Below the pieces are notes generated by a model, which saw only the letters and a list, made by a program, of their open reading frames with translations, was not told the DNA's origin and ran no database searches. The position numbers were made by a program, and so were the translations under genes. Shown here piece by piece: positions 1-47,255 of a stretch of 47,255 bases of DNA. The DNA lies in the IMG/VR virus record IMGVR_UViG_3300042890_003920; one strand, written 5' to 3'. The stretch comes from a virus. Its lineage: Duplodnaviria; Heunggongvirae; Uroviricota; Caudoviricetes. The first letter of the stretch is position 1. Each line of letters opens with the position of its first letter.

Positions 1-341
1 TAACTAACACCTACTATTTTTTTATCTTTATCTCTTATTGTAAGAGTTTTAACCATTTGAATAGTGTCACCTATTTTATAGTTGTTTCTGTAACCACTTA
101 TATAAGTAGTTGTATCAACATTTATGGTTGTTGAGTATTTAGCATCGTGATGGTTCATACCCCAGTGCCAACAAAATTCACCTTTCATCATTGAGTAACC
201 ATAATGATACTCATACTTATCTTCTGCAGATACTGAATCTTTTTCAACTACTACACCTGTAACATTTGAGTGTTTATAATCCATTTTCTCACAAGAAGTT
301 AGACTAAGTAATCCCAATAAAAATAATAATTTATATTTCAT
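1..341 (-). CDS. Putative lipoprotein, 3' end runs off the window (not in ORF track)
   Basis: ATG at 341; MKYKLLFLLGLLSLTSC lipobox-like signal; frame open to the window edge. Confidence 0.65.
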   Translation of the reverse strand, partial: MKYKLLFLLGLLSLTSCEKMDYKHSNVTGVVVEKDSVSAEDKYEYHYGYSMMKGEFCWHWGMNHHDAKYSTTINVDTTTYISGYRNNYKIGDTIQMVKTLTIRDKDKKIVGVS

Positions 342-432
342 TTCCTTTTTGTTTTAAATATTCATCTAAGTTAAAATCTTCTGGTATCTGACCATCAAAT
401 TGATTTAATAATTCCATGTAAATTTCTTTCAT
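331..432 (-). CDS. Small 33-aa hypothetical protein (MKEIYMELLNQFDGQIPEDF...)
   Basis: TAATG overlap with the upstream stop at 432; fills the gap in the operon. Confidence 0.45.
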   Translation of the reverse strand: MKEIYMELLNQFDGQIPEDFNLDEYLKQKGNEI

Positions 433-1019
433 TATCCTAATAGTGTTTTTAGAGCTTTATCTCTTTTTAATGTTTTTAATTCTGTGTCAATAGATTCCTT
501 AACCTTTTCATAACCTATAATTGTTTCGCTGTATATTTTTTCGTGATGTTCTAGAATGAATCCCCATAGTTGAGAAAGTATTAATGTACTTGTTTCTGTA
601 TTATCACAATTATATGATGCACTTCCACTTGTAAATGCAGTACCCACAACAGTTTTTATAACAGTAAATGATGCTAGATTTGCCTTATTATCATAAACAT
701 ATAATCTACTTCTAATTCGTAGAGTATTTGTAGGATTATATAATTCTATCGTATATGATCTTCTCTCACTAATACCATAATTCCTTTCTTGTTCAATTTT
801 ACTTGTCCAATCTTCAAGTTTAATAGATTCTAATACGTCTTTAAGTAAAGTATGGTCAGGATCAAAATCTTCCCATTTAGGAGTTTCATATTTTGGTATA
901 GGCAGACGTAGCCAGTCTTTATCTATTTCCTCAATAACTTTTTTCTTAGTTAGTGTATAGTTTTTATATGCAAAGTAAATTACTACTGCAAATAGTGTTA
1001 AGTTTATTAAGTATATCAT
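432..1019 (-). CDS. Hypothetical protein, N-terminal TM anchor, C-terminal RDKALKTLL motif
   Basis: ORF track; hydrophobic N-terminus. Confidence 0.8.
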   Translation of the reverse strand: MIYLINLTLFAVVIYFAYKNYTLTKKKVIEEIDKDWLRLPIPKYETPKWEDFDPDHTLLKDVLESIKLEDWTSKIEQERNYGISERRSYTIELYNPTNTLRIRSRLYVYDNKANLASFTVIKTVVGTAFTSGSASYNCDNTETSTLILSQLWGFILEHHEKIYSETIIGYEKVKESIDTELKTLKRDKALKTLLG

Positions 1020-1408
1020 TTTAATATTTTTCTAATTTTACGGTCTCGTTCTTCAGATTTTTTATTTTCTTCTTCTTCTTTAAGAAAATCTTCATATTCT
1101 TTTGTATCATACATACTCATATCTGTTTCATGATTAGAAACACTTGATAATAAAATAAAGATAATTATTACAATTGGTATTAAAATTGTGGTAAACCAAT
1201 CCATTTGTTTATTATTTATAGAACAAAGACCTATAAATGCTTGTATTTTTAGCCATAATATGAATAATTTCTTTTTATCTATGTTACCTAACCTGGTTTT
1301 CACTTTATATTTTACCATTTTAGAAGACTTTGTAGAAAAGTATATTAGTATAGCGATAATAGAAAGTGGGATAAAAAATAAACAGAACATAAATATATTA
1401 CTTACCAT
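1016..1408 (-). CDS. Hypothetical membrane protein, C-terminal RDRKIRKIL motif
   Basis: ORF track 1016..1417; start moved to 1408 on TAATG coupling; two hydrophobic segments. Confidence 0.75.
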   Translation of the reverse strand: MVSNIFMFCLFFIPLSIIAILIYFSTKSSKMVKYKVKTRLGNIDKKKLFILWLKIQAFIGLCSINNKQMDWFTTILIPIVIIIFILLSSVSNHETDMSMYDTKEYEDFLKEEEENKKSEERDRKIRKILK

Positions 1409-1608
1409 TATTTCCAAAATTTATACCACTTCTTTTCAGTATCTTCAAGTAGTGCGTTAATCTTTTCGTCTCTTTTTTCTGCTTGTTTACATGATTTACA
1501 TAGATGTGGATCCATATCGTGATGTAGTGCGTGTCCTGTACTTTCCCCACAATTTTTACAATCGTGTGTTAACCAAGATGAGTCTGAACCTTCGTGAAAG
1601 TGTGCCAT
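1408..1608 (-). CDS. Small putative Zn-binding protein (CxxC...CxxC) with RDEKINALL motif
   Basis: HDCKNC and HLCKSC motifs. Confidence 0.7.
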   Translation of the reverse strand: MAHFHEGSDSSWLTHDCKNCGESTGHALHHDMDPHLCKSCKQAEKRDEKINALLEDTEKKWYKFWK

Positions 1609-1609
1609 A

Positions 1610-1873
1610 TTATTGTAAAATTAAATTTAATTTATATTCTCTACTAAATGCTTTTATTTCTACATAAGGTATTTTTTTAAACCTTGATGCGTGTTTTATT
1701 CTGCCATCATCTGTGTGATAGTAAACTTGTTTTTTTCTTTGGTATTCTTGTCCGGTGATAACAACTAATTCATTATCTAAATATAGATAATTAGGAACAC
1801 CTAATTTTTCTAGTGTTCTCCAGTAATCTCCTTGTAAACTTAAATTTTCTGCGGTAATTATTTTTAAAATTAT
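1610..1873 (-). CDS. Unannotated ~87-aa ORF with non-ATG (ATA/ATT) start, ending SREYKLNLILQ
   Basis: Open frame fills the gap between promoter 1878-1885 and the gene at 1608; carries the shared C-terminal motif. Confidence 0.55.
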   Translation of the reverse strand: MILKIITAENLSLQGDYWRTLEKLGVPNYLYLDNELVVITGQEYQRKKQVYYHTDDGRIKHASRFKKIPYVEIKAFSREYKLNLILQ

Positions 1874-1877
1874 ATTA

Positions 1878-1885
1878 CAAAGATA
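1878..1885 (-). promoter_or_regulatory. Bacteroidota sigma70-type -7 element TATCTTTG
   Basis: Matches TAnnTTTG; heads the minus-strand small-gene operon. Confidence 0.7.
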
Positions 1886-1898
1886 CGATATAAAATGA

Positions 1899-1926
1899 AA
1901 AAAACTAATTTTTCAATTAGTTTTTT
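1899..1926. terminator. Intrinsic terminator
   Basis: AAAACTAAT/ATTAGTTTT stem with A/T tracts at the end of 1925..3181. Confidence 0.6.
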
Positions 1927-3181
1927 ATCTTTTCTCATAAAATGATGAACCTCCACCGGTATCTTGTAATCTATGGTAAGGTCTTTCAACATCATTACCA
2001 TCATTATAAAGTAATCCTTTCTCTTGACTATAATAACTAAATGTATCCATATATGGATATTTTTTATAATCTTTTGGTTCTACTTTAATTGTAGTATAAA
2101 AGTCCTCATCATAAACCTGTTTATAATTCTTTTCATCTGCCCATTTTTTAAATAGTTTAATATAACTATCTTTTGTAGTGTATATTCGATCCATCAACTT
2201 TTTACCATCAACATCAGTCCATAGTAAAGCTCTACCAAGTAATTTTTCACCGTTAAGACTTTTAAATATAAGTAACTGACATACTTCTGGATTTTCTGTA
2301 TAAATATCAAAATAATCTTTACAACTATTATATCTCATACAAGAGTTACCTAGCTGTCCTGATTTAGTTGCATATTTATCTTCTGAGTACCAGTGTTTAA
2401 TATCTTCTCCATCAACTATTTCAAAATGTTCAAAAGCATTTTTTATAAATAAGATTGCTGCTGTATATGCGTTTACAAATTTTTCAACATCTGCTGCACT
2501 ATATTCCTCACGTTTACCAAGATCACTATTTGGATTTTCTTTAAAATAAATATCCAAAATTCTATTTACGAATCTACCAACCTTAATACTACTTTTTATT
2601 TCTGGTAGTTCTGCATTATCAACAATTCCAGATGTATTATTAGAAGAGTCATCAAATGCTATAACACGAACCATAGGATCTGTAATGTTTTCTAAATGGT
2701 AAAGTGTATAAATTGCAAATGCATCACCATGTGCTGAACCGTCATAAGTACCTAATAATTTCCAATTATTTGATCCGACATTCTTTATATCATCAGCATT
2801 TCTTGGAAACATTAAACCTTCTCTTGATATTCCACAACTATCTATAATTGAGTGATCTCCAACTATATTTGTAATTGATCCATCCTCAACTCCTACAAGA
2901 TTTATTATATTGTTATCATATTTAATTTTATTATCTGGTACGAAACTTACTTTATCAATTTCTTTATCTAACCCAATATAATTTTGAATTAGTTTTAGAT
3001 CTTTACCTGCAATTTTCAAAAGTGTATTAGAAACGTGATAAACCGGTGAAGTCCAAGGTTCATTTGCACATATATCATTTAAGATTTGTCTAAAATCTTT
3101 CATATAGATTAGGTTAGACTCTAATAGTAGATCATATATTGTTGATTCAAATACGAAGTTGTTATATTTATTAAGCTTCAT
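1925..3181 (-). CDS. SCMRY-family uncharacterised protein, paralogue 1 (putative virion-internal)
   Basis: SCMRY, GRALLW, MDRIYT, YPYMDT motifs; N-terminus MKLNKYNNFVFES. Confidence 0.85.
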   Translation of the reverse strand: MKLNKYNNFVFESTIYDLLLESNLIYMKDFRQILNDICANEPWTSPVYHVSNTLLKIAGKDLKLIQNYIGLDKEIDKVSFVPDNKIKYDNNIINLVGVEDGSITNIVGDHSIIDSCGISREGLMFPRNADDIKNVGSNNWKLLGTYDGSAHGDAFAIYTLYHLENITDPMVRVIAFDDSSNNTSGIVDNAELPEIKSSIKVGRFVNRILDIYFKENPNSDLGKREEYSAADVEKFVNAYTAAILFIKNAFEHFEIVDGEDIKHWYSEDKYATKSGQLGNSCMRYNSCKDYFDIYTENPEVCQLLIFKSLNGEKLLGRALLWTDVDGKKLMDRIYTTKDSYIKLFKKWADEKNYKQVYDEDFYTTIKVEPKDYKKYPYMDTFSYYSQEKGLLYNDGNDVERPYHRLQDTGGGSSFYEKR

Positions 3182-3185
3182 AATA

Positions 3186-3470
3186 TTATCTTTTGTGTTT
3201 TAGGTAAAATTCTTCTAAAGTGTGACCATACCTCTTAATTATGGCATATTTTTTTATTTCGATTTGCTCATCTGGTGTATGAAATTGAGATAATGTTTCT
3301 GAAACAACTGCATTTATATAATCTTCTACATTATTATAATTTTCTACTGGAGTTTGTGCACAAACTTGTAAAACTTTTCTCCATACTGAAATTGATGCAA
3401 TGTCTGTATCATCTTCTGTCAAAGTAGGATTATATTTTAAAATCTCATTAAATTTTTTTAAGTACTTCAT
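3186..3470 (-). CDS. Small hypothetical protein with capsid-targeting-like N-terminus
   Basis: MKYLKKFNE N-terminus. Confidence 0.75.
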   Translation of the reverse strand: MKYLKKFNEILKYNPTLTEDDTDIASISVWRKVLQVCAQTPVENYNNVEDYINAVVSETLSQFHTPDEQIEIKKYAIIKRYGHTLEEFYLKHKR

Positions 3471-3488
3471 TATTATATTTTTATATTT

Positions 3489-4658
3489 TTATGTTCTCCA
3501 ATCTGGTTCACCGTCTGTCTCATCTAACTGAGCATAAGGTTTTTGGAATATTTGACTATTTGATAATTTTCCTTCATCCGCATCATAGAATATAAATGTG
3601 TCCATATAAGGATAAAGTTCGTAATCTTTTGTATTTACTTTAACAACTGATTTTGATTCAATTCCCTTTGTGTATCCATTTTGATTTGCCCATTTAAGAA
3701 ATATGTTATCATAACTATCTTTATTTGTATAAACACGGTCCATATATTTTTTACCATTTTCTAATGTCCATAAAAGTGCTCTACCTCTTAATTCATTCTC
3801 TGTATTTGTAAATATAAGTAATTTACAAACTTGTGGATTTTCTACATATATATCAAGAAAATCCTGACATTTAGGATATCTCATACAAGAGTTTGCAAGT
3901 TGTCCACCATCAGAACTCTCATACATACTTTCATGATACCATTTTCTAATGTCTTCTCCTTCAACTACTTTAAAATGATTTAAAGCATCTTTTTTCATAA
4001 GAACTTCTGCTTGGTACATATTTACAAGTCTTTCAATTGTAGCAGCGGGATAATTTTTACCAATTGCACTTAGGAACTTATTTATAAATCTACCTAATTT
4101 AACATCACCTTTTCTATTTGAAGTCGAACCAATTGGTATTAAAGCTTGTGCTCCTCTGTGGTAATAAACTACAATAAATTTACTTGGTGTATCAAAGTCT
4201 TGTAAGTAATAAAATGTTAAATTATTATATTCATTTAGTTCTTGTTTTTTAACAAGTTTCCATCTATTTAATGTCAATGATCTTGGATGTATATTTATTA
4301 AACCTTCACCAGGTATATCTAAGTCTGTAAATAAACTATGTGGATTATTACTACTATAGTCTAATAGGTCTACAGTTGGTTTTATTTTATAAATTAGATC
4401 TTCTTCGCTAACTTTATCATCCGGAACAAAGGAAATCATACCTTGTTTATCTGATACATCAATACAATTACTATCAACTGCAACATCTATATTCATATAA
4501 CCTCTAATTAAACTTGATAGATCTTCAACTTCTGCATCACCTGATGTTGACAAAGTATCTAAAATTTCCATAAAATCTGAACTAAATACCATTTTACCTT
4601 CTAAAATAAGGTTATAAATCTGTGATTCTAGTATAAATTCGTTGTATTTGCTTATCAT
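3489..4658 (-). CDS. SCMRY-family protein, paralogue 2
   Basis: Same core motifs; N-terminus MISKYNEFILES. Confidence 0.85.
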   Translation of the reverse strand: MISKYNEFILESQIYNLILEGKMVFSSDFMEILDTLSTSGDAEVEDLSSLIRGYMNIDVAVDSNCIDVSDKQGMISFVPDDKVSEEDLIYKIKPTVDLLDYSSNNPHSLFTDLDIPGEGLINIHPRSLTLNRWKLVKKQELNEYNNLTFYYLQDFDTPSKFIVVYYHRGAQALIPIGSTSNRKGDVKLGRFINKFLSAIGKNYPAATIERLVNMYQAEVLMKKDALNHFKVVEGEDIRKWYHESMYESSDGGQLANSCMRYPKCQDFLDIYVENPQVCKLLIFTNTENELRGRALLWTLENGKKYMDRVYTNKDSYDNIFLKWANQNGYTKGIESKSVVKVNTKDYELYPYMDTFIFYDADEGKLSNSQIFQKPYAQLDETDGEPDWRT

Positions 4659-4722
4659 AACTTATATATTAAATAATTTTAGTCAAATAAACAATTTTAC
4701 TAATTTTGATATAATAAATCAT

Positions 4723-4875
4723 ATGAAGATTTTAGAAGGATTATTTACAAAAGCAACAGATAAGTCATATAGTGGTAGAATATATCCTGAAAGTATGTTT
4801 CATTATCATCTAATGGTTAAAAAAATGAGATCAAGTAGAAGGAGATCTAGAATAATTAAATTATTTATACAATAA
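4723..4875 (+). CDS. 50-aa protein resembling the N-terminus of T4 gp21-type prohead protease
   Basis: Start reset to ATG 4723 behind promoter 4689-4715; ILEGLF...SGRIYPES resembles gp21 EGIFxQA...NxRxYP (recalled, not searched). Confidence 0.5.
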   Translation: MKILEGLFTKATDKSYSGRIYPESMFHYHLMVKKMRSSRRRSRIIKLFIQ

Positions 4876-4876
4876 A

Positions 4877-4907
4877 TTTGGTTATCTAAATATATATTGT
4901 ATATTTG
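4877..4907 (+). promoter_or_regulatory. Complete Bacteroidota promoter: -33 TTTG, 19-nt spacer, -7 TATATTTG
   Basis: TTTG 4877-4880 and TATATTTG 4900-4907. Confidence 0.8.
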
Positions 4908-4926
4908 TAAAACAAAACAATCACAT

Positions 4927-5397
4927 ATGAAAACACTAGTTAAATTTTTATCAGTAGTTATTTTATTTTTATCAACTTCTTTATCGGCACAAAGAATTTA
5001 TAAAATGTCAATTAAGAATGATACACTTTTTATTAAGTCAGTCGATTCAATTCCAAAAATGGATATCGTAATTCAAACCGATTCAACTCCAATGTTTGAA
5101 CTTTATGATGTAGATTCAAAAGTATTATTAGGAACAGAGAAGAAATCTAACTTTACCGATGATACAATTGCTAAGTTCAAGGATATGAATAATGGTGATA
5201 CTAAAATTTCAGATAGACTTAAATTTAATATTGATGGTGATACTGTAGAATTATTTTATTACTCGGACACTTTTATAAGTAATTATTTCACACCACAACT
5301 TTTAGATAAAACAAACTATGTTTTAAAAATTAAAGACAATACAAAGACACTTACATATACCATTACAAACGGTGAAATAAAAAAAGAGACTTTATAG
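4927..5397 (+). CDS. Exported hypothetical protein (signal peptide ending SLSA|Q)
   Basis: Start reset to MKTLVKFL at 4927, downstream of the promoter. Confidence 0.75.
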   Translation: MKTLVKFLSVVILFLSTSLSAQRIYKMSIKNDTLFIKSVDSIPKMDIVIQTDSTPMFELYDVDSKVLLGTEKKSNFTDDTIAKFKDMNNGDTKISDRLKFNIDGDTVELFYYSDTFISNYFTPQLLDKTNYVLKIKDNTKTLTYTITNGEIKKETL

Positions 5398-5407
5398 TCT
5401 CTTTTTT
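5380..5407. terminator. Bidirectional intrinsic terminator
   Basis: AAAAAGAGAC-TTTATA-GTCTCTTTTT between convergent genes. Confidence 0.8.
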
Positions 5408-5411
5408 TATA

Positions 5412-6785
5412 TTATTTACATACACTATAACAACTGTAATCTGTTTTACCTATTGGTGAGAATATTTTAATTTGTACTACTCTATTATTACCATTAAGTT
5501 TAAATTTAACTTTTACTGGTGTTCCTGTTGTATATGGATCAGTATCATAAAATGTAAAGGTTCTATATCCTCTAAATCCTGGTTTACCCCACATATTTTT
5601 AAGTATTTTCATATAATCTCCTGTATCTTGACCTGCCTTGAATGCGTCATAACCATTCTTTTTTGCCTCTGGTGTTAACATAAAGTCAACTAATTCTTCA
5701 AATGAAGTAAATGTTTTGGTAATTAGATTTTTTACTGAACTTGATTTTGCCGCAGACATTCCTTTTTCGCCACTAACTTTTGTTAGTTCTACAACATATC
5801 TTGGTATATAATTAAAATTTACACGATTTGTATCTTGTGATGTCATATTATCTACAAAGTATCCTGAGTCTCCTACTACCTGTCCGTCAATCAAAACTTG
5901 AACTCTATCTGGAATTCCACCTGGTGATAAAATTATTTCTCCACCACCAACTTGATCAGTTACATCAAAGTCTGTAGTAATACTATAATCTGTTGCTGCT
6001 GTTAAAGTTTTTCCACCAGGTGATAGTGCAGTCCAATTACACGGTGTATCAAAGTCCATTGCAATTATTTCAACATTAACATATTGTTCTTTGGTGTATT
6101 TCGGTAGATTGACTGCTTTTTTCATACCAATTCTCTTAGCTTCTGCATCATCAAATGGAGTATCGCCAACTTTAGGATCGAATTTTGGCTTAAAAACTCC
6201 ACCAGTTTTATACTCATTTATAACTCTTAGTGCTTCTTCTGCTCTTAATCTAGCAAGTTCACCTTCTGCATAATTACTACGAACTCGTGACTCTGATGAG
6301 TGTATTATTAACTTGAAAGTTTTACTTTTACTATTTGTAACAAAGTCTTTTATTTGCTGAAGTTTACTATTCATTTGTTGAAGATCTGAACCACTTAGTT
6401 TATACTCACCACTTCTAAAATTACTTGAAAAGTCAATTTTTAAAATACCTGGTGTAGGTCCACTTGGTCCACCAAAATTAGTAGTTGTATCACTACTATC
6501 TGATTTATCAACTTTAACAAACTTTTCGGTTTTGTTTTTATCACTTGAATCTAATTTGTTATATTCTTTCGCAAATGCAGGACTACTACTTAGCAAAGTA
6601 GTTATTACACCCGCTGTTAAAACACCTTTCGCAAGTAAATCTTTTATAGTATTTACTTTTAATAGACCTTTTTCAGCAACTTCTTTGATTCTATCAACTA
6701 AACCCTCGTTTATTTGATTGTTCTCATTTACACTTAGAATGTAATTAAGTATTTTTGTTTCTTCGTAAGTATTGATATATTTCAT
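5412..6785 (-). CDS. Putative virion-internal protein with a hydrophobic segment and OmpA-C-like domain
   Basis: MKYINTYEE N-terminus; FSSNFRSGEYKL...IIHSSESRV...LARLRAEE pattern resembles OmpA_C. Confidence 0.6.
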   Translation of the reverse strand: MKYINTYEETKILNYILSVNENNQINEGLVDRIKEVAEKGLLKVNTIKDLLAKGVLTAGVITTLLSSSPAFAKEYNKLDSSDKNKTEKFVKVDKSDSSDTTTNFGGPSGPTPGILKIDFSSNFRSGEYKLSGSDLQQMNSKLQQIKDFVTNSKSKTFKLIIHSSESRVRSNYAEGELARLRAEEALRVINEYKTGGVFKPKFDPKVGDTPFDDAEAKRIGMKKAVNLPKYTKEQYVNVEIIAMDFDTPCNWTALSPGGKTLTAATDYSITTDFDVTDQVGGGEIILSPGGIPDRVQVLIDGQVVGDSGYFVDNMTSQDTNRVNFNYIPRYVVELTKVSGEKGMSAAKSSSVKNLITKTFTSFEELVDFMLTPEAKKNGYDAFKAGQDTGDYMKILKNMWGKPGFRGYRTFTFYDTDPYTTGTPVKVKFKLNGNNRVVQIKIFSPIGKTDYSCYSVCK

Positions 6786-6951
6786 AAAACTATATATTAA
6801 ATAAAAAAGATGTCAAATGACATCTTAGTTTAAAATTTTATCTATATTATTACTTCTGTTTAATCTTTTTTTATCTTCGTCAGTGTGATTTTTTTTTATT
6901 TTCACAAATATATGAAATTGTTTTTGAACTATAAAATATAATATATACTTT

Positions 6952-8289
6952 ATGAGAATTAAAAAATACAACAACTTTCTATTAGAGTCTTTATTATTAG
7001 AGTCACAATTTATAATTGATGATAATTTTAGAGAAATAATTACACAAATTAAACACGAGAACTTTGGAAATATTGAAGGCAAAGTTGCAGAATTTATACT
7101 TAGTGTAGTTGGTGATGAATTAGACTTAGTTTATAATTATATAAGTGATACTACTAAACCGGGATTGATTTCTTTTATTCCTGATGATAAGATTGATTTT
7201 AGTCAGGTTGCAATTGATCGTAGTAGAATGTTAAGACCTGATCAGAATGATAATCTTATTAAAGCTTATGGTATTCCATTCAAAGGATTGATTAGTGACT
7301 TATACGGAACTGTAAATGATTTTAAATTACTTAAAGTTATTGATAGTAACGGTAAAATGGTAAATGATAGATATCGAGTTGGTGGATATTACTTTTATTA
7401 TTTACAAAACAATGAAGATCCTCAAAAGTTTGTTGCACTTTACAGAGAAAAATCAGGAAACACGGGTAAAGTTGTATTTGCCAATATTCCTGAAACAAGA
7501 AGAAGTGAAGTTAAATTAGGTAGATTTATAAATAAATTAGTGGATATTTACTCTAAAAGTGACGCATTAAAAAACTCAGATAATTCATATGACGAAGTAC
7601 CATTCTTTGATTTTAAAGCATCTGATATTGAGAAGTTTGTAAATGCTTATACTGCAAAAGTTCTATTTGAACAAAATGCACTTGAAAGATTTAAGGTTGT
7701 TTCTGGTGAAGAAATTAGAAAGTGGTATGATGAAAAGAATTATAGTAATATCAATGGTGGTGGTCAGTTAAATAGTTCTTGTATGAGATACAGTAAATGT
7801 CAGAAGTATTTTGATATTTATGTTGATAATCCTAAAGTTTGTCAGTTACTAATTCTTATGGATGGTACAGATAAAAAGATTTTGGGTAGAGCACTACTTT
7901 GGAAGACAGAGAGTGGTGGAAATTTCATGGATCGTGTTTATACATCTAAAGATAACTATATGAAAGTATTTAAACAATGGGGTGAACAAAATAATTATCA
8001 GATGAAAAGTTCTTGGGGTTATCTTAATAATAAAGAAGATGTTGTAGTTAAGGTAAAACCTAAACTTTATTCTTATTATCCTTATATGGATACATTATCA
8101 TGTTATGCACCAGTAAAAGGTATTTTATCAAATAATACTATTGATTATGATTCATATCCTGATCTTAAACTAGATAGAACATTCAAATCAATTTTTAAAG
8201 ATATTTTTACTCTAAAAAAGAAGAGTTATAGATATGGTACTCCACTTTTTAGTTTAGGTTCAGTTTCTGGTGAAGCAAGTACATATTAA
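6952..8289 (+). CDS. SCMRY-family protein, paralogue 3
   Basis: Same core motifs; N-terminus MRIKKYNNFLLESLLLES. Confidence 0.85.
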   Translation: MRIKKYNNFLLESLLLESQFIIDDNFREIITQIKHENFGNIEGKVAEFILSVVGDELDLVYNYISDTTKPGLISFIPDDKIDFSQVAIDRSRMLRPDQNDNLIKAYGIPFKGLISDLYGTVNDFKLLKVIDSNGKMVNDRYRVGGYYFYYLQNNEDPQKFVALYREKSGNTGKVVFANIPETRRSEVKLGRFINKLVDIYSKSDALKNSDNSYDEVPFFDFKASDIEKFVNAYTAKVLFEQNALERFKVVSGEEIRKWYDEKNYSNINGGGQLNSSCMRYSKCQKYFDIYVDNPKVCQLLILMDGTDKKILGRALLWKTESGGNFMDRVYTSKDNYMKVFKQWGEQNNYQMKSSWGYLNNKEDVVVKVKPKLYSYYPYMDTLSCYAPVKGILSNNTIDYDSYPDLKLDRTFKSIFKDIFTLKKKSYRYGTPLFSLGSVSGEASTY

Positions 8290-8313
8290 AAAAGAGACCA
8301 TTTGGTCTCTTTT
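8288..8313. terminator. Bidirectional intrinsic terminator
   Basis: AAAAGAGACCA-TT-TGGTCTCTTTT between convergent genes. Confidence 0.75.
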
Positions 8314-8317
8314 AAGT

Positions 8318-9106
8318 TCAGTCAAATAACATTCTATCTGCCGGATTATAAACATCTTCTAAAGCCATTACTAACTTTTGTAGGTCGCCTTTATAAAAAC
8401 CAGAACAGTTTACACAATTTATTTCTACAATCTTCCAACCATCTGGTGTTAAACAGATATCCATTACAAAAGCTGGTGCAACTTGGTATATATCAACCAT
8501 TGATTGAGCGAATTCTAAGCCTTCTGGTTCAACATTTTCACTATAAGCGACGTTCTCGTTAAACTTATAATAAGAACTCGTTACAACCTTTCCATCGACT
8601 ATCCAGACTCTAGCTTCTTTATAGATTTTCTTAGGTGATCCAACTTGTATAGTTACTGGTGGCATCACTCCTAAATACTTTTCTTTAACCATTTGAACGG
8701 TGTCTTCCCATTTAACCTTACTGTATAGTTTACCATTAAATACTTTGCTATCTTTGGATGGTCTAATGAATTTAATCTCATTCGGTTCCCAAATAATTGG
8801 ATCTGCAATATCTTTTAATAAACTATCATAGTTCAAAAGATTATTTTTATAAAAGAGTTTATAGATCTGGAAGTCATGATTTTCTCCATAGAAAGAACCA
8901 GGTTCCCACCCCATACTTGCCGCAAGACGTGCTGCTCTAACAGAACCAAAAACGAATACGTCTTTACGTTTATTCATTAGTTTAGCTATGTCACCATTGG
9001 CATCAATTTTGAGTACCTCGTATGATAGTTTAAGACGTTTCATAACGTCAAATATTTTGTTATAGTTTTCTTCTCTGAAAACATTTTCTTGTATTACGTA
9101 AAACAT
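8318..9106 (-). CDS. ATP-grasp domain protein (DUF4343/R2K-like)
   Basis: FIRPSKDSKVFNG, EARVWIVDGKVVTSSYY, FVMDIC...WKIVEINCVNCSGFY. Confidence 0.8.
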   Translation of the reverse strand: MFYVIQENVFREENYNKIFDVMKRLKLSYEVLKIDANGDIAKLMNKRKDVFVFGSVRAARLAASMGWEPGSFYGENHDFQIYKLFYKNNLLNYDSLLKDIADPIIWEPNEIKFIRPSKDSKVFNGKLYSKVKWEDTVQMVKEKYLGVMPPVTIQVGSPKKIYKEARVWIVDGKVVTSSYYKFNENVAYSENVEPEGLEFAQSMVDIYQVAPAFVMDICLTPDGWKIVEINCVNCSGFYKGDLQKLVMALEDVYNPADRMLFD

Positions 9107-9291
9107 TATAGGTAAAAGTTATAAATTAAAAATGAACTGCAAAAAATATTTACGGCACTTGCGAAATAGAAAAAGTATTTGATCCATTTGTATTCTGGTT
9201 CAGTAACTTGATATTTTCCATATCGATAAAAAAGGTAAGCTATAATATAGCCGAGTATAATAACTGGTATTAAAATTGTATTTGGTATCAT
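9106..9291 (-). CDS. Small two-TM membrane protein
   Basis: Two hydrophobic helices; TAnnTTTG at 9306-9313. Confidence 0.7.
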   Translation of the reverse strand: MIPNTILIPVIILGYIIAYLFYRYGKYQVTEPEYKWIKYFFYFASAVNIFCSSFLIYNFYL

Positions 9292-9355
9292 AATGTAATT
9301 TTTTACAAATATAGTTATTTATTTGAACTTTCTACTATTTTTAGATAAAATAAAA

Positions 9356-9814
9356 ATGGATGTAGATAAAGAATATTGGTCAACGGAGTTTCCTTCTCCG
9401 TATGGTCCTTCAGAAGATGATGTTATAATCTTCAGTGAAAAATCAATACCTGGTAAGACTTTATTATTAGGTTGTACAAAAAAACTAATTCCAATTACTG
9501 ATGTACAGATGGATAATGATCCTTGGTATGATGGTCCTAATGTTATTACAAAAGATTGGTTAGATAATACTGACTATTATGATAATATATTTGGAGATGG
9601 TGTACTCAACTTTACTAAAGTTTTAGAAAAAGCTATTTTAGAAATGGCTTCTAAATATTGTAAAGTATTTGTATGTAGATGCTTTAATAGAAGATTAGAA
9701 AAACATAGAATTGCCGATAACTTTCCAAGTGCAGAAGAATTCTCAATAACTCCAACAGAGTCCAAAATTTTCAATGAATATAGTATTCATATATGGAATT
9801 TTCAAAACAATTAG
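9356..9814 (+). CDS. Class I SAM-methyltransferase-like protein (degenerate)
   Basis: Start reset to 9356; TLLLGCT, D after strand 2, DW, IFGDGVLN motifs. Confidence 0.5.
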   Translation: MDVDKEYWSTEFPSPYGPSEDDVIIFSEKSIPGKTLLLGCTKKLIPITDVQMDNDPWYDGPNVITKDWLDNTDYYDNIFGDGVLNFTKVLEKAILEMASKYCKVFVCRCFNRRLEKHRIADNFPSAEEFSITPTESKIFNEYSIHIWNFQNN

Positions 9815-10845
9815 ATATCGATGTTCAAAAGACTTTAAAGTCTTTTGAAATCTCACAATGGTCACATAAACCAAATTTTGATATAATAAAAAATTTACCT
9901 ATAATAACCAGAGAAGAGTTCAGAAATATTAAACAGAAACCTGGACTCTATACTTCAAAAACATCAGGTTCAACTGGTGAATCTGTTATTATACAAAAAA
10001 CATATGCGGATTATGTACTTTATTTGGCAACCAATATAAGAGAATTAAGATGGCGAAAATGGGATTTTAGTAAAAACTTAGCAATTGTAAGAACAAGATC
10101 TAAAGAAGAAGATAAAGATGGATGGGGAGTACCTTATACTTTAGAACCTATACAGGGTAAGACATTTAGAATTGGATTAGAACCTATATCTGTTTTACAA
10201 AAATGGTTAGAAGAAAAAAATCCACATTATTTACAATGTATGCCTTCTATTGTTGCTCAATTAGATTTATCAAAGATTACAAATCTTATAGATGTTAAAG
10301 GAACAGGTGAGAAAGGTGGTACAATGTATTCAAGTGAAGAGTGTGGTACAATTGCAATTGAATGTCCTGATAATAAAGATGTTTATCATGTAATGGAGAA
10401 CATTATTGTTGAGGTAGATGAGGATGGTGGTATAATAGTTACTAACTTAACTAATCCTTATGTTAGAAGATATAAACATGGTGATCACATTGAATTAGGA
10501 GAATGTAATTGTGGTAGAACTTTACAAACTATTAAGACTATACATGGTCGTGTTAGAAATATGTTAGTACTTCCAAATGGTGATAAAAAATGGCCATTAT
10601 TTGGAACAAGAGATATACACGAAACTTTTGGTATAAAAAGATTTAAAGTTATTCAAACAACAGTAAATGATTTAGAAGTACAAATAATTGCAGATAAATT
10701 AAGTTTGAAGAGAACTGAGGATTTAATTAGTAATATACTGACTTCTGTAGGTGAGACTTTAAATGTTGAAATTAAATATGTTGATTCATTTCCAAATTAC
10801 AAGTTTGAAGAGTTTGTAAGTTTAGTAAAAAATTTAAACTCCTAA
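9793..10845 (+). CDS. Phenylacetate-CoA ligase/CapK-like adenylate-forming enzyme (ANL superfamily)
   Basis: KTSGSTGES P-loop, YSSEECG, RYKHGD, IHGR. Confidence 0.8.
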   Translation: MEFSKQLDIDVQKTLKSFEISQWSHKPNFDIIKNLPIITREEFRNIKQKPGLYTSKTSGSTGESVIIQKTYADYVLYLATNIRELRWRKWDFSKNLAIVRTRSKEEDKDGWGVPYTLEPIQGKTFRIGLEPISVLQKWLEEKNPHYLQCMPSIVAQLDLSKITNLIDVKGTGEKGGTMYSSEECGTIAIECPDNKDVYHVMENIIVEVDEDGGIIVTNLTNPYVRRYKHGDHIELGECNCGRTLQTIKTIHGRVRNMLVLPNGDKKWPLFGTRDIHETFGIKRFKVIQTTVNDLEVQIIADKLSLKRTEDLISNILTSVGETLNVEIKYVDSFPNYKFEEFVSLVKNLNS

Positions 10846-11148
10846 CTTTTTTAATTTTATCTGTCTTATTACTGACGTTGAGTCGGATTCACTCAATGGA
10901 TATTCTACATTAAATTTTTCTTTAAAAAAGTCTTCTAAATCTTTCCAAGTAGATTTTCGATAATGGTCAGTATCCTTAATAGGAAATCTATTAAAGACTT
11001 TATTATAAAGTTTTCTTTCTAATACCTTTTCTTCGTCTCTAAGTCGCGCTGCGGTCTCATATTGTTGACTATGTATTGCAATTCTTTTTGATTTACCTAC
11101 GATAGCAATTTCTTCTATAATTTGTTCTAAATTCTTTTCTTTCTCCAT
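10834..11148 (-). CDS. UVR (UvrB/C)-motif coiled-coil protein
   Basis: KRIAIHSQQYETAARLRDEEKVL matches the UVR consensus AxxxxYExAAxLRD. Confidence 0.65.
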   Translation of the reverse strand: MEKEKNLEQIIEEIAIVGKSKRIAIHSQQYETAARLRDEEKVLERKLYNKVFNRFPIKDTDHYRKSTWKDLEDFFKEKFNVEYPLSESDSTSVIRQIKLKKLGV

Positions 11149-11287
11149 TCGATATATTTTTTTACTTCTTCATGTGAAAGTAGAAGTTATTTTGTATTTT
11201 ATTTACAAATATAGCTAAAGTTTTTCAAAAAACAACGATTTCCGTAAAAAATAGTAGATATATAAGAAAAAAAGAAGAAAAATCCTA

Positions 11288-11431
11288 ATGAAAAATTTGC
11301 TTATTAAGTGGTTTGGTGCAGAGTGGTATTGTGAGTGGTTTCACGAAGTTCGTAGTGATAAAAATGATAATACAAAATGGTATTGTAATAAGTGTAGATT
11401 TTCGAGGAAGAAGGATAAATTTTTTATTTAG
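11288..11431 (+). CDS. 47-aa Cys/His-containing small ORF (not in track)
   Basis: MKNLLIKWFGAEWYCEWFH...WYCNKC; A-rich leader. Confidence 0.4.
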   Translation: MKNLLIKWFGAEWYCEWFHEVRSDKNDNTKWYCNKCRFSRKKDKFFI

Positions 11432-11484
11432 TTATATAAACTTTTTTTAACTATATTTGTATATTATTTATAAAATATACTTAC

Positions 11485-11976
11485 ATGAACAAATTTGAAA
11501 GAGATCAGTTTGCTGAAATACTTAATTACTTGATTGAAGATACCACTGATGGTACAAGACAATGGGTTAGAGGGTCACATCACTTTAATAGTGATACTAC
11601 TTATTATATGGACTCATTATCTGATGATGGTAAAACTAGATTTCAGTGTTGTATTAAATTAGATCCAGATACATTAGGATATGAGAAGCACGGTTGTATG
11701 AGTATTTTTAATGTTGGTTTTAGTGGTGGTTTTAAAGTTTTTGGATTAAATGATAACAAAGATATTTTAGTTTTAGAAAAGTTGGTTTATGATAATTTTG
11801 TTTCTAAACTTATACCTTCAGTTAGACAAAGTACCACACTTGGTAATATTTTAGGTAGTATGGGAAAACAATATACTAGAAATAAAAAACTGGAACAATT
11901 ACTAGAAGGTGTTGAAGAAGAACCAATTAAAGAAGAGCCAGTTAAAAAGAAAGGACTTTTCGAAAGATTATTTTAA
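11485..11976 (+). CDS. Hypothetical protein with RNKKLEQLL motif
   Basis: ORF track; TATATTTG at 11452-11459. Confidence 0.8.
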   Translation: MNKFERDQFAEILNYLIEDTTDGTRQWVRGSHHFNSDTTYYMDSLSDDGKTRFQCCIKLDPDTLGYEKHGCMSIFNVGFSGGFKVFGLNDNKDILVLEKLVYDNFVSKLIPSVRQSTTLGNILGSMGKQYTRNKKLEQLLEGVEEEPIKEEPVKKKGLFERLF

Positions 11977-12027
11977 ACATATTCTTATATTAAACTTTTA
12001 ATATATAATTAAAACAAAAATAGAATA

Positions 12028-12240
12028 ATGAAACACTTAAATAAATTCGTTAAATTTAATGAATCTCACGCAACTTTTAAACCAGGTGCTTTAATAGAAT
12101 TTCATATACCAAATACTGGTAAAACACATATAGGTAGAATTCTTATAATAGAAGATAATTTTATAACAGTTCTTGATTTAAAAACAGACGAAGAACTCAG
12201 ACTACCAAGGAAAGAATTTGGTCCAGCATATGAGAATTAA
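12028..12240 (+). CDS. Small beta-rich (SH3-like) protein with capsid-targeting-like N-terminus
   Basis: MKHLNKFVKFNES; TAATATATA at 11999. Confidence 0.7.
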   Translation: MKHLNKFVKFNESHATFKPGALIEFHIPNTGKTHIGRILIIEDNFITVLDLKTDEELRLPRKEFGPAYEN

Positions 12241-12283
12241 ATAAAAATCAGTGAACTTCACTGATTTTTTTTATATAATTTAT

Positions 12284-12751
12284 ATGAGATCAGTTGAAAC
12301 ACAAGCACCACATACTATTAAACAAGGTTATAAAAACATTTTTTTAGGTGGATCTATCGAAATGGGAACTGCGGAACTTTGGCAGAAGAAAATTATTAGT
12401 GAGTTATCAGACTTACCAATTCAATTTTTAAATCCTAGAAGAGATGATTGGGATTCATCTTGGACACAAGAAATAACAAATTTACAATTTAAAGAACAAG
12501 TTGAGTGGGAACTTAACGGTTTAGAAATAGCTGATATTATTGTTATGGTATTTGATATAAATACAAAATCTCCAATCTCATTATTAGAGTCTGGTTTATT
12601 CGCAAAGAGTGGTAAATTAGTGATACTTTGTCCTGAAGGATTTTGGAGAAAAGGAAATATAGATGTTGTATGTGAGTATTATAACATCAAACAAGTAAAA
12701 GATTTTAATGAACTAACTACTTATATAAGAAATGATGTTGATAAGATGTAA
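12284..12751 (+). CDS. Nucleoside 2-deoxyribosyltransferase-like protein
   Basis: IFLGGSIEMG...WQ, NPRRDDWD, QVEWEL..LE.AD, SPISLLESG; start reset to 12284. Confidence 0.8.
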   Translation: MRSVETQAPHTIKQGYKNIFLGGSIEMGTAELWQKKIISELSDLPIQFLNPRRDDWDSSWTQEITNLQFKEQVEWELNGLEIADIIVMVFDINTKSPISLLESGLFAKSGKLVILCPEGFWRKGNIDVVCEYYNIKQVKDFNELTTYIRNDVDKM

Positions 12752-12956
12752 AAAAACACTTGATGGAATCACAATGGGTCGATTCTATGAGTTTAAATGG
12801 TATGCTAGTAATGGAAATGTTGTAATTATGAATAATAGATTTCAGTTGATTGCTTATCCTGCAGAATATTTTTATTTTGAATCTTGTCTTTCAAAAGAAC
12901 AAATGCATGATAAACTAAGAGCAATGTTAAAAAGTAAAACATTTTTTACGGTATAA
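12732..12956 (+). CDS. Hypothetical protein
   Basis: ORF track; overlaps the upstream stop. Confidence 0.65.
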   Translation: MMLIRCKKTLDGITMGRFYEFKWYASNGNVVIMNNRFQLIAYPAEYFYFESCLSKEQMHDKLRAMLKSKTFFTV

Positions 12957-12973
12957 TTTTTAATATATACTGA

Positions 12974-13750
12974 ATGAAATATATTAAATCATTCAATGAG
13001 GAACTAAATCCTTATATTTATAGAAAAGCGGCAAATCTTGCCAAGCAATATAAACAACCTAAAAGAGCCGAACGATTTTCGAATTGGGCGGATGAACTAA
13101 CGAATAGAGAGAATATTAAGAACACTAAAGAAAATCGTGAAAGACTTTCACAATATGGTTCTTTTGATGGTTGTTTATCAGTAGGTTATAGTGATGAAGA
13201 GATTGTAGGTAAATTCTATTTAGACATTTGGTTTGATGAAGATTGGTTCGGAGATATTGTTTATCAGTCATGGGGTGATGGTGCCTTTGAGTATGGTATA
13301 TCACTACCATTTGAAATTGAAATAATTGCTGCCGATGAAGAAACTCAAGGAAAAATTGATGCCACTGAAGTACAACAAAATCATGGTGTAATATGGCCAA
13401 ATAGATTAGAAATGAATTTGAGTACATATGATCAAAGTACGAAAGAAGTAAATTTAAAAGCTAATGGATATGGATACTATCCTAGAGATACTGAAGATTT
13501 TCACTTTTTAGATAGACGTAATGCAGTAAAATTTAAAAAATTACTGATTGATGCGCTTGATGGTAAAAATAGTTTTGGTTGTTCAAATTCTTATGTAAAA
13601 TTTAATACTTTAAAAGATCATATTAAAACAACACTTGATAAAATTTCCAATGATGAAAAACTAGTTGATTGTCCATTAGATGTTAGTATCTATGATGATT
13701 TGGTAAATAGTATGAGAAATATGTCATTAAATAAACTTTATAAAGATTAA
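12974..13750 (+). CDS. Putative virion-internal protein
   Basis: MKYIKSFNEE; TAATATATAC at 12961. Confidence 0.75.
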   Translation: MKYIKSFNEELNPYIYRKAANLAKQYKQPKRAERFSNWADELTNRENIKNTKENRERLSQYGSFDGCLSVGYSDEEIVGKFYLDIWFDEDWFGDIVYQSWGDGAFEYGISLPFEIEIIAADEETQGKIDATEVQQNHGVIWPNRLEMNLSTYDQSTKEVNLKANGYGYYPRDTEDFHFLDRRNAVKFKKLLIDALDGKNSFGCSNSYVKFNTLKDHIKTTLDKISNDEKLVDCPLDVSIYDDLVNSMRNMSLNKLYKD

Positions 13751-13781
13751 ATAGTTTAATAATTTTCCTTATCTTTGTAAT

Positions 13782-14174
13782 ATGAAAAAAATTATATTAC
13801 TATTCTTATTACTAGCCACAAATTGTTTTTGTCAACCAAGTTCAGAGGGATCCTACTCAGATGGATCAGGATATACTGAGAAAAATGAAGTTATACTTAC
13901 TATAAATCCATTAAATAACTGTGAACTTCGCTATGACTTTTATCCAAATTATGATGCTTACTATGATAGAAAAGAGGAGGTTTATCTTGTCTTTGACGAA
14001 GGTAATTGGATAAAAGTAGATTACATAAATCCAAACTATCGTGGTTATTCTGTGTATAATAGAACACATTATACCATAAAGGATTATGATGGTGATGATA
14101 TAACTAATTTTTATCCAATTCATAAAAAAAAGTTCCCATATGCAACTAGAAAAACATTATTAAAAGAATGGTAA
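13782..14174 (+). CDS. Exported hypothetical protein (NCFC|Q)
   Basis: Signal peptide; TATCTTTG at 13770-13777. Confidence 0.75.
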   Translation: MKKIILLFLLLATNCFCQPSSEGSYSDGSGYTEKNEVILTINPLNNCELRYDFYPNYDAYYDRKEEVYLVFDEGNWIKVDYINPNYRGYSVYNRTHYTIKDYDGDDITNFYPIHKKKFPYATRKTLLKEW

Positions 14175-14443
14175 GAGATAAAGTATATAAAGAATTTAAT
14201 GTAGGTGATGAAGTTTATACTCATAAGGTTACTTGGAAAGCAATCACCGCAAATAAACCTTATATTGTATTAGCTTGTTATAAACCAGATGGTTATGTAG
14301 ATGATTATCCTGTTAGAGTTATTGATATTAAAACTGATAAGGGTTTTATATCAAGATATGCAACCGATAAATTTTATAAAACAGAAACACAGGTTAGACA
14401 AGATAAAATAAACGAAATACTGAATGACAATACGACAATATAA
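14168..14443 (+). CDS. Hypothetical protein with RQDKINEIL motif
   Basis: ORF track. Confidence 0.75.
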   Translation: MVRDKVYKEFNVGDEVYTHKVTWKAITANKPYIVLACYKPDGYVDDYPVRVIDIKTDKGFISRYATDKFYKTETQVRQDKINEILNDNTTI

Positions 14444-14750
14444 AAAGAAATACTTTATCGGTAAAGATGATTTTGGTAAAATGATTTACTTAGGTGATAC
14501 TGTTGAAGTATGGATGCCATGTGAGACTAAGCCATATCAATCATGTGTTTATTGGAATCGTTTAGATGGTGCTTTCATTGATTCACATCCTTTTCATGTT
14601 AAGATGGGACATTCTAAACATCGAGTTTTAAGTGGATTTTTCATGAGAAATAGTCCACCAGTACCTATCTATGATTCTTTTGAAGATGATGCAGTTCCTA
14701 CTTGGCAACAAGGATATGTTAAAAAAATTAAATCTTTTTATCAGGAATAA
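14424..14750 (+). CDS. YopX-like domain protein
   Basis: IGKDDFGKMIYLGDTV resembles YopX GLKDKNGKEIYEGDIV. Confidence 0.55.
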   Translation: MTIRQYKKKYFIGKDDFGKMIYLGDTVEVWMPCETKPYQSCVYWNRLDGAFIDSHPFHVKMGHSKHRVLSGFFMRNSPPVPIYDSFEDDAVPTWQQGYVKKIKSFYQE

Positions 14751-15150
14751 TCTCTAAAATTTTAGAGATTTTTTTATCTCTTATAAATTCAGTCATTCCA
14801 GATATACTTAGTGTTATATAAAGATTATAAGGTGTATATTCTAATCCTTTAATCCAATCTGTGTAAAATTTTATAATAGAATAGTTATCAGTCTTTGATA
14901 TATAATCCTCTTCACTATTTGTATACTCTTCTATAATTTTATTATAAAGTCTAAAGAACCACTTATTATGAATTTTAGTACCTAGATCTATTTCCGGCAT
15001 ACTTTCATCATGATTTTTAAATTCGGAAAGTCTTATACCAATACCTTCCGATCGGTTAAGAAAATCAAATCTGTTTACTGATCTATAATATCCATCAACT
15101 TCAATTGATTCAACTAGTTCGGTAAAGTTTTTTTTTATCTGTTCTCTCAT
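14728..15150 (-). CDS. Hypothetical protein with RDKKISKIL motif
   Basis: ORF track; TATATTTG at 15155-15162. Confidence 0.75.
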   Translation of the reverse strand: MREQIKKNFTELVESIEVDGYYRSVNRFDFLNRSEGIGIRLSEFKNHDESMPEIDLGTKIHNKWFFRLYNKIIEEYTNSEEDYISKTDNYSIIKFYTDWIKGLEYTPYNLYITLSISGMTEFIRDKKISKILEIIPDKKI

Positions 15151-15209
15151 AATACAAATATATGAAATAATTTTTTTATATATAGTTTATATAAAAATAA
15201 AATAATAAG

Positions 15210-15560
15210 ATGAAACTTAAAAAGTTTAACAATTTCTTAAATGAAAATTTAGAAGGACCACAAGATACGGTGGTTGATACACCTACAGGTGAAGTAACTT
15301 TATATAGACTAACTTCTCACTCTGTTGTTGATTTAAACGATCCAGGAGAGTTTTATGTAAACTCACCAGAATCAGTTGATCCAAGTTTATTGGATAAACC
15401 AGGTCAAGATTTATTTTTAATCACTGTTACTACTGATGGTTCAAACATTGATACAGAAGGTTCTGAAAAAGAAGCAGCTAAGCACAATAATGAATCTATT
15501 ATAATGGTTAAAGATTCTACTAAATGTGAGATTGTTACTGTAGTTCCTTACACTAAATAA
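15210..15560 (+). CDS. Putative virion-internal acidic protein
   Basis: MKLKKFNNFLNEN; TTATATATAG at 15176. Confidence 0.75.
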   Translation: MKLKKFNNFLNENLEGPQDTVVDTPTGEVTLYRLTSHSVVDLNDPGEFYVNSPESVDPSLLDKPGQDLFLITVTTDGSNIDTEGSEKEAAKHNNESIIMVKDSTKCEIVTVVPYTK

Positions 15561-15589
15561 ACAATTTTATTTTACAAACTATAATTAGT

Positions 15590-16489
15590 ATGATAGATAA
15601 AATAGAACTATTTGGAAAACAAATAGAATTAAAGACACATAATTGTCACTTATTCGATCAAGAAGCACAGCCCGTTGAAGAGCCTTATATAAATTTTTAT
15701 ATAAGAACTAAGTTCTGTAATGCGAAATGTGCTTTTTGTACTTATGCAGATGATGCAAGTAAATACTCAGCTAAGAAACTACAAGAAGTATTTGAAGAAA
15801 TTTCTCCTAAAATTAAAATTAGAAAGGTTGCCATTTCAGGTGGTGAACCTACTTTATATTGGGATAACTTCGTAAATATAGTAGAGTTGGCTAAAAAGTA
15901 TGCACCTGATGCAGAATTAAGTATGAATACTGATGGATTTCGTTGGAAACAATTATTTGAAGATCCAATTTACAAAGAGTTTGATTATATTCAATTATCT
16001 CGTCACCATTATGATGATGCTATAAATGATGAAATCTTTAAATGTAAAACTCCTACATTTGATGAAATTAAATGGGCGGCTGGACTTCAAACACATCCAC
16101 ATCAAATACAATTTAGATGTAATTTAATTAAAGGTTATGTTGATGATAAAGATAAAGTATTTAATTTTTTAAACTGGGCTAATTCAGTTGATATAAATGA
16201 TGTTGGTTTAGTTTCTTTAATGCCAATAAATGATTACTCAAAAGAGAATTATATTTATTTTCATATTAAAGAATTGATTGGAGATAATTTCTTTTTAACA
16301 AAAGAATGGAAAAGACACGGTGGAGGTTGTGAGTGTTTTAACTATGTTTATATGCCACCTGATGAAACATTTAGAAGACCGATGAAAGTATATCATAAGA
16401 ATACTTTTGCACCGTCAGACATCAAGGAAACACTTGTATTTGATGGCCAGAATGTAAGATTAGGATTCGATGGTGATATAATATACTAA
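15590..16489 (+). CDS. Radical SAM protein, unknown reaction
   Basis: CNAKCAFC (CxxxCxxC), SGGEPTL, MNTDG. Confidence 0.9.
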   Translation: MIDKIELFGKQIELKTHNCHLFDQEAQPVEEPYINFYIRTKFCNAKCAFCTYADDASKYSAKKLQEVFEEISPKIKIRKVAISGGEPTLYWDNFVNIVELAKKYAPDAELSMNTDGFRWKQLFEDPIYKEFDYIQLSRHHYDDAINDEIFKCKTPTFDEIKWAAGLQTHPHQIQFRCNLIKGYVDDKDKVFNFLNWANSVDINDVGLVSLMPINDYSKENYIYFHIKELIGDNFFLTKEWKRHGGGCECFNYVYMPPDETFRRPMKVYHKNTFAPSDIKETLVFDGQNVRLGFDGDIIY

Positions 16490-16492
16490 AAG

Positions 16493-16521
16493 AAAAAGTC
16501 TCAATAATTTGAGACTTTTTT
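16493..16521. terminator. Bidirectional intrinsic terminator
   Basis: AAAAAGTCTCAA/TTGAGACTTTTT stem. Confidence 0.75.
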
Positions 16522-16525
16522 ATTT

Positions 16526-16810
16526 TTAACAACCGCTTCTTTGGTAACCACCTCCGCTACCACATCCATCATTATGATAGTAGGTTGGTGCAGGTTGAGG
16601 TGCTGGTGCAGGTCTTACTGGTGCAGCTGGTGCAACATAAGGCTCTATATCGTGTTCAACACAAAATTCCATATAAGTTGCTTTTTGTACGTCTCCAGTT
16701 TTAACTAGATCATAAACTGCGGCATTAAATTTTTCTTCAAGTGTTGTGCCTTGGTATCTTTTGCTATAAAACGCATAAAGTTTATCTAATAAGTCTATTT
16801 CTTGTGACAT
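16526..16810 (-). CDS. Small protein with Pro/Ala linker and C-terminal GCGSGGGYQRSGC tail
   Basis: ORF track; TAATATATA at 16830-16839 on the minus strand. Confidence 0.75.
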   Translation of the reverse strand: MSQEIDLLDKLYAFYSKRYQGTTLEEKFNAAVYDLVKTGDVQKATYMEFCVEHDIEPYVAPAAPVRPAPAPQPAPTYYHNDGCGSGGGYQRSGC

Positions 16811-16829
16811 TTTTTATTTTTACTTTTTT

Positions 16830-17849
16830 TTATATATTAAAATTGCTTTTTATAATTTCAACACTTGCATCAAATCTTTCTCTCCAGTTTCCACCAATTT
16901 CTACAAAATGACAACCTCTATTTTCAAGTTCATTTTTAATAACTTCATAGTGTTTTTGTCTTTCTTCTAAAAAGTTTCTTGTTCCATCTTGTACTGCATC
17001 ACAATCTGGTTTTAAAAGAATATATAAATCATACTTTTTCTTTTCAGAAAGTTTATTTAAAAACCAATCAGTTTCTTTTTGATGTTCTTCATTAGGACAA
17101 TACATATCTAAAAATAAATAAGTTGTAATGTCTTCGGTATCACAGAATAATAATTTGTTTGATCTTTTAATTGTCCAATCCTCTAATGTTTGTCTTCCTT
17201 CAGAAATTGGAATGAAATCCTCAACACCAACTTTATTACCATTTGCTTCATAAACTATTCTACCATATTCATCAACAAAATTAGTTTGAAACCAATTCGC
17301 TAATTCTTTTGTTAGAGTTGATTTACCAACGGATTCTGGTCCCATTATTGCAATTCGTTTTACAAAGAAAGGTTTTAATTCATTAGAAATAAAATCCCAT
17401 TTCTCAAAAGGATTTTCTCTAACTTCTGTTCCTGATACAGGAACGGTTTTTCTTTCTTTATCTACTAAGAAATGTTCTACTCCTAAATACTCTGCAAATC
17501 CATCACCATAATCTTCTGATGTAAATACAACATCTAGTTCATCAACTAAATTATATATCTGTGGTACCCAATAAGAATAGAATTCTTCTAATGTATCACA
17601 TTCATAATCGTGTTGAGGTAGTCCAGTATCATCAAACTGATATACGGTTACATTAGGATTGTTTTGGTAAGTCTTTTTTAGTCCAAGATATCTTACATCA
17701 CCTGGAATAGATTGTGTCTTATTATGAGAGATAATGACGTGTACGTGATCACAATTCTCAATTGCTGTATCAATTAGATGAAGATGTCCTAAGTGTAAAG
17801 GATACATTTTACCTAAAACTAAACCGTTTTTATATTTTTTCATTTTCAT
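16830..17849 (-). CDS. nadR: NadR-type bifunctional NMN adenylyltransferase / nicotinamide-riboside kinase (no HTH)
   Basis: GKMYPLHLGH (HxGH), VSGTEVR, Walker A GPESVGKST, EYGR, FCDTE. Confidence 0.9.
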   Translation of the reverse strand: MKMKKYKNGLVLGKMYPLHLGHLHLIDTAIENCDHVHVIISHNKTQSIPGDVRYLGLKKTYQNNPNVTVYQFDDTGLPQHDYECDTLEEFYSYWVPQIYNLVDELDVVFTSEDYGDGFAEYLGVEHFLVDKERKTVPVSGTEVRENPFEKWDFISNELKPFFVKRIAIMGPESVGKSTLTKELANWFQTNFVDEYGRIVYEANGNKVGVEDFIPISEGRQTLEDWTIKRSNKLLFCDTEDITTYLFLDMYCPNEEHQKETDWFLNKLSEKKKYDLYILLKPDCDAVQDGTRNFLEERQKHYEVIKNELENRGCHFVEIGGNWRERFDASVEIIKSNFNI

Positions 17850-17882
17850 TTATTTATATATACATAAAAATTTATATTCATT

Positions 17883-18404
17883 ATGTCACTAATAAGAAGA
17901 CAAGACAAAGATTCAAGACTAACTGTAGAAGAAATGGATTCTAACTTAGAATATTTAGAAAGCTTAGCTCTTACTACTTCTACTGGTGCAACTGGACCTA
18001 TTGGACCAACTGGACCTATTGGACCAACTGGACCAAGTGCTGATTACTTAGTTTATACTGCACTTATAACACAAGCGGCTACTGGATCAACACCAAGTGC
18101 AACTATATTAAAAAATACAATTGGTGAAATAACTTGGAGTTATGTTAGTCCAGGTTTGTATGAAATGAGCTCTGATGCTGCTTTTGTTGCAGGAAAAACA
18201 TATTTGAATAATCAAGTCTTTCATCTTACCACCTATATTGATCCTCTCGATCCTCTAAACATTATTGAAACTGCTTATCTTGCTTTTCTTAGAAGAACTG
18301 ATATAAATACTATTCAACTTAATACCGGTTTTTTCGATATGGGACTCGGACCAATTGATGGACTCCTAACAAATCATTCTTTAGAGGTTAGAGTTTATTT
18401 ATAA
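17883..18404 (+). CDS. Short fibre-like virion protein (shared anchor motif, collagen-like GPT repeats)
   Basis: RRQDKDSRLTVEEMDSNLEYLESLAL; GATGPIGPTGPIGPTGPS. Confidence 0.7.
   Translation: MSLIRRQDKDSRLTVEEMDSNLEYLESLALTTSTGATGPIGPTGPIGPTGPSADYLVYTALITQAATGSTPSATILKNTIGEITWSYVSPGLYEMSSDAAFVAGKTYLNNQVFHLTTYIDPLDPLNIIETAYLAFLRRTDINTIQLNTGFFDMGLGPIDGLLTNHSLEVRVYL
17991..18035 (+). repeat. 18-bp tandem repeat x2.5 (collagen-like Gly-X-Y)
   Basis: ACTGGACCTATTGGACCA repeated. Confidence 0.9.
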
Positions 18405-18930
18405 TTTTCCATTTTTTTAATCCGGTTATTGCTAAAATTAAAAACACAAAGTAAGTAATTGATGATAAATATTGTTCTTCATTTAAGAAGAATATTATAA
18501 ATAAAATATCTGCAATTATCCAATAAAACCAAGTATCTATTTTTCTCTTTGCTAAAAGTGTCATTGCGATTAAACTAAATGACGTTGTTATACCATCAAA
18601 ATAAGGTGATTTATCACCAGTCATTATCAGTACACTTGTTATAAGTGTTGTGAGTAAAAAACTAGAAATAACTAATATGTTTCTATCATGTTTTTCTAAC
18701 CATTCGACTTTAGTGTTTTTAATTACATCCCATTTACTCCAACCATATATTGCTTGTATAAAAAAGGGAATTTGGAGAAACATGTTTCCCCAAATATGAT
18801 TTTCGTAAAAGAATATACTATAAAAAGTAACTCCTATTATCGCAGTTGGCCATGTAAGTATATTATTTTTAACTGCAAATACTACAGATAATAAACTAAA
18901 AATGACCGCTATGATCTCTATAATATTCAT
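18388..18930 (-). CDS. pnuC: PnuC-family nicotinamide riboside transporter
   Basis: WPTAIIG, LQIPFFIQAIYGWSKW, PYFDGITTSFSLIA..LLAKRKIDTWFYWIIAD. Confidence 0.9.
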   Translation of the reverse strand: MNIIEIIAVIFSLLSVVFAVKNNILTWPTAIIGVTFYSIFFYENHIWGNMFLQIPFFIQAIYGWSKWDVIKNTKVEWLEKHDRNILVISSFLLTTLITSVLIMTGDKSPYFDGITTSFSLIAMTLLAKRKIDTWFYWIIADILFIIFFLNEEQYLSSITYFVFLILAITGLKKWKIINKL

Positions 18931-20888
18931 TAGAATTTATAATTAAATGTCATATAAAAGTTTGTACCAGCGGTGTAGTAAAAACTTCTAGTCACACCAT
19001 CAGTAGTACCACCGGTTGTCCAATTTTTATCTAATATATTATTTACAAATAATCTAATAGAAGTATCATCACTAAGATTGTAAGAAATACTTGTATCAAC
19101 TAAATGATATTCTGGACAAATAAATGTATTGTTATTGTCTAAGAAAGATTGTGCAACATATTTATAATTGGCACCTACTTCAATTTTACCTAAATTATAA
19201 TTTGTAAATAAGTTAGAGATAAAGTTAGGAGTTAAAACCGGTTCAGACTTGACATTATCTAACCAAACTTTATTTTTAGAAAAATTAAATGATGAACCAA
19301 CTTCTAATTTTTTTAATTTTAATGTTAGATCACCTTCTATCCCTAATCTATAACTTTTATCTGCATTAATTCCTAATGCAATTCCCATAGGATTTAGTTG
19401 TCCAATTGATACAATTTCATTGTTAAAGTACATATAATAACCATTTAATGAACCATTTAATTTTTTAGATATAATTTTAGTACCAACTTCAAGATCTCTA
19501 ACGGTCTCAGGTCTAACATTTGCTATTTGGTCAATTGTTGTTGGATTATCATTCATACCAAATAGATTTGTTCTACTTGGTTCTCTTGAAGACTTACCAA
19601 AACTAATATAAGGTTTAAATAAATCACTTCTTTGATATGAGATACCGAATGAATAGTTATGAAAGTTATATTCAAATAGTTTTCCACCAAGATCTACTGA
19701 GTTATCACTCATATAACTAAATGTATTATTTCTTAGTTGATAATCACCGTTAACAATCCAATCTAATCCTATTTTATAGGAAAATTTAGTAAACAAAGTT
19801 GCGTCTAATTTAGATCCTTTATTTGTATAGTCGATAAAACCTTCGGTTGAACCGATATGTTGTCTATCAAATGTGTTTATTGTGGCACCCGGTTGAATTG
19901 TAAGTCCGTTTTCAGAATGTTTAACATTAAAATAAATTCCCGAATTTTTAGAGTTTAGTTTTAGGTTTTGTATGGTATTCATACCAGGAAAGTCATAATT
20001 ACCATCAATGTGTGTAAAGTAAGTACTCAAATTAAATATTGTTTGTTCAGAGAACTTACCGGCTACTTGTAATTGATAAATTCCATTTGTGAAATCATCA
20101 TATTGAGGTCTCCCACCGTATGTAACTAAAACGTTTGTTGTAACTGGTTCACCTTCTGGAACAGGTAGCCATGCTTGACCATTTTCAGTTTTACCAAATA
20201 CTGCATTAAATCTAACCGATGTTACTTCATTTCTATATCCTAAAGATGTTGAGAAGGATGTACTTCTACCAGATGAAAAGTCTCTAAATCCATCAGTATA
20301 AGTTTCTGATGCTCTAAAAGTTGCACCAAATCCTTTTTTAGTAACACCAGTATTGTATTTAACTGAGGTTCTTCTTGAATTGAAACTACCTACCATAGAA
20401 GTAATCTCACCGGATTTATTATCAAATGGACTTGTTAAATCCATATTTACTAGTCCTACATAAGAACTCGCACCATTTGCAGATACACCAGCCCCCCTGA
20501 TAATTTGAACAGAACGTAAACTATTAAGTAAATCGGTATAATTAGAAGTATAAACGGCTAAGTCCTCACCATCATTTAATGGTACACCATTTAATGTATA
20601 GTTGATACGATTTTGACCCATACCTCTTAAAGTAAAATATGAATATCCAAATGGAGTACCATTATCACTTTGAGCAACTACTGATGGAGTTGTTGAAAAG
20701 AAATAAGGAGTTTCTTGAGCGAAGTAATTTTTTACAGAGTCCATCTGTATTGTTTTTGAAGAACTAGACTCTAATTTAAACCTTGACGCAGTTATTGTAA
20801 CTTCATCTAAAGTTTTAATTGAGTCATTTTGCGAATAAATGGTTGTAGTAAATAGTACTACAATAGCCATTAAAAGTCTTTTTATCAT
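18930..20888 (-). CDS. TonB-dependent outer-membrane receptor (similar to the Bacteroidota thiamine-type TBDRs that accompany Pnu genes)
   Basis: Signal peptide IYS|Q, TonB box TLDEVTITA, plug LRGMGQNRINYTLNGVPLND...VQIIRGAG, C-terminal NYKF. Confidence 0.9.
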   Translation of the reverse strand: MIKRLLMAIVVLFTTTIYSQNDSIKTLDEVTITASRFKLESSSSKTIQMDSVKNYFAQETPYFFSTTPSVVAQSDNGTPFGYSYFTLRGMGQNRINYTLNGVPLNDGEDLAVYTSNYTDLLNSLRSVQIIRGAGVSANGASSYVGLVNMDLTSPFDNKSGEITSMVGSFNSRRTSVKYNTGVTKKGFGATFRASETYTDGFRDFSSGRSTSFSTSLGYRNEVTSVRFNAVFGKTENGQAWLPVPEGEPVTTNVLVTYGGRPQYDDFTNGIYQLQVAGKFSEQTIFNLSTYFTHIDGNYDFPGMNTIQNLKLNSKNSGIYFNVKHSENGLTIQPGATINTFDRQHIGSTEGFIDYTNKGSKLDATLFTKFSYKIGLDWIVNGDYQLRNNTFSYMSDNSVDLGGKLFEYNFHNYSFGISYQRSDLFKPYISFGKSSREPSRTNLFGMNDNPTTIDQIANVRPETVRDLEVGTKIISKKLNGSLNGYYMYFNNEIVSIGQLNPMGIALGINADKSYRLGIEGDLTLKLKKLEVGSSFNFSKNKVWLDNVKSEPVLTPNFISNLFTNYNLGKIEVGANYKYVAQSFLDNNNTFICPEYHLVDTSISYNLSDDTSIRLFVNNILDKNWTTGGTTDGVTRSFYYTAGTNFYMTFNYKF

Positions 20889-20910
20889 ATAAATAGTTTT
20901 AATTTAGGAA

Positions 20911-20918
20911 CAAAGATA
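20911..20918 (-). promoter_or_regulatory. Bacteroidota -7 element TATCTTTG for the TBDR-pnuC(-nadR) operon
   Basis: TAnnTTTG 23 nt upstream of the ATG. Confidence 0.7.
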
Positions 20919-20988
20919 GTAAAAATATATTATTACTAATAATCATTATTAAAAAATAATATATAGTTTATAAAAATAATTTAAAAAT

Positions 20989-22335
20989 ATGGCAGTAAAA
21001 TACAGAAAAGATAGTGAAGCAAGACTATCAGTTTCAGAACTGGATGGAAATTTTCAATATATTGAAGATGAGTTAGGAAATTTAAGTTCAGACATTTCTC
21101 AATTAGAAGTTATTGTTGAAAGTTTAGATCTTGCAGGTTTAACTGCATCAGTTCTTGGTTTAGAAGGTGATGTTGCAGGTTTAACTTTGGATGTTGCCAG
21201 TGCAACTGCATCAATTGCTATTTTAAACACAAACTTGGCATCGGTTACTGCATCGATTACTACTTTAACTACTTTAGATGTATTAAAAGAATTTAAACCA
21301 GGATCAGTTGGTGAGAAAGTATCATTTACAAAAGTGTCAGGCACTAATCCTGCTACTAACAAAGATGTTATTATTCCTGGTGAATTAGAAATTACTCGTG
21401 GTGCTACTAGTGGTGGCGGTATTTATAATATTGCTGTAGAAAATAATTTTAACTCTTCTGTATCTCCAGAGAATACATTTTGGAATACTCAGTATGTAGA
21501 TAATGTAAATACCAGTTGGGCTCCATTATGGGATATAGAAAATAGAACATATACAAATTGGAGAAATGCTGGTGATGGAGTAGATGATTATGTAATACCA
21601 CAATATGTAGGAATGCCTACAATCATGAAGTATGATGATGGTGATACCACTATTCGTTATTGGTTGATCATGTTTACCGAATGGGGAGTTGGTGATTATG
21701 ATGAATATGGTTTTGCATATGATCGTTATGAAATATTCCCATCAGTATATTTTGAAAAAGAAAATTATGATGATGATGCGGTAGATATAATTTCAGAAGG
21801 TGTTCACATAAAAAGAGACAATCAGGGAGGACTGTATAACGCGGTAACTGATCCAGATGAAGCTACGGGTGCGTCACCTAGAAATACAAAATGGAACAGC
21901 TCTTATATAGATTCAAGACCTGGTTATTCAGGATGGGATGATCTTAGTAATTTAGAGTCAAGAGTTTATACAAGTTTTGTAGATGCACTAGATGGAAGTG
22001 TAGGTAATAATATCAATACAGACCTTGTTATGTGGGACATGACCACAGACTTGTATTATAAAATTGATTTTGATTCTTGGACTCAAGGTAACGGTGGTAA
22101 CAGTAATGGTGGTGGATTCGCTTATTACAGAACTGTAATTCCTCAATCTAATGGTATTAAGTTTGCAGATGGTACTGTTATGAATACCGCACCAGAAAAT
22201 GGAGTAACCGGAGATTTTAACTTAGTATTTTTCAATACTAGCGAAAAAGGCGGTTCTCTTTCAGCAGGAACATTTAGTTTTACTAATGGTATTTTAACAT
22301 CCTATAGTAATATTGTACCTATAGATTTCGGATAG
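20989..22335 (+). CDS. Fibre-like virion protein: anchor motif, coiled coil, tandem-duplicated beta domain
   Basis: RKDSEARLSVSELDGNFQYIE; heptads; two copies of F.K...D.I...V.I.R...GG.YN...SP.NT.WN..Y...W...GFAY.R. Confidence 0.7.
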   Translation: MAVKYRKDSEARLSVSELDGNFQYIEDELGNLSSDISQLEVIVESLDLAGLTASVLGLEGDVAGLTLDVASATASIAILNTNLASVTASITTLTTLDVLKEFKPGSVGEKVSFTKVSGTNPATNKDVIIPGELEITRGATSGGGIYNIAVENNFNSSVSPENTFWNTQYVDNVNTSWAPLWDIENRTYTNWRNAGDGVDDYVIPQYVGMPTIMKYDDGDTTIRYWLIMFTEWGVGDYDEYGFAYDRYEIFPSVYFEKENYDDDAVDIISEGVHIKRDNQGGLYNAVTDPDEATGASPRNTKWNSSYIDSRPGYSGWDDLSNLESRVYTSFVDALDGSVGNNINTDLVMWDMTTDLYYKIDFDSWTQGNGGNSNGGGFAYYRTVIPQSNGIKFADGTVMNTAPENGVTGDFNLVFFNTSEKGGSLSAGTFSFTNGILTSYSNIVPIDFG

Positions 22336-22417
22336 TTGTTCATTTTTCGGTTTGATGAATCAGTCAAAAAGTGATACTGATTTTACAGAGATAGGGTGGG
22401 TAAAAGTACATACAAAC

Positions 22418-22445
22418 AAAAAGAGACTGAAAAGTCTCTTTTTTT
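22418..22445. terminator. Bidirectional intrinsic terminator
   Basis: AAAAAGAGACT-GAAA-AGTCTCTTTTT. Confidence 0.85.
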
Positions 22446-22848
22446 ATTTGTAACCAAAGTCTGCTTCATTCTCACCCCATTTATCAGTTTCCCATTTATG
22501 AACTAACTTAAAATAACCAGGTAGTTTTGATAAGTGTACTTCTGCTCTGTTCATTAAATTTATTGAACGTTCTGTTCTAACATTAGAAACTAATGTTGAT
22601 TTTGATTTCTTATTTCTAACCCAAGCAATTGCAGTTTGACTGTCTGAATAAACATGTGTATATCCATTTTTAATTGCATAATCTAAAGCGTGAACCAATC
22701 CAATAAACTCTGCAATGTTATTAGTTGAATCTCCAATATTGACATTGAAAAGTTCTTTTCCAGTTGCCAAATCTACTGCTTTGTACCCGGCAGGTCCTGG
22801 ATTACCTCGACTAGATCCATCTACACAAATTCCTGATGTTGGTTTCAT
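22444..22848 (-). CDS. rnhA: Ribonuclease HI (Bacteroidota/B. halodurans-like catalytic domain)
   Basis: VDGSSRGNPG, TNNIAEF, YSDSQTAIAWV, KWETDKWGENEADFGYK. Confidence 0.85.
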   Translation of the reverse strand: MKPTSGICVDGSSRGNPGPAGYKAVDLATGKELFNVNIGDSTNNIAEFIGLVHALDYAIKNGYTHVYSDSQTAIAWVRNKKSKSTLVSNVRTERSINLMNRAEVHLSKLPGYFKLVHKWETDKWGENEADFGYK

Positions 22849-22849
22849 A

Positions 22850-23209
22850 TTATTCTTCTGTTTTTAAAACTTCTTCAAGTTTCTTGTCTCTTATATATTC
22901 TAAAGTTGCTTCTTTAAATCTTGTTTCTGTAAACTCATATGGCTCTGCATGTGAAACCGAATCCCAATAAGGAGAGTCCCAAGAAGAGTATGAACCTTCT
23001 AAAAGAACATACATATTACACTCAATAAAGTGTAAAGCAATTGTCCATTCATTTCCATCACCATAGTGTTGGTCATAAACCGTAGGAGCTTCTTTATAAA
23101 CTTCCGTATTATATTTACCTTCTACTTCTCCGTTATAAATTTCATAGAAAAAGTTTGTATCATTTGCTTTAACCTTTTCAATAATTTGTTCTCTTGTAAA
23201 AATTCCCAT
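22850..23209 (-). CDS. Hypothetical phage protein with RDKKLEEVL motif
   Basis: ORF track. Confidence 0.75.
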   Translation of the reverse strand: MGIFTREQIIEKVKANDTNFFYEIYNGEVEGKYNTEVYKEAPTVYDQHYGDGNEWTIALHFIECNMYVLLEGSYSSWDSPYWDSVSHAEPYEFTETRFKEATLEYIRDKKLEEVLKTEE

Positions 23210-23213
23210 TGTT

Positions 23214-23927
23214 TTAATCTTTTATTGTTTTATATTGTTCGTAAAATTTTGAGTTTGTTGCGTTCCAGTAATAATCATTCCAATGTTCGATAATAAAATC
23301 TGCTAACCAAACTGGATGTAATCTGGTTACTAGATTTTGTTGAGCCATATTATAAGCCGCTCTTGTTGGTAAATGTCCTAATCTTTCCATTGCAATTACA
23401 AATGCTTCTTCATAAAGAACTTCTTTTCTTTCATCTTCTGTTAAATCATAGAACTTTTCTGGACTTGGATTTAGATCATTGACAATCATTTTCAGATAAG
23501 TTGGTACAGGATTTAACATCTTATGTAAATCATCGTGATTTACTTTTCTCTTAACTCTATCATCAAAGAACTTACCTGGTTTAACTTCAAAGTCTGTTCT
23601 ATGTTGTTCTCCGTGTACACTTATCCAATATTCTCTTAATTGTGTAAGAAAAGATGGTATTACTTTACAACCTTTCATTTGTAGAAATCTAATGTCAGAC
23701 ATGGTTTTCTTCCAATTGATGTCATAAATTGCGTGACTTACTTTTAATGTGTAAATCTCGTCTGCAGTCATTTCTCTATCAGGTGTATTTGGAATAAAAT
23801 AGTATTCCTCTTTTCCAACAATAGATTTTTTTAATTTAGTTATATCATTGGTAACCCAATCAATATCTTTAGGTTCTCTAAAGTCACTAAATAGTTTTTT
23901 GATAAGGTGTGATCCAAATAAGTACAT
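23214..23927 (-). CDS. Phage protein with a nucleotidyltransferase-like N-terminus
   Basis: LFGS...REPKDIDW (GS...DxD); YTLKVSH. Confidence 0.55.
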   Translation of the reverse strand: MYLFGSHLIKKLFSDFREPKDIDWVTNDITKLKKSIVGKEEYYFIPNTPDREMTADEIYTLKVSHAIYDINWKKTMSDIRFLQMKGCKVIPSFLTQLREYWISVHGEQHRTDFEVKPGKFFDDRVKRKVNHDDLHKMLNPVPTYLKMIVNDLNPSPEKFYDLTEDERKEVLYEEAFVIAMERLGHLPTRAAYNMAQQNLVTRLHPVWLADFIIEHWNDYYWNATNSKFYEQYKTIKD

Positions 23928-24298
23928 TATCTAAATAAATTAATAGTTAAAGGTGATGCAGGTATATAACCTGTTCTAATTTGTTCACAAGCTAAAAAGT
24001 ATAACTCTGTTAAAACTTCTTTAGGTTGTTTATTACTTAACTCATTAATAAATCTAACAAATTCATTATAAGGAAGTAATAATTTCTTTATTCTTTTTCT
24101 ATCAAAAAAAGTTAGAATTGTGATAATCATTTCATATCTCACTAATTGATCACTTACTTTTAGTAAATATGATATTCTATCATCTGATGAATTTTCCATA
24201 ATGTGTTTAGTTTCATCAAATGAAATATCACCACTGTTGAAGTTTTTATTCAATAGTGTAATCATTTCTAATTCTTTTATTTGATTTTTGTTTAACAT
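23927..24298 (-). CDS. Hypothetical protein
   Basis: ORF track; translational coupling on both sides. Confidence 0.7.
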   Translation of the reverse strand: MLNKNQIKELEMITLLNKNFNSGDISFDETKHIMENSSDDRISYLLKVSDQLVRYEMIITILTFFDRKRIKKLLLPYNEFVRFINELSNKQPKEVLTELYFLACEQIRTGYIPASPLTINLFR

Positions 24299-24582
24299 TA
24301 TATTTTACCTAAGATTGTTTGCTTCATTTCTCTAACTTCATCTTTGGTAAAACCATTGATTGTTAGACTGTCATTACCAGTTGTTTCAATTGTAATTGTT
24401 GAAAATCCGATTAGTGGACTATCAATATTTACTGATGCAATTTTAGAAAAAGGAATAGTTTTCTCTTTATTGCTAAATAATCCTGGCTCTGTGATTGTAA
24501 CAGAGTTATCAGTGATTGTAATTTTGTGAGGAAATACCTTACTTACTCCTGCAGCTAGTTTAGACGCTTGATATACTTTCAT
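24298..24582 (-). CDS. Bacterial PH-domain protein
   Basis: ITITD..V......GLFS..EKTIPFSKIASV.I.S.LIGFSTITIET. Confidence 0.7.
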   Translation of the reverse strand: MKVYQASKLAAGVSKVFPHKITITDNSVTITEPGLFSNKEKTIPFSKIASVNIDSPLIGFSTITIETTGNDSLTINGFTKDEVREMKQTILGKI

Positions 24583-24613
24583 ATTTAGTTATTTTATTTC
24601 TACAAAGATACGA

Positions 24614-26071
24614 TTATTTTTCTAATTTCAAAATTTCTGAACTATTTTTTCTAAGTTCTTCACACAATTCCTTATTATCATTTAACGATTGTCCGTAAGA
24701 AGGAATCATTTCCTTTAATTTTTCTGTCCAATCTTCATTATTAAAACATTTTTCAATCAAGTTTAACATAATAGATGTTGCAGTTGATGCACCAGGAGAA
24801 GCCCCTAATAAACCAGCTATTGAACCATCTGTTGATGTAATAACTTCTGTACCAAATTCTAATATACCTTTTCCTTCACCATCTTTTTTAATAACTTGAA
24901 CTCTTTGTCCTGCAGTCTCTAAAACCCAGTCTTTTGATTTTGCAGTTGGAACATATTCTCTTAAAGCATTCATTCTATCGTCTCCAGATTGACGAACTTG
25001 GTCAATTAGATACTTTGTTAGTGGAATGTTTTTTAAGCCAGCACCGATCATTGGAATGATGTTATTCAATCTAATTGATGTAAATAAGTCCCAATAAGAA
25101 CCGTTTTTAAGAAATTTTGTTGAAAATCCTGCATAAGGTCCAAACAATAACTCTTTTTTACCATTTATCATACGACTATCTATATGAGGAACAGACATCG
25201 GTGGAGCACCAACACCTGCTTTACCATATACTTTAGCATTATGTTTTTCGATAACTTCTCTATTAGTACAACGCAACCATTGACCACTAACTGGAAATCC
25301 ACCATAACCTTCAATCTCTGGAATACCAGATTTCTCTAATAAAGGAAGTGAACCACCACCCGCGCCGATAAATACAAAGTCAGATGTTATTTTTCGTTTT
25401 TCATTTGTGGATAAATCTTGGACTTTAATGATCCATTTACCTTCTTTATTTTTTAATTTTTTTACTTCGTGATTAAAATGTAGTTCTACACCATCTTGTG
25501 ATTTAAGATAATCAAACATACTTCTTGTTAAATTACCAAAATTTACATCAGTACCGATTTCATTTTTAGTTGCAGCAACTTTTTGATTTTCTTTACGACC
25601 TTCCATAACCAACGGAACCCAAGATTTGATTGTATCAAAATCTTCTGAAAATTCCATATCCTGAAATAAGATATTTGGTTTTAATGTATTATATCTTGTT
25701 TTTAAATAATTTACATTATCTTGTCCCCATACAAAACTCATATGTGGACTTTGTTTAATAAAAAATTCTGGTTTAACAATTAGGTTATTCTTAACTAAGT
25801 AAGACCAAAATTGTTTAGATACTTCATATTGTTCTGCAATTTGAATAGCTTTATCTGGATTTATTGAACCATCTGAATTTTGTGGTGTATAGTTTAATTC
25901 ACAAAATGCAGAGTGACCAGTACCTGCATTATTCCAAGCATCAGAGCTTTCTGCTGCTGCGGAATCTAATCTCTCAAAGATTTGAATAGTTAAATCAGGA
26001 TTTAATTGTTTAAGGATTGTTCCTAAGGTGGCACTCATAATTCCTGCCCCAATAAGTGTTATATTTTTCAT
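24614..26071 (-). CDS. mqo: Malate:quinone oxidoreductase
   Basis: LIGAGIMSATLG, ESSDAWNNAGTGHSAFCELNYTP, VYGKAGVGAPPMSVPHIDSR, LLGASPGASTA. Confidence 0.97.
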   Translation of the reverse strand: MKNITLIGAGIMSATLGTILKQLNPDLTIQIFERLDSAAAESSDAWNNAGTGHSAFCELNYTPQNSDGSINPDKAIQIAEQYEVSKQFWSYLVKNNLIVKPEFFIKQSPHMSFVWGQDNVNYLKTRYNTLKPNILFQDMEFSEDFDTIKSWVPLVMEGRKENQKVAATKNEIGTDVNFGNLTRSMFDYLKSQDGVELHFNHEVKKLKNKEGKWIIKVQDLSTNEKRKITSDFVFIGAGGGSLPLLEKSGIPEIEGYGGFPVSGQWLRCTNREVIEKHNAKVYGKAGVGAPPMSVPHIDSRMINGKKELLFGPYAGFSTKFLKNGSYWDLFTSIRLNNIIPMIGAGLKNIPLTKYLIDQVRQSGDDRMNALREYVPTAKSKDWVLETAGQRVQVIKKDGEGKGILEFGTEVITSTDGSIAGLLGASPGASTATSIMLNLIEKCFNNEDWTEKLKEMIPSYGQSLNDNKELCEELRKNSSEILKLEK

Positions 26072-26182
26072 ATCTATTATATAAAATTATAGTACAAAGA
26101 TACAAAATAAATTATTTAAAAATATGTAATTTATTATATAAATACCATTTTAATTTTATATCTTTACTAAAATTATTTACAA

Positions 26183-26671
26183 ATGACACAAAAACAAATT
26201 TTCTTAAAAAATATAGTAGATTCAACTATGAGTATTGGTTTAGATCACTCAGTTAGTTTTGAAAAACTTGAATCATTTCATTTTAATAATAAAGCGATAA
26301 ATGAAAAGTCTGTTAAGTTTGAATATGTCTTAAAAAATTCGGAGACAAAGTATTTTTTTATAGTTACTTTATATAAGGTAAGTAAAAAGGGTTTTTTCGG
26401 ATCAGATAAAAGTCAATTTTATTTAAGAATCGATACAAGAATAACTACACAATTTTCATTCTCTAATGTAGGTACAGACTTCATTACTAATGAAACAGGT
26501 GATGTTGATTTATTAAAAAGAATGTTTAATTTTTTAAATGATCGAATTGAAGAGAAACGAATTAAGAAAGAGGAAGATTCATATTTAGTAAAAAATAACG
26601 AACTGGTTAAATTTATAGATAAAAGTTTAACTCGTGATGAGAAGTTAAAAGATTTACTACAAGATAAATAA
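26183..26671 (+). CDS. Hypothetical protein with RDEKLKDLL motif
   Basis: ORF track. Confidence 0.75.
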   Translation: MTQKQIFLKNIVDSTMSIGLDHSVSFEKLESFHFNNKAINEKSVKFEYVLKNSETKYFFIVTLYKVSKKGFFGSDKSQFYLRIDTRITTQFSFSNVGTDFITNETGDVDLLKRMFNFLNDRIEEKRIKKEEDSYLVKNNELVKFIDKSLTRDEKLKDLLQDK

Positions 26672-26702
26672 AAACTTATCTCACAAAAGTCATATAACTA
26701 CT

Positions 26703-26939
26703 ATGAAAACAATAGTAATTTTAATAGGTATTGCAGTGCTTATAATAACAGTAGTATTATGGGTTACAGGAATTGATTATATGAAAGAAAATCATCCAGA
26801 CTATAAAGGAGAAGATTTATTTGGAGAAGAAGAAAAAGAAATTCATCTTGAAGATGTTTTTAATGAAAAGAAAAAAGAAGAACTTAAAAAGTTTATTTCA
26901 GAACATAAAAAAAACATTGAAAATGATGAAGATAAATAA
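26703..26939 (+). CDS. Small single-TM protein
   Basis: Hydrophobic N-terminus followed by acidic tail YKGEDLFGEE. Confidence 0.7.
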   Translation: MKTIVILIGIAVLIITVVLWVTGIDYMKENHPDYKGEDLFGEEEKEIHLEDVFNEKKKEELKKFISEHKKNIENDEDK

Positions 26940-27378
26940 AATACTAATTATATTCCTACTTGGAATAATGACAACCTTTGCACAAACTACAAAGGTTATG
27001 GGAACAACTCTTACCTATGACAAAAAAACTAAAACAATGTTATTATCTATGTCAGATACTACATTTTTAGTTGATGATAATTCTGATTTAGATACAGAAG
27101 TAAAAATTGTCAGAGAGTATGATTTAACAATGAAAATAAATGGTGTTGAATATTCTATGACAGAACCTTATTTCTTGACATGTGGATATAGACATGATAT
27201 GTTTTGGGCTTTTACAACTGAAAGACCAGCGAATTGTAAAAGTATATCTAAAGATGGTATTAATTATCTTTATAAATTCTCAAACGTTCAACCTGGTGAA
27301 TATATACTTATAGTTACAAGAAGATGTGATGAAAAATATGTGGTTAAAAAATTATCAGGATCAATTATTGTAAGATAG
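26923..27378 (+). CDS. Exported beta-sandwich-like hypothetical protein (TTFA|Q)
   Basis: Start reset to MMKINKIL at 26923; signal peptide. Confidence 0.7.
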   Translation: MMKINKILIIFLLGIMTTFAQTTKVMGTTLTYDKKTKTMLLSMSDTTFLVDDNSDLDTEVKIVREYDLTMKINGVEYSMTEPYFLTCGYRHDMFWAFTTERPANCKSISKDGINYLYKFSNVQPGEYILIVTRRCDEKYVVKKLSGSIIVR

Positions 27379-27379
27379 T

Positions 27380-27778
27380 ATGGAAAATAAAAAACCTGAT
27401 TCAATTGTTTGGACTAAAGAAAATGGATATGATGCTAAATTTAGACCATATCCAACAAGTGTTAGTGCACCATCTTTTGATTTACCAGATATACCAAAGA
27501 TAAAAAATATTGCTGCTAAAAAGATGTATGATGTTTTTGATAGAGAACGATTAGAACTTTTAGAAAAAGCAGAAAAATTATATGAAGAATATAATATGTC
27601 TATAATGGTTTGGGAATCTAAGATTTCTTTTGAACCAATTATAGGTGGTAAGTATCATTTATATGATTTTAATGGAGAAAGAACCTTATCACTAATTGCA
27701 CCGGATGAGTGGAATAAAGGTGAATATTTTATAGGTACTTTTGTCTTGAATCATGACAATAAATGGATCAAAAAATAG
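27380..27778 (+). CDS. DUF2452-like protein (Bacteroidota family)
   Basis: YPTSVSAPSF, SFEPIIGGKYHLY, LSLIAPDEW, GTFVLNHDNKW. Confidence 0.7.
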   Translation: MENKKPDSIVWTKENGYDAKFRPYPTSVSAPSFDLPDIPKIKNIAAKKMYDVFDRERLELLEKAEKLYEEYNMSIMVWESKISFEPIIGGKYHLYDFNGERTLSLIAPDEWNKGEYFIGTFVLNHDNKWIKK

Positions 27779-27783
27779 ATTTT

Positions 27784-28161
27784 TTATAAAATATTTCTTT
27801 CTATCAAAAGTGCTTCCATTTTAACCCAGTCTATATAAGGATTTGCCGAATAACTCCAATTATGAATTAAAGGACAACCAATTGCGGTATCATCTATAAT
27901 TAAATCTGCATGTGATTTAGGAGAGTTAGTCCAAGATCTCTGAGTTGGATTACTATTTATTCCATAAAGTGGAATATCATTTTCTTTAAACCAAGTAACT
28001 GCTTCTAAAAGATGTGAATTTTCACCTCTCATTGTAAATAAAATTAGTTGATGTCCTTTTTCAACCAATTTTTTTAATACAGGTACTGCACCTATATCTT
28101 TCCCAACTAGTGGGTAAGTGTGAGTTACGACAGATCCGTCAAAATCGATGTTTATGGTCAT
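27784..28161 (-). CDS. HAD-superfamily hydrolase-like (BT0820-type)
   Basis: IDFDGSVV, LILFTMR, K..ADLIIDD. Confidence 0.8.
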   Translation of the reverse strand: MTINIDFDGSVVTHTYPLVGKDIGAVPVLKKLVEKGHQLILFTMRGENSHLLEAVTWFKENDIPLYGINSNPTQRSWTNSPKSHADLIIDDTAIGCPLIHNWSYSANPYIDWVKMEALLIERNIL

Positions 28162-28514
28162 AAGTAAAGGTTAATTAAATTAATAAGAATATATGATAAT
28201 TTATATCCTGCGAACGCACCGAGTGCCGATGGTATAGGAAATACAATTAGTTTACCTAAATCAGTTACATATTTTGGTCTATTAACAATCTTACCCATAA
28301 ATAGGTAGTAAGCAATATAACCTAATAGAACTGCTATATCTGTCTTGGTTGCGATGAATACTACTAAGGTGGCTCCTATAAACCCAAATGTAAAATTGTC
28401 TCTTAGACCTTCCCAAATCTCTTTATTAGTTGCGTTCTTATACTCTTTGTATATCTTTCTATGTAATTTTTGTGTTTTTACTCGTTTTGAGTTGAAATCT
28501 GTTTTTTCTTCCAT
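28158..28514 (-). CDS. Membrane protein
   Basis: Three hydrophobic segments. Confidence 0.75.
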   Translation of the reverse strand: MEEKTDFNSKRVKTQKLHRKIYKEYKNATNKEIWEGLRDNFTFGFIGATLVVFIATKTDIAVLLGYIAYYLFMGKIVNRPKYVTDLGKLIVFPIPSALGAFAGYKLSYILINLINLYL

Positions 28515-28517
28515 TTC

Positions 28518-28688
28518 TTATATATAAGCAATTTGTGTCCTTTTACTAACATTCTTTTTGTGAATGTATTTTAGTAAAGGTTTTTTAAAGTGTATTCTTT
28601 CTTTTTCTGTTTTTACTTCTCTTTTTATTTCTGTTATTTTACTTGATGAACAAGAAGTTATCAAAAGTAATAAAATTATGTATTTCAT
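28518..28688 (-). CDS. 56-aa putative lipoprotein (not in track)
   Basis: MKYIILLLLITSC lipobox; fills the operon gap. Confidence 0.55.
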   Translation of the reverse strand: MKYIILLLLITSCSSSKITEIKREVKTEKERIHFKKPLLKYIHKKNVSKRTQIAYI

Positions 28689-28689
28689 A

Positions 28690-28968
28690 TTATAATTTTT
28701 CTAGTTTCTCGTCTCTGTAATATGGTCTCATATCTACATCAAATGCACCATCATAATCATAGTCACCTGCGCCATATTTAAAGAATACTTTTATTGTATT
28801 TTCATCAATGATTTTGAAGGAATCATAATAATGATAACCTTGACTTGGTTTTGAATAATCTCTTGGATATTCTTCATTATATCTTTCTTTTGCAAAATTA
28901 TCAAGTATTTTTTGATCACTTTTTACACTGATAAGATTTTCTACTGATTTTTGTAATTCTGAACTCAT
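28690..28968 (-). CDS. Hypothetical protein with RDEKLEKL motif
   Basis: ORF track. Confidence 0.75.
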   Translation of the reverse strand: MSSELQKSVENLISVKSDQKILDNFAKERYNEEYPRDYSKPSQGYHYYDSFKIIDENTIKVFFKYGAGDYDYDGAFDVDMRPYYRDEKLEKL

Positions 28969-29207
28969 TATTCGTCTTTATATTTGGTTGTTAAGTGATA
29001 GTAATCACATTGATCACATCTATATGCTACTAAGGTTGTATCTTTTTTAGGATATGTTCTATTTAAGTATTCTGCATTTACCTGTGCCAATGTAAGAGTT
29101 TCCCATCTTACTTTAGGTGTTTTATTTGCAGATATACAGATTTCATTTTTTTCTTCCATATGTATTCTTGCGGTTTTTGGAAAAACCAATTCACTTTTTT
29201 CTTGCAT
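28968..29207 (-). CDS. Small putative Zn-binding protein (AYRCDQCDYYHLT)
   Basis: Start reset to MQEK at 29207, just after TATCTTTG at 29212-29219. Confidence 0.7.
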   Translation of the reverse strand: MQEKSELVFPKTARIHMEEKNEICISANKTPKVRWETLTLAQVNAEYLNRTYPKKDTTLVAYRCDQCDYYHLTTKYKDE

Positions 29208-29222
29208 AGTGCAAAGATAATA

Positions 29223-29257
29223 AAAAAATCCCAAAAGAACTAACTTTTGGGATTTTT
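29223..29257. terminator. Intrinsic terminator closing the tRNA/ncRNA transcript
   Basis: AAAATCCCAAAAG/CTTTTGGGATTTT stem. Confidence 0.85.
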
Positions 29258-29266
29258 CTTTCTAAA

Positions 29267-29349
29267 TGGTGGAGCTCAACCTTCCATTCGCGGGAAGGTC
29301 TATCCACCTCGGTTACGTTTCCACTAAGGAAAGAGGCTTGACCGGCACC
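29267..29349 (-). ncRNA. Unclassified structured RNA, 83 nt, ending AGCTCCACCA
   Basis: 46/83 G+C by hand count in an AT-rich genome; ACCTTCC-CGCGAAT-GGAAGGT and TTTCC-TTAGT-GGAAA hairpins; lies between tRNA-Cys and a terminator. Confidence 0.55.
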
Positions 29350-29358
29350 TGAGATATG

Positions 29359-29428
29359 AGGCAGAAAAAGGAATCGAACCTCTGTGTAGGAACTTGCGGT
29401 TCCTCGCCTAACACTCAGCCATTCTGCC
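29359..29428 (-). tRNA. tRNA-Cys(GCA), atypical
   Basis: Acceptor GGCAGAA/TTCTGCC, discriminator U, anticodon stem AGGAA/TTCCT with loop CCGCAAG, T-loop TTCGATT; promoter TATCTTTG at 29441-29448. Confidence 0.85.
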
Positions 29429-29472
29429 ATTATTGTTCTACAAAGATATAACTTTTTTTATATAATAAAAAA

Positions 29473-30108
29473 TTATTTTGTTGTTAAAATTAATCTGTCG
29501 ATTCCAAGCGCAAAACCAACACCACCTTCGTAAGAACCTCCACCACAAATTTGTTTTTGTGCTCCTAATTCTGGACAAGAAATTTCAAACCCTTTACCAC
29601 CAGTATAGTAGTCAAGACCTCTTGTTGCGTCTAAGTTTACTTCATAGTTATCAGTTGCTAACTCAATTAGTTTAGTTGAAATTTCTAACATTTCATCTGT
29701 CATATCTTCAGTTGGGTTGATTACTTCAACTCCAAATTGTGTGAATTGACGGTAACGCCCTGCCTGTGGTTTTTCTCCACGAAAGCATTCTCCAATATAG
29801 AATAACTTAACATTCTTTGTCATTTTAAATGTTTCGTTGGCCAGTTGTTGTACTATGGCAGTGTATTCCGGTGCCAAACAGATGTCTCTGTTACCTCTAT
29901 CGGTAAATGTGTACATCATGTTGTTATTTTCTTCACCTACTTTACTTGCAAATGTTTCAGTTAATTGAATAACTGGGATCATCATTTCTTGATAACCATA
30001 AGATTCCATAATCTCAATCATTTGATTTAGTAATCGTCTTTTGTTTCTAGCGGTTTCACCAAAAACTATTCTTGTTCCTTTGTATGTTTTACTTGTTTTA
30101 ATTTCCAT
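29473..30108 (-). CDS. hisS: Minimal histidyl-tRNA synthetase-like protein (211 aa, catalytic core only)
   Basis: Motif 1 IPVI, motif 2 FRGEKPQAGRYRQFTQFGVE, RGLDYYTG, GGGSY, motif 3 GFALGIDRL followed by stop; start reset to MEIK at 30108. Confidence 0.85.
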   Translation of the reverse strand: MEIKTSKTYKGTRIVFGETARNKRRLLNQMIEIMESYGYQEMMIPVIQLTETFASKVGEENNNMMYTFTDRGNRDICLAPEYTAIVQQLANETFKMTKNVKLFYIGECFRGEKPQAGRYRQFTQFGVEVINPTEDMTDEMLEISTKLIELATDNYEVNLDATRGLDYYTGGKGFEISCPELGAQKQICGGGSYEGGVGFALGIDRLILTTK

Positions 30109-30133
30109 TTTAATAGTATATTTTTTGTTTAAT

Positions 30134-30164
30134 AAAAAAGCCCAGATCATTATAATCTGGGCTT
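30134..30164 (-). terminator. Attenuator terminator upstream of the hisS-like gene
   Basis: AAGCCCAGAT-TATAATG-ATCTGGGCTT followed by a T tract. Confidence 0.9.
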
Positions 30165-30196
30165 ATGTTTAAATTAGCAATTTTTAAGACATATAC

Positions 30197-30253
30197 TTAC
30201 GACCCAGATTTCTCTGTGTGGTGATGTAGTTTATATGTTGTTTTCATTTTCAT
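30197..30253 (-). CDS. His leader peptide MKMKTTYKLHHHTEKSGS
   Basis: CAT-CAC-CAC; its 3' AATCTGGGT can pair with the terminator 5' arm GCCCAGATT; promoter TATATTTG at 30258-30265. Confidence 0.85.
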   Translation of the reverse strand: MKMKTTYKLHHHTEKSGS

Positions 30254-30312
30254 ACTGCAAATATATTACTTTTTATTGTGAATAAAAAATTTGTTTAACT
30301 TTTTCTTGAGAA

Positions 30313-31113
30313 TTAGAGTAAACTAGTGGTTATTTCTAATATTTTTTGAGCGACTAAAATCGCATCTTCTTCATTTAAAACTCCTTCATTTGGTTGTCTA
30401 GCAACAACTACATAAATAATTCTACTTCTATCATCTATTCCACTTATTCTATGATCATCATCTTGGGAGCTTGTATCATATTCTTGTATTATTCCAGTAG
30501 AAGGTCCAGGAACTAAAATTAGTTGATTAATTGATGGATCACCTTCACCATCATCAGTATTAGTTTTGTAAAAAAGTGTCCAATCAGGAATAACAGATTC
30601 TACATAACCTGCACCAATACCATTACCATCAGATCCAACATTACCGCTTATATTAAACTCAGATACTGATATACCATCAGCCATCATTATAAATAACCCA
30701 GGATACATATTAGTAAAATATTTGGATCCACTACCAAAATAAGAATCTCCTGATTCTATTTTTCCATCCATTGGTGGATTATTATATTCTTCATCATCAT
30801 TATCAGTTTCTGCTTGTGTGTGGGTGTATAGAATACTTGCAATTTCAAGTGATTCTTCACCTTCAATTTGTCCTTCTTTTATATTATCCCAATTTGCAGT
30901 TAAATTAGTATTCATAAAGTTTGCACCATCATACATATCATCACCACCATCACTTATTCCAGTTAATATAGTACTACTTATTTTATCATCCCAAAAGTTG
31001 TATATGTTTGGAACCAAAGCAGTAACTTCACTATATCTTAAATTCATACTATTTAGAGCGGTTTCTATCCAACCACCTCCTTTAAAACTTGTTCCTATTA
31101 TTGATTGTATCAT
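30313..31113 (-). CDS. Acidic adhesin/fibre-associated protein with MIQSIIGTSF N-terminus
   Basis: Shared N-terminal peptide; domain similar to an internal part of 36530..40870. Confidence 0.75.
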   Translation of the reverse strand: MIQSIIGTSFKGGGWIETALNSMNLRYSEVTALVPNIYNFWDDKISSTILTGISDGGDDMYDGANFMNTNLTANWDNIKEGQIEGEESLEIASILYTHTQAETDNDDEEYNNPPMDGKIESGDSYFGSGSKYFTNMYPGLFIMMADGISVSEFNISGNVGSDGNGIGAGYVESVIPDWTLFYKTNTDDGEGDPSINQLILVPGPSTGIIQEYDTSSQDDDHRISGIDDRSRIIYVVVARQPNEGVLNEEDAILVAQKILEITTSLL

Positions 31114-31123
31114 CTATTTTTAT

Positions 31124-32173
31124 TTATTTTATACTAGGATCACTTAAATCAATTGCCCAGTCATAACTACCGGGAAAATTCAAATAGGTAGAAACTCCAT
31201 CAAAGTATATACTACCACTACCATCTGAGAATGGTGATTGAGAACTCCAAGTTCCCCCTATTACAGATGCAACATGATTGCCTGTACTATCAATAAAAGT
31301 AGTATTTGATGATGTTACTGATAATAGTAATTTTGTTTCTGTATAATCTACTGGATTTAAAGGTGTTGTTGATGGTGTAAAATTACCATTATATTTTACA
31401 ATACCTTTCAAAAAATGAAAGTTAGTTAAATAACCATAAAATTTTTGACCTGAACCGCCACCAATTTGTAAATCACTTGTATTATCTAGTATTAGTCTAT
31501 TACTAGAATTATAGAAAAGTCTTGTACCATCTTTATATAGTTCTAATGTATTACTATTTCTAACTATTGCAAAGTGTACCCATGTATTATATAAATCTGA
31601 TATATTCTGAAATGCGTAATCAGAACCAAAACCACCACCAGTCCAAACAATAAGTCTATTACCTTGTACCTCTTCACTAAAACCAATAGATTCTCCTGGA
31701 TTATTACCAACATCAAATAGTCTATCAACATTTTCTCCTATACTACCTGTCATTTTTTGCCACCACTCTATTGTAAAGTTATTAGTAAGTGTAGTAACCC
31801 ATACATCTGATAATAGATTTAAGAAACCACCATATAATGAATATCCTATATAAATATTAAAGGATATCTCACCAGTATTAGGTGTTAAAGTAAATTGACC
31901 TCCTAATGTACCACTTCCATCATTATATAATTGTAGTGTATCATTATCCATATTTTCAACAAATTGATATGCTCTGCTATTTGAAGGTGATGTACCATCA
32001 ATCCACCAGTAAAGAAAAGTTCCCTCACTAACACCAGTTATACCACTTATAGTAAATGTTATTGTAGTTCCCTCTAGTGGATTATAATTATTAGCCACAA
32101 ATGTTGGTGTACTTGGAGGTGTACCTCCACCTCCTCCACCTGTAAAACTTGTTCCTATTATTGATTGTATCAT
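31124..32173 (-). CDS. LamG/concanavalin-like domain protein with MIQSIIGTSF N-terminus
   Basis: FTIEWW, WVHFAIVRN....LYKDG, LQIGG, FYGYLTNF. Confidence 0.8.
   Translation of the reverse strand: MIQSIIGTSFTGGGGGGTPPSTPTFVANNYNPLEGTTITFTISGITGVSEGTFLYWWIDGTSPSNSRAYQFVENMDNDTLQLYNDGSGTLGGQFTLTPNTGEISFNIYIGYSLYGGFLNLLSDVWVTTLTNNFTIEWWQKMTGSIGENVDRLFDVGNNPGESIGFSEEVQGNRLIVWTGGGFGSDYAFQNISDLYNTWVHFAIVRNSNTLELYKDGTRLFYNSSNRLILDNTSDLQIGGGSGQKFYGYLTNFHFLKGIVKYNGNFTPSTTPLNPVDYTETKLLLSVTSSNTTFIDSTGNHVASVIGGTWSSQSPFSDGSGSIYFDGVSTYLNFPGSYDWAIDLSDPSIK
31815..32173 (-). repeat. Copy A of a ~350-bp N-terminal module shared with 36160-36511
   Basis: Near-identical NYNP.EGTTITFTISGITGVSEGT.LYWWIDGTS...FNIYIGYSLYGGFLNL at protein and DNA level. 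Confidence 0.85.
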
Positions 32174-32191
32174 ATATTTTTTTTATTTTTT

Positions 32192-35100
32192 TTATACAGT
32201 AACAGTCCATCCTTTAGAAATTAGTATAGTCTGTAAGTTTGTTCCTGATACGGAATTTATATTACCAGTAAATTGTACATTACCACGTCCAGGAATAACA
32301 CTCATTGCATTAGCCCATGGTTCAGATGCTGTATAGCCTGCTGTTGTCATTTGGCTACTATTAAACCATAGAGTAGTTATTGAACTTGGTAATGGATTCG
32401 TAGGATTAAATGATACAATTTGAGTTTGACTTAAATATAAAGTTAACAATCCACTTGGTAATGCCAAAGTTGGATTAAATGATGTTATAGGATTTTGTGA
32501 TACATTTAAAATTTTTAATGTACTTGGCAATGCCAACGTTGGATTAAATGATGATATACCTGTCTGTTGTAACCCTAATTCATTTAATAAACTTGGTAAA
32601 GGATTTACTGGATTAAATGTTCCAATAGTTGGATTAAAATTTAAATTTAAATATCTCAATGAACTTGGCCATACATGATTATTGATTGCACTAGTTAAAG
32701 AGTTTGATGATAAAAATAAATTCTGTAATGTATTAGGTAATTTTGATACATCAATTGATGTTATAAAATTATTACTTGCATAAAAAGAGATCAATGAACT
32801 TGGTAATGAGAATGTTGGATTAAGTGATGTTAGCTGACATTGTTCTAAATATAGTGTATGTATTCCATTTGGTAAAGGAACACTTGGATTGAAATTACCA
32901 CCTAATGGATTTGTAGTTATGTTTAAAAATGTCAATCCAGTTGGTAATTTAGTATAATTCATATTAGCTCCTGTAATACCATTACCAGTTATACTTAAAG
33001 AAGACATTGAGTTAGGTAATGGGTTTGTAGGATTAAATGATAATGTATTATTATTTTTTGCGCTTAGCTGTGTTAAATTAGGAGGCCAATTGATACTATT
33101 AAATGTTGATCCTAATTGATTAGAATCTACAGTAAGCACTTGTAAATTATTAAATATAGAAGTGGAAGAGAGTGTAACAATTGATGGAATTTGATTACTT
33201 ATTAAATTAAGAGATGTTTTTATTGGTATATTTCCAAGTGCATTTATCTGTGTAATTTGTAATGCTCTTAAATTATAAGTACTTGACGTGGAAGTAGCAT
33301 ATAGATTACATTGTATTCTTTTTTGTACACCTGATACTGTAGTTATTGAAAATCCTGTAATAACCAAATTTGTTAAATAATTATAATTATTAGAAGGATC
33401 ACGTCCAGTTTCTAAGAACGTTCTAAACGATGCTTCATCTGTTACAGCTGGTGTTGTCAAAGACCAATTAGCTGTTACGTCAAATGGTAGTAGATTAGGA
33501 TCTCCTTCAACTGTCCATCCTTTACTAACTAATATTGATTCAAGATTCGTGCTTATTACACCATCTACATTATCATTAAAATCAATTGTACCTCTTCCAG
33601 GAATCACAGACATTGAACTAGCCCATGACTCTGATGCAGTGTAACCTGCTGTTGTCATTTGATTACCATTTAAATACAAATATTGTAATGAATTAGGTAA
33701 TGCTATACTTGGATCAAATGTAACAATGTCATTACCGTATAAATACAAACGTTGTAATCCACTAGGTAATGCTATACTTGGATCAAATGTTACAATTTGA
33801 TTACCGTCTAAACGTAAATCTTGTAATAAATTAGGTAATGCTTGAGTTGGATCAAATGTCACAATGTAATTACCACCTAAATATAACTGTTGTAATCCAG
33901 TAGGTAATACAGTTGGATCAAATGTAACTATTTGATTATTAACTAAAATCAATGATTGTAAGCCATATAATGGTAATGTTGGATTAAATGTCACTATTTG
34001 ATTATTTGATAACACTAACACTTGTAATGAATTAGGTAATGCTATACTTGGATCAAATGTAACTATTTGATTATTGTCTAAAAATAAATACCATAATGAA
34101 TTAGGTAATGTTATAGTTGGATCAAATGTTACTATTTGATTATTGTTTAGACGTAACTGTTGTAAACCGATAATATTTCCGAAAGACACTATATCTGAAA
34201 TTTGAATATTATTTAGATATAAGATTGTTCCAGTTGCAGAAAGATTACAAATCAATCTACCATTAACAAGTGAAAAGTCAGTAATGACTACATCAGTTAA
34301 ACTGTTTGTGCTTCCACCTCCATCTTCTCCACTTTCTAAAAATGTTATAAAAGATGCTTCATCAACAACTTCTGGTGTTGTCAACCCCCAATTAGCGGTT
34401 ACGTCAAATGGTAGTTGAGCAGGATCCCCTTGAACTGTCCATCCTTTACTAACTAATATCGATTCGAGATTCGTGCTTATTACACCATCTACATTATTAT
34501 TAAATTGTACAGTACCACGTCCTGGTATAACACTCATAGAATTAGCCCAAGATTCAGAAGCAGTGTAACCTGCTGTTGTCATTTGATTATTATTTAAATT
34601 TAAATTAACTAATGAATCTGGAAGCGGAATGTTAGGATTAAATGTAACTATTTGATTATTATTTAAAATTAAATTAACTAATGAATCTGGGAGCGGAATG
34701 TTAGGATTAAATGTAACTATTTGATTATTGTTTATATAGAAAGTTTGTAATCCACTAGGTAAAGGTATTGTTGGATCAAATGTAACTATTTGATTATTGT
34801 CTAAAGATAAATTTTGTAATCCAGTAGGTAATGCTATAGTTGGATCAAATGTAACTATTTGATTACTGTTTAAATATAAATTTTGTAATCCACTTGGCCA
34901 TGTTACATTATCAAATGATGTAATACTATTATTACTTACATCAATGCTAGTTACACCAATTGGCCAAGATGTATTATCAACAGATAGAATATTATTACTA
35001 TACAAATATAAAGTACCATTCATTTGTAAGTTTCCAAACGATGTAGCATCTGTCACACCCATTAATGCAAATCCTAAATCATTTCCTCCAGTAGAGGAAA

Positions 35101-36127
35101 GATTACATCTTAATCTATTTCCTTCAAGTAAGAAATCAGTTACTACAACACCTGTTTGGCTATTTGTGTTACCATCACCATCTTCTCCACTCTCTAAAAA
35201 TGTTATAAAAGATGCTTCATTTGTTACAGGTGGTGTTGTCAAGCTCCAGTTAGCGGTTACGTCAAATGGTAGTTGAGCAGGATCCCCTTCAACTGTCCAT
35301 CCTTTACTAACTAATATCGATTCAAGATTCGTGTCTATTACACCATTTATATTATTATTAAAATCAATTGTGCCTCTGTTAGGTATAACACTCATTGCAT
35401 TAGCCCATGTTTCAGAAGCAGTGTAACCTGCTGTTGTCATTTGATTATTGTCTAGATACAATTCTTGTAATGAATTAGGTAATGCTATACTTGGGTCAAA
35501 TGTAACAATGTCATTATTGTTTAAATATAACTGTTGTAATCCACTAGGTAATGCTATAGTTGGGTCAAATGTCACTATTTGATTACCAAATAAAAGTAAA
35601 CCTTGTAATGAATTAGGTAATGCTATACTTGGGTCAAATGTAACTATTTGATTATTACCTAAATATAAATTTTGTAAGCTACTTGGTAATGCTATACTTG
35701 GATCAAATGTAACTATTTGATTACCAGTTAAGTCTAAATTTATTAAAGAACTAGGTAATGCAATAGTTGGATCAAATGTAACTATTTGATTACTGTTTAA
35801 ATATAAAGTTTGTAATGAATTAGGTAATGCAATAGTTGTGTCAAATGTAACTATTTGATTATCTAATAAACGTAACTGTTGTAGACCTATAATATTACCA
35901 AAAGACACTATATCTGAAATTTGAATATTATTTAGATATAAGATTGTTCCAGTAGCGGAAAGATTACAAATCAGTCTACCATTAACAAGTGAGAAGTTTG
36001 TAATAACTACATCTGTTAAACTACTTGGGCTACCATCACCATCACCACCACTTTCTAAAAATGTTCTAAAAGATTCTTCGTCAACAACAGGTGGTGTTGT
36101 CAAACTCCAATTTGCAGTTACATCAAA
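32192..36127 (-). repeat. Nested repeats: 66-bp LRR units within four modules (861, 858, 924 and ~1293 bp)
   Basis: Module starts at 36127, 35266, 34408, 33484; recurring plus-strand GGATCAAATGTAACTATTTGATT. Confidence 0.85.
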
Positions 36128-36511
36128 AGTAATATTTTCAATTACAACTACATCAGATGGTAGATTTAAGAAACCACCATATAAACTATATCCTATATAA
36201 ATATTAAAATCTATATCTCCTTGATTAGGTGTTAGAGTAAATGTACCACTTAATGTACCGTCTTTTTCAAGTGATAGTTGTAGTGTATCATTATCCTTAT
36301 TCTCAACAAATTGATCAGCTCTACTAAATTGACCTGATGTTCCATCTATCCACCAGTAAAGTGTGGTTCCCTCACTAACACCAGTTATACCACTTATGGT
36401 AAATGTTATTGTAGTTCCCTCTATTGGGTTATAATTACTGGCTACAAATGTTACAGGAGGTGGATTATAACCACCTCCTGTAAAACTTGTTCCTATTATA
36501 GATTGTATCAT
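32192..36511 (-). CDS. 1439-aa leucine-rich-repeat protein, four capped LRR modules
   Basis: 22-aa repeat LPNSLQxLxLxxNQIVTFDPxIA; modules open with FDVTANW and close with SKGWTV. Confidence 0.9.
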   Translation of the reverse strand: MIQSIIGTSFTGGGYNPPPVTFVASNYNPIEGTTITFTISGITGVSEGTTLYWWIDGTSGQFSRADQFVENKDNDTLQLSLEKDGTLSGTFTLTPNQGDIDFNIYIGYSLYGGFLNLPSDVVVIENITFDVTANWSLTTPPVVDEESFRTFLESGGDGDGSPSSLTDVVITNFSLVNGRLICNLSATGTILYLNNIQISDIVSFGNIIGLQQLRLLDNQIVTFDTTIALPNSLQTLYLNSNQIVTFDPTIALPSSLINLDLTGNQIVTFDPSIALPSSLQNLYLGNNQIVTFDPSIALPNSLQGLLLFGNQIVTFDPTIALPSGLQQLYLNNNDIVTFDPSIALPNSLQELYLDNNQMTTAGYTASETWANAMSVIPNRGTIDFNNNINGVIDTNLESILVSKGWTVEGDPAQLPFDVTANWSLTTPPVTNEASFITFLESGEDGDGNTNSQTGVVVTDFLLEGNRLRCNLSSTGGNDLGFALMGVTDATSFGNLQMNGTLYLYSNNILSVDNTSWPIGVTSIDVSNNSITSFDNVTWPSGLQNLYLNSNQIVTFDPTIALPTGLQNLSLDNNQIVTFDPTIPLPSGLQTFYINNNQIVTFNPNIPLPDSLVNLILNNNQIVTFNPNIPLPDSLVNLNLNNNQMTTAGYTASESWANSMSVIPGRGTVQFNNNVDGVISTNLESILVSKGWTVQGDPAQLPFDVTANWGLTTPEVVDEASFITFLESGEDGGGSTNSLTDVVITDFSLVNGRLICNLSATGTILYLNNIQISDIVSFGNIIGLQQLRLNNNQIVTFDPTITLPNSLWYLFLDNNQIVTFDPSIALPNSLQVLVLSNNQIVTFNPTLPLYGLQSLILVNNQIVTFDPTVLPTGLQQLYLGGNYIVTFDPTQALPNLLQDLRLDGNQIVTFDPSIALPSGLQRLYLYGNDIVTFDPSIALPNSLQYLYLNGNQMTTAGYTASESWASSMSVIPGRGTIDFNDNVDGVISTNLESILVSKGWTVEGDPNLLPFDVTANWSLTTPAVTDEASFRTFLETGRDPSNNYNYLTNLVITGFSITTVSGVQKRIQCNLYATSTSSTYNLRALQITQINALGNIPIKTSLNLISNQIPSIVTLSSTSIFNNLQVLTVDSNQLGSTFNSINWPPNLTQLSAKNNNTLSFNPTNPLPNSMSSLSITGNGITGANMNYTKLPTGLTFLNITTNPLGGNFNPSVPLPNGIHTLYLEQCQLTSLNPTFSLPSSLISFYASNNFITSIDVSKLPNTLQNLFLSSNSLTSAINNHVWPSSLRYLNLNFNPTIGTFNPVNPLPSLLNELGLQQTGISSFNPTLALPSTLKILNVSQNPITSFNPTLALPSGLLTLYLSQTQIVSFNPTNPLPSSITTLWFNSSQMTTAGYTASEPWANAMSVIPGRGNVQFTGNINSVSGTNLQTILISKGWTVTV

Positions 36512-36529
36512 ACTATACTTTATTTTTAG

Positions 36530-46132: not shown

Positions 46133-47014
46133 TTAGTTTATTGTCAATCTTTTTGTTGATGTTTTACCATCTTGTGTAATTTTTACAATATACATACCTG
46201 TTACTAAACTACTTACATTTAATTGACTTTGTATATTTTCTACTAAAACTTTTTTACCAACCATATCATAAATCTCTACATTTTTTGTAGAATTTATATC
46301 AGTTGTAATATTTAAAATGTTTTTTGTTGGGTTTGGATAAACTTGTAATCCAGAAATTTGATTTTGATTAGTAGATAGAACTAAGGCTCCATTTGATACT
46401 GTAAAATTATCGATTCTCCAAGCACCTGCTGCAGAATAGTTTGCCGCTGGTGTTGCTGCATAACCAACTGCTGAGTAATCTGATCCACTAGGATTAAAAA
46501 TTGATACTATTCTAAATGCAAATCCAGGTTGATTACTTGCATTAGATGGCATTATAAGTGTAACCATTGGTGTTGATGTAAACGAATTTGTTAATAATCC
46601 ACCATTGTTTCCGATTATAGTCCACGTATTACCACCGTTAATACTATATTCGTATTGTTGAAATCTTGATGAAGTATTTGAACCTCTTGGATCAAAGGTT
46701 ACGTTAATTGCATCTGTAAATCCAACAGTACTAACGTTAAATTGAAATCCTGCAGTACCTGATCCAGTTAATGTTAGTGGAAATGTTTTAATACTATATC
46801 CAAGATTAGTAGTTGCAGTACCATTACCTAATGGCATAGAACCAGCTGTATTAAGATTATCAACAACACCACCAATTGTTGTAAATGTTCCGCTACCAGT
46901 TGTTGGTATCATAGCAGCTGCGGGAGCTGTGTTGTCAAAGTTCCATTGTGCAATATTTTGTCCAAAAGAAATTGTTGTCATAAGTAAGACAACCATTGTT
47001 AAAAGTTTTTTCAT
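46133..47014 (-). CDS. T9SS type A sorting-domain protein, 293 aa
   Basis: Signal SFG|Q; CTD LQVYPNPTKNIL...IYDMVGKKV...LVTGMYIVKI...TKRLTIN. Confidence 0.9.
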   Translation of the reverse strand: MKKLLTMVVLLMTTISFGQNIAQWNFDNTAPAAAMIPTTGSGTFTTIGGVVDNLNTAGSMPLGNGTATTNLGYSIKTFPLTLTGSGTAGFQFNVSTVGFTDAINVTFDPRGSNTSSRFQQYEYSINGGNTWTIIGNNGGLLTNSFTSTPMVTLIMPSNASNQPGFAFRIVSIFNPSGSDYSAVGYAATPAANYSAAGAWRIDNFTVSNGALVLSTNQNQISGLQVYPNPTKNILNITTDINSTKNVEIYDMVGKKVLVENIQSQLNVSSLVTGMYIVKITQDGKTSTKRLTIN

Positions 47015-47085
47015 GTTTTTTGTTTTTATTTTTTTTACTTTCTTTATACAATTTGGATAGTAAAAGTTTAAAAACTTTATAAAAT

Positions 47086-47121
47086 AAAAAAGCCCCTAAC
47101 TACTCAAAGTTAAGGGTTTTT
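47086..47121. terminator. Intrinsic terminator
   Basis: AAAAAAGCCCCTAAC-TACTCAAA-GTTAAGGGTTTTT. Confidence 0.6.
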
Positions 47122-47255
47122 ATTTTGCGCTTATTTGTTTAAATTAAGGGGCTGAGATTATGCCATCTTGTAAGAATCTTTTGAAGAATTATTGTTTCTC
47201 TTCGTATCCACAATCTTTTGGATTGTAATTCTCATTGACGATTAGTTAGACTAAT

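What the first reader, a model, noticed from the sequence alone, without database searches (positions are those of the whole stretch)
16830..20918. Phage TBDR-PnuC-NadR operon: candidate NAD+ resupply by importing precursor across both membranes
Seen: a TAnnTTTG promoter, then a TonB-dependent receptor, pnuC coupled to it (TAATG at 18930), then nadR with intact HxGH and Walker A motifs. Known: PnuC imports nicotinamide riboside, and NadR converts NR to NMN to NAD+. Vibrio phage KVP40 carries pnuC/nadR-like genes. Phage NARP1 (Adps+Namat) and NARP2 (Nampt+Nmnat) rebuild NAD+ against Thoeris/SIR2/DSR-type defences. In Bacteroidota this receptor type normally sits in a thiamine TBDR-Pnu-thiamine pyrophosphokinase operon under a TPP riboswitch; here the kinase is NadR and no riboswitch is visible. 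Inference: a repurposed uptake system giving a nicotinamide/ADPR-independent, import-based third NAD+ route. A phage-encoded TBDR in such a pathway is undescribed to my knowledge.
Basis: partly seen in the sequence, partly recalled or inferred. Interest (0 to 1): 0.9.

Follow-up and report, generated by a model that had tools for sequence, protein, structure and literature searches.

The report
Megaphage NAD-precursor import operon
A giant freshwater phage of Bacteroidota carries an outer-membrane receptor, the inner-membrane carrier PnuC and the enzyme NadR, which together should import a vitamin-B3 riboside and turn it into NAD+; the PnuC-NadR core is already published as the phage pathway NARP3, and the receptor is the new part.

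Summary
The minus strand carries an intact TonB-dependent receptor (20888-18930), pnuC (18930-18388, TAATG overlap) and an HTH-less bifunctional nadR (17849-16830).

- a plus-strand 173-aa collagen-like ORF inserted between pnuC and nadR;
- a conserved 94-aa fourth gene;
- a terminator that closes the unit.

NAD-precursor import is well supported, but this is not a repurposed thiamine system. Receptor-PnuC-NadR in this order occurs in 36 of the 80 nearest cellular loci, mostly Bacteroidota. The receptor and Pnu trees separate it from a TPP-riboswitch receptor-Pnu pair in the same Prevotella genome.

The "third route" (PnuC+NadR) was published in August 2026 as NARP3. Phage TonB receptors had been noticed before, called SusC in Mar_Mega_1 and surveyed in an October 2026 preprint, but were not tied to NAD+.

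New here:
- the three-gene form recurs in huge-phage contigs (21 of 23 IMG/VR loci);
- full-length NadR is rare in Bacteroidota (8 of 301 genomes);
- the receptor gene has a different history from nadR within the phage clade (AU p = 2e-7).

This scan has already reported the same operon on other DNA. Verdict: a new variant of a known kind, of moderate interest. No function was tested.

The parts
20911..20918 (-). Bacteroidota-type -7 promoter box TAtcTTTG, 22 nt upstream of the receptor ATG
   Evidence: Read directly. The TAT[AC]TTTG class is enriched just upstream of ORF starts. TANNTTTG alone is not above chance.
18930..20888 (-). TonB-dependent outer-membrane transporter, 652 aa: signal peptide, TonB box LDEVTITA (nt 20787-20810), plug, 22-strand barrel, C-terminal Phe
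   Evidence: Pfam Plug and barrel. AF2 model pLDDT 82, pTM 0.82. Best PDB match is PqqU 9c4o, TM 0.84. Lies in the NadR-linked TBDR clade. dN/dS 0.21 against L105.
18388..18930 (-). PnuC-family carrier, 180 aa, seven-TM core, WxxWxxxD motif at nt 18508-18531; start overlaps the receptor stop (TAATG)
   Evidence: PF04973 1e-44 and TIGR01528 above cut-off. 4QTN match 1e-06. Falls in the NadR-linked Pnu clade. Overlap read directly. dN/dS 0.21.
17883..18404 (+). Inserted opposite-strand ORF, 173 aa, with a collagen-like GPxGPx run (nt 17985-18035); not part of the pathway but splits pnuC from nadR
   Evidence: Absent in relative L105, with a duplicated junction. Its N-terminus resembles those of the 448-aa and 1446-aa window proteins. 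Atlas leads to phage collagen/fibre proteins are weak.
16830..17849 (-). NadR without HTH domain: NMN adenylyltransferase (HLGH nt 17784-17795; SGTEVR nt 17418-17438) plus ribosylnicotinamide kinase (Walker A nt 17316-17342; lid DGTR nt 16977-16988)
   Evidence: dN/dS 0.14.
16526..16810 (-). Conserved 94-aa ORF of unknown function, fourth gene of the unit
   Evidence: Homologues sit in the same position in L105 (96%), L106 (43%) and L002 (45%). dN/dS 0.10. No Pfam or Atlas hit.
16493..16520 (-). Intrinsic terminator hairpin plus T-run (bidirectional; also ends the convergent radical-SAM gene)

Best explanation
The window belongs to a huge phage (relatives are 480-650 kb) of freshwater Bacteroidota. 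The phage carries a complete host-type uptake and conversion chain for an NAD+ precursor.

The proposed chain, all steps inferred from homology and context:
1. The receptor is made early from a host-type promoter, inserted into the host outer membrane, and uses the host TonB system to pull nicotinamide riboside into the periplasm. The substrate could instead be NMN or NAD+, trimmed to the riboside in the periplasm.
2. PnuC lets the riboside diffuse across the inner membrane.
3. NadR traps it by phosphorylation to NMN and adenylates it to NAD+.

The net effect is a larger or protected NAD+ pool in the infected cell, independent of nicotinamide or ADP-ribose. This is NARP3 (PnuC+NadR) with an added outer-membrane gate.

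The benefit could be either or both of two things: survival of NAD+-depleting defences, or supply for the phage's own NAD+-using enzymes. These two cannot be separated here.

The module came from a Bacteroidota operon of the same three genes. It has since been reshuffled among phages, and the receptor gene has a history of its own.
For: Gene integrity:
- All three genes are intact with their catalytic and transport motifs.
- They are under purifying selection against a close relative, dN/dS 0.10-0.21.

Conserved linkage:
- TBDR>PnuC>NadR occurs in 36 of the 80 nearest cellular loci and TBDR>NadR in 9 more. These include Zobellia, Flavobacterium, Chitinophaga, Mucilaginibacter, Prevotella and Porphyromonas.
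- In IMG/VR, 21 of 23 viral loci with this receptor have NadR downstream and 16 have PnuC.
- The same order is found in LR756502, LR745206 and LR756501 and in contigs of 484-624 kb.

Specificity:
- The receptor and the Pnu protein cluster with NadR-linked homologues, in clades of 100* and 99/96* support.
- A TPP-riboswitch TBDR-Pnu pair from a genome that also has the NadR operon falls outside these clades.
- Pnu carriers work by facilitated diffusion plus trapping by the cognate kinase (PMC5749112). Here that kinase is the NadR RNK domain.

NAD context in relatives:
- LR756501 has PncB - NadE - TBDR - PnuC - NadR - isochorismatase-family gene.
- A 410-kb contig has Prs - NAMPT - ADP-ribosylglycohydrolase - NADAR - Tpt1 - TBDR - NadR.
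- A 484-kb phage contig has a Pfam Tad6 (type I Thoeris inhibitor) domain protein two genes after NadR.
- Three of four related megaphages encode an NAD+-dependent ligase domain.

Experimental precedent:
- Phage PnuC+NadR imports NR, makes NAD+ and defeats Sir2-HerA (PMC13464706).
- The window NadR matches that enzyme's structure sequence 9x6f at 3e-35.

Host pathway:
- Full-length NadR was found in only 8 of 301 sampled Bacteroidota genomes. Most hosts would therefore lack the pathway the phage brings.

Not a misassembly:
- The gene GC (0.26-0.30) and GC3 (0.14-0.20) match the window.
- The same flanks recur in independent assemblies: Mqo, DUF7275, RNase H and the radical-SAM gene.
Against: - No member of this receptor clade has a tested substrate, so the ligand (NR, NMN or NAD+) is a guess from its neighbours.
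- 25 of the 80 nearest cellular loci have neither PnuC nor NadR within 5 kb. These are mostly Gemmatimonadota, and 7 of them lack enough downstream sequence to tell. The clade is therefore not exclusively NAD-linked.
- In this phage nadR is cut off from pnuC by an antisense gene, and no TAnnTTTG box lies upstream of nadR on its strand. Co-expression would need read-through.
- A phage-made receptor needs the host BAM and TonB-ExbBD systems and time to reach the outer membrane.
- The window PnuC is not close to the NARP3 carrier: no Escherichia or Salmonella phage hit at E <= 1e-5.
- The counter-defence role rests on analogy and on one Tad6 neighbour in a relative.
Confidence: 0.7

Rival explanations
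1. The receptor imports something other than an NAD precursor (thiamine, riboflavin, another nucleoside or cofactor, a metal chelate) and only happens to sit next to PnuC-NadR.
For: - The best structural match is a small-cofactor transporter, PqqU, and weak NCBIfam hits go to siderophore and B12 receptors.
- 25 of 80 cellular homologue loci have no PnuC or NadR nearby.
- The WxxWxxxD form of the Pnu motif is shared with thiamine PnuT.
Against: - The gene order is conserved across phyla and across phage lineages, with translational coupling to pnuC.
- The TPP-riboswitch receptor and Pnu are outgroups in both trees.
- The D form of the motif is the norm in NadR-linked cellular PnuCs, so it does not indicate thiamine.
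- There is no riboswitch, and the leader has no room for one.
- NAD gene clusters surround the receptor in relatives.
Confidence: 0.1
2. The receptor is a surface protein used for something other than transport, such as superinfection exclusion, masking or a decoy for competing phages or bacteriocins that use TonB receptors. PnuC-NadR works on its own as plain NARP3.
For: - The receptor gene has a history different from nadR within the phage clade. The AU test gives p = 2e-7. Pair identities are, for example, NadR 74% against TBDR 34%, whereas in cellular pairs the TBDR is the better conserved.
- dS of the receptor is twice that of pnuC and nadR against the closest relative.
- TonB receptors are common phage receptors (for example FhuA with T5, PDB 8b14, seen).
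Against: - The plug, the TonB box and many pore-lining residues are conserved with cellular homologues: 60 invariant columns among 15 sequences.
- dN/dS is 0.21.
- The stop/start overlap with pnuC and the same three-gene operon in free-living bacteria argue for a transport role.
Confidence: 0.07
3. In this particular phage the pathway is uncoupled or decaying, because the inserted antisense gene blocks transcription into nadR.
For: - The 538-bp insert carries an opposite-strand ORF.
- No recognisable promoter box lies in front of nadR.
Against: - The insertion duplicated the junction, so the pnuC 3' end and the nadR 5' end both stay intact.
- nadR and the downstream 94-aa ORF show dN/dS of 0.14 and 0.10.
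- Other relatives also carry inserts inside the operon, which suggests they are tolerated.
Confidence: 0.08
4. The segment is host chromosome joined to phage DNA by misassembly.
For: All three genes have their closest annotated relatives in Bacteroidota genomes.
Against: - Composition is the same as the rest of the window.
- The same flanking phage genes appear in independent assemblies from different sources, including a 623,658-bp contig.
- The operon is present in four deposited megaphage genomes.
- The stretch is held by runs from about 10 studies.
Confidence: 0.02

Closest known systems
NARP3: Bas30_87 (PnuC-like) plus Bas30_86 (HTH-less NadR) of Escherichia phage TrudiRoth and T5-like Salmonella phages (PMC13464706)
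   Same: It is a phage-borne PnuC-family carrier next to an HTH-less bifunctional NadR. The predicted chemistry is NR import, then NMN, then NAD+. The window NadR matches the Bas30_86 structure sequence at 3e-35.
   Different: It has an outer-membrane TonB-dependent receptor as the first, translationally coupled gene. The host phylum is Bacteroidota, not Enterobacteriaceae. The PnuC is not detectably close to the enterobacterial-phage carriers. The phages are megaphages. The module descends from a three-gene cellular operon. No function was tested.
Cellular Bacteroidota TBDR-PnuC-NadR operon (e.g. Zobellia uliginosa, Flavobacterium sp., Chitinophaga spp., a Prevotella MAG); not found described in the papers searched
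   Same: The three genes, the order and the tight spacing are the same, and there is no riboswitch. All three window proteins have the same nearest cellular relatives: L010, L011, L012 and L023.
   Different: The window copy is only 33-43% identical to them. It sits in a phage-dominated clade of 17 phage and 5 cellular rows. It is mosaic and carries inserts.
Bacteroides/Prevotella thiamine system: TPP riboswitch - OMthi receptor - PnuT (with TPK)
   Same: The architecture is a TonB receptor followed by a Pnu carrier with a trapping kinase.
   Different: There is no TPP riboswitch, the kinase is NadR, and both transport proteins lie outside the TPP-linked lineage.
Haemophilus influenzae NR salvage (OmpP2 porin, NadN/e(P4), PnuC, NadR)
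   Same: The PnuC plus NadR trapping logic is the same. The NadR fold and motifs match 1lw7 at 5e-39.
   Different: Outer-membrane passage is by an energised receptor instead of a porin. No periplasmic nucleotidase gene lies in the unit.
'SusC' TonB receptor reported in Mar_Mega_1 and LR745206 (PMC9723777); 22-stranded OMPs of huge phages (preprint 10.64898/2026.10.24.761521)
   Same: The same kind of gene occurs in the same phage group, and the window receptor is homologous to the LR745206 receptor.
   Different: It is not SusC-like: it is 652 aa, has no N-terminal extension and no SusD partner, and matches no SusC/RagA model. The linkage to PnuC-NadR gives a different predicted substrate.
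PqqU/YncD small-cofactor TonB transporter (PDB 9c4o)
   Same: It is the best structural match to the model, TM 0.84, and is similar in size.
   Different: Sequence identity is 16%. The similarity is one of fold, not a functional assignment.

Membership tests
NARP3 (phage PnuC + NadR) | Phage-encoded PnuC-family transporter | tested here: met
   PF04973 1e-44 and TIGR01528 83 bits against a cut-off of 42. Phage context.
NARP3 (phage PnuC + NadR) | HTH-less NadR with both RNK and NMNAT domains and their catalytic motifs | tested here: met
   The protein starts 8 residues before the NMNAT core, so there is no HTH.
NARP3 (phage PnuC + NadR) | The two genes form one adjacent co-oriented cassette | tested here: inconclusive
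   They are on the same strand but 538 bp apart, with an antisense ORF between them. In relatives L001, L002 and L105 they abut or overlap.
NARP3 (phage PnuC + NadR) | Sequence kinship of the carrier with Bas30_87-type carriers | tested here: not met
   tblastn of the window PnuC finds no Escherichia or Salmonella phage at E <= 1e-5. The NadR does match them.
NARP3 (phage PnuC + NadR) | NR import, NAD+ restoration and rescue from NADase defence | not testable with these tools
   Needs uptake, enzyme and plaque assays.
TonB-dependent transporter | N-terminal plug inside a 22-strand barrel | tested here: met
   Pfam Plug and barrel. AF2 pLDDT 82. Foldseek probability 1.00 to many TBDTs.
TonB-dependent transporter | Signal peptide, TonB box, C-terminal aromatic residue | tested here: met
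   Read in the translation. TonB-box L27 is nearly invariant in alignment A1.
TonB-dependent transporter | Energised by TonB-ExbBD | not testable with these tools
   No TonB gene was found in three of four related megaphages; one, LR756501, has a TonB_C gene.
SusC/RagA | About 1000 aa with N-terminal extension, SusD-like partner downstream, SusC/RagA signature | tested here: not met
   652 aa, only Plug and barrel domains, no SusC model among the NCBIfam hits, and the next gene is pnuC.
Thiamine OMthi-PnuT system | TPP riboswitch upstream | tested here: not met
   No Rfam hit, and only 22 nt lie between the promoter box and the ATG. Positive control: a TPP riboswitch was found before the Prevotella TBDR-Pnu pair.
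Thiamine OMthi-PnuT system | Receptor and Pnu cluster with TPP-linked homologues | tested here: not met
   The TPP-linked pair lies outside the 100* and 99/96* clades that hold the window proteins.
Pnu transporter, NR-specific (PnuC) | WxxWxxxD/N binding motif and gate tryptophans | tested here: met
   WFYWIIAD at aa 134-141; W at aa 64/67 and 174. The motif is defined in PMC5749112. D versus N does not separate substrates.
Pnu transporter, NR-specific (PnuC) | Cognate trapping kinase is a ribosylnicotinamide kinase | tested here: met
   The NadR RNK domain is in the same unit.
Pnu transporter, NR-specific (PnuC) | Transports NR | not testable with these tools
   Needs a transport assay.

The most novel reading that the evidence does not exclude
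Megaphages of Bacteroidota run a three-compartment version of NARP3. A phage-made, TonB-energised outer-membrane transporter captures scarce NR, NMN or NAD+ from lake water and feeds PnuC and NadR. This would be the first TonB transporter assigned to a vitamin-B3 riboside or nucleotide in any organism. The receptor gene is exchanged among phage lineages independently of the cytoplasmic enzyme, as expected if the surface component has to match the host envelope or escape enemies that use it.
Probability: 0.5. Interest if true: 0.65.

Novelty: new variant of a known kind. Interest (0 to 1): 0.5.

Why it matters
- If the receptor does import an NAD precursor, NAD+-rebuilding counter-measures extend to Bacteroidota phages and across the outer membrane.
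- It would give the first candidate TonB-dependent transporter for nicotinamide riboside or NMN. This is also relevant to vitamin-B3 exchange in Bacteroidota, where full-length NadR is rare.
- It would correct the 'SusC, carbohydrate uptake' label given to this gene in megaphage genomes.
- The mosaic history of the receptor shows that a metabolic operon inside phages is rebuilt piece by piece.

Tried and rejected
- **RNA evidence:** no listed holder of the whole stretch is on record as RNA. Contigs of four RNA or RNA-like runs covered mainly the generic collagen repeat. Beyond that there were a few short pieces of nadR and the receptor, partly from relatives. Transcription is not shown either way.
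- **Exact look-up of the window receptor:** no record in the contig collection.
- **Tad6 in four related megaphages:** nothing found, and the control genomes did not ring either, so the result is uninformative.
- **D versus N in the Pnu WxxWxxxD/N motif as a substrate marker:** rejected, because NadR-linked cellular PnuCs almost all have D.
- **Raw count of TANNTTTG as evidence for a promoter:** rejected, since it is at chance level.
- **Protein Atlas on the 94-aa ORF:** no usable hit.
- **Literature:** searches for a described cellular TBDR-PnuC-NadR operon found none in the library. This is not proof that none exists. My own recollection that the NrtR paper showed one was wrong.
- **PurZ reading of the purA-like gene:** rejected. 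It scores 576 bits on the PurA model and 131 on PurZ, against a cut-off of 300.

Full report
**What is there**

The minus strand holds a run of genes:
- a 652-aa TonB-dependent receptor, 20888..18930;
- a 180-aa PnuC, 18930..18388;
- a 339-aa NadR, 17849..16830;
- a 94-aa ORF, 16810..16526.

Pfam, NCBIfam and PDB sequence searches identify the first three without ambiguity.

The receptor has a signal peptide, a TonB box (LDEVTITA), a plug, a barrel and a terminal Phe. An AlphaFold model built on a 15-sequence alignment has pLDDT 82 and pTM 0.82. It matches solved TonB transporters, best PqqU at TM 0.84.

NadR starts directly with the adenylyltransferase core, so it has no HTH. It keeps HLGH, SGTEVR, the Walker A and B motifs and the DGTR lid.

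The receptor stop and the pnuC start overlap as TAATG. A TAtcTTTG box lies 22 nt before the receptor ATG. The loose pattern TANNTTTG is at chance frequency in this 29% GC window. The TAT[AC]TTTG subclass sits just upstream of ORF starts far more often than chance, 6 of 22, p = 2e-5. A hairpin with a T-run directly after the 94-aa ORF closes the unit. No Rfam family other than a tRNA reaches threshold.

pnuC and nadR are not adjacent. Between them lies a 538-bp stretch with a plus-strand ORF of 173 aa containing a collagen-like GPxGPx run.

In the closest relative found (L105: NadR 90%, PnuC 87% identical), pnuC and nadR overlap and the insert is absent. The alignment shows that the junction was duplicated, so both reading frames stayed whole.

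Relatives carry other small inserts inside the operon, so this is a tolerated insertion site. No promoter box precedes nadR on its strand, so its expression probably depends on read-through.

**Is it a phage, and which?**

- No whole genome is held for the window.
- Window proteins hit PHROG families, including a baseplate wedge.
- The only near DNA match among deposited phages is the 634,780-bp uncultured phage LR745206.
- Close homologues of the receptor (66-84% identity) lie on metagenome contigs of up to 648,731 bp.
- The same neighbours recur in independent assemblies: Mqo, DUF7275, RNase H and the radical-SAM gene.
- Gene composition equals that of the window.
- Runs holding the stretch are lake, river and estuary metagenomes from about ten studies.
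- The host-type promoter box, a T9SS sorting domain in a window protein and the nearest cellular relatives all point to Bacteroidota hosts.

Misassembly is therefore very unlikely.

**Where the module comes from**

A pattern scan of one genome per prokaryotic species returned 80 loci with receptor homologues. By tblastn:

| Content of the locus | Loci |
|---|---|
| Receptor, PnuC and full-length NadR in this order | 36 |
| Same three genes in another order | 1 |
| Receptor followed directly by NadR | 9 |
| PnuC with a kinase-only protein (mostly Gemmatimonadota) | 8 |
| PnuC only | 1 |
| Neither PnuC nor NadR | 25 |

Two Bacteroidota MAGs reached through the protein database show the same operon.

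Five of these genomes each hold a second Pnu gene.

In trees rooted on that pair:
- all NadR-linked and phage receptors form one clade (100*);
- the window PnuC sits in a phage clade (98/95*) that is sister to cellular operon PnuCs, far from the TPP-linked Pnu.

So the phage did not rewire a thiamine system. It carries a distinct, pre-existing three-gene operon. That operon is uncommon: a full-length NadR was found in 8 of 301 sampled Bacteroidota genomes, while kinase-only relatives were found in about 50.

**How widespread in phages**

- The same order occurs in LR756502, LR745206 and LR756501/LR756503. Lak phages have the receptor and a distant NadR-like gene.
- In IMG/VR, 23 viral loci carry a receptor relative. 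NadR follows in 21 and PnuC is detectable in 16, on contigs up to 483 kb.
- Earlier reports of this scan describe the same operon on other genomes. My results agree with them.

**Function**

Pnu carriers are facilitators whose direction is set by the cognate kinase (PMC5749112). Here the kinase is the NR kinase domain of NadR, so the predicted path is NR to NMN to NAD+.

Phage PnuC plus NadR has been shown to do exactly this and to defeat Sir2-HerA, under the name NARP3 (PMC13464706). The window NadR matches the NARP3 enzyme's structure sequence.

The receptor's substrate is inferred only from linkage, but the linkage is strong and goes beyond PnuC-NadR:
- In LR756501 the receptor lies between PncB and NadE on one side and PnuC, NadR and an isochorismatase-family gene on the other.
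- On a 410-kb contig it follows Prs, NAMPT, an ADP-ribosylglycohydrolase, NADAR and Tpt1.

Two observations bear on the purpose:
- A Tad6 (Thoeris inhibitor) domain protein lies two genes after NadR in a 484-kb relative.
- NAD+-dependent ligase domains occur in three of four related megaphages.

The first fits counter-defence and the second fits supply. Neither decides.

**A mosaic module**

The NadR and receptor trees share a 22-row clade of 17 phage and 5 cellular rows, 100* in both, but disagree inside it. Imposing the NadR tree's nine-phage clade on the receptor alignment costs 272 log-likelihood units (AU p = 2.4e-7).

Pair identities against the window:

| Relative | NadR | Receptor |
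|---|---|---|
| L133 | 74% | 34% |
| L002 | 62% | 35% |
| L107 | 36% | 45% |

In cellular pairs the receptor is on average 5.8 points better conserved than NadR (SD 4.1).

Even against the closest relative, the receptor's synonymous distance (0.88) is twice that of pnuC and nadR (0.38, 0.42). All genes are under purifying selection, dN/dS 0.10-0.21.

The receptor gene has therefore been exchanged among phage lineages separately from the enzyme.

**What is known and what is not**

- The PnuC-NadR route in phages is published (NARP3). Jumbo-phage NAD genes, including pnuC, have been surveyed (PMC11662467).
- The receptor in this phage group was reported as a SusC for carbohydrate uptake (PMC9723777). 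That label does not fit a 652-aa protein without a SusC signature or a SusD partner.
- A preprint of October 2026 lists phage 22-stranded outer-membrane proteins, shows a Lak receptor transcribed, and mentions NMN-transport neighbours.
- I found no paper that assigns an NAD-precursor role to this receptor, in phages or in bacteria.

**Verdict**

This is a real and well-preserved variant of NARP3 with an outer-membrane first step. It was inherited from a minority Bacteroidota operon and reshuffled among megaphages. The mechanism is inferred and nothing was tested. Novelty is limited to the receptor and its evolution, and interest is moderate.

Noticed in passing
window 17883-18404 (+), 20989-22335 (+), 36530-40870 (-): The collagen-like 173-aa ORF, the 448-aa ORF divergent from the receptor and the 1446-aa fibre-like protein share an N-terminal motif of about 30 aa (R..D..RLSVEEMD.N..Y.E). 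L105 has a 187-aa protein with the same start at the position of the 448-aa ORF. This may be a common virion-attachment module of a dispersed fibre family.
   Followed up: partly
window 24614-26071 (-): A full-length malate:quinone oxidoreductase (Pfam Mqo 3e-238) with its own TAtcTTTG box. It is conserved at the same place in relative L105.
   Followed up: partly
window 40964-42235 (-): An adenylosuccinate synthase of the ordinary PurA type (576 bits on the PurA model). It is not PurZ (131 bits against a cut-off of 300), despite the PHROG name.
   Followed up: yes
window 15590-16489 (+) versus L002 9775-10674: The radical-SAM gene next to the operon is 78% identical in DNA to that of LR745206 but is inverted relative to the operon between the two phages.
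   Followed up: partly
window, ORFs of alignment A2: The window also encodes a giant LRR protein, a protein with a T9SS C-terminal sorting domain, a short HisRS-like protein, R2K ATP-grasp proteins, a nucleoside 2-deoxyribosyltransferase-like protein and a weak OprF-membrane-domain hit. A tRNA-Cys lies at 29358-29428.
   Followed up: no
L107 8786-9577: A 263-aa protein with a Pfam Tad6 (type I Thoeris inhibitor) domain (1.5e-12) lies two genes downstream of NadR in a 484,699-bp phage-like contig.
   Followed up: partly
L003 3049-11522 (LR756501): A complete NAD cluster: PncB, two unknown ORFs, NadE, receptor, two unknown ORFs, PnuC, NadR, one unknown ORF, an isochorismatase-family (PncA-like) gene. 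The same phage encodes a TonB_C domain protein elsewhere (L108).
   Followed up: partly
L009 627-13998: On a 410-kb contig the receptor and NadR, without PnuC, follow Prs, NAMPT, DUF4291, an ADP-ribosylglycohydrolase, NADAR and Tpt1, and precede a bpMoxR/bpX conflict-system cluster.
   Followed up: no
Bacteroidota genomes; L100, L102: Kinase-only NadR relatives next to a second Pnu gene are much commoner in Bacteroidota than full-length NadR. Several lie in open frames of 730-800 aa, consistent with fusion to DUF4301.
   Followed up: no
L004 8166-9461 (Lak-A1): In Lak-A1 the gene after the receptor is a DUF4407 protein readable only with TAG as a sense codon (7 in-frame TAG). No PnuC was detected there, and a distant NadR-like match lies about 5 kb further on.
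   Followed up: partly

Follow-up and report, generated by a model that had tools for sequence, protein, structure and literature searches.

A histidyl-tRNA synthetase-like catalytic core, without insertion or anticodon-binding domain and behind a histidine-codon leader, in a huge freshwater phage

Can half of a histidyl-tRNA synthetase (HisRS) still work as one? The question is raised by a gene on a tailed-phage DNA stretch of 47,255 nucleotides (IMG/VR record IMGVR_UViG_3300042890_003920; the whole stretch is called the window below). Its product, P0001, is 211 aa long, against about 420 aa for bacterial HisRS, and consists of the class II catalytic core alone (Table 1). It must first be asked whether such a gene is intact, then whether its residues and fold are those of an enzyme, and finally what it could do for the phage.

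Extent of the gene and spread of its family

The preliminary description read the open reading frame as 211 codons that stop five residues past GIDRL. Translation agrees, the C-terminus being ...GIDRL, then ILTTK and the stop codon, five residues past motif 3. At the other end, a 225-aa frame from the ATG at 30150 was rejected as the start, as it begins within the terminator hairpin; the MEIK start is common to all upstream-diverged relatives (L006-L012 and LR745206), and 30108 is therefore taken as the real start. In profile searches, P0001 scores 92.2 bits with Pfam tRNA-synt_His, above the cut-off of 25. With NCBIfam hisS (TIGR00442) it scores 167 bits, below the equivalog cut-off of 286.75 because half of the model is absent from P0001, and with NCBIfam hisZ (TIGR00443) it scores 106.4 bits, which is below both the cut-off of 271.65 and the hisS score. 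The PHROGs search gave no meaningful family for it.

The missing half can be delimited with a profile of 31 family members, which covers E. coli HisRS residues 6-154 and 241-317 only, and the earlier view that this is a natural HisRS core lacking the insertion and anticodon-binding domains is thereby upheld. Absent from P0001 are about 86 residues corresponding to E. coli HisRS ~155-240, including the helical insertion domain, in whose place about 18 residues join the two matched blocks; about 11 residues ahead of motif 3; and the whole anticodon-binding domain (E. coli HisRS 320-424). Against PDB chains, the same profile gives an E-value of 3e-41 for HisRS versus 2.7e-18 and 1.5e-16 for HisZ. 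The missing parts were also sought in trans, by tblastn and by HMM, the latter built for the anticodon-binding domain from the C-termini of 72 full-length HisRS. Neither an HGTP_anticodon or other anticodon-binding domain in any frame of the window nor an insertion domain supplied from elsewhere in it was found, and no coding remnant of the anticodon-binding domain lies 3' of the mini-HisRS stop or at any other place in the window.

The short form belongs to a large family. A word-indexed search gave at least 1,952 related proteins of 116-370 aa, and the nearest 120, from many samples, are 87-100% identical to P0001 and about 210-225 aa long. When the 50%-identity representatives were searched exhaustively, about 45 of the best 150 had ~200-240 aa and matched P0001 end to end, and dozens of clusters of ~200-225 aa, with 33-60% identity from end to end, ranked better than every full-length HisRS. 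A maximum-likelihood tree was made quickly and left unrooted; in it, a single branch with 100% SH-aLRT separates 31 mini proteins from 45 full-length HisRS; a single origin of the mini family is compatible with this and is short of proven, because the tree is unrooted and the search was short. The mini-HisRS sequence or parts of it occur in runs of 16 studies, mostly of lake water, estuary and runoff, and relatives are encoded on 18 IMG/VR viral contigs.

Selection and independent reads bear on whether the gene is intact. Between P0001 and three close relatives, dN/dS is 0.026-0.050 at dS of 0.39-0.58. The check for a frameshift that the preliminary description called for was made on contigs of two lake-water metagenome runs from different studies, one of which may be the source sample of the window: they tile the ORF without internal indel, and the indels found in these contigs (at 29221, 29430 and 30121) all lie outside it. 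With dN/dS of 0.03-0.05, indel-free contigs and at least 1,952 relatives, the possibility raised there that the truncation is an assembly error, a frameshift or a recent pseudogene does not hold, as far as sequence can tell. A metatranscriptome contig of a lake run (156 nt, covering 29858-30004 at ~95% identity) was not counted as expression, being too little and possibly DNA carry-over.

As for the carrier, the gene itself is matched at DNA level, within the phage collection, only by two uncultured phages (634,780 and 642,428 bp), at 73-76% identity; the other DNA-level match, to Flavobacterium phages, concerns a neighbouring gene. Identical or near-identical proteins are found on contigs of up to 648 kb, and the source of the window is a huge freshwater phage. 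The presence of tRNA synthetases in huge phages is, in general terms, already known, from a report whose main text is silent on truncated forms (PMC7162821).

Table 1. Features at the mini-HisRS locus (window positions) and residues of P0001 set beside those of Thermus thermophilus HisRS
Feature	Position or residues in P0001	Strand	Remarks
Mini-HisRS CDS	29473..30108	-	211 aa (P0001); class II catalytic core alone; zero His residues
Leader ORF	30197..30253	-	18 codons, MKMKTTYKLHHHTEKSGS and stop; three consecutive His codons at 30218-30226
Putative antiterminator arm, AAUCUGGG	30203..30210	-	Last part of the leader ORF; partner of the terminator's 5' arm in the alternative fold
Predicted intrinsic terminator hairpin	30138..30164	-	12 pairs, then U-run; between leader and mini-HisRS start
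TATATTTG, lookalike of the Bacteroidota -7 promoter box	30258..30265	-	4 nt before the leader ATG; lead only
83-nt structured element	29268-29350	-	Between tRNA-Cys (29358-29428) and terminator 29222-29259; ends CCACCA
Histidine pocket	T83, E128, G189-G191, G198-F199		T. thermophilus Thr83, Glu130, Gly284-Gly285, Gly304-Phe305 (PMC4357726)
G-1 and G1 contacts	K113 (family consensus Arg), R120, K10		T. thermophilus Arg115, Arg122, Arg7 (PMC4357726)
3'-end contacts	E112, Q115, R118		T. thermophilus Glu114, Gln117, Arg120 (PMC4357726)
G-1 pocket from the other subunit	D70-R71-G72-N73		T. thermophilus D-R-G-G loop (PMC4357726)

Active site, tRNA contacts and predicted dimer

In P0001, the invariant Pro of class II motif 1 is P80, within L-A-P-E; motif 2 contributes R110, E112, R118, R120, Q124 and E128; the HisA loop reads R163-G-L-D-Y-Y168 and the HisB loop G189-G-G-S-Y193; and motif 3 runs G198-F...R205. 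P80, R110, R118 and R205 align with solved HisRS structures and, with some exceptions, are conserved in at least 90% of the family, and the alignment confirms that the motif 2 Arg, RGLDYY, GGG.Y and the motif 3 Arg, noticed earlier from the letters alone, are all retained. Motif 2, HisA, HisB and the motif 3 Arg are likewise kept in most of the 31 members, which are only 32-55% identical to P0001. Six proteins (P0129, P0151, P0152, P0154, P0234 and P0262) have degenerate motif 2 or HisA loops; therefore, catalysis is not kept family-wide, and not every lineage need be an enzyme. A LAGLIDADG intein of some 350 aa splits another mini-HisRS, the representative P0122, precisely at the junction of Y82 with the His-binding T83 of motif 1; the first residue of the intein is Cys, its last two are His-Asn, and Thr follows it. 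Inteins typically persist in constrained active-site sequence.

The functional residues compared in Table 1 were taken from the structure of the T. thermophilus HisRS-tRNA-His complex (PMC4357726). As judged by alignment, P0001 retains those contacts to the acceptor end that fall within the core; at the D70-R71-G72-N73 loop, S. aureus HisRS has D-K-G-D-R. The contacts lost from P0001 lie in the insertion domain, and in T. thermophilus these matter little, because the insertion-domain mutants R197A and K209A stay active, the former with more than half of wild-type activity and the latter at a level comparable to wild type (PMC4357726). In the same species, the anticodon of tRNA-His is a much weaker identity element than G-1:C73 (PMC4357726).

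The AlphaFold model of P0001, made from the 31-sequence alignment, has a mean pLDDT of 91.5, and among PDB entries it comes closest to chains of E. coli HisRS, with a query-normalised TM of 0.85-0.88. The predicted fold is thus confidently HisRS-like, with the full antiparallel sheet and the flanking helices retained. Since the G-1 pocket needs a second subunit, it also matters whether the protein pairs. When two copies were predicted together, ipSAE was 0.86 versus 0.10 for the best control, a value that may reflect likeness to solved HisRS dimers; three runs shared at least 95% of contacts, and the partner had a pLDDT of 86. Among the calibration proteins, 20 of 30 solved homodimers and one of 23 solved as single chains came up to this mark, counts that hold only roughly here because our own alignment was used. 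The predicted interface involves residues 3-31, 40-52 and 66-78, as in class II dimers. A class-II-type homodimer is therefore predicted for P0001, and since HisRS dimers have already been solved, passing this mark shows likeness, not proof.

Set beside bacterial HisRS of class IIa (E. coli 1KMM and 2EL9, S. aureus 1QE0, T. thermophilus 4RDX), P0001 agrees in its predicted catalytic fold, all three class II motifs, both His-specific loops (HisA and HisB), those motif-2-loop residues that serve G-1:C73 and CCA, and the predicted dimer interface; it differs in the missing parts, in its length and in standing in a separate group in the quick tree. The engineered fragments of E. coli HisRS form a second comparison, for they show that a HisRS stripped of its anticodon-binding domain, or of the insertion domain as well, can still activate histidine (PMC3060492). 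The catalytic domain alone (Ncat, 1-320) is active at a level about 2000-fold lower, and in the designed urzymes of 119-145 residues activity is down 4-9x10^6-fold (PMC3060492). All of these were made in the laboratory, and their activity is 2x10^3- to 9x10^6-fold lower, whereas P0001 is natural, selected and widespread, and it keeps the HisA loop and motif 3, without which the smallest HisRS urzymes are built (PMC3060492). The label 'urzyme-like' given to it at first was overstated, as P0001 is a complete 211-aa class II core and not a designed excerpt of 119-145 residues.

The histidine-codon leader and the histidine-free product

Ahead of the gene, in the order of transcription, are TATATTTG, the leader ORF, AAUCUGGG, the terminator, a further 29 nt and the start codon. 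When the 3' arm of the terminator is left out of the calculated fold, AAUCUGGGU pairs with GCCCAGAUU at -13.1 kcal/mol; when it is included, the terminator fold wins. The arrangement combines His codons with predicted, mutually exclusive hairpins, as leader-peptide transcription attenuators do, and the His attenuator proposed in the preliminary description thus reappears, by sequence and folding, as a putative His-codon leader with a terminator.

Of the relatives, L001, L004 and L005 have kept this leader, and two or three His codons are present in their copies. L011, whose protein is 64% identical, has a different leader at the same place, with three His in 14 codons, and a different terminator, and it forms the same alternative pairing from different letters; the distance from the last His codon to the antiterminator arm is 9 nt both there and in the window. 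Other relatives are without the leader, and leader/terminator control is therefore a feature of a subclade. The his and trp leader attenuators (Rfam His_leader, RF00514) likewise combine a short leader ORF containing a His run, exclusive hairpins and a stop codon beside the antiterminator arm, but the phage leader has three His codons against seven in His_leader and stands ahead of a synthetase-like gene instead of a biosynthetic operon. Rfam gave no significant match at the mini-HisRS leader; the only His_leader matches in the region (30.1 and 20.3 bits, with a gathering score of 49) fall at the other terminator, at 29152-29318.

In addition, the absence of histidine from P0001 is shared by its 120 close relatives, by L006-L012 (down to 56% identity) and by the LR745206 copy, while distant mini-HisRS members have 0-8 His residues. 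At the 1.0% His of the window's other ORFs, the probability of no His in 211 residues is 0.12 for one protein. That a His-free composition persists over this divergence is suggestive, the sequences being related and so not independent evidence.

With regard to promoters, TAnnTTTG was tried as a signal and set aside, since its count in the window is not above chance; it is a positional lead only. Motifs of the form TATCTTTG also stand just before tRNA-Cys (29441-29448, minus strand) and just before the next ORF (29212-29219, minus strand). With TATCTTTG before each unit, each may have its own promoter; and as no terminator lies between the mini-HisRS stop and tRNA-Cys, co-transcription by read-through could also occur.

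Possible function and the neighbouring genes

The reading that we favour, at a probability of roughly 55%, is that P0001 is a working, homodimeric, anticodon-blind HisRS that charges tRNA-His by way of G-1:C73. P0001 would activate histidine to His-AMP in a complete HisRS active site and pass it on to tRNA-His. It would recognise this tRNA by its acceptor end alone, reading G-1:C73 and the CCA end with the motif 2 loop and with the D-R-G loop contributed by the other subunit, and would make no contact to the anticodon. In this phage, expression would be coupled to the charging level of tRNA-His: a ribosome stalled at the three leader His codons would leave the antiterminator arm free and permit read-through into the gene, and a ribosome that reaches the leader stop codon would cover that arm, so that the terminator forms. 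Being without histidine, P0001 could be made when His-tRNA-His is scarce, and it would then top up His-tRNA-His during infection. We infer catalysis, tRNA charging and attenuation from sequence, fold, conservation and context. Since the E. coli enzyme loses about 2000-fold without its anticodon-binding domain, a natural truncated enzyme may be too slow unless this is compensated.

The neighbourhood of related genes, in several phages one of translation, counts in favour of this reading. LR745206.1, a complete genome of 634,780 bp with 59 tRNA genes, has a single HisRS-like locus, the mini gene at 345,425-346,060, and in it the HGTP_anticodon domain was found in no frame by a search that was positive in 14 of 14 control genomes. 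ARAGORN places two tRNA-His(GTG) genes at 342,554-342,789, about 2.6 kb upstream of the mini gene; they open a tRNA array whose other end lies some 1.4 kb short of it. G-1 is encoded in both, and the first copy has C73. BLAST with the tRNA-His of L008 gave no match in LR745206.1, though ARAGORN calls two tRNA-His there. In L008 and L010, a tRNA-His with G-1:C73 lies within 1-2 kb of the mini gene. The window has no tRNA-His, only tRNA-Cys, and the close relatives L004 and L005, which are IMG/VR fragments 26-30% complete and hence uninformative on this point, show tRNA-Met and tRNA-Cys only. The gene directly upstream of mini-HisRS is an fmt-like formyltransferase gene in L012 (1234-2499), and in L009 (1-718) it is a KMSKS-bearing, class I synthetase-like gene.

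Some peculiarities of these tRNA genes may be recorded separately. In the second tRNA-His of LR745206.1 (342716-342789), G-1 apparently stands opposite A73 and not C73, the register having been read by eye. In the arrays beside mini-HisRS at L008:700-3260, L009:1518-1868 and L010:1660-1939, ARAGORN calls several tRNAs for Lys, Arg and Trp whose length (84-93 nt) is out of the ordinary, and also 'tRNA-???' genes with 2- or 4-base anticodons, which may be interrupted or odd tRNAs.

Among the alternatives, it is improbable, if the best of them, that P0001 activates histidine for an acceptor other than tRNA-His, in the manner of the SerRS-like amino acid:carrier-protein ligases or PoxA, or that its product is itself a signal or metabolite, either His-AMP or Ap4A. 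An intact adenylation site speaks for this, and the loss of tRNA-binding accessory domains usually marks synthetase paralogues that work outside translation (PMC9437257); moreover, the neighbourhood varies between phages, as in L013, where a Tad4-domain (Thoeris inhibitor) protein is encoded directly upstream (1617-2504) and its gene overlaps the mini-HisRS start. However, the loci examined contain neither a carrier protein nor a recurring partner gene, the mini gene repeatedly adjoins tRNA arrays containing tRNA-His, and those residues of the motif 2 loop and of the other subunit that contact G-1, C74 and A76 of tRNA-His are conserved, though adenylation alone would need none of them.

Slightly less probable again is a non-catalytic regulator, which would act like HisZ on the host ATP-phosphoribosyltransferase or would form a heterodimer with host HisRS by way of the class II interface and so modulate host translation. 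HisZ, the sole entry for HisRS in a 2022 review of synthetase paralogues, is an established HisRS paralogue that also lacks the anticodon-binding domain (PMC9437257), and it is tied to histidine supply, like the context of the mini family. The hisZ model scores 106 bits on P0001, histidine biosynthesis is classically controlled by a His attenuator, the predicted dimer interface is retained, and some members are without catalytic residues. Against this, HisZ has no adenylation activity (PMC9437257), and HisZ proteins are about 280-400 aa long and keep an insertion region, while the mini family keeps its catalytic residues, which are under strong purifying selection here. HisS is far ahead of HisZ both in score (167 vs 106 bits) and in the PDB E-values (3e-41 vs 2.7e-18), and HisG was not found in the complete genome of LR745206.1. 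That the gene is a truncated remnant of a full-length hisS, left by assembly error, frameshift or decay, has next to no probability: half the normal length and a score below the hisS cut-off are what a remnant would give, but the relatives come from many studies and about 45 of the best 150 representatives share the length end to end, dN/dS is low, the ORF is free of indels in two lake runs, the internal deletion is clean, the model is of high confidence, and no anticodon-binding-domain remnant is left in the window.

Returning to the anticodon-blind synthetase, a wider form of it can be put forward tentatively, at somewhat less than even odds: P0001 would be among the smallest natural aminoacyl-tRNA synthetases and would read only the 'operational code' of the acceptor stem, and the phage would sense the charging of host His-tRNA-His by its leader and answer with a His-free, anticodon-blind HisRS in a self-contained feedback loop. 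Such an enzyme could also charge phage tRNA-His variants or anticodon-damaged tRNA-His. No description of a natural mini-HisRS was found in the literature searched, the scope of that search being limited. What comes closest are the engineered fragments of HisRS (PMC3060492) and the mini-AlaRS of Tupanvirus (PMC10036535). The latter is also reported as a virus-encoded synthetase with natural loss of accessory domains, but it is a different synthetase, from a eukaryotic giant virus, and what it reportedly lacks is the editing domain (PMC10036535).

If the family is active, it would show the minimum of a natural class II synthetase and provide a selected, soluble counterpart to the urzymes and Ncat, and the reading of acceptor-stem identity by a catalytic core alone would become directly testable. 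An anticodon-blind HisRS of ~24 kDa would be a useful part for genetic-code engineering, and from a His-sensing attenuator before a synthetase gene it would follow that huge phages keep watch on tRNA charging and replenish it, beyond simply having spare genes for translation. Should it turn out to be inactive on tRNA, the family would be a second class of HisRS-derived paralogues after HisZ.

The 83-nt element downstream contains an 8-bp hairpin with a T-loop-like CGCGAAU loop and is almost unchanged across L001-L005. L006, an 84% identical relative, lacks it after tRNA-Cys, and contigs of run X15 skip it, joining 29257/29260 to 29357; it is therefore a strain-variable insertion. No evidence was found for the functional link of this RNA to the mini-HisRS that had been suggested, and the element is confined to the closest clade. 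As a tRNA or tmRNA it was rejected, since neither ARAGORN (including its relaxed and intron modes) nor Rfam calls one; the single intron-mode call there spans tRNA-Cys and is not credible. The loop taken as a putative 'anticodon' is UUAGU or UUCGU depending on the strain, and is therefore not an anticodon.

On the other side of the leader, three consecutive minus-strand ORFs (30313-31113, 31124-32173 and 32192-36511) have the N-terminus MIQSIIGTSF(K/T)GGG in common, and the 1439-aa ORF among them is full of NQIVTFDP-type leucine-rich-like repeats. The three have the look of exchangeable fibre or receptor-binding proteins grouped in a cassette.

What the first reader, a model, noticed from the sequence alone, without database searches (positions are those of the whole stretch)
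30134..30265. Ribosome-mediated histidine attenuator on a phage genome
Seen, and missed by the ORF track: promoter TATATTTG, then leader MKMKTTYKLHHHTEKSGS*, then a 10-bp terminator plus U-tract, then the hisS-like ATG 26 nt later. The leader's last codons (AATCTGGGT) are complementary to the terminator 5' arm (GCCCAGATT), giving a 9-bp antiterminator that is free only if the ribosome stalls at HHH. Known: this is classical amino-acid attenuation logic. Inference: the phage senses charged tRNA-His and induces its mini-HisRS on starvation or tRNA attack. Leader-peptide attenuators are rarely if ever described in lytic phages.
Basis: partly seen in the sequence, partly recalled or inferred. Interest (0 to 1): 0.8.

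Follow-up and report, generated by a model that had tools for sequence, protein, structure and literature searches.

The report
Histidine-sensing attenuator before phage mini-HisRS
A freshwater phage places a tiny histidine-rich "test" reading frame and a switchable transcription stop in front of its stripped-down, histidine-free histidyl-tRNA synthetase gene, so the enzyme is probably made mainly when ribosomes stall for lack of charged histidine tRNA; this is the textbook his/trp attenuation mechanism, which I found in no paper for a phage gene.

Summary
It comprises a Bacteroidota-type TAnnTTTG box, an 18-codon ORF (MKMKTTYKLHHHTEKSGS), a 12-bp terminator with a T-run, and 25 nt later a 211-aa HisRS core gene.

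The last leader codons (AATCTGGGT) pair with the terminator's 5' arm.

Related phage contigs support the reading:
- At least six sequence-diverged versions of the module sit before orthologous genes.
- His makes up 14.6% of leader residues against about 1% in the phage's proteins, and the enrichment is in frame.
- The strand complementary to the terminator arm always lies at the leader's stop codon.
- That strand changes together with the arm (cognate -12.4 versus non-cognate -8.2 kcal/mol, permutation p=0.0003).
- Folding with a ribosome placed on the first His codons gives the antiterminator. Placing it on the stop codon removes it.
- The regulated enzyme contains no His at all, in every relative of at least 64% identity.

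I read this as a classical ribosome-mediated His attenuator, probably on a leaderless transcript (confidence about 0.75). Nothing was tested experimentally.

It matches no Rfam family, and I found no paper describing it. This scan's own notes report similar modules on other phages.

Verdict: a new member of a known kind, of moderate to good interest.

The parts
30258..30265 (-). Promoter -7 box TATATTTG (Bacteroidota sigma-A type TAnnTTTG), 4 nt before the leader ATG
   Evidence: Sequence. The same box lies 4-7 nt before the leader ATG in 8 of 10 box-bearing representatives compared. Box, 4 nt, then ATG also heads real genes in this window. The box occupies -12 to -5 relative to the start site in Flavobacterium (PMC9723704), so the transcript would start at the A of ATG. 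The conserved cassette begins at about 30277.
30197..30253 (-). Leader ORF, 18 codons plus TAA: MKMKTTYKLHHHTEKSGS*
   Evidence: The ORF is kept in relatives, while only the start, Leu-His-His and the RNA-constrained 3' end are invariant.
30218..30226 (-). Regulatory His codons CAT CAC CAC. The first two are invariant in the clade; the third is H, S or N in relatives.
   Evidence: His is 14.6% of leader residues against 0.97% background. CAY counts by frame are 32, 11 and 9.
30213..30222 (-). Region 1: ACC..CAGA, overlapping His codons 2-3, which can pair with region 2 (candidate 1:2 anti-antiterminator or pause hairpin)
   Evidence: Minimum-free-energy fold. It is 95% paired in 12 clade members, but only through one-sided changes. 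This part is inferred.
30202..30210 (-). Region 2: antiterminator strand AATCTGGGT, made of the last sense codons of the leader and ending 2 nt before the stop codon
   Evidence: The duplex with the terminator 5' arm is -14.3 kcal/mol, p=0.002. It is 100% paired in 12 clade members. It is invariant at the nucleotide level although the peptide varies elsewhere. Equivalent strands at the same position in other lineages covary with their own arms.
30138..30164 (-). Regions 3 and 4: intrinsic terminator hairpin. 5' arm 30164-30153, loop 30152-30150, 3' arm 30149-30138.
   Evidence: -16.6 kcal/mol. It is 98.6% paired in the clade, with two double compensatory changes.
30131..30139 (-). T-run of the terminator (TTTTTTATT)
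29473..30108 (-). Regulated gene: 211-aa minimal HisRS core (P0001) containing no His residue. The true start is ATG 30108, not the in-frame ATG at 30150 that lies in the terminator loop.
   Evidence: Pfam tRNA-synt_His, E=4.6e-26. It aligns to residues 5-140 and 251-316 of S. aureus HisRS 1qe0, so the insertion and anticodon-binding domains are absent. The MEIK start is conserved while upstream sequences differ. It has 0 His, as do all relatives of at least 64% identity.

Best explanation
This is a ribosome-mediated (leader-peptide) transcription attenuator that reads the supply of charged tRNA-His and gates the phage's minimal HisRS gene.

Proposed mechanism:
1. Transcription starts at a host-type TAnnTTTG promoter, probably right at the A of the leader ATG, giving a leaderless mRNA. 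This step is inferred.
2. A ribosome translates the 18-codon leader just behind the polymerase.
3. If His-tRNA-His is plentiful, the ribosome runs to the TAA stop and covers AATCTGGGT (region 2). The terminator hairpin (regions 3:4) then forms and transcription ends at the T-run, 25 nt before the gene.
4. If His-tRNA-His is scarce, the ribosome stalls with the first or second His codon in its A site. Region 2 is left free to pair with the terminator's 5' arm, the terminator cannot form, and the polymerase reads into the gene.
5. The enzyme contains no His, so it can still be translated under that shortage.

Shown here: the sequence elements, their conservation and covariation, the thermodynamic geometry and the His-free product.
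Inferred: the start site, translation of the leader, the kinetics, and the dependence on His.
For: 1. All elements are present and in the right order.

2. Orthologous genes in other phage contigs carry the same architecture with different sequences:
- MKM(I)NNITNVHHHPVMG
- MKTLNINTHFHFHFENLELGVH
- MKHLHTYKIMIDWG
- MKTMTTHTHHGTH and MNMSTHTHQRTHYM
- MTTVNTHKHF..FHFWH and MSYVSKHKHF..FH
Each is followed by its own terminator 26-40 nt before the gene.

3. His is the commonest leader residue: 37 of 254 residues, 14.6%, against 0.97% in the phage's ORFs. Taking one peptide per lineage, P<=2e-14. CAY codon counts by frame are 32, 11 and 9.

4. The strand complementary to the terminator 5' arm lies at or on the leader stop codon in 10 of the 12 representatives. 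Shuffle p<=0.004 holds in 8 of 11 representatives, which belong to 4 lineages.

5. Cognate leader-arm duplexes average -12.4 kcal/mol against -8.2 for non-cognate pairs, permutation p=0.0003.

6. Within the window's clade the terminator shows two double compensatory changes. Region 2 is nucleotide-invariant although the peptide is not.

7. Folding with ribosome footprints gives the antiterminator when the A site is on the first His codons and none when it is on the stop codon. This holds in the 10 representatives whose stop codon lies at region 2. Only the first two His codons are invariant in the clade, which matches that geometry.

8. No TAnnTTTG box lies between terminator and gene. In L021 and L029 an upstream operon's terminator precedes the module's promoter, so the module is its own transcription unit and the second terminator sits between a promoter and its only gene.

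9. The product has 0 His in all 41 distinct relatives of at least 64% identity and in 121 of 121 close database relatives.

10. Leader-peptide attenuation signals and the -12 to -5 position of the box are reported for Flavobacterium (PMC9723704). Classical attenuators before aaRS genes (pheST, trpS, leuS) are known (PMC1262725).
Against: - There is no experimental or transcript evidence.
- The window lineage has only 2-3 His codons, and the third is replaced by Ser or Asn in relatives.
- Region 2 starts only 7 nt after the last His codon, so a stall on His3 partly covers it.
- In the huge-phage lineage the leader has 2 His (L106) or 1 His (L001), which weakens His specificity there.
- The antiterminator is not significant in L042 and L050 (p=0.2 and 0.11).
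- One clade member (L024) has a 1-nt insertion that shifts the leader frame.
- Some lineages have lost the T-run or the whole hairpin (the L027 and L030 types), and many orthologues have no leader at all. The switch is therefore dispensable.
- Within the clade the antiterminator and the 1:2 hairpin show no double compensatory changes.
- Without any ribosome the truncated RNA also folds into the antiterminator in several lineages. The untranslated default would then be read-through, unlike trp.
Confidence: 0.75

Rival explanations
1. It is a general translation-coupling sensor rather than a His sensor. Any slowing of the leading ribosome, such as a host shut-off of translation or ribosome-targeting defence, leaves region 2 free and gives read-through. 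On this view the His codons are incidental or only one of several inputs.
For: The geometry works for any stall upstream of region 2. L001 and L106 leaders have only 1-2 His. The ribosome-free RNA already favours the antiterminator in several lineages.
Against: His is enriched 15-fold and in frame across lineages whose leaders otherwise share little. The His codons sit where a stall uncovers region 2. The gene controlled is a HisRS core that is itself His-free.
Confidence: 0.1
2. It is an ordinary leaky terminator or insulator, with a chance or micropeptide-coding short ORF. The hairpin merely ends upstream transcription or a small RNA or peptide gene, and the HisRS-like gene is expressed by constitutive partial read-through.
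For: Phage genomes are full of intergenic terminators, and the scan finds 4 terminator-like sites in 5 kb against 1.6 expected. Some relatives keep the short ORF without a functional terminator (L027 and L030 types).
Against: This does not explain the complementarity between the ORF's 3' end and the terminator arm, nor its covariation across lineages. It does not explain the constant position of that strand at the stop codon, the in-frame His enrichment, or a terminator placed between a promoter and its only gene in L021 and L029.
Confidence: 0.08
3. It is an RNA-only or protein- or tRNA-binding leader that senses uncharged tRNA-His or the enzyme itself without translation. Examples would be T-box-like control or autoregulation by the mini-HisRS through a tRNA-like fold.
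For: aaRS genes are often controlled this way: T-boxes in Firmicutes (PMC1262725) and thrS autoregulation (my own knowledge). The alternative hairpins would serve equally well.
Against: No Rfam family, T-box included, reaches threshold. The ATG at a fixed 4 nt from the promoter box, the preserved ORF and stop position, and the in-frame His enrichment all point to translation. The leader outside the paired strands is poorly conserved.
Confidence: 0.05

Closest known systems
hisL leader of the enterobacterial his operon (Rfam His_leader RF00514) and the trpL-type attenuators
   Same: A promoter-proximal short ORF with clustered cognate codons, an intrinsic terminator, a mutually exclusive antiterminator whose 5' strand is masked by a ribosome at the stop codon, and regulatory codons inside region 1.
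   Different: There is no covariance-model or sequence similarity. It has 2-4 His codons rather than 7 consecutive ones. It controls a synthetase-like gene, not a biosynthetic operon. It sits on a phage and uses a Bacteroidota-type promoter with a probably leaderless leader ORF. Its untranslated default may be read-through.
Classical attenuators before aminoacyl-tRNA synthetase genes: pheM-pheST of E. coli, and trpS and leuS of Streptomyces (PMC1262725)
   Same: Leader-peptide attenuation that couples synthetase expression to charging of the cognate tRNA.
   Different: Those are chromosomal and control full-length enzymes for other amino acids. Here a phage-specific 211-aa HisRS core with no His residues is controlled.
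T-box leaders before hisS in Firmicutes
   Same: Same input (tRNA-His charging), same output (terminator read-through) and same class of target gene.
   Different: T-boxes bind tRNA directly and need no translation. No T-box features or Rfam match are present here.
Leader-peptide attenuation signals upstream of amino-acid operons in Flavobacterium psychrophilum (PMC9723704)
   Same: Same phylum-type promoter and the same presumed mechanism in the likely host phylum.
   Different: Those are host biosynthetic operons. I could not fetch a Bacteroidota genome to compare sequences directly.

Membership tests
Classical ribosome-mediated (leader-peptide) transcription attenuator | Short ORF directly behind the promoter with a cluster of codons cognate to the regulated function | tested here: met
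   The 18-codon ORF has HHH. His is 14.6% against 0.97% across 14 leader versions. The enrichment is in frame, 32 against 11 and 9.
Classical ribosome-mediated (leader-peptide) transcription attenuator | Intrinsic terminator between the leader ORF and the structural gene, with no promoter in between | tested here: met
   12-bp hairpin plus T-run, 25 nt before the ATG. No TAnnTTTG box lies in the gap. There are two compensatory pair changes in the clade.
Classical ribosome-mediated (leader-peptide) transcription attenuator | Antiterminator helix mutually exclusive with the terminator | tested here: met
   9-bp duplex, p=0.002. It is 100% paired in the clade. Cognate pairing beats non-cognate pairing across 8 representatives, p=0.0003.
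Classical ribosome-mediated (leader-peptide) transcription attenuator | Geometry: a ribosome at the stop codon masks the antiterminator strand, while a ribosome at the regulatory codons leaves it free | tested here: met
   Constraint folding with a footprint of -15 to +12 around the A site, in the 10 representatives whose stop codon lies at region 2. In the L050/L153 type the stop lies further downstream. Positions are tabulated. This is an in-silico test only.
Classical ribosome-mediated (leader-peptide) transcription attenuator | 1:2 hairpin (pause or anti-antiterminator) that includes the regulatory codons | tested here: inconclusive
   It is present in the minimum-free-energy folds of WIN, L024, L069, L041, L104 and L042. 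It is 95% paired in the clade but without double compensatory changes. It is not the minimum-free-energy fold in truncated WIN RNA.
Classical ribosome-mediated (leader-peptide) transcription attenuator | Read-through depends on the supply of the cognate charged tRNA and on translation of the leader | not testable with these tools
   This needs reporter, Term-seq or in-vitro assays. The public RNA runs gave nothing usable.
Rfam His_leader (RF00514) | Match to the family covariance model at or above the gathering score | tested here: not met
   No His_leader hit even at E<=10. The best hits are terminator-driven (Thr_leader, 23.5 bits against a gathering score of 55).
T-box leader (Rfam RF00230) | Specifier loop and T-box sequence, detected as a covariance-model match | tested here: not met
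   No match at E<=10.
Histidyl-tRNA synthetase, class IIa (the regulated gene) | Class II catalytic core with motifs 2 and 3 and the His-specific RGLDYY and GGG.Y loops | tested here: met
   PF13393, E=4.6e-26. The alignment to 1qe0 covers residues 5-140 and 251-316, including these motifs.
Histidyl-tRNA synthetase, class IIa (the regulated gene) | Insertion domain and C-terminal anticodon-binding domain | tested here: not met
   The regions corresponding to about 141-250 and beyond about 320 of 1qe0 are absent, and the protein ends 5 residues after GIDRL. It is a HisRS-derived core, not a canonical HisRS. Activity was not tested.

The most novel reading that the evidence does not exclude
The module is one face of a phage-specific regulatory design, inherited across many Bacteroidota phage lineages from about 100 kb to over 600 kb. 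In this design, leaderless cognate-codon leader peptides let the phage monitor charged-tRNA levels by ribosome stalling. The phage then switches on its own translation-apparatus genes: here a His-free minimal HisRS, and, according to this scan's unverified notes, tRNA clusters on another phage. Phages would thus run their own aminoacyl-tRNA homeostasis during infection, possibly as a counter to host responses that deplete or cleave tRNA-His.
Probability: 0.3. Interest if true: 0.75.

Novelty: new member of a known kind. Interest (0 to 1): 0.58.

Why it matters
- Amino-acid-sensing leader-peptide attenuators are textbook bacterial devices. I found no paper that describes one on a phage or in front of a phage synthetase gene. 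This absence applies to the held library only.
- If it works as read, a virus measures the host's charged tRNA-His pool with the host's own ribosome and answers by making its own minimal synthetase.
- The attenuator and the conserved absence of His in the enzyme together give regulatory evidence that this large, uncharacterised, phage-restricted family (1913 relatives) really acts on His-tRNA charging. That makes its function directly testable.
- The probable leaderless start of the leader ORF would enforce tight transcription-translation coupling in a phylum without Shine-Dalgarno initiation.

Tried and rejected
- Own genome: none is held.
- Megablast of 12 kb of the window against GenBank phages: no match. 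The more sensitive blastn found only the gene itself in two huge-phage records, LR745206 and LR756502.
- Rfam at E<=10: only terminator-driven sub-threshold hits.
- Public runs: the DNA holders are lake, runoff and estuary metagenomes. No RNA holder was listed for the leader.
- Four RNA-labelled runs were laid. They hold only contigs of relatives, probably DNA in part, so they say nothing about starts, ends or expression. I use them only for where similarity to relatives stops (30277).
- The genome-contig scan with the protein returned only distant full-length HisRS, almost all from archaeal genomes, at 33-46% identity. I therefore obtained no Bacteroidota genome handle and could not compare host his or hisS leaders directly.
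- An attempt to count terminator and antiterminator in one bracket string failed because they share columns, so I ran them separately.
- One script call returned nothing and was repeated.
- I considered the 225-aa ORF starting at 30150 as the real gene start and rejected it. That ATG lies in the terminator loop, and the N-terminal extension is not conserved.
- I considered tRNA linkage, such as an adjacent tRNA-His. The neighbouring tRNAs differ between loci, and here it is tRNA-Cys.

Full report
**What is there.** The feature lies on the minus strand.
- The upstream gene stops at 30313.
- A Bacteroidota-type -7 box, TATATTTG, lies at 30265-30258.
- Four bases later an ATG (30253) opens an 18-codon frame, MKMKTTYKLHHHTEKSGS, ending with TAA at 30199-30197. 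The His codons are 30226-30218.
- Thirty-two bases after the stop comes a hairpin of 12 pairs with a 3-nt loop (30164-30138, -16.6 kcal/mol), followed by six Ts.
- Twenty-five bases after the T-run is the ATG (30108) of a 211-aa protein.

The last sense codons of the leader (AATCTGGGT, 30210-30202) are complementary to GCCCAGATT of the hairpin's 5' arm. The duplex has 8 Watson-Crick pairs plus one G-U, at -14.3 kcal/mol. Only 2 of 1000 dinucleotide shuffles of the leader do as well.

**The regulated gene.**
- P0001 matches Pfam tRNA-synt_His (E=4.6e-26).
- It aligns to residues 5-140 and 251-316 of the S. aureus HisRS structure 1qe0. It is a HisRS catalytic core without the insertion and anticodon-binding domains.
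- The in-frame ATG at 30150 that ORF callers often choose lies in the terminator loop. The MEIK start is the conserved one.
- The family is large, with 1913 proteins at E<=1e-10.
- In one genome per prokaryotic species I found no close relative. The hits were full-length HisRS, almost all archaeal, at 33-46% identity.

**Comparative evidence.** I fetched about 150 loci encoding relatives from viral and metagenome contigs and read the 260 nt upstream of each. Many orthologues sit inside operons or behind tRNAs and have no leader. Several lineages at 60-98% protein identity do have one. In each, a TAnnTTTG box is followed by a short ORF and an intrinsic terminator 26-40 nt before the gene, with different sequences:
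- The window's clade: MKMK(T/N/R)..YKLHH(H/S/N)..KSGS.
- L069 and L041: ..NVHHHPVMG.
- L104: ..THFHFHFENLELGVH.
- L106 and L001, from huge phages including LR745206: MKHLHTYKIMIDWG and MRALHTYKITIDLG.
- L042 and L100: MKTMTTHTHHGTH and MNMSTHTHQRTHYM.
- L050 and L153: ..HKHFS.FHFW...

Four quantitative results follow.
- His is the commonest residue of these peptides, 37 of 254 (14.6%), against 0.97% in the window's long ORFs. With one peptide per lineage, P<=2e-14.
- His codons are concentrated in the ORF's frame: 32, against 11 and 9 in the other two frames.
- In 10 of the 12 representatives the best complement to the terminator's 5' arm lies at the 3' end of the leader ORF, on or next to its stop codon. 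In the L050/L153 type it lies mid-ORF. It is significant against shuffles in 8 of 11 representatives from 4 lineages (p<=0.004). L104 gives p=0.04, and L042 and L050 are not significant.
- The arms differ between lineages and the leader strand changes with them. Cognate duplexes average -12.4 kcal/mol against -8.2 for non-cognate leader-arm pairs, permutation p=0.0003.

**Within the window's clade** (12 sequences, alignment A1).
- The terminator is 98.6% paired, with two double compensatory changes.
- The antiterminator is 100% paired but almost invariant, which by itself says nothing about covariation.
- Region 2 is invariant at the nucleotide level, third codon positions included, while most other leader codons vary. 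That points to a constraint on the RNA.
- The peptide is conserved only at the start, at Leu-His-His and at this 3' end.

**Does the geometry work?** I folded each leader with the bases covered by a ribosome (-15 to +12 around the first A-site base) forced unpaired.
- Transcripts ending just after the 5' arm, ribosome on the first His codons: the minimum-free-energy structure pairs region 2 with the arm.
- Ribosome on the stop codon: that pairing disappears. This holds in WIN, L070, L024, L069, L041, L104, L106, L001, L042 and L100.
- Full-length RNA: the terminator is always the more stable structure, as in classical attenuators, where the choice is kinetic.
- A stall on the third His codon already covers part of region 2.
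- Only the first two His codons are invariant in the clade, which fits this geometry.
- In several lineages the His codons lie in a segment that pairs with region 2, a candidate 1:2 hairpin. Support for it is only compatible, not compelling.

**Is the terminator regulatory?**
- No TAnnTTTG box lies between the terminator and the gene.
- In L021 and L029, and in the L028/L039 type, a separate terminator of the upstream operon precedes the module's promoter. The module is therefore its own transcription unit, and the second terminator stands between a promoter and its only gene.
- Similarity among relatives starts at about 30277, just upstream of the box, whatever the upstream gene is.

**Start of the transcript.**
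- The box lies 4 nt before the leader ATG in six representatives, 5 nt in one and 7 nt in another. L050 and L153 have a spacing of 26-27 nt.
- In Flavobacterium psychrophilum the box occupies -12 to -5 and leaderless mRNAs make up 5.5% of mRNAs (PMC9723704).
- The same box, 4 nt, then ATG heads full-length genes in this window, at 13770 (+), 29219 (-) and 15162 (-).
- The leader ORF is thus probably translated from a leaderless mRNA, which would couple ribosome and polymerase from the first codon. This is inference.

**A His-free enzyme.**
- P0001 has no His.
- Neither do any of the 41 distinct relatives of at least 64% identity, nor 121 of 121 close database relatives.
- More distant relatives carry 0-7 His.
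- An enzyme meant to be made when His-tRNA-His is short can therefore still be translated. This fits the attenuator's logic and supports a role of the protein in tRNA-His charging.

**Weak points.**
- Nothing is experimental, and the public RNA runs gave nothing usable.
- Two or three His codons is at the low end. By my own knowledge trpL has two Trp codons.
- L001 and L106 have only 1-2 His.
- L024 has a frame-shifting insertion in the leader.
- The L027 and L030 types have lost the T-run or the hairpin.
- Without any ribosome, several truncated leaders already fold into the antiterminator.
- 'Lytic', 'Flavobacterium' and 'tRNA attack' are unverified.

**Comparison with what is known.**
- It works like the hisL and trpL attenuators, and like the attenuators before pheST, trpS and leuS (PMC1262725).
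- It is not a member of Rfam His_leader, nor a T-box.
- Leader-peptide attenuation signals are reported in Flavobacterium (PMC9723704).
- My library searches found no description of such an element on a phage or before a phage synthetase gene.
- This scan's own unverified notes report a similar attenuator before a tRNA-His plus mini-HisRS operon, and attenuators before tRNA clusters, on other giant phages. So the scan has found this kind of thing before on other DNA.

**Verdict.** It is a new, phage-borne member of a textbook mechanism, of moderate to good interest.

Noticed in passing
window 29473-30108 (-), and relatives in L001-L179: The mini-HisRS contains no histidine at all. The same holds for all 41 distinct relatives of at least 64% identity and for 121 of 121 close database relatives, while more distant ones carry 0-7 His.
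   Followed up: yes
window 30108-30150 (-): Gene callers often start this gene at the in-frame ATG at 30150, giving 225-aa products such as P0002, P0008 and P0009. That ATG lies in the loop of the terminator hairpin. The conserved start is MEIK at 30108.
   Followed up: partly
window 13770 (+), 15162 (-), 29219 (-): Other full-length genes of this phage also have TAnnTTTG exactly 4 nt before their ATG, suggesting routine use of leaderless mRNAs. A second class of genes has a spacing of about 19-25 nt.
   Followed up: partly
window 29358-29448 (-): tRNA-Cys(GCA) directly downstream of the mini-HisRS has its own TATCTTTG box at 29448-29441. L003 and L004 carry tRNA-Cys about 45 nt after the gene. 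In L005 it lies about 1.4 kb downstream.
   Followed up: no
window about 30277 (-); L109, L021, L101, L023, L260-L264: The cassette of promoter, leader, terminator, mini-HisRS and tRNA is found behind different upstream genes (LamG-like fibre proteins, adenylosuccinate synthetase and others). Similarity starts about 12 nt upstream of the promoter box, which suggests the cassette moves or is retained as a unit.
   Followed up: partly
L031, L035, L038, L040 (upstream of the gene); L262-L264 (downstream, opposite strand): In several relatives, homing-endonuclease-like genes flank the mini-HisRS. Downstream there is a GIY-YIG/NUMOD1 gene. Upstream there is an ORF that I did not scan and that looks LAGLIDADG-like only by eye.
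   Followed up: no
L008/L116 about 400-715: A class I synthetase-like gene with a KMSKS motif ends just before the mini-HisRS gene in this contig, so shortened synthetase genes are clustered there.
   Followed up: no
L006, L026, L032, L112: about 100 nt upstream of the gene: A tRNA-like sequence with a TPsiC arm (GGTTCGATTCC), a long extra arm and a 3' end ..CGCCACA lies directly before the mini-HisRS start. ARAGORN did not call it in L006, the only one of the four scanned.
   Followed up: no
L001 (LR745206) 1188-1530: In this 635-kb phage the leader and terminator module is followed by an extra ~66-codon ORF before the mini-HisRS. Its leader has a single His codon.
   Followed up: partly
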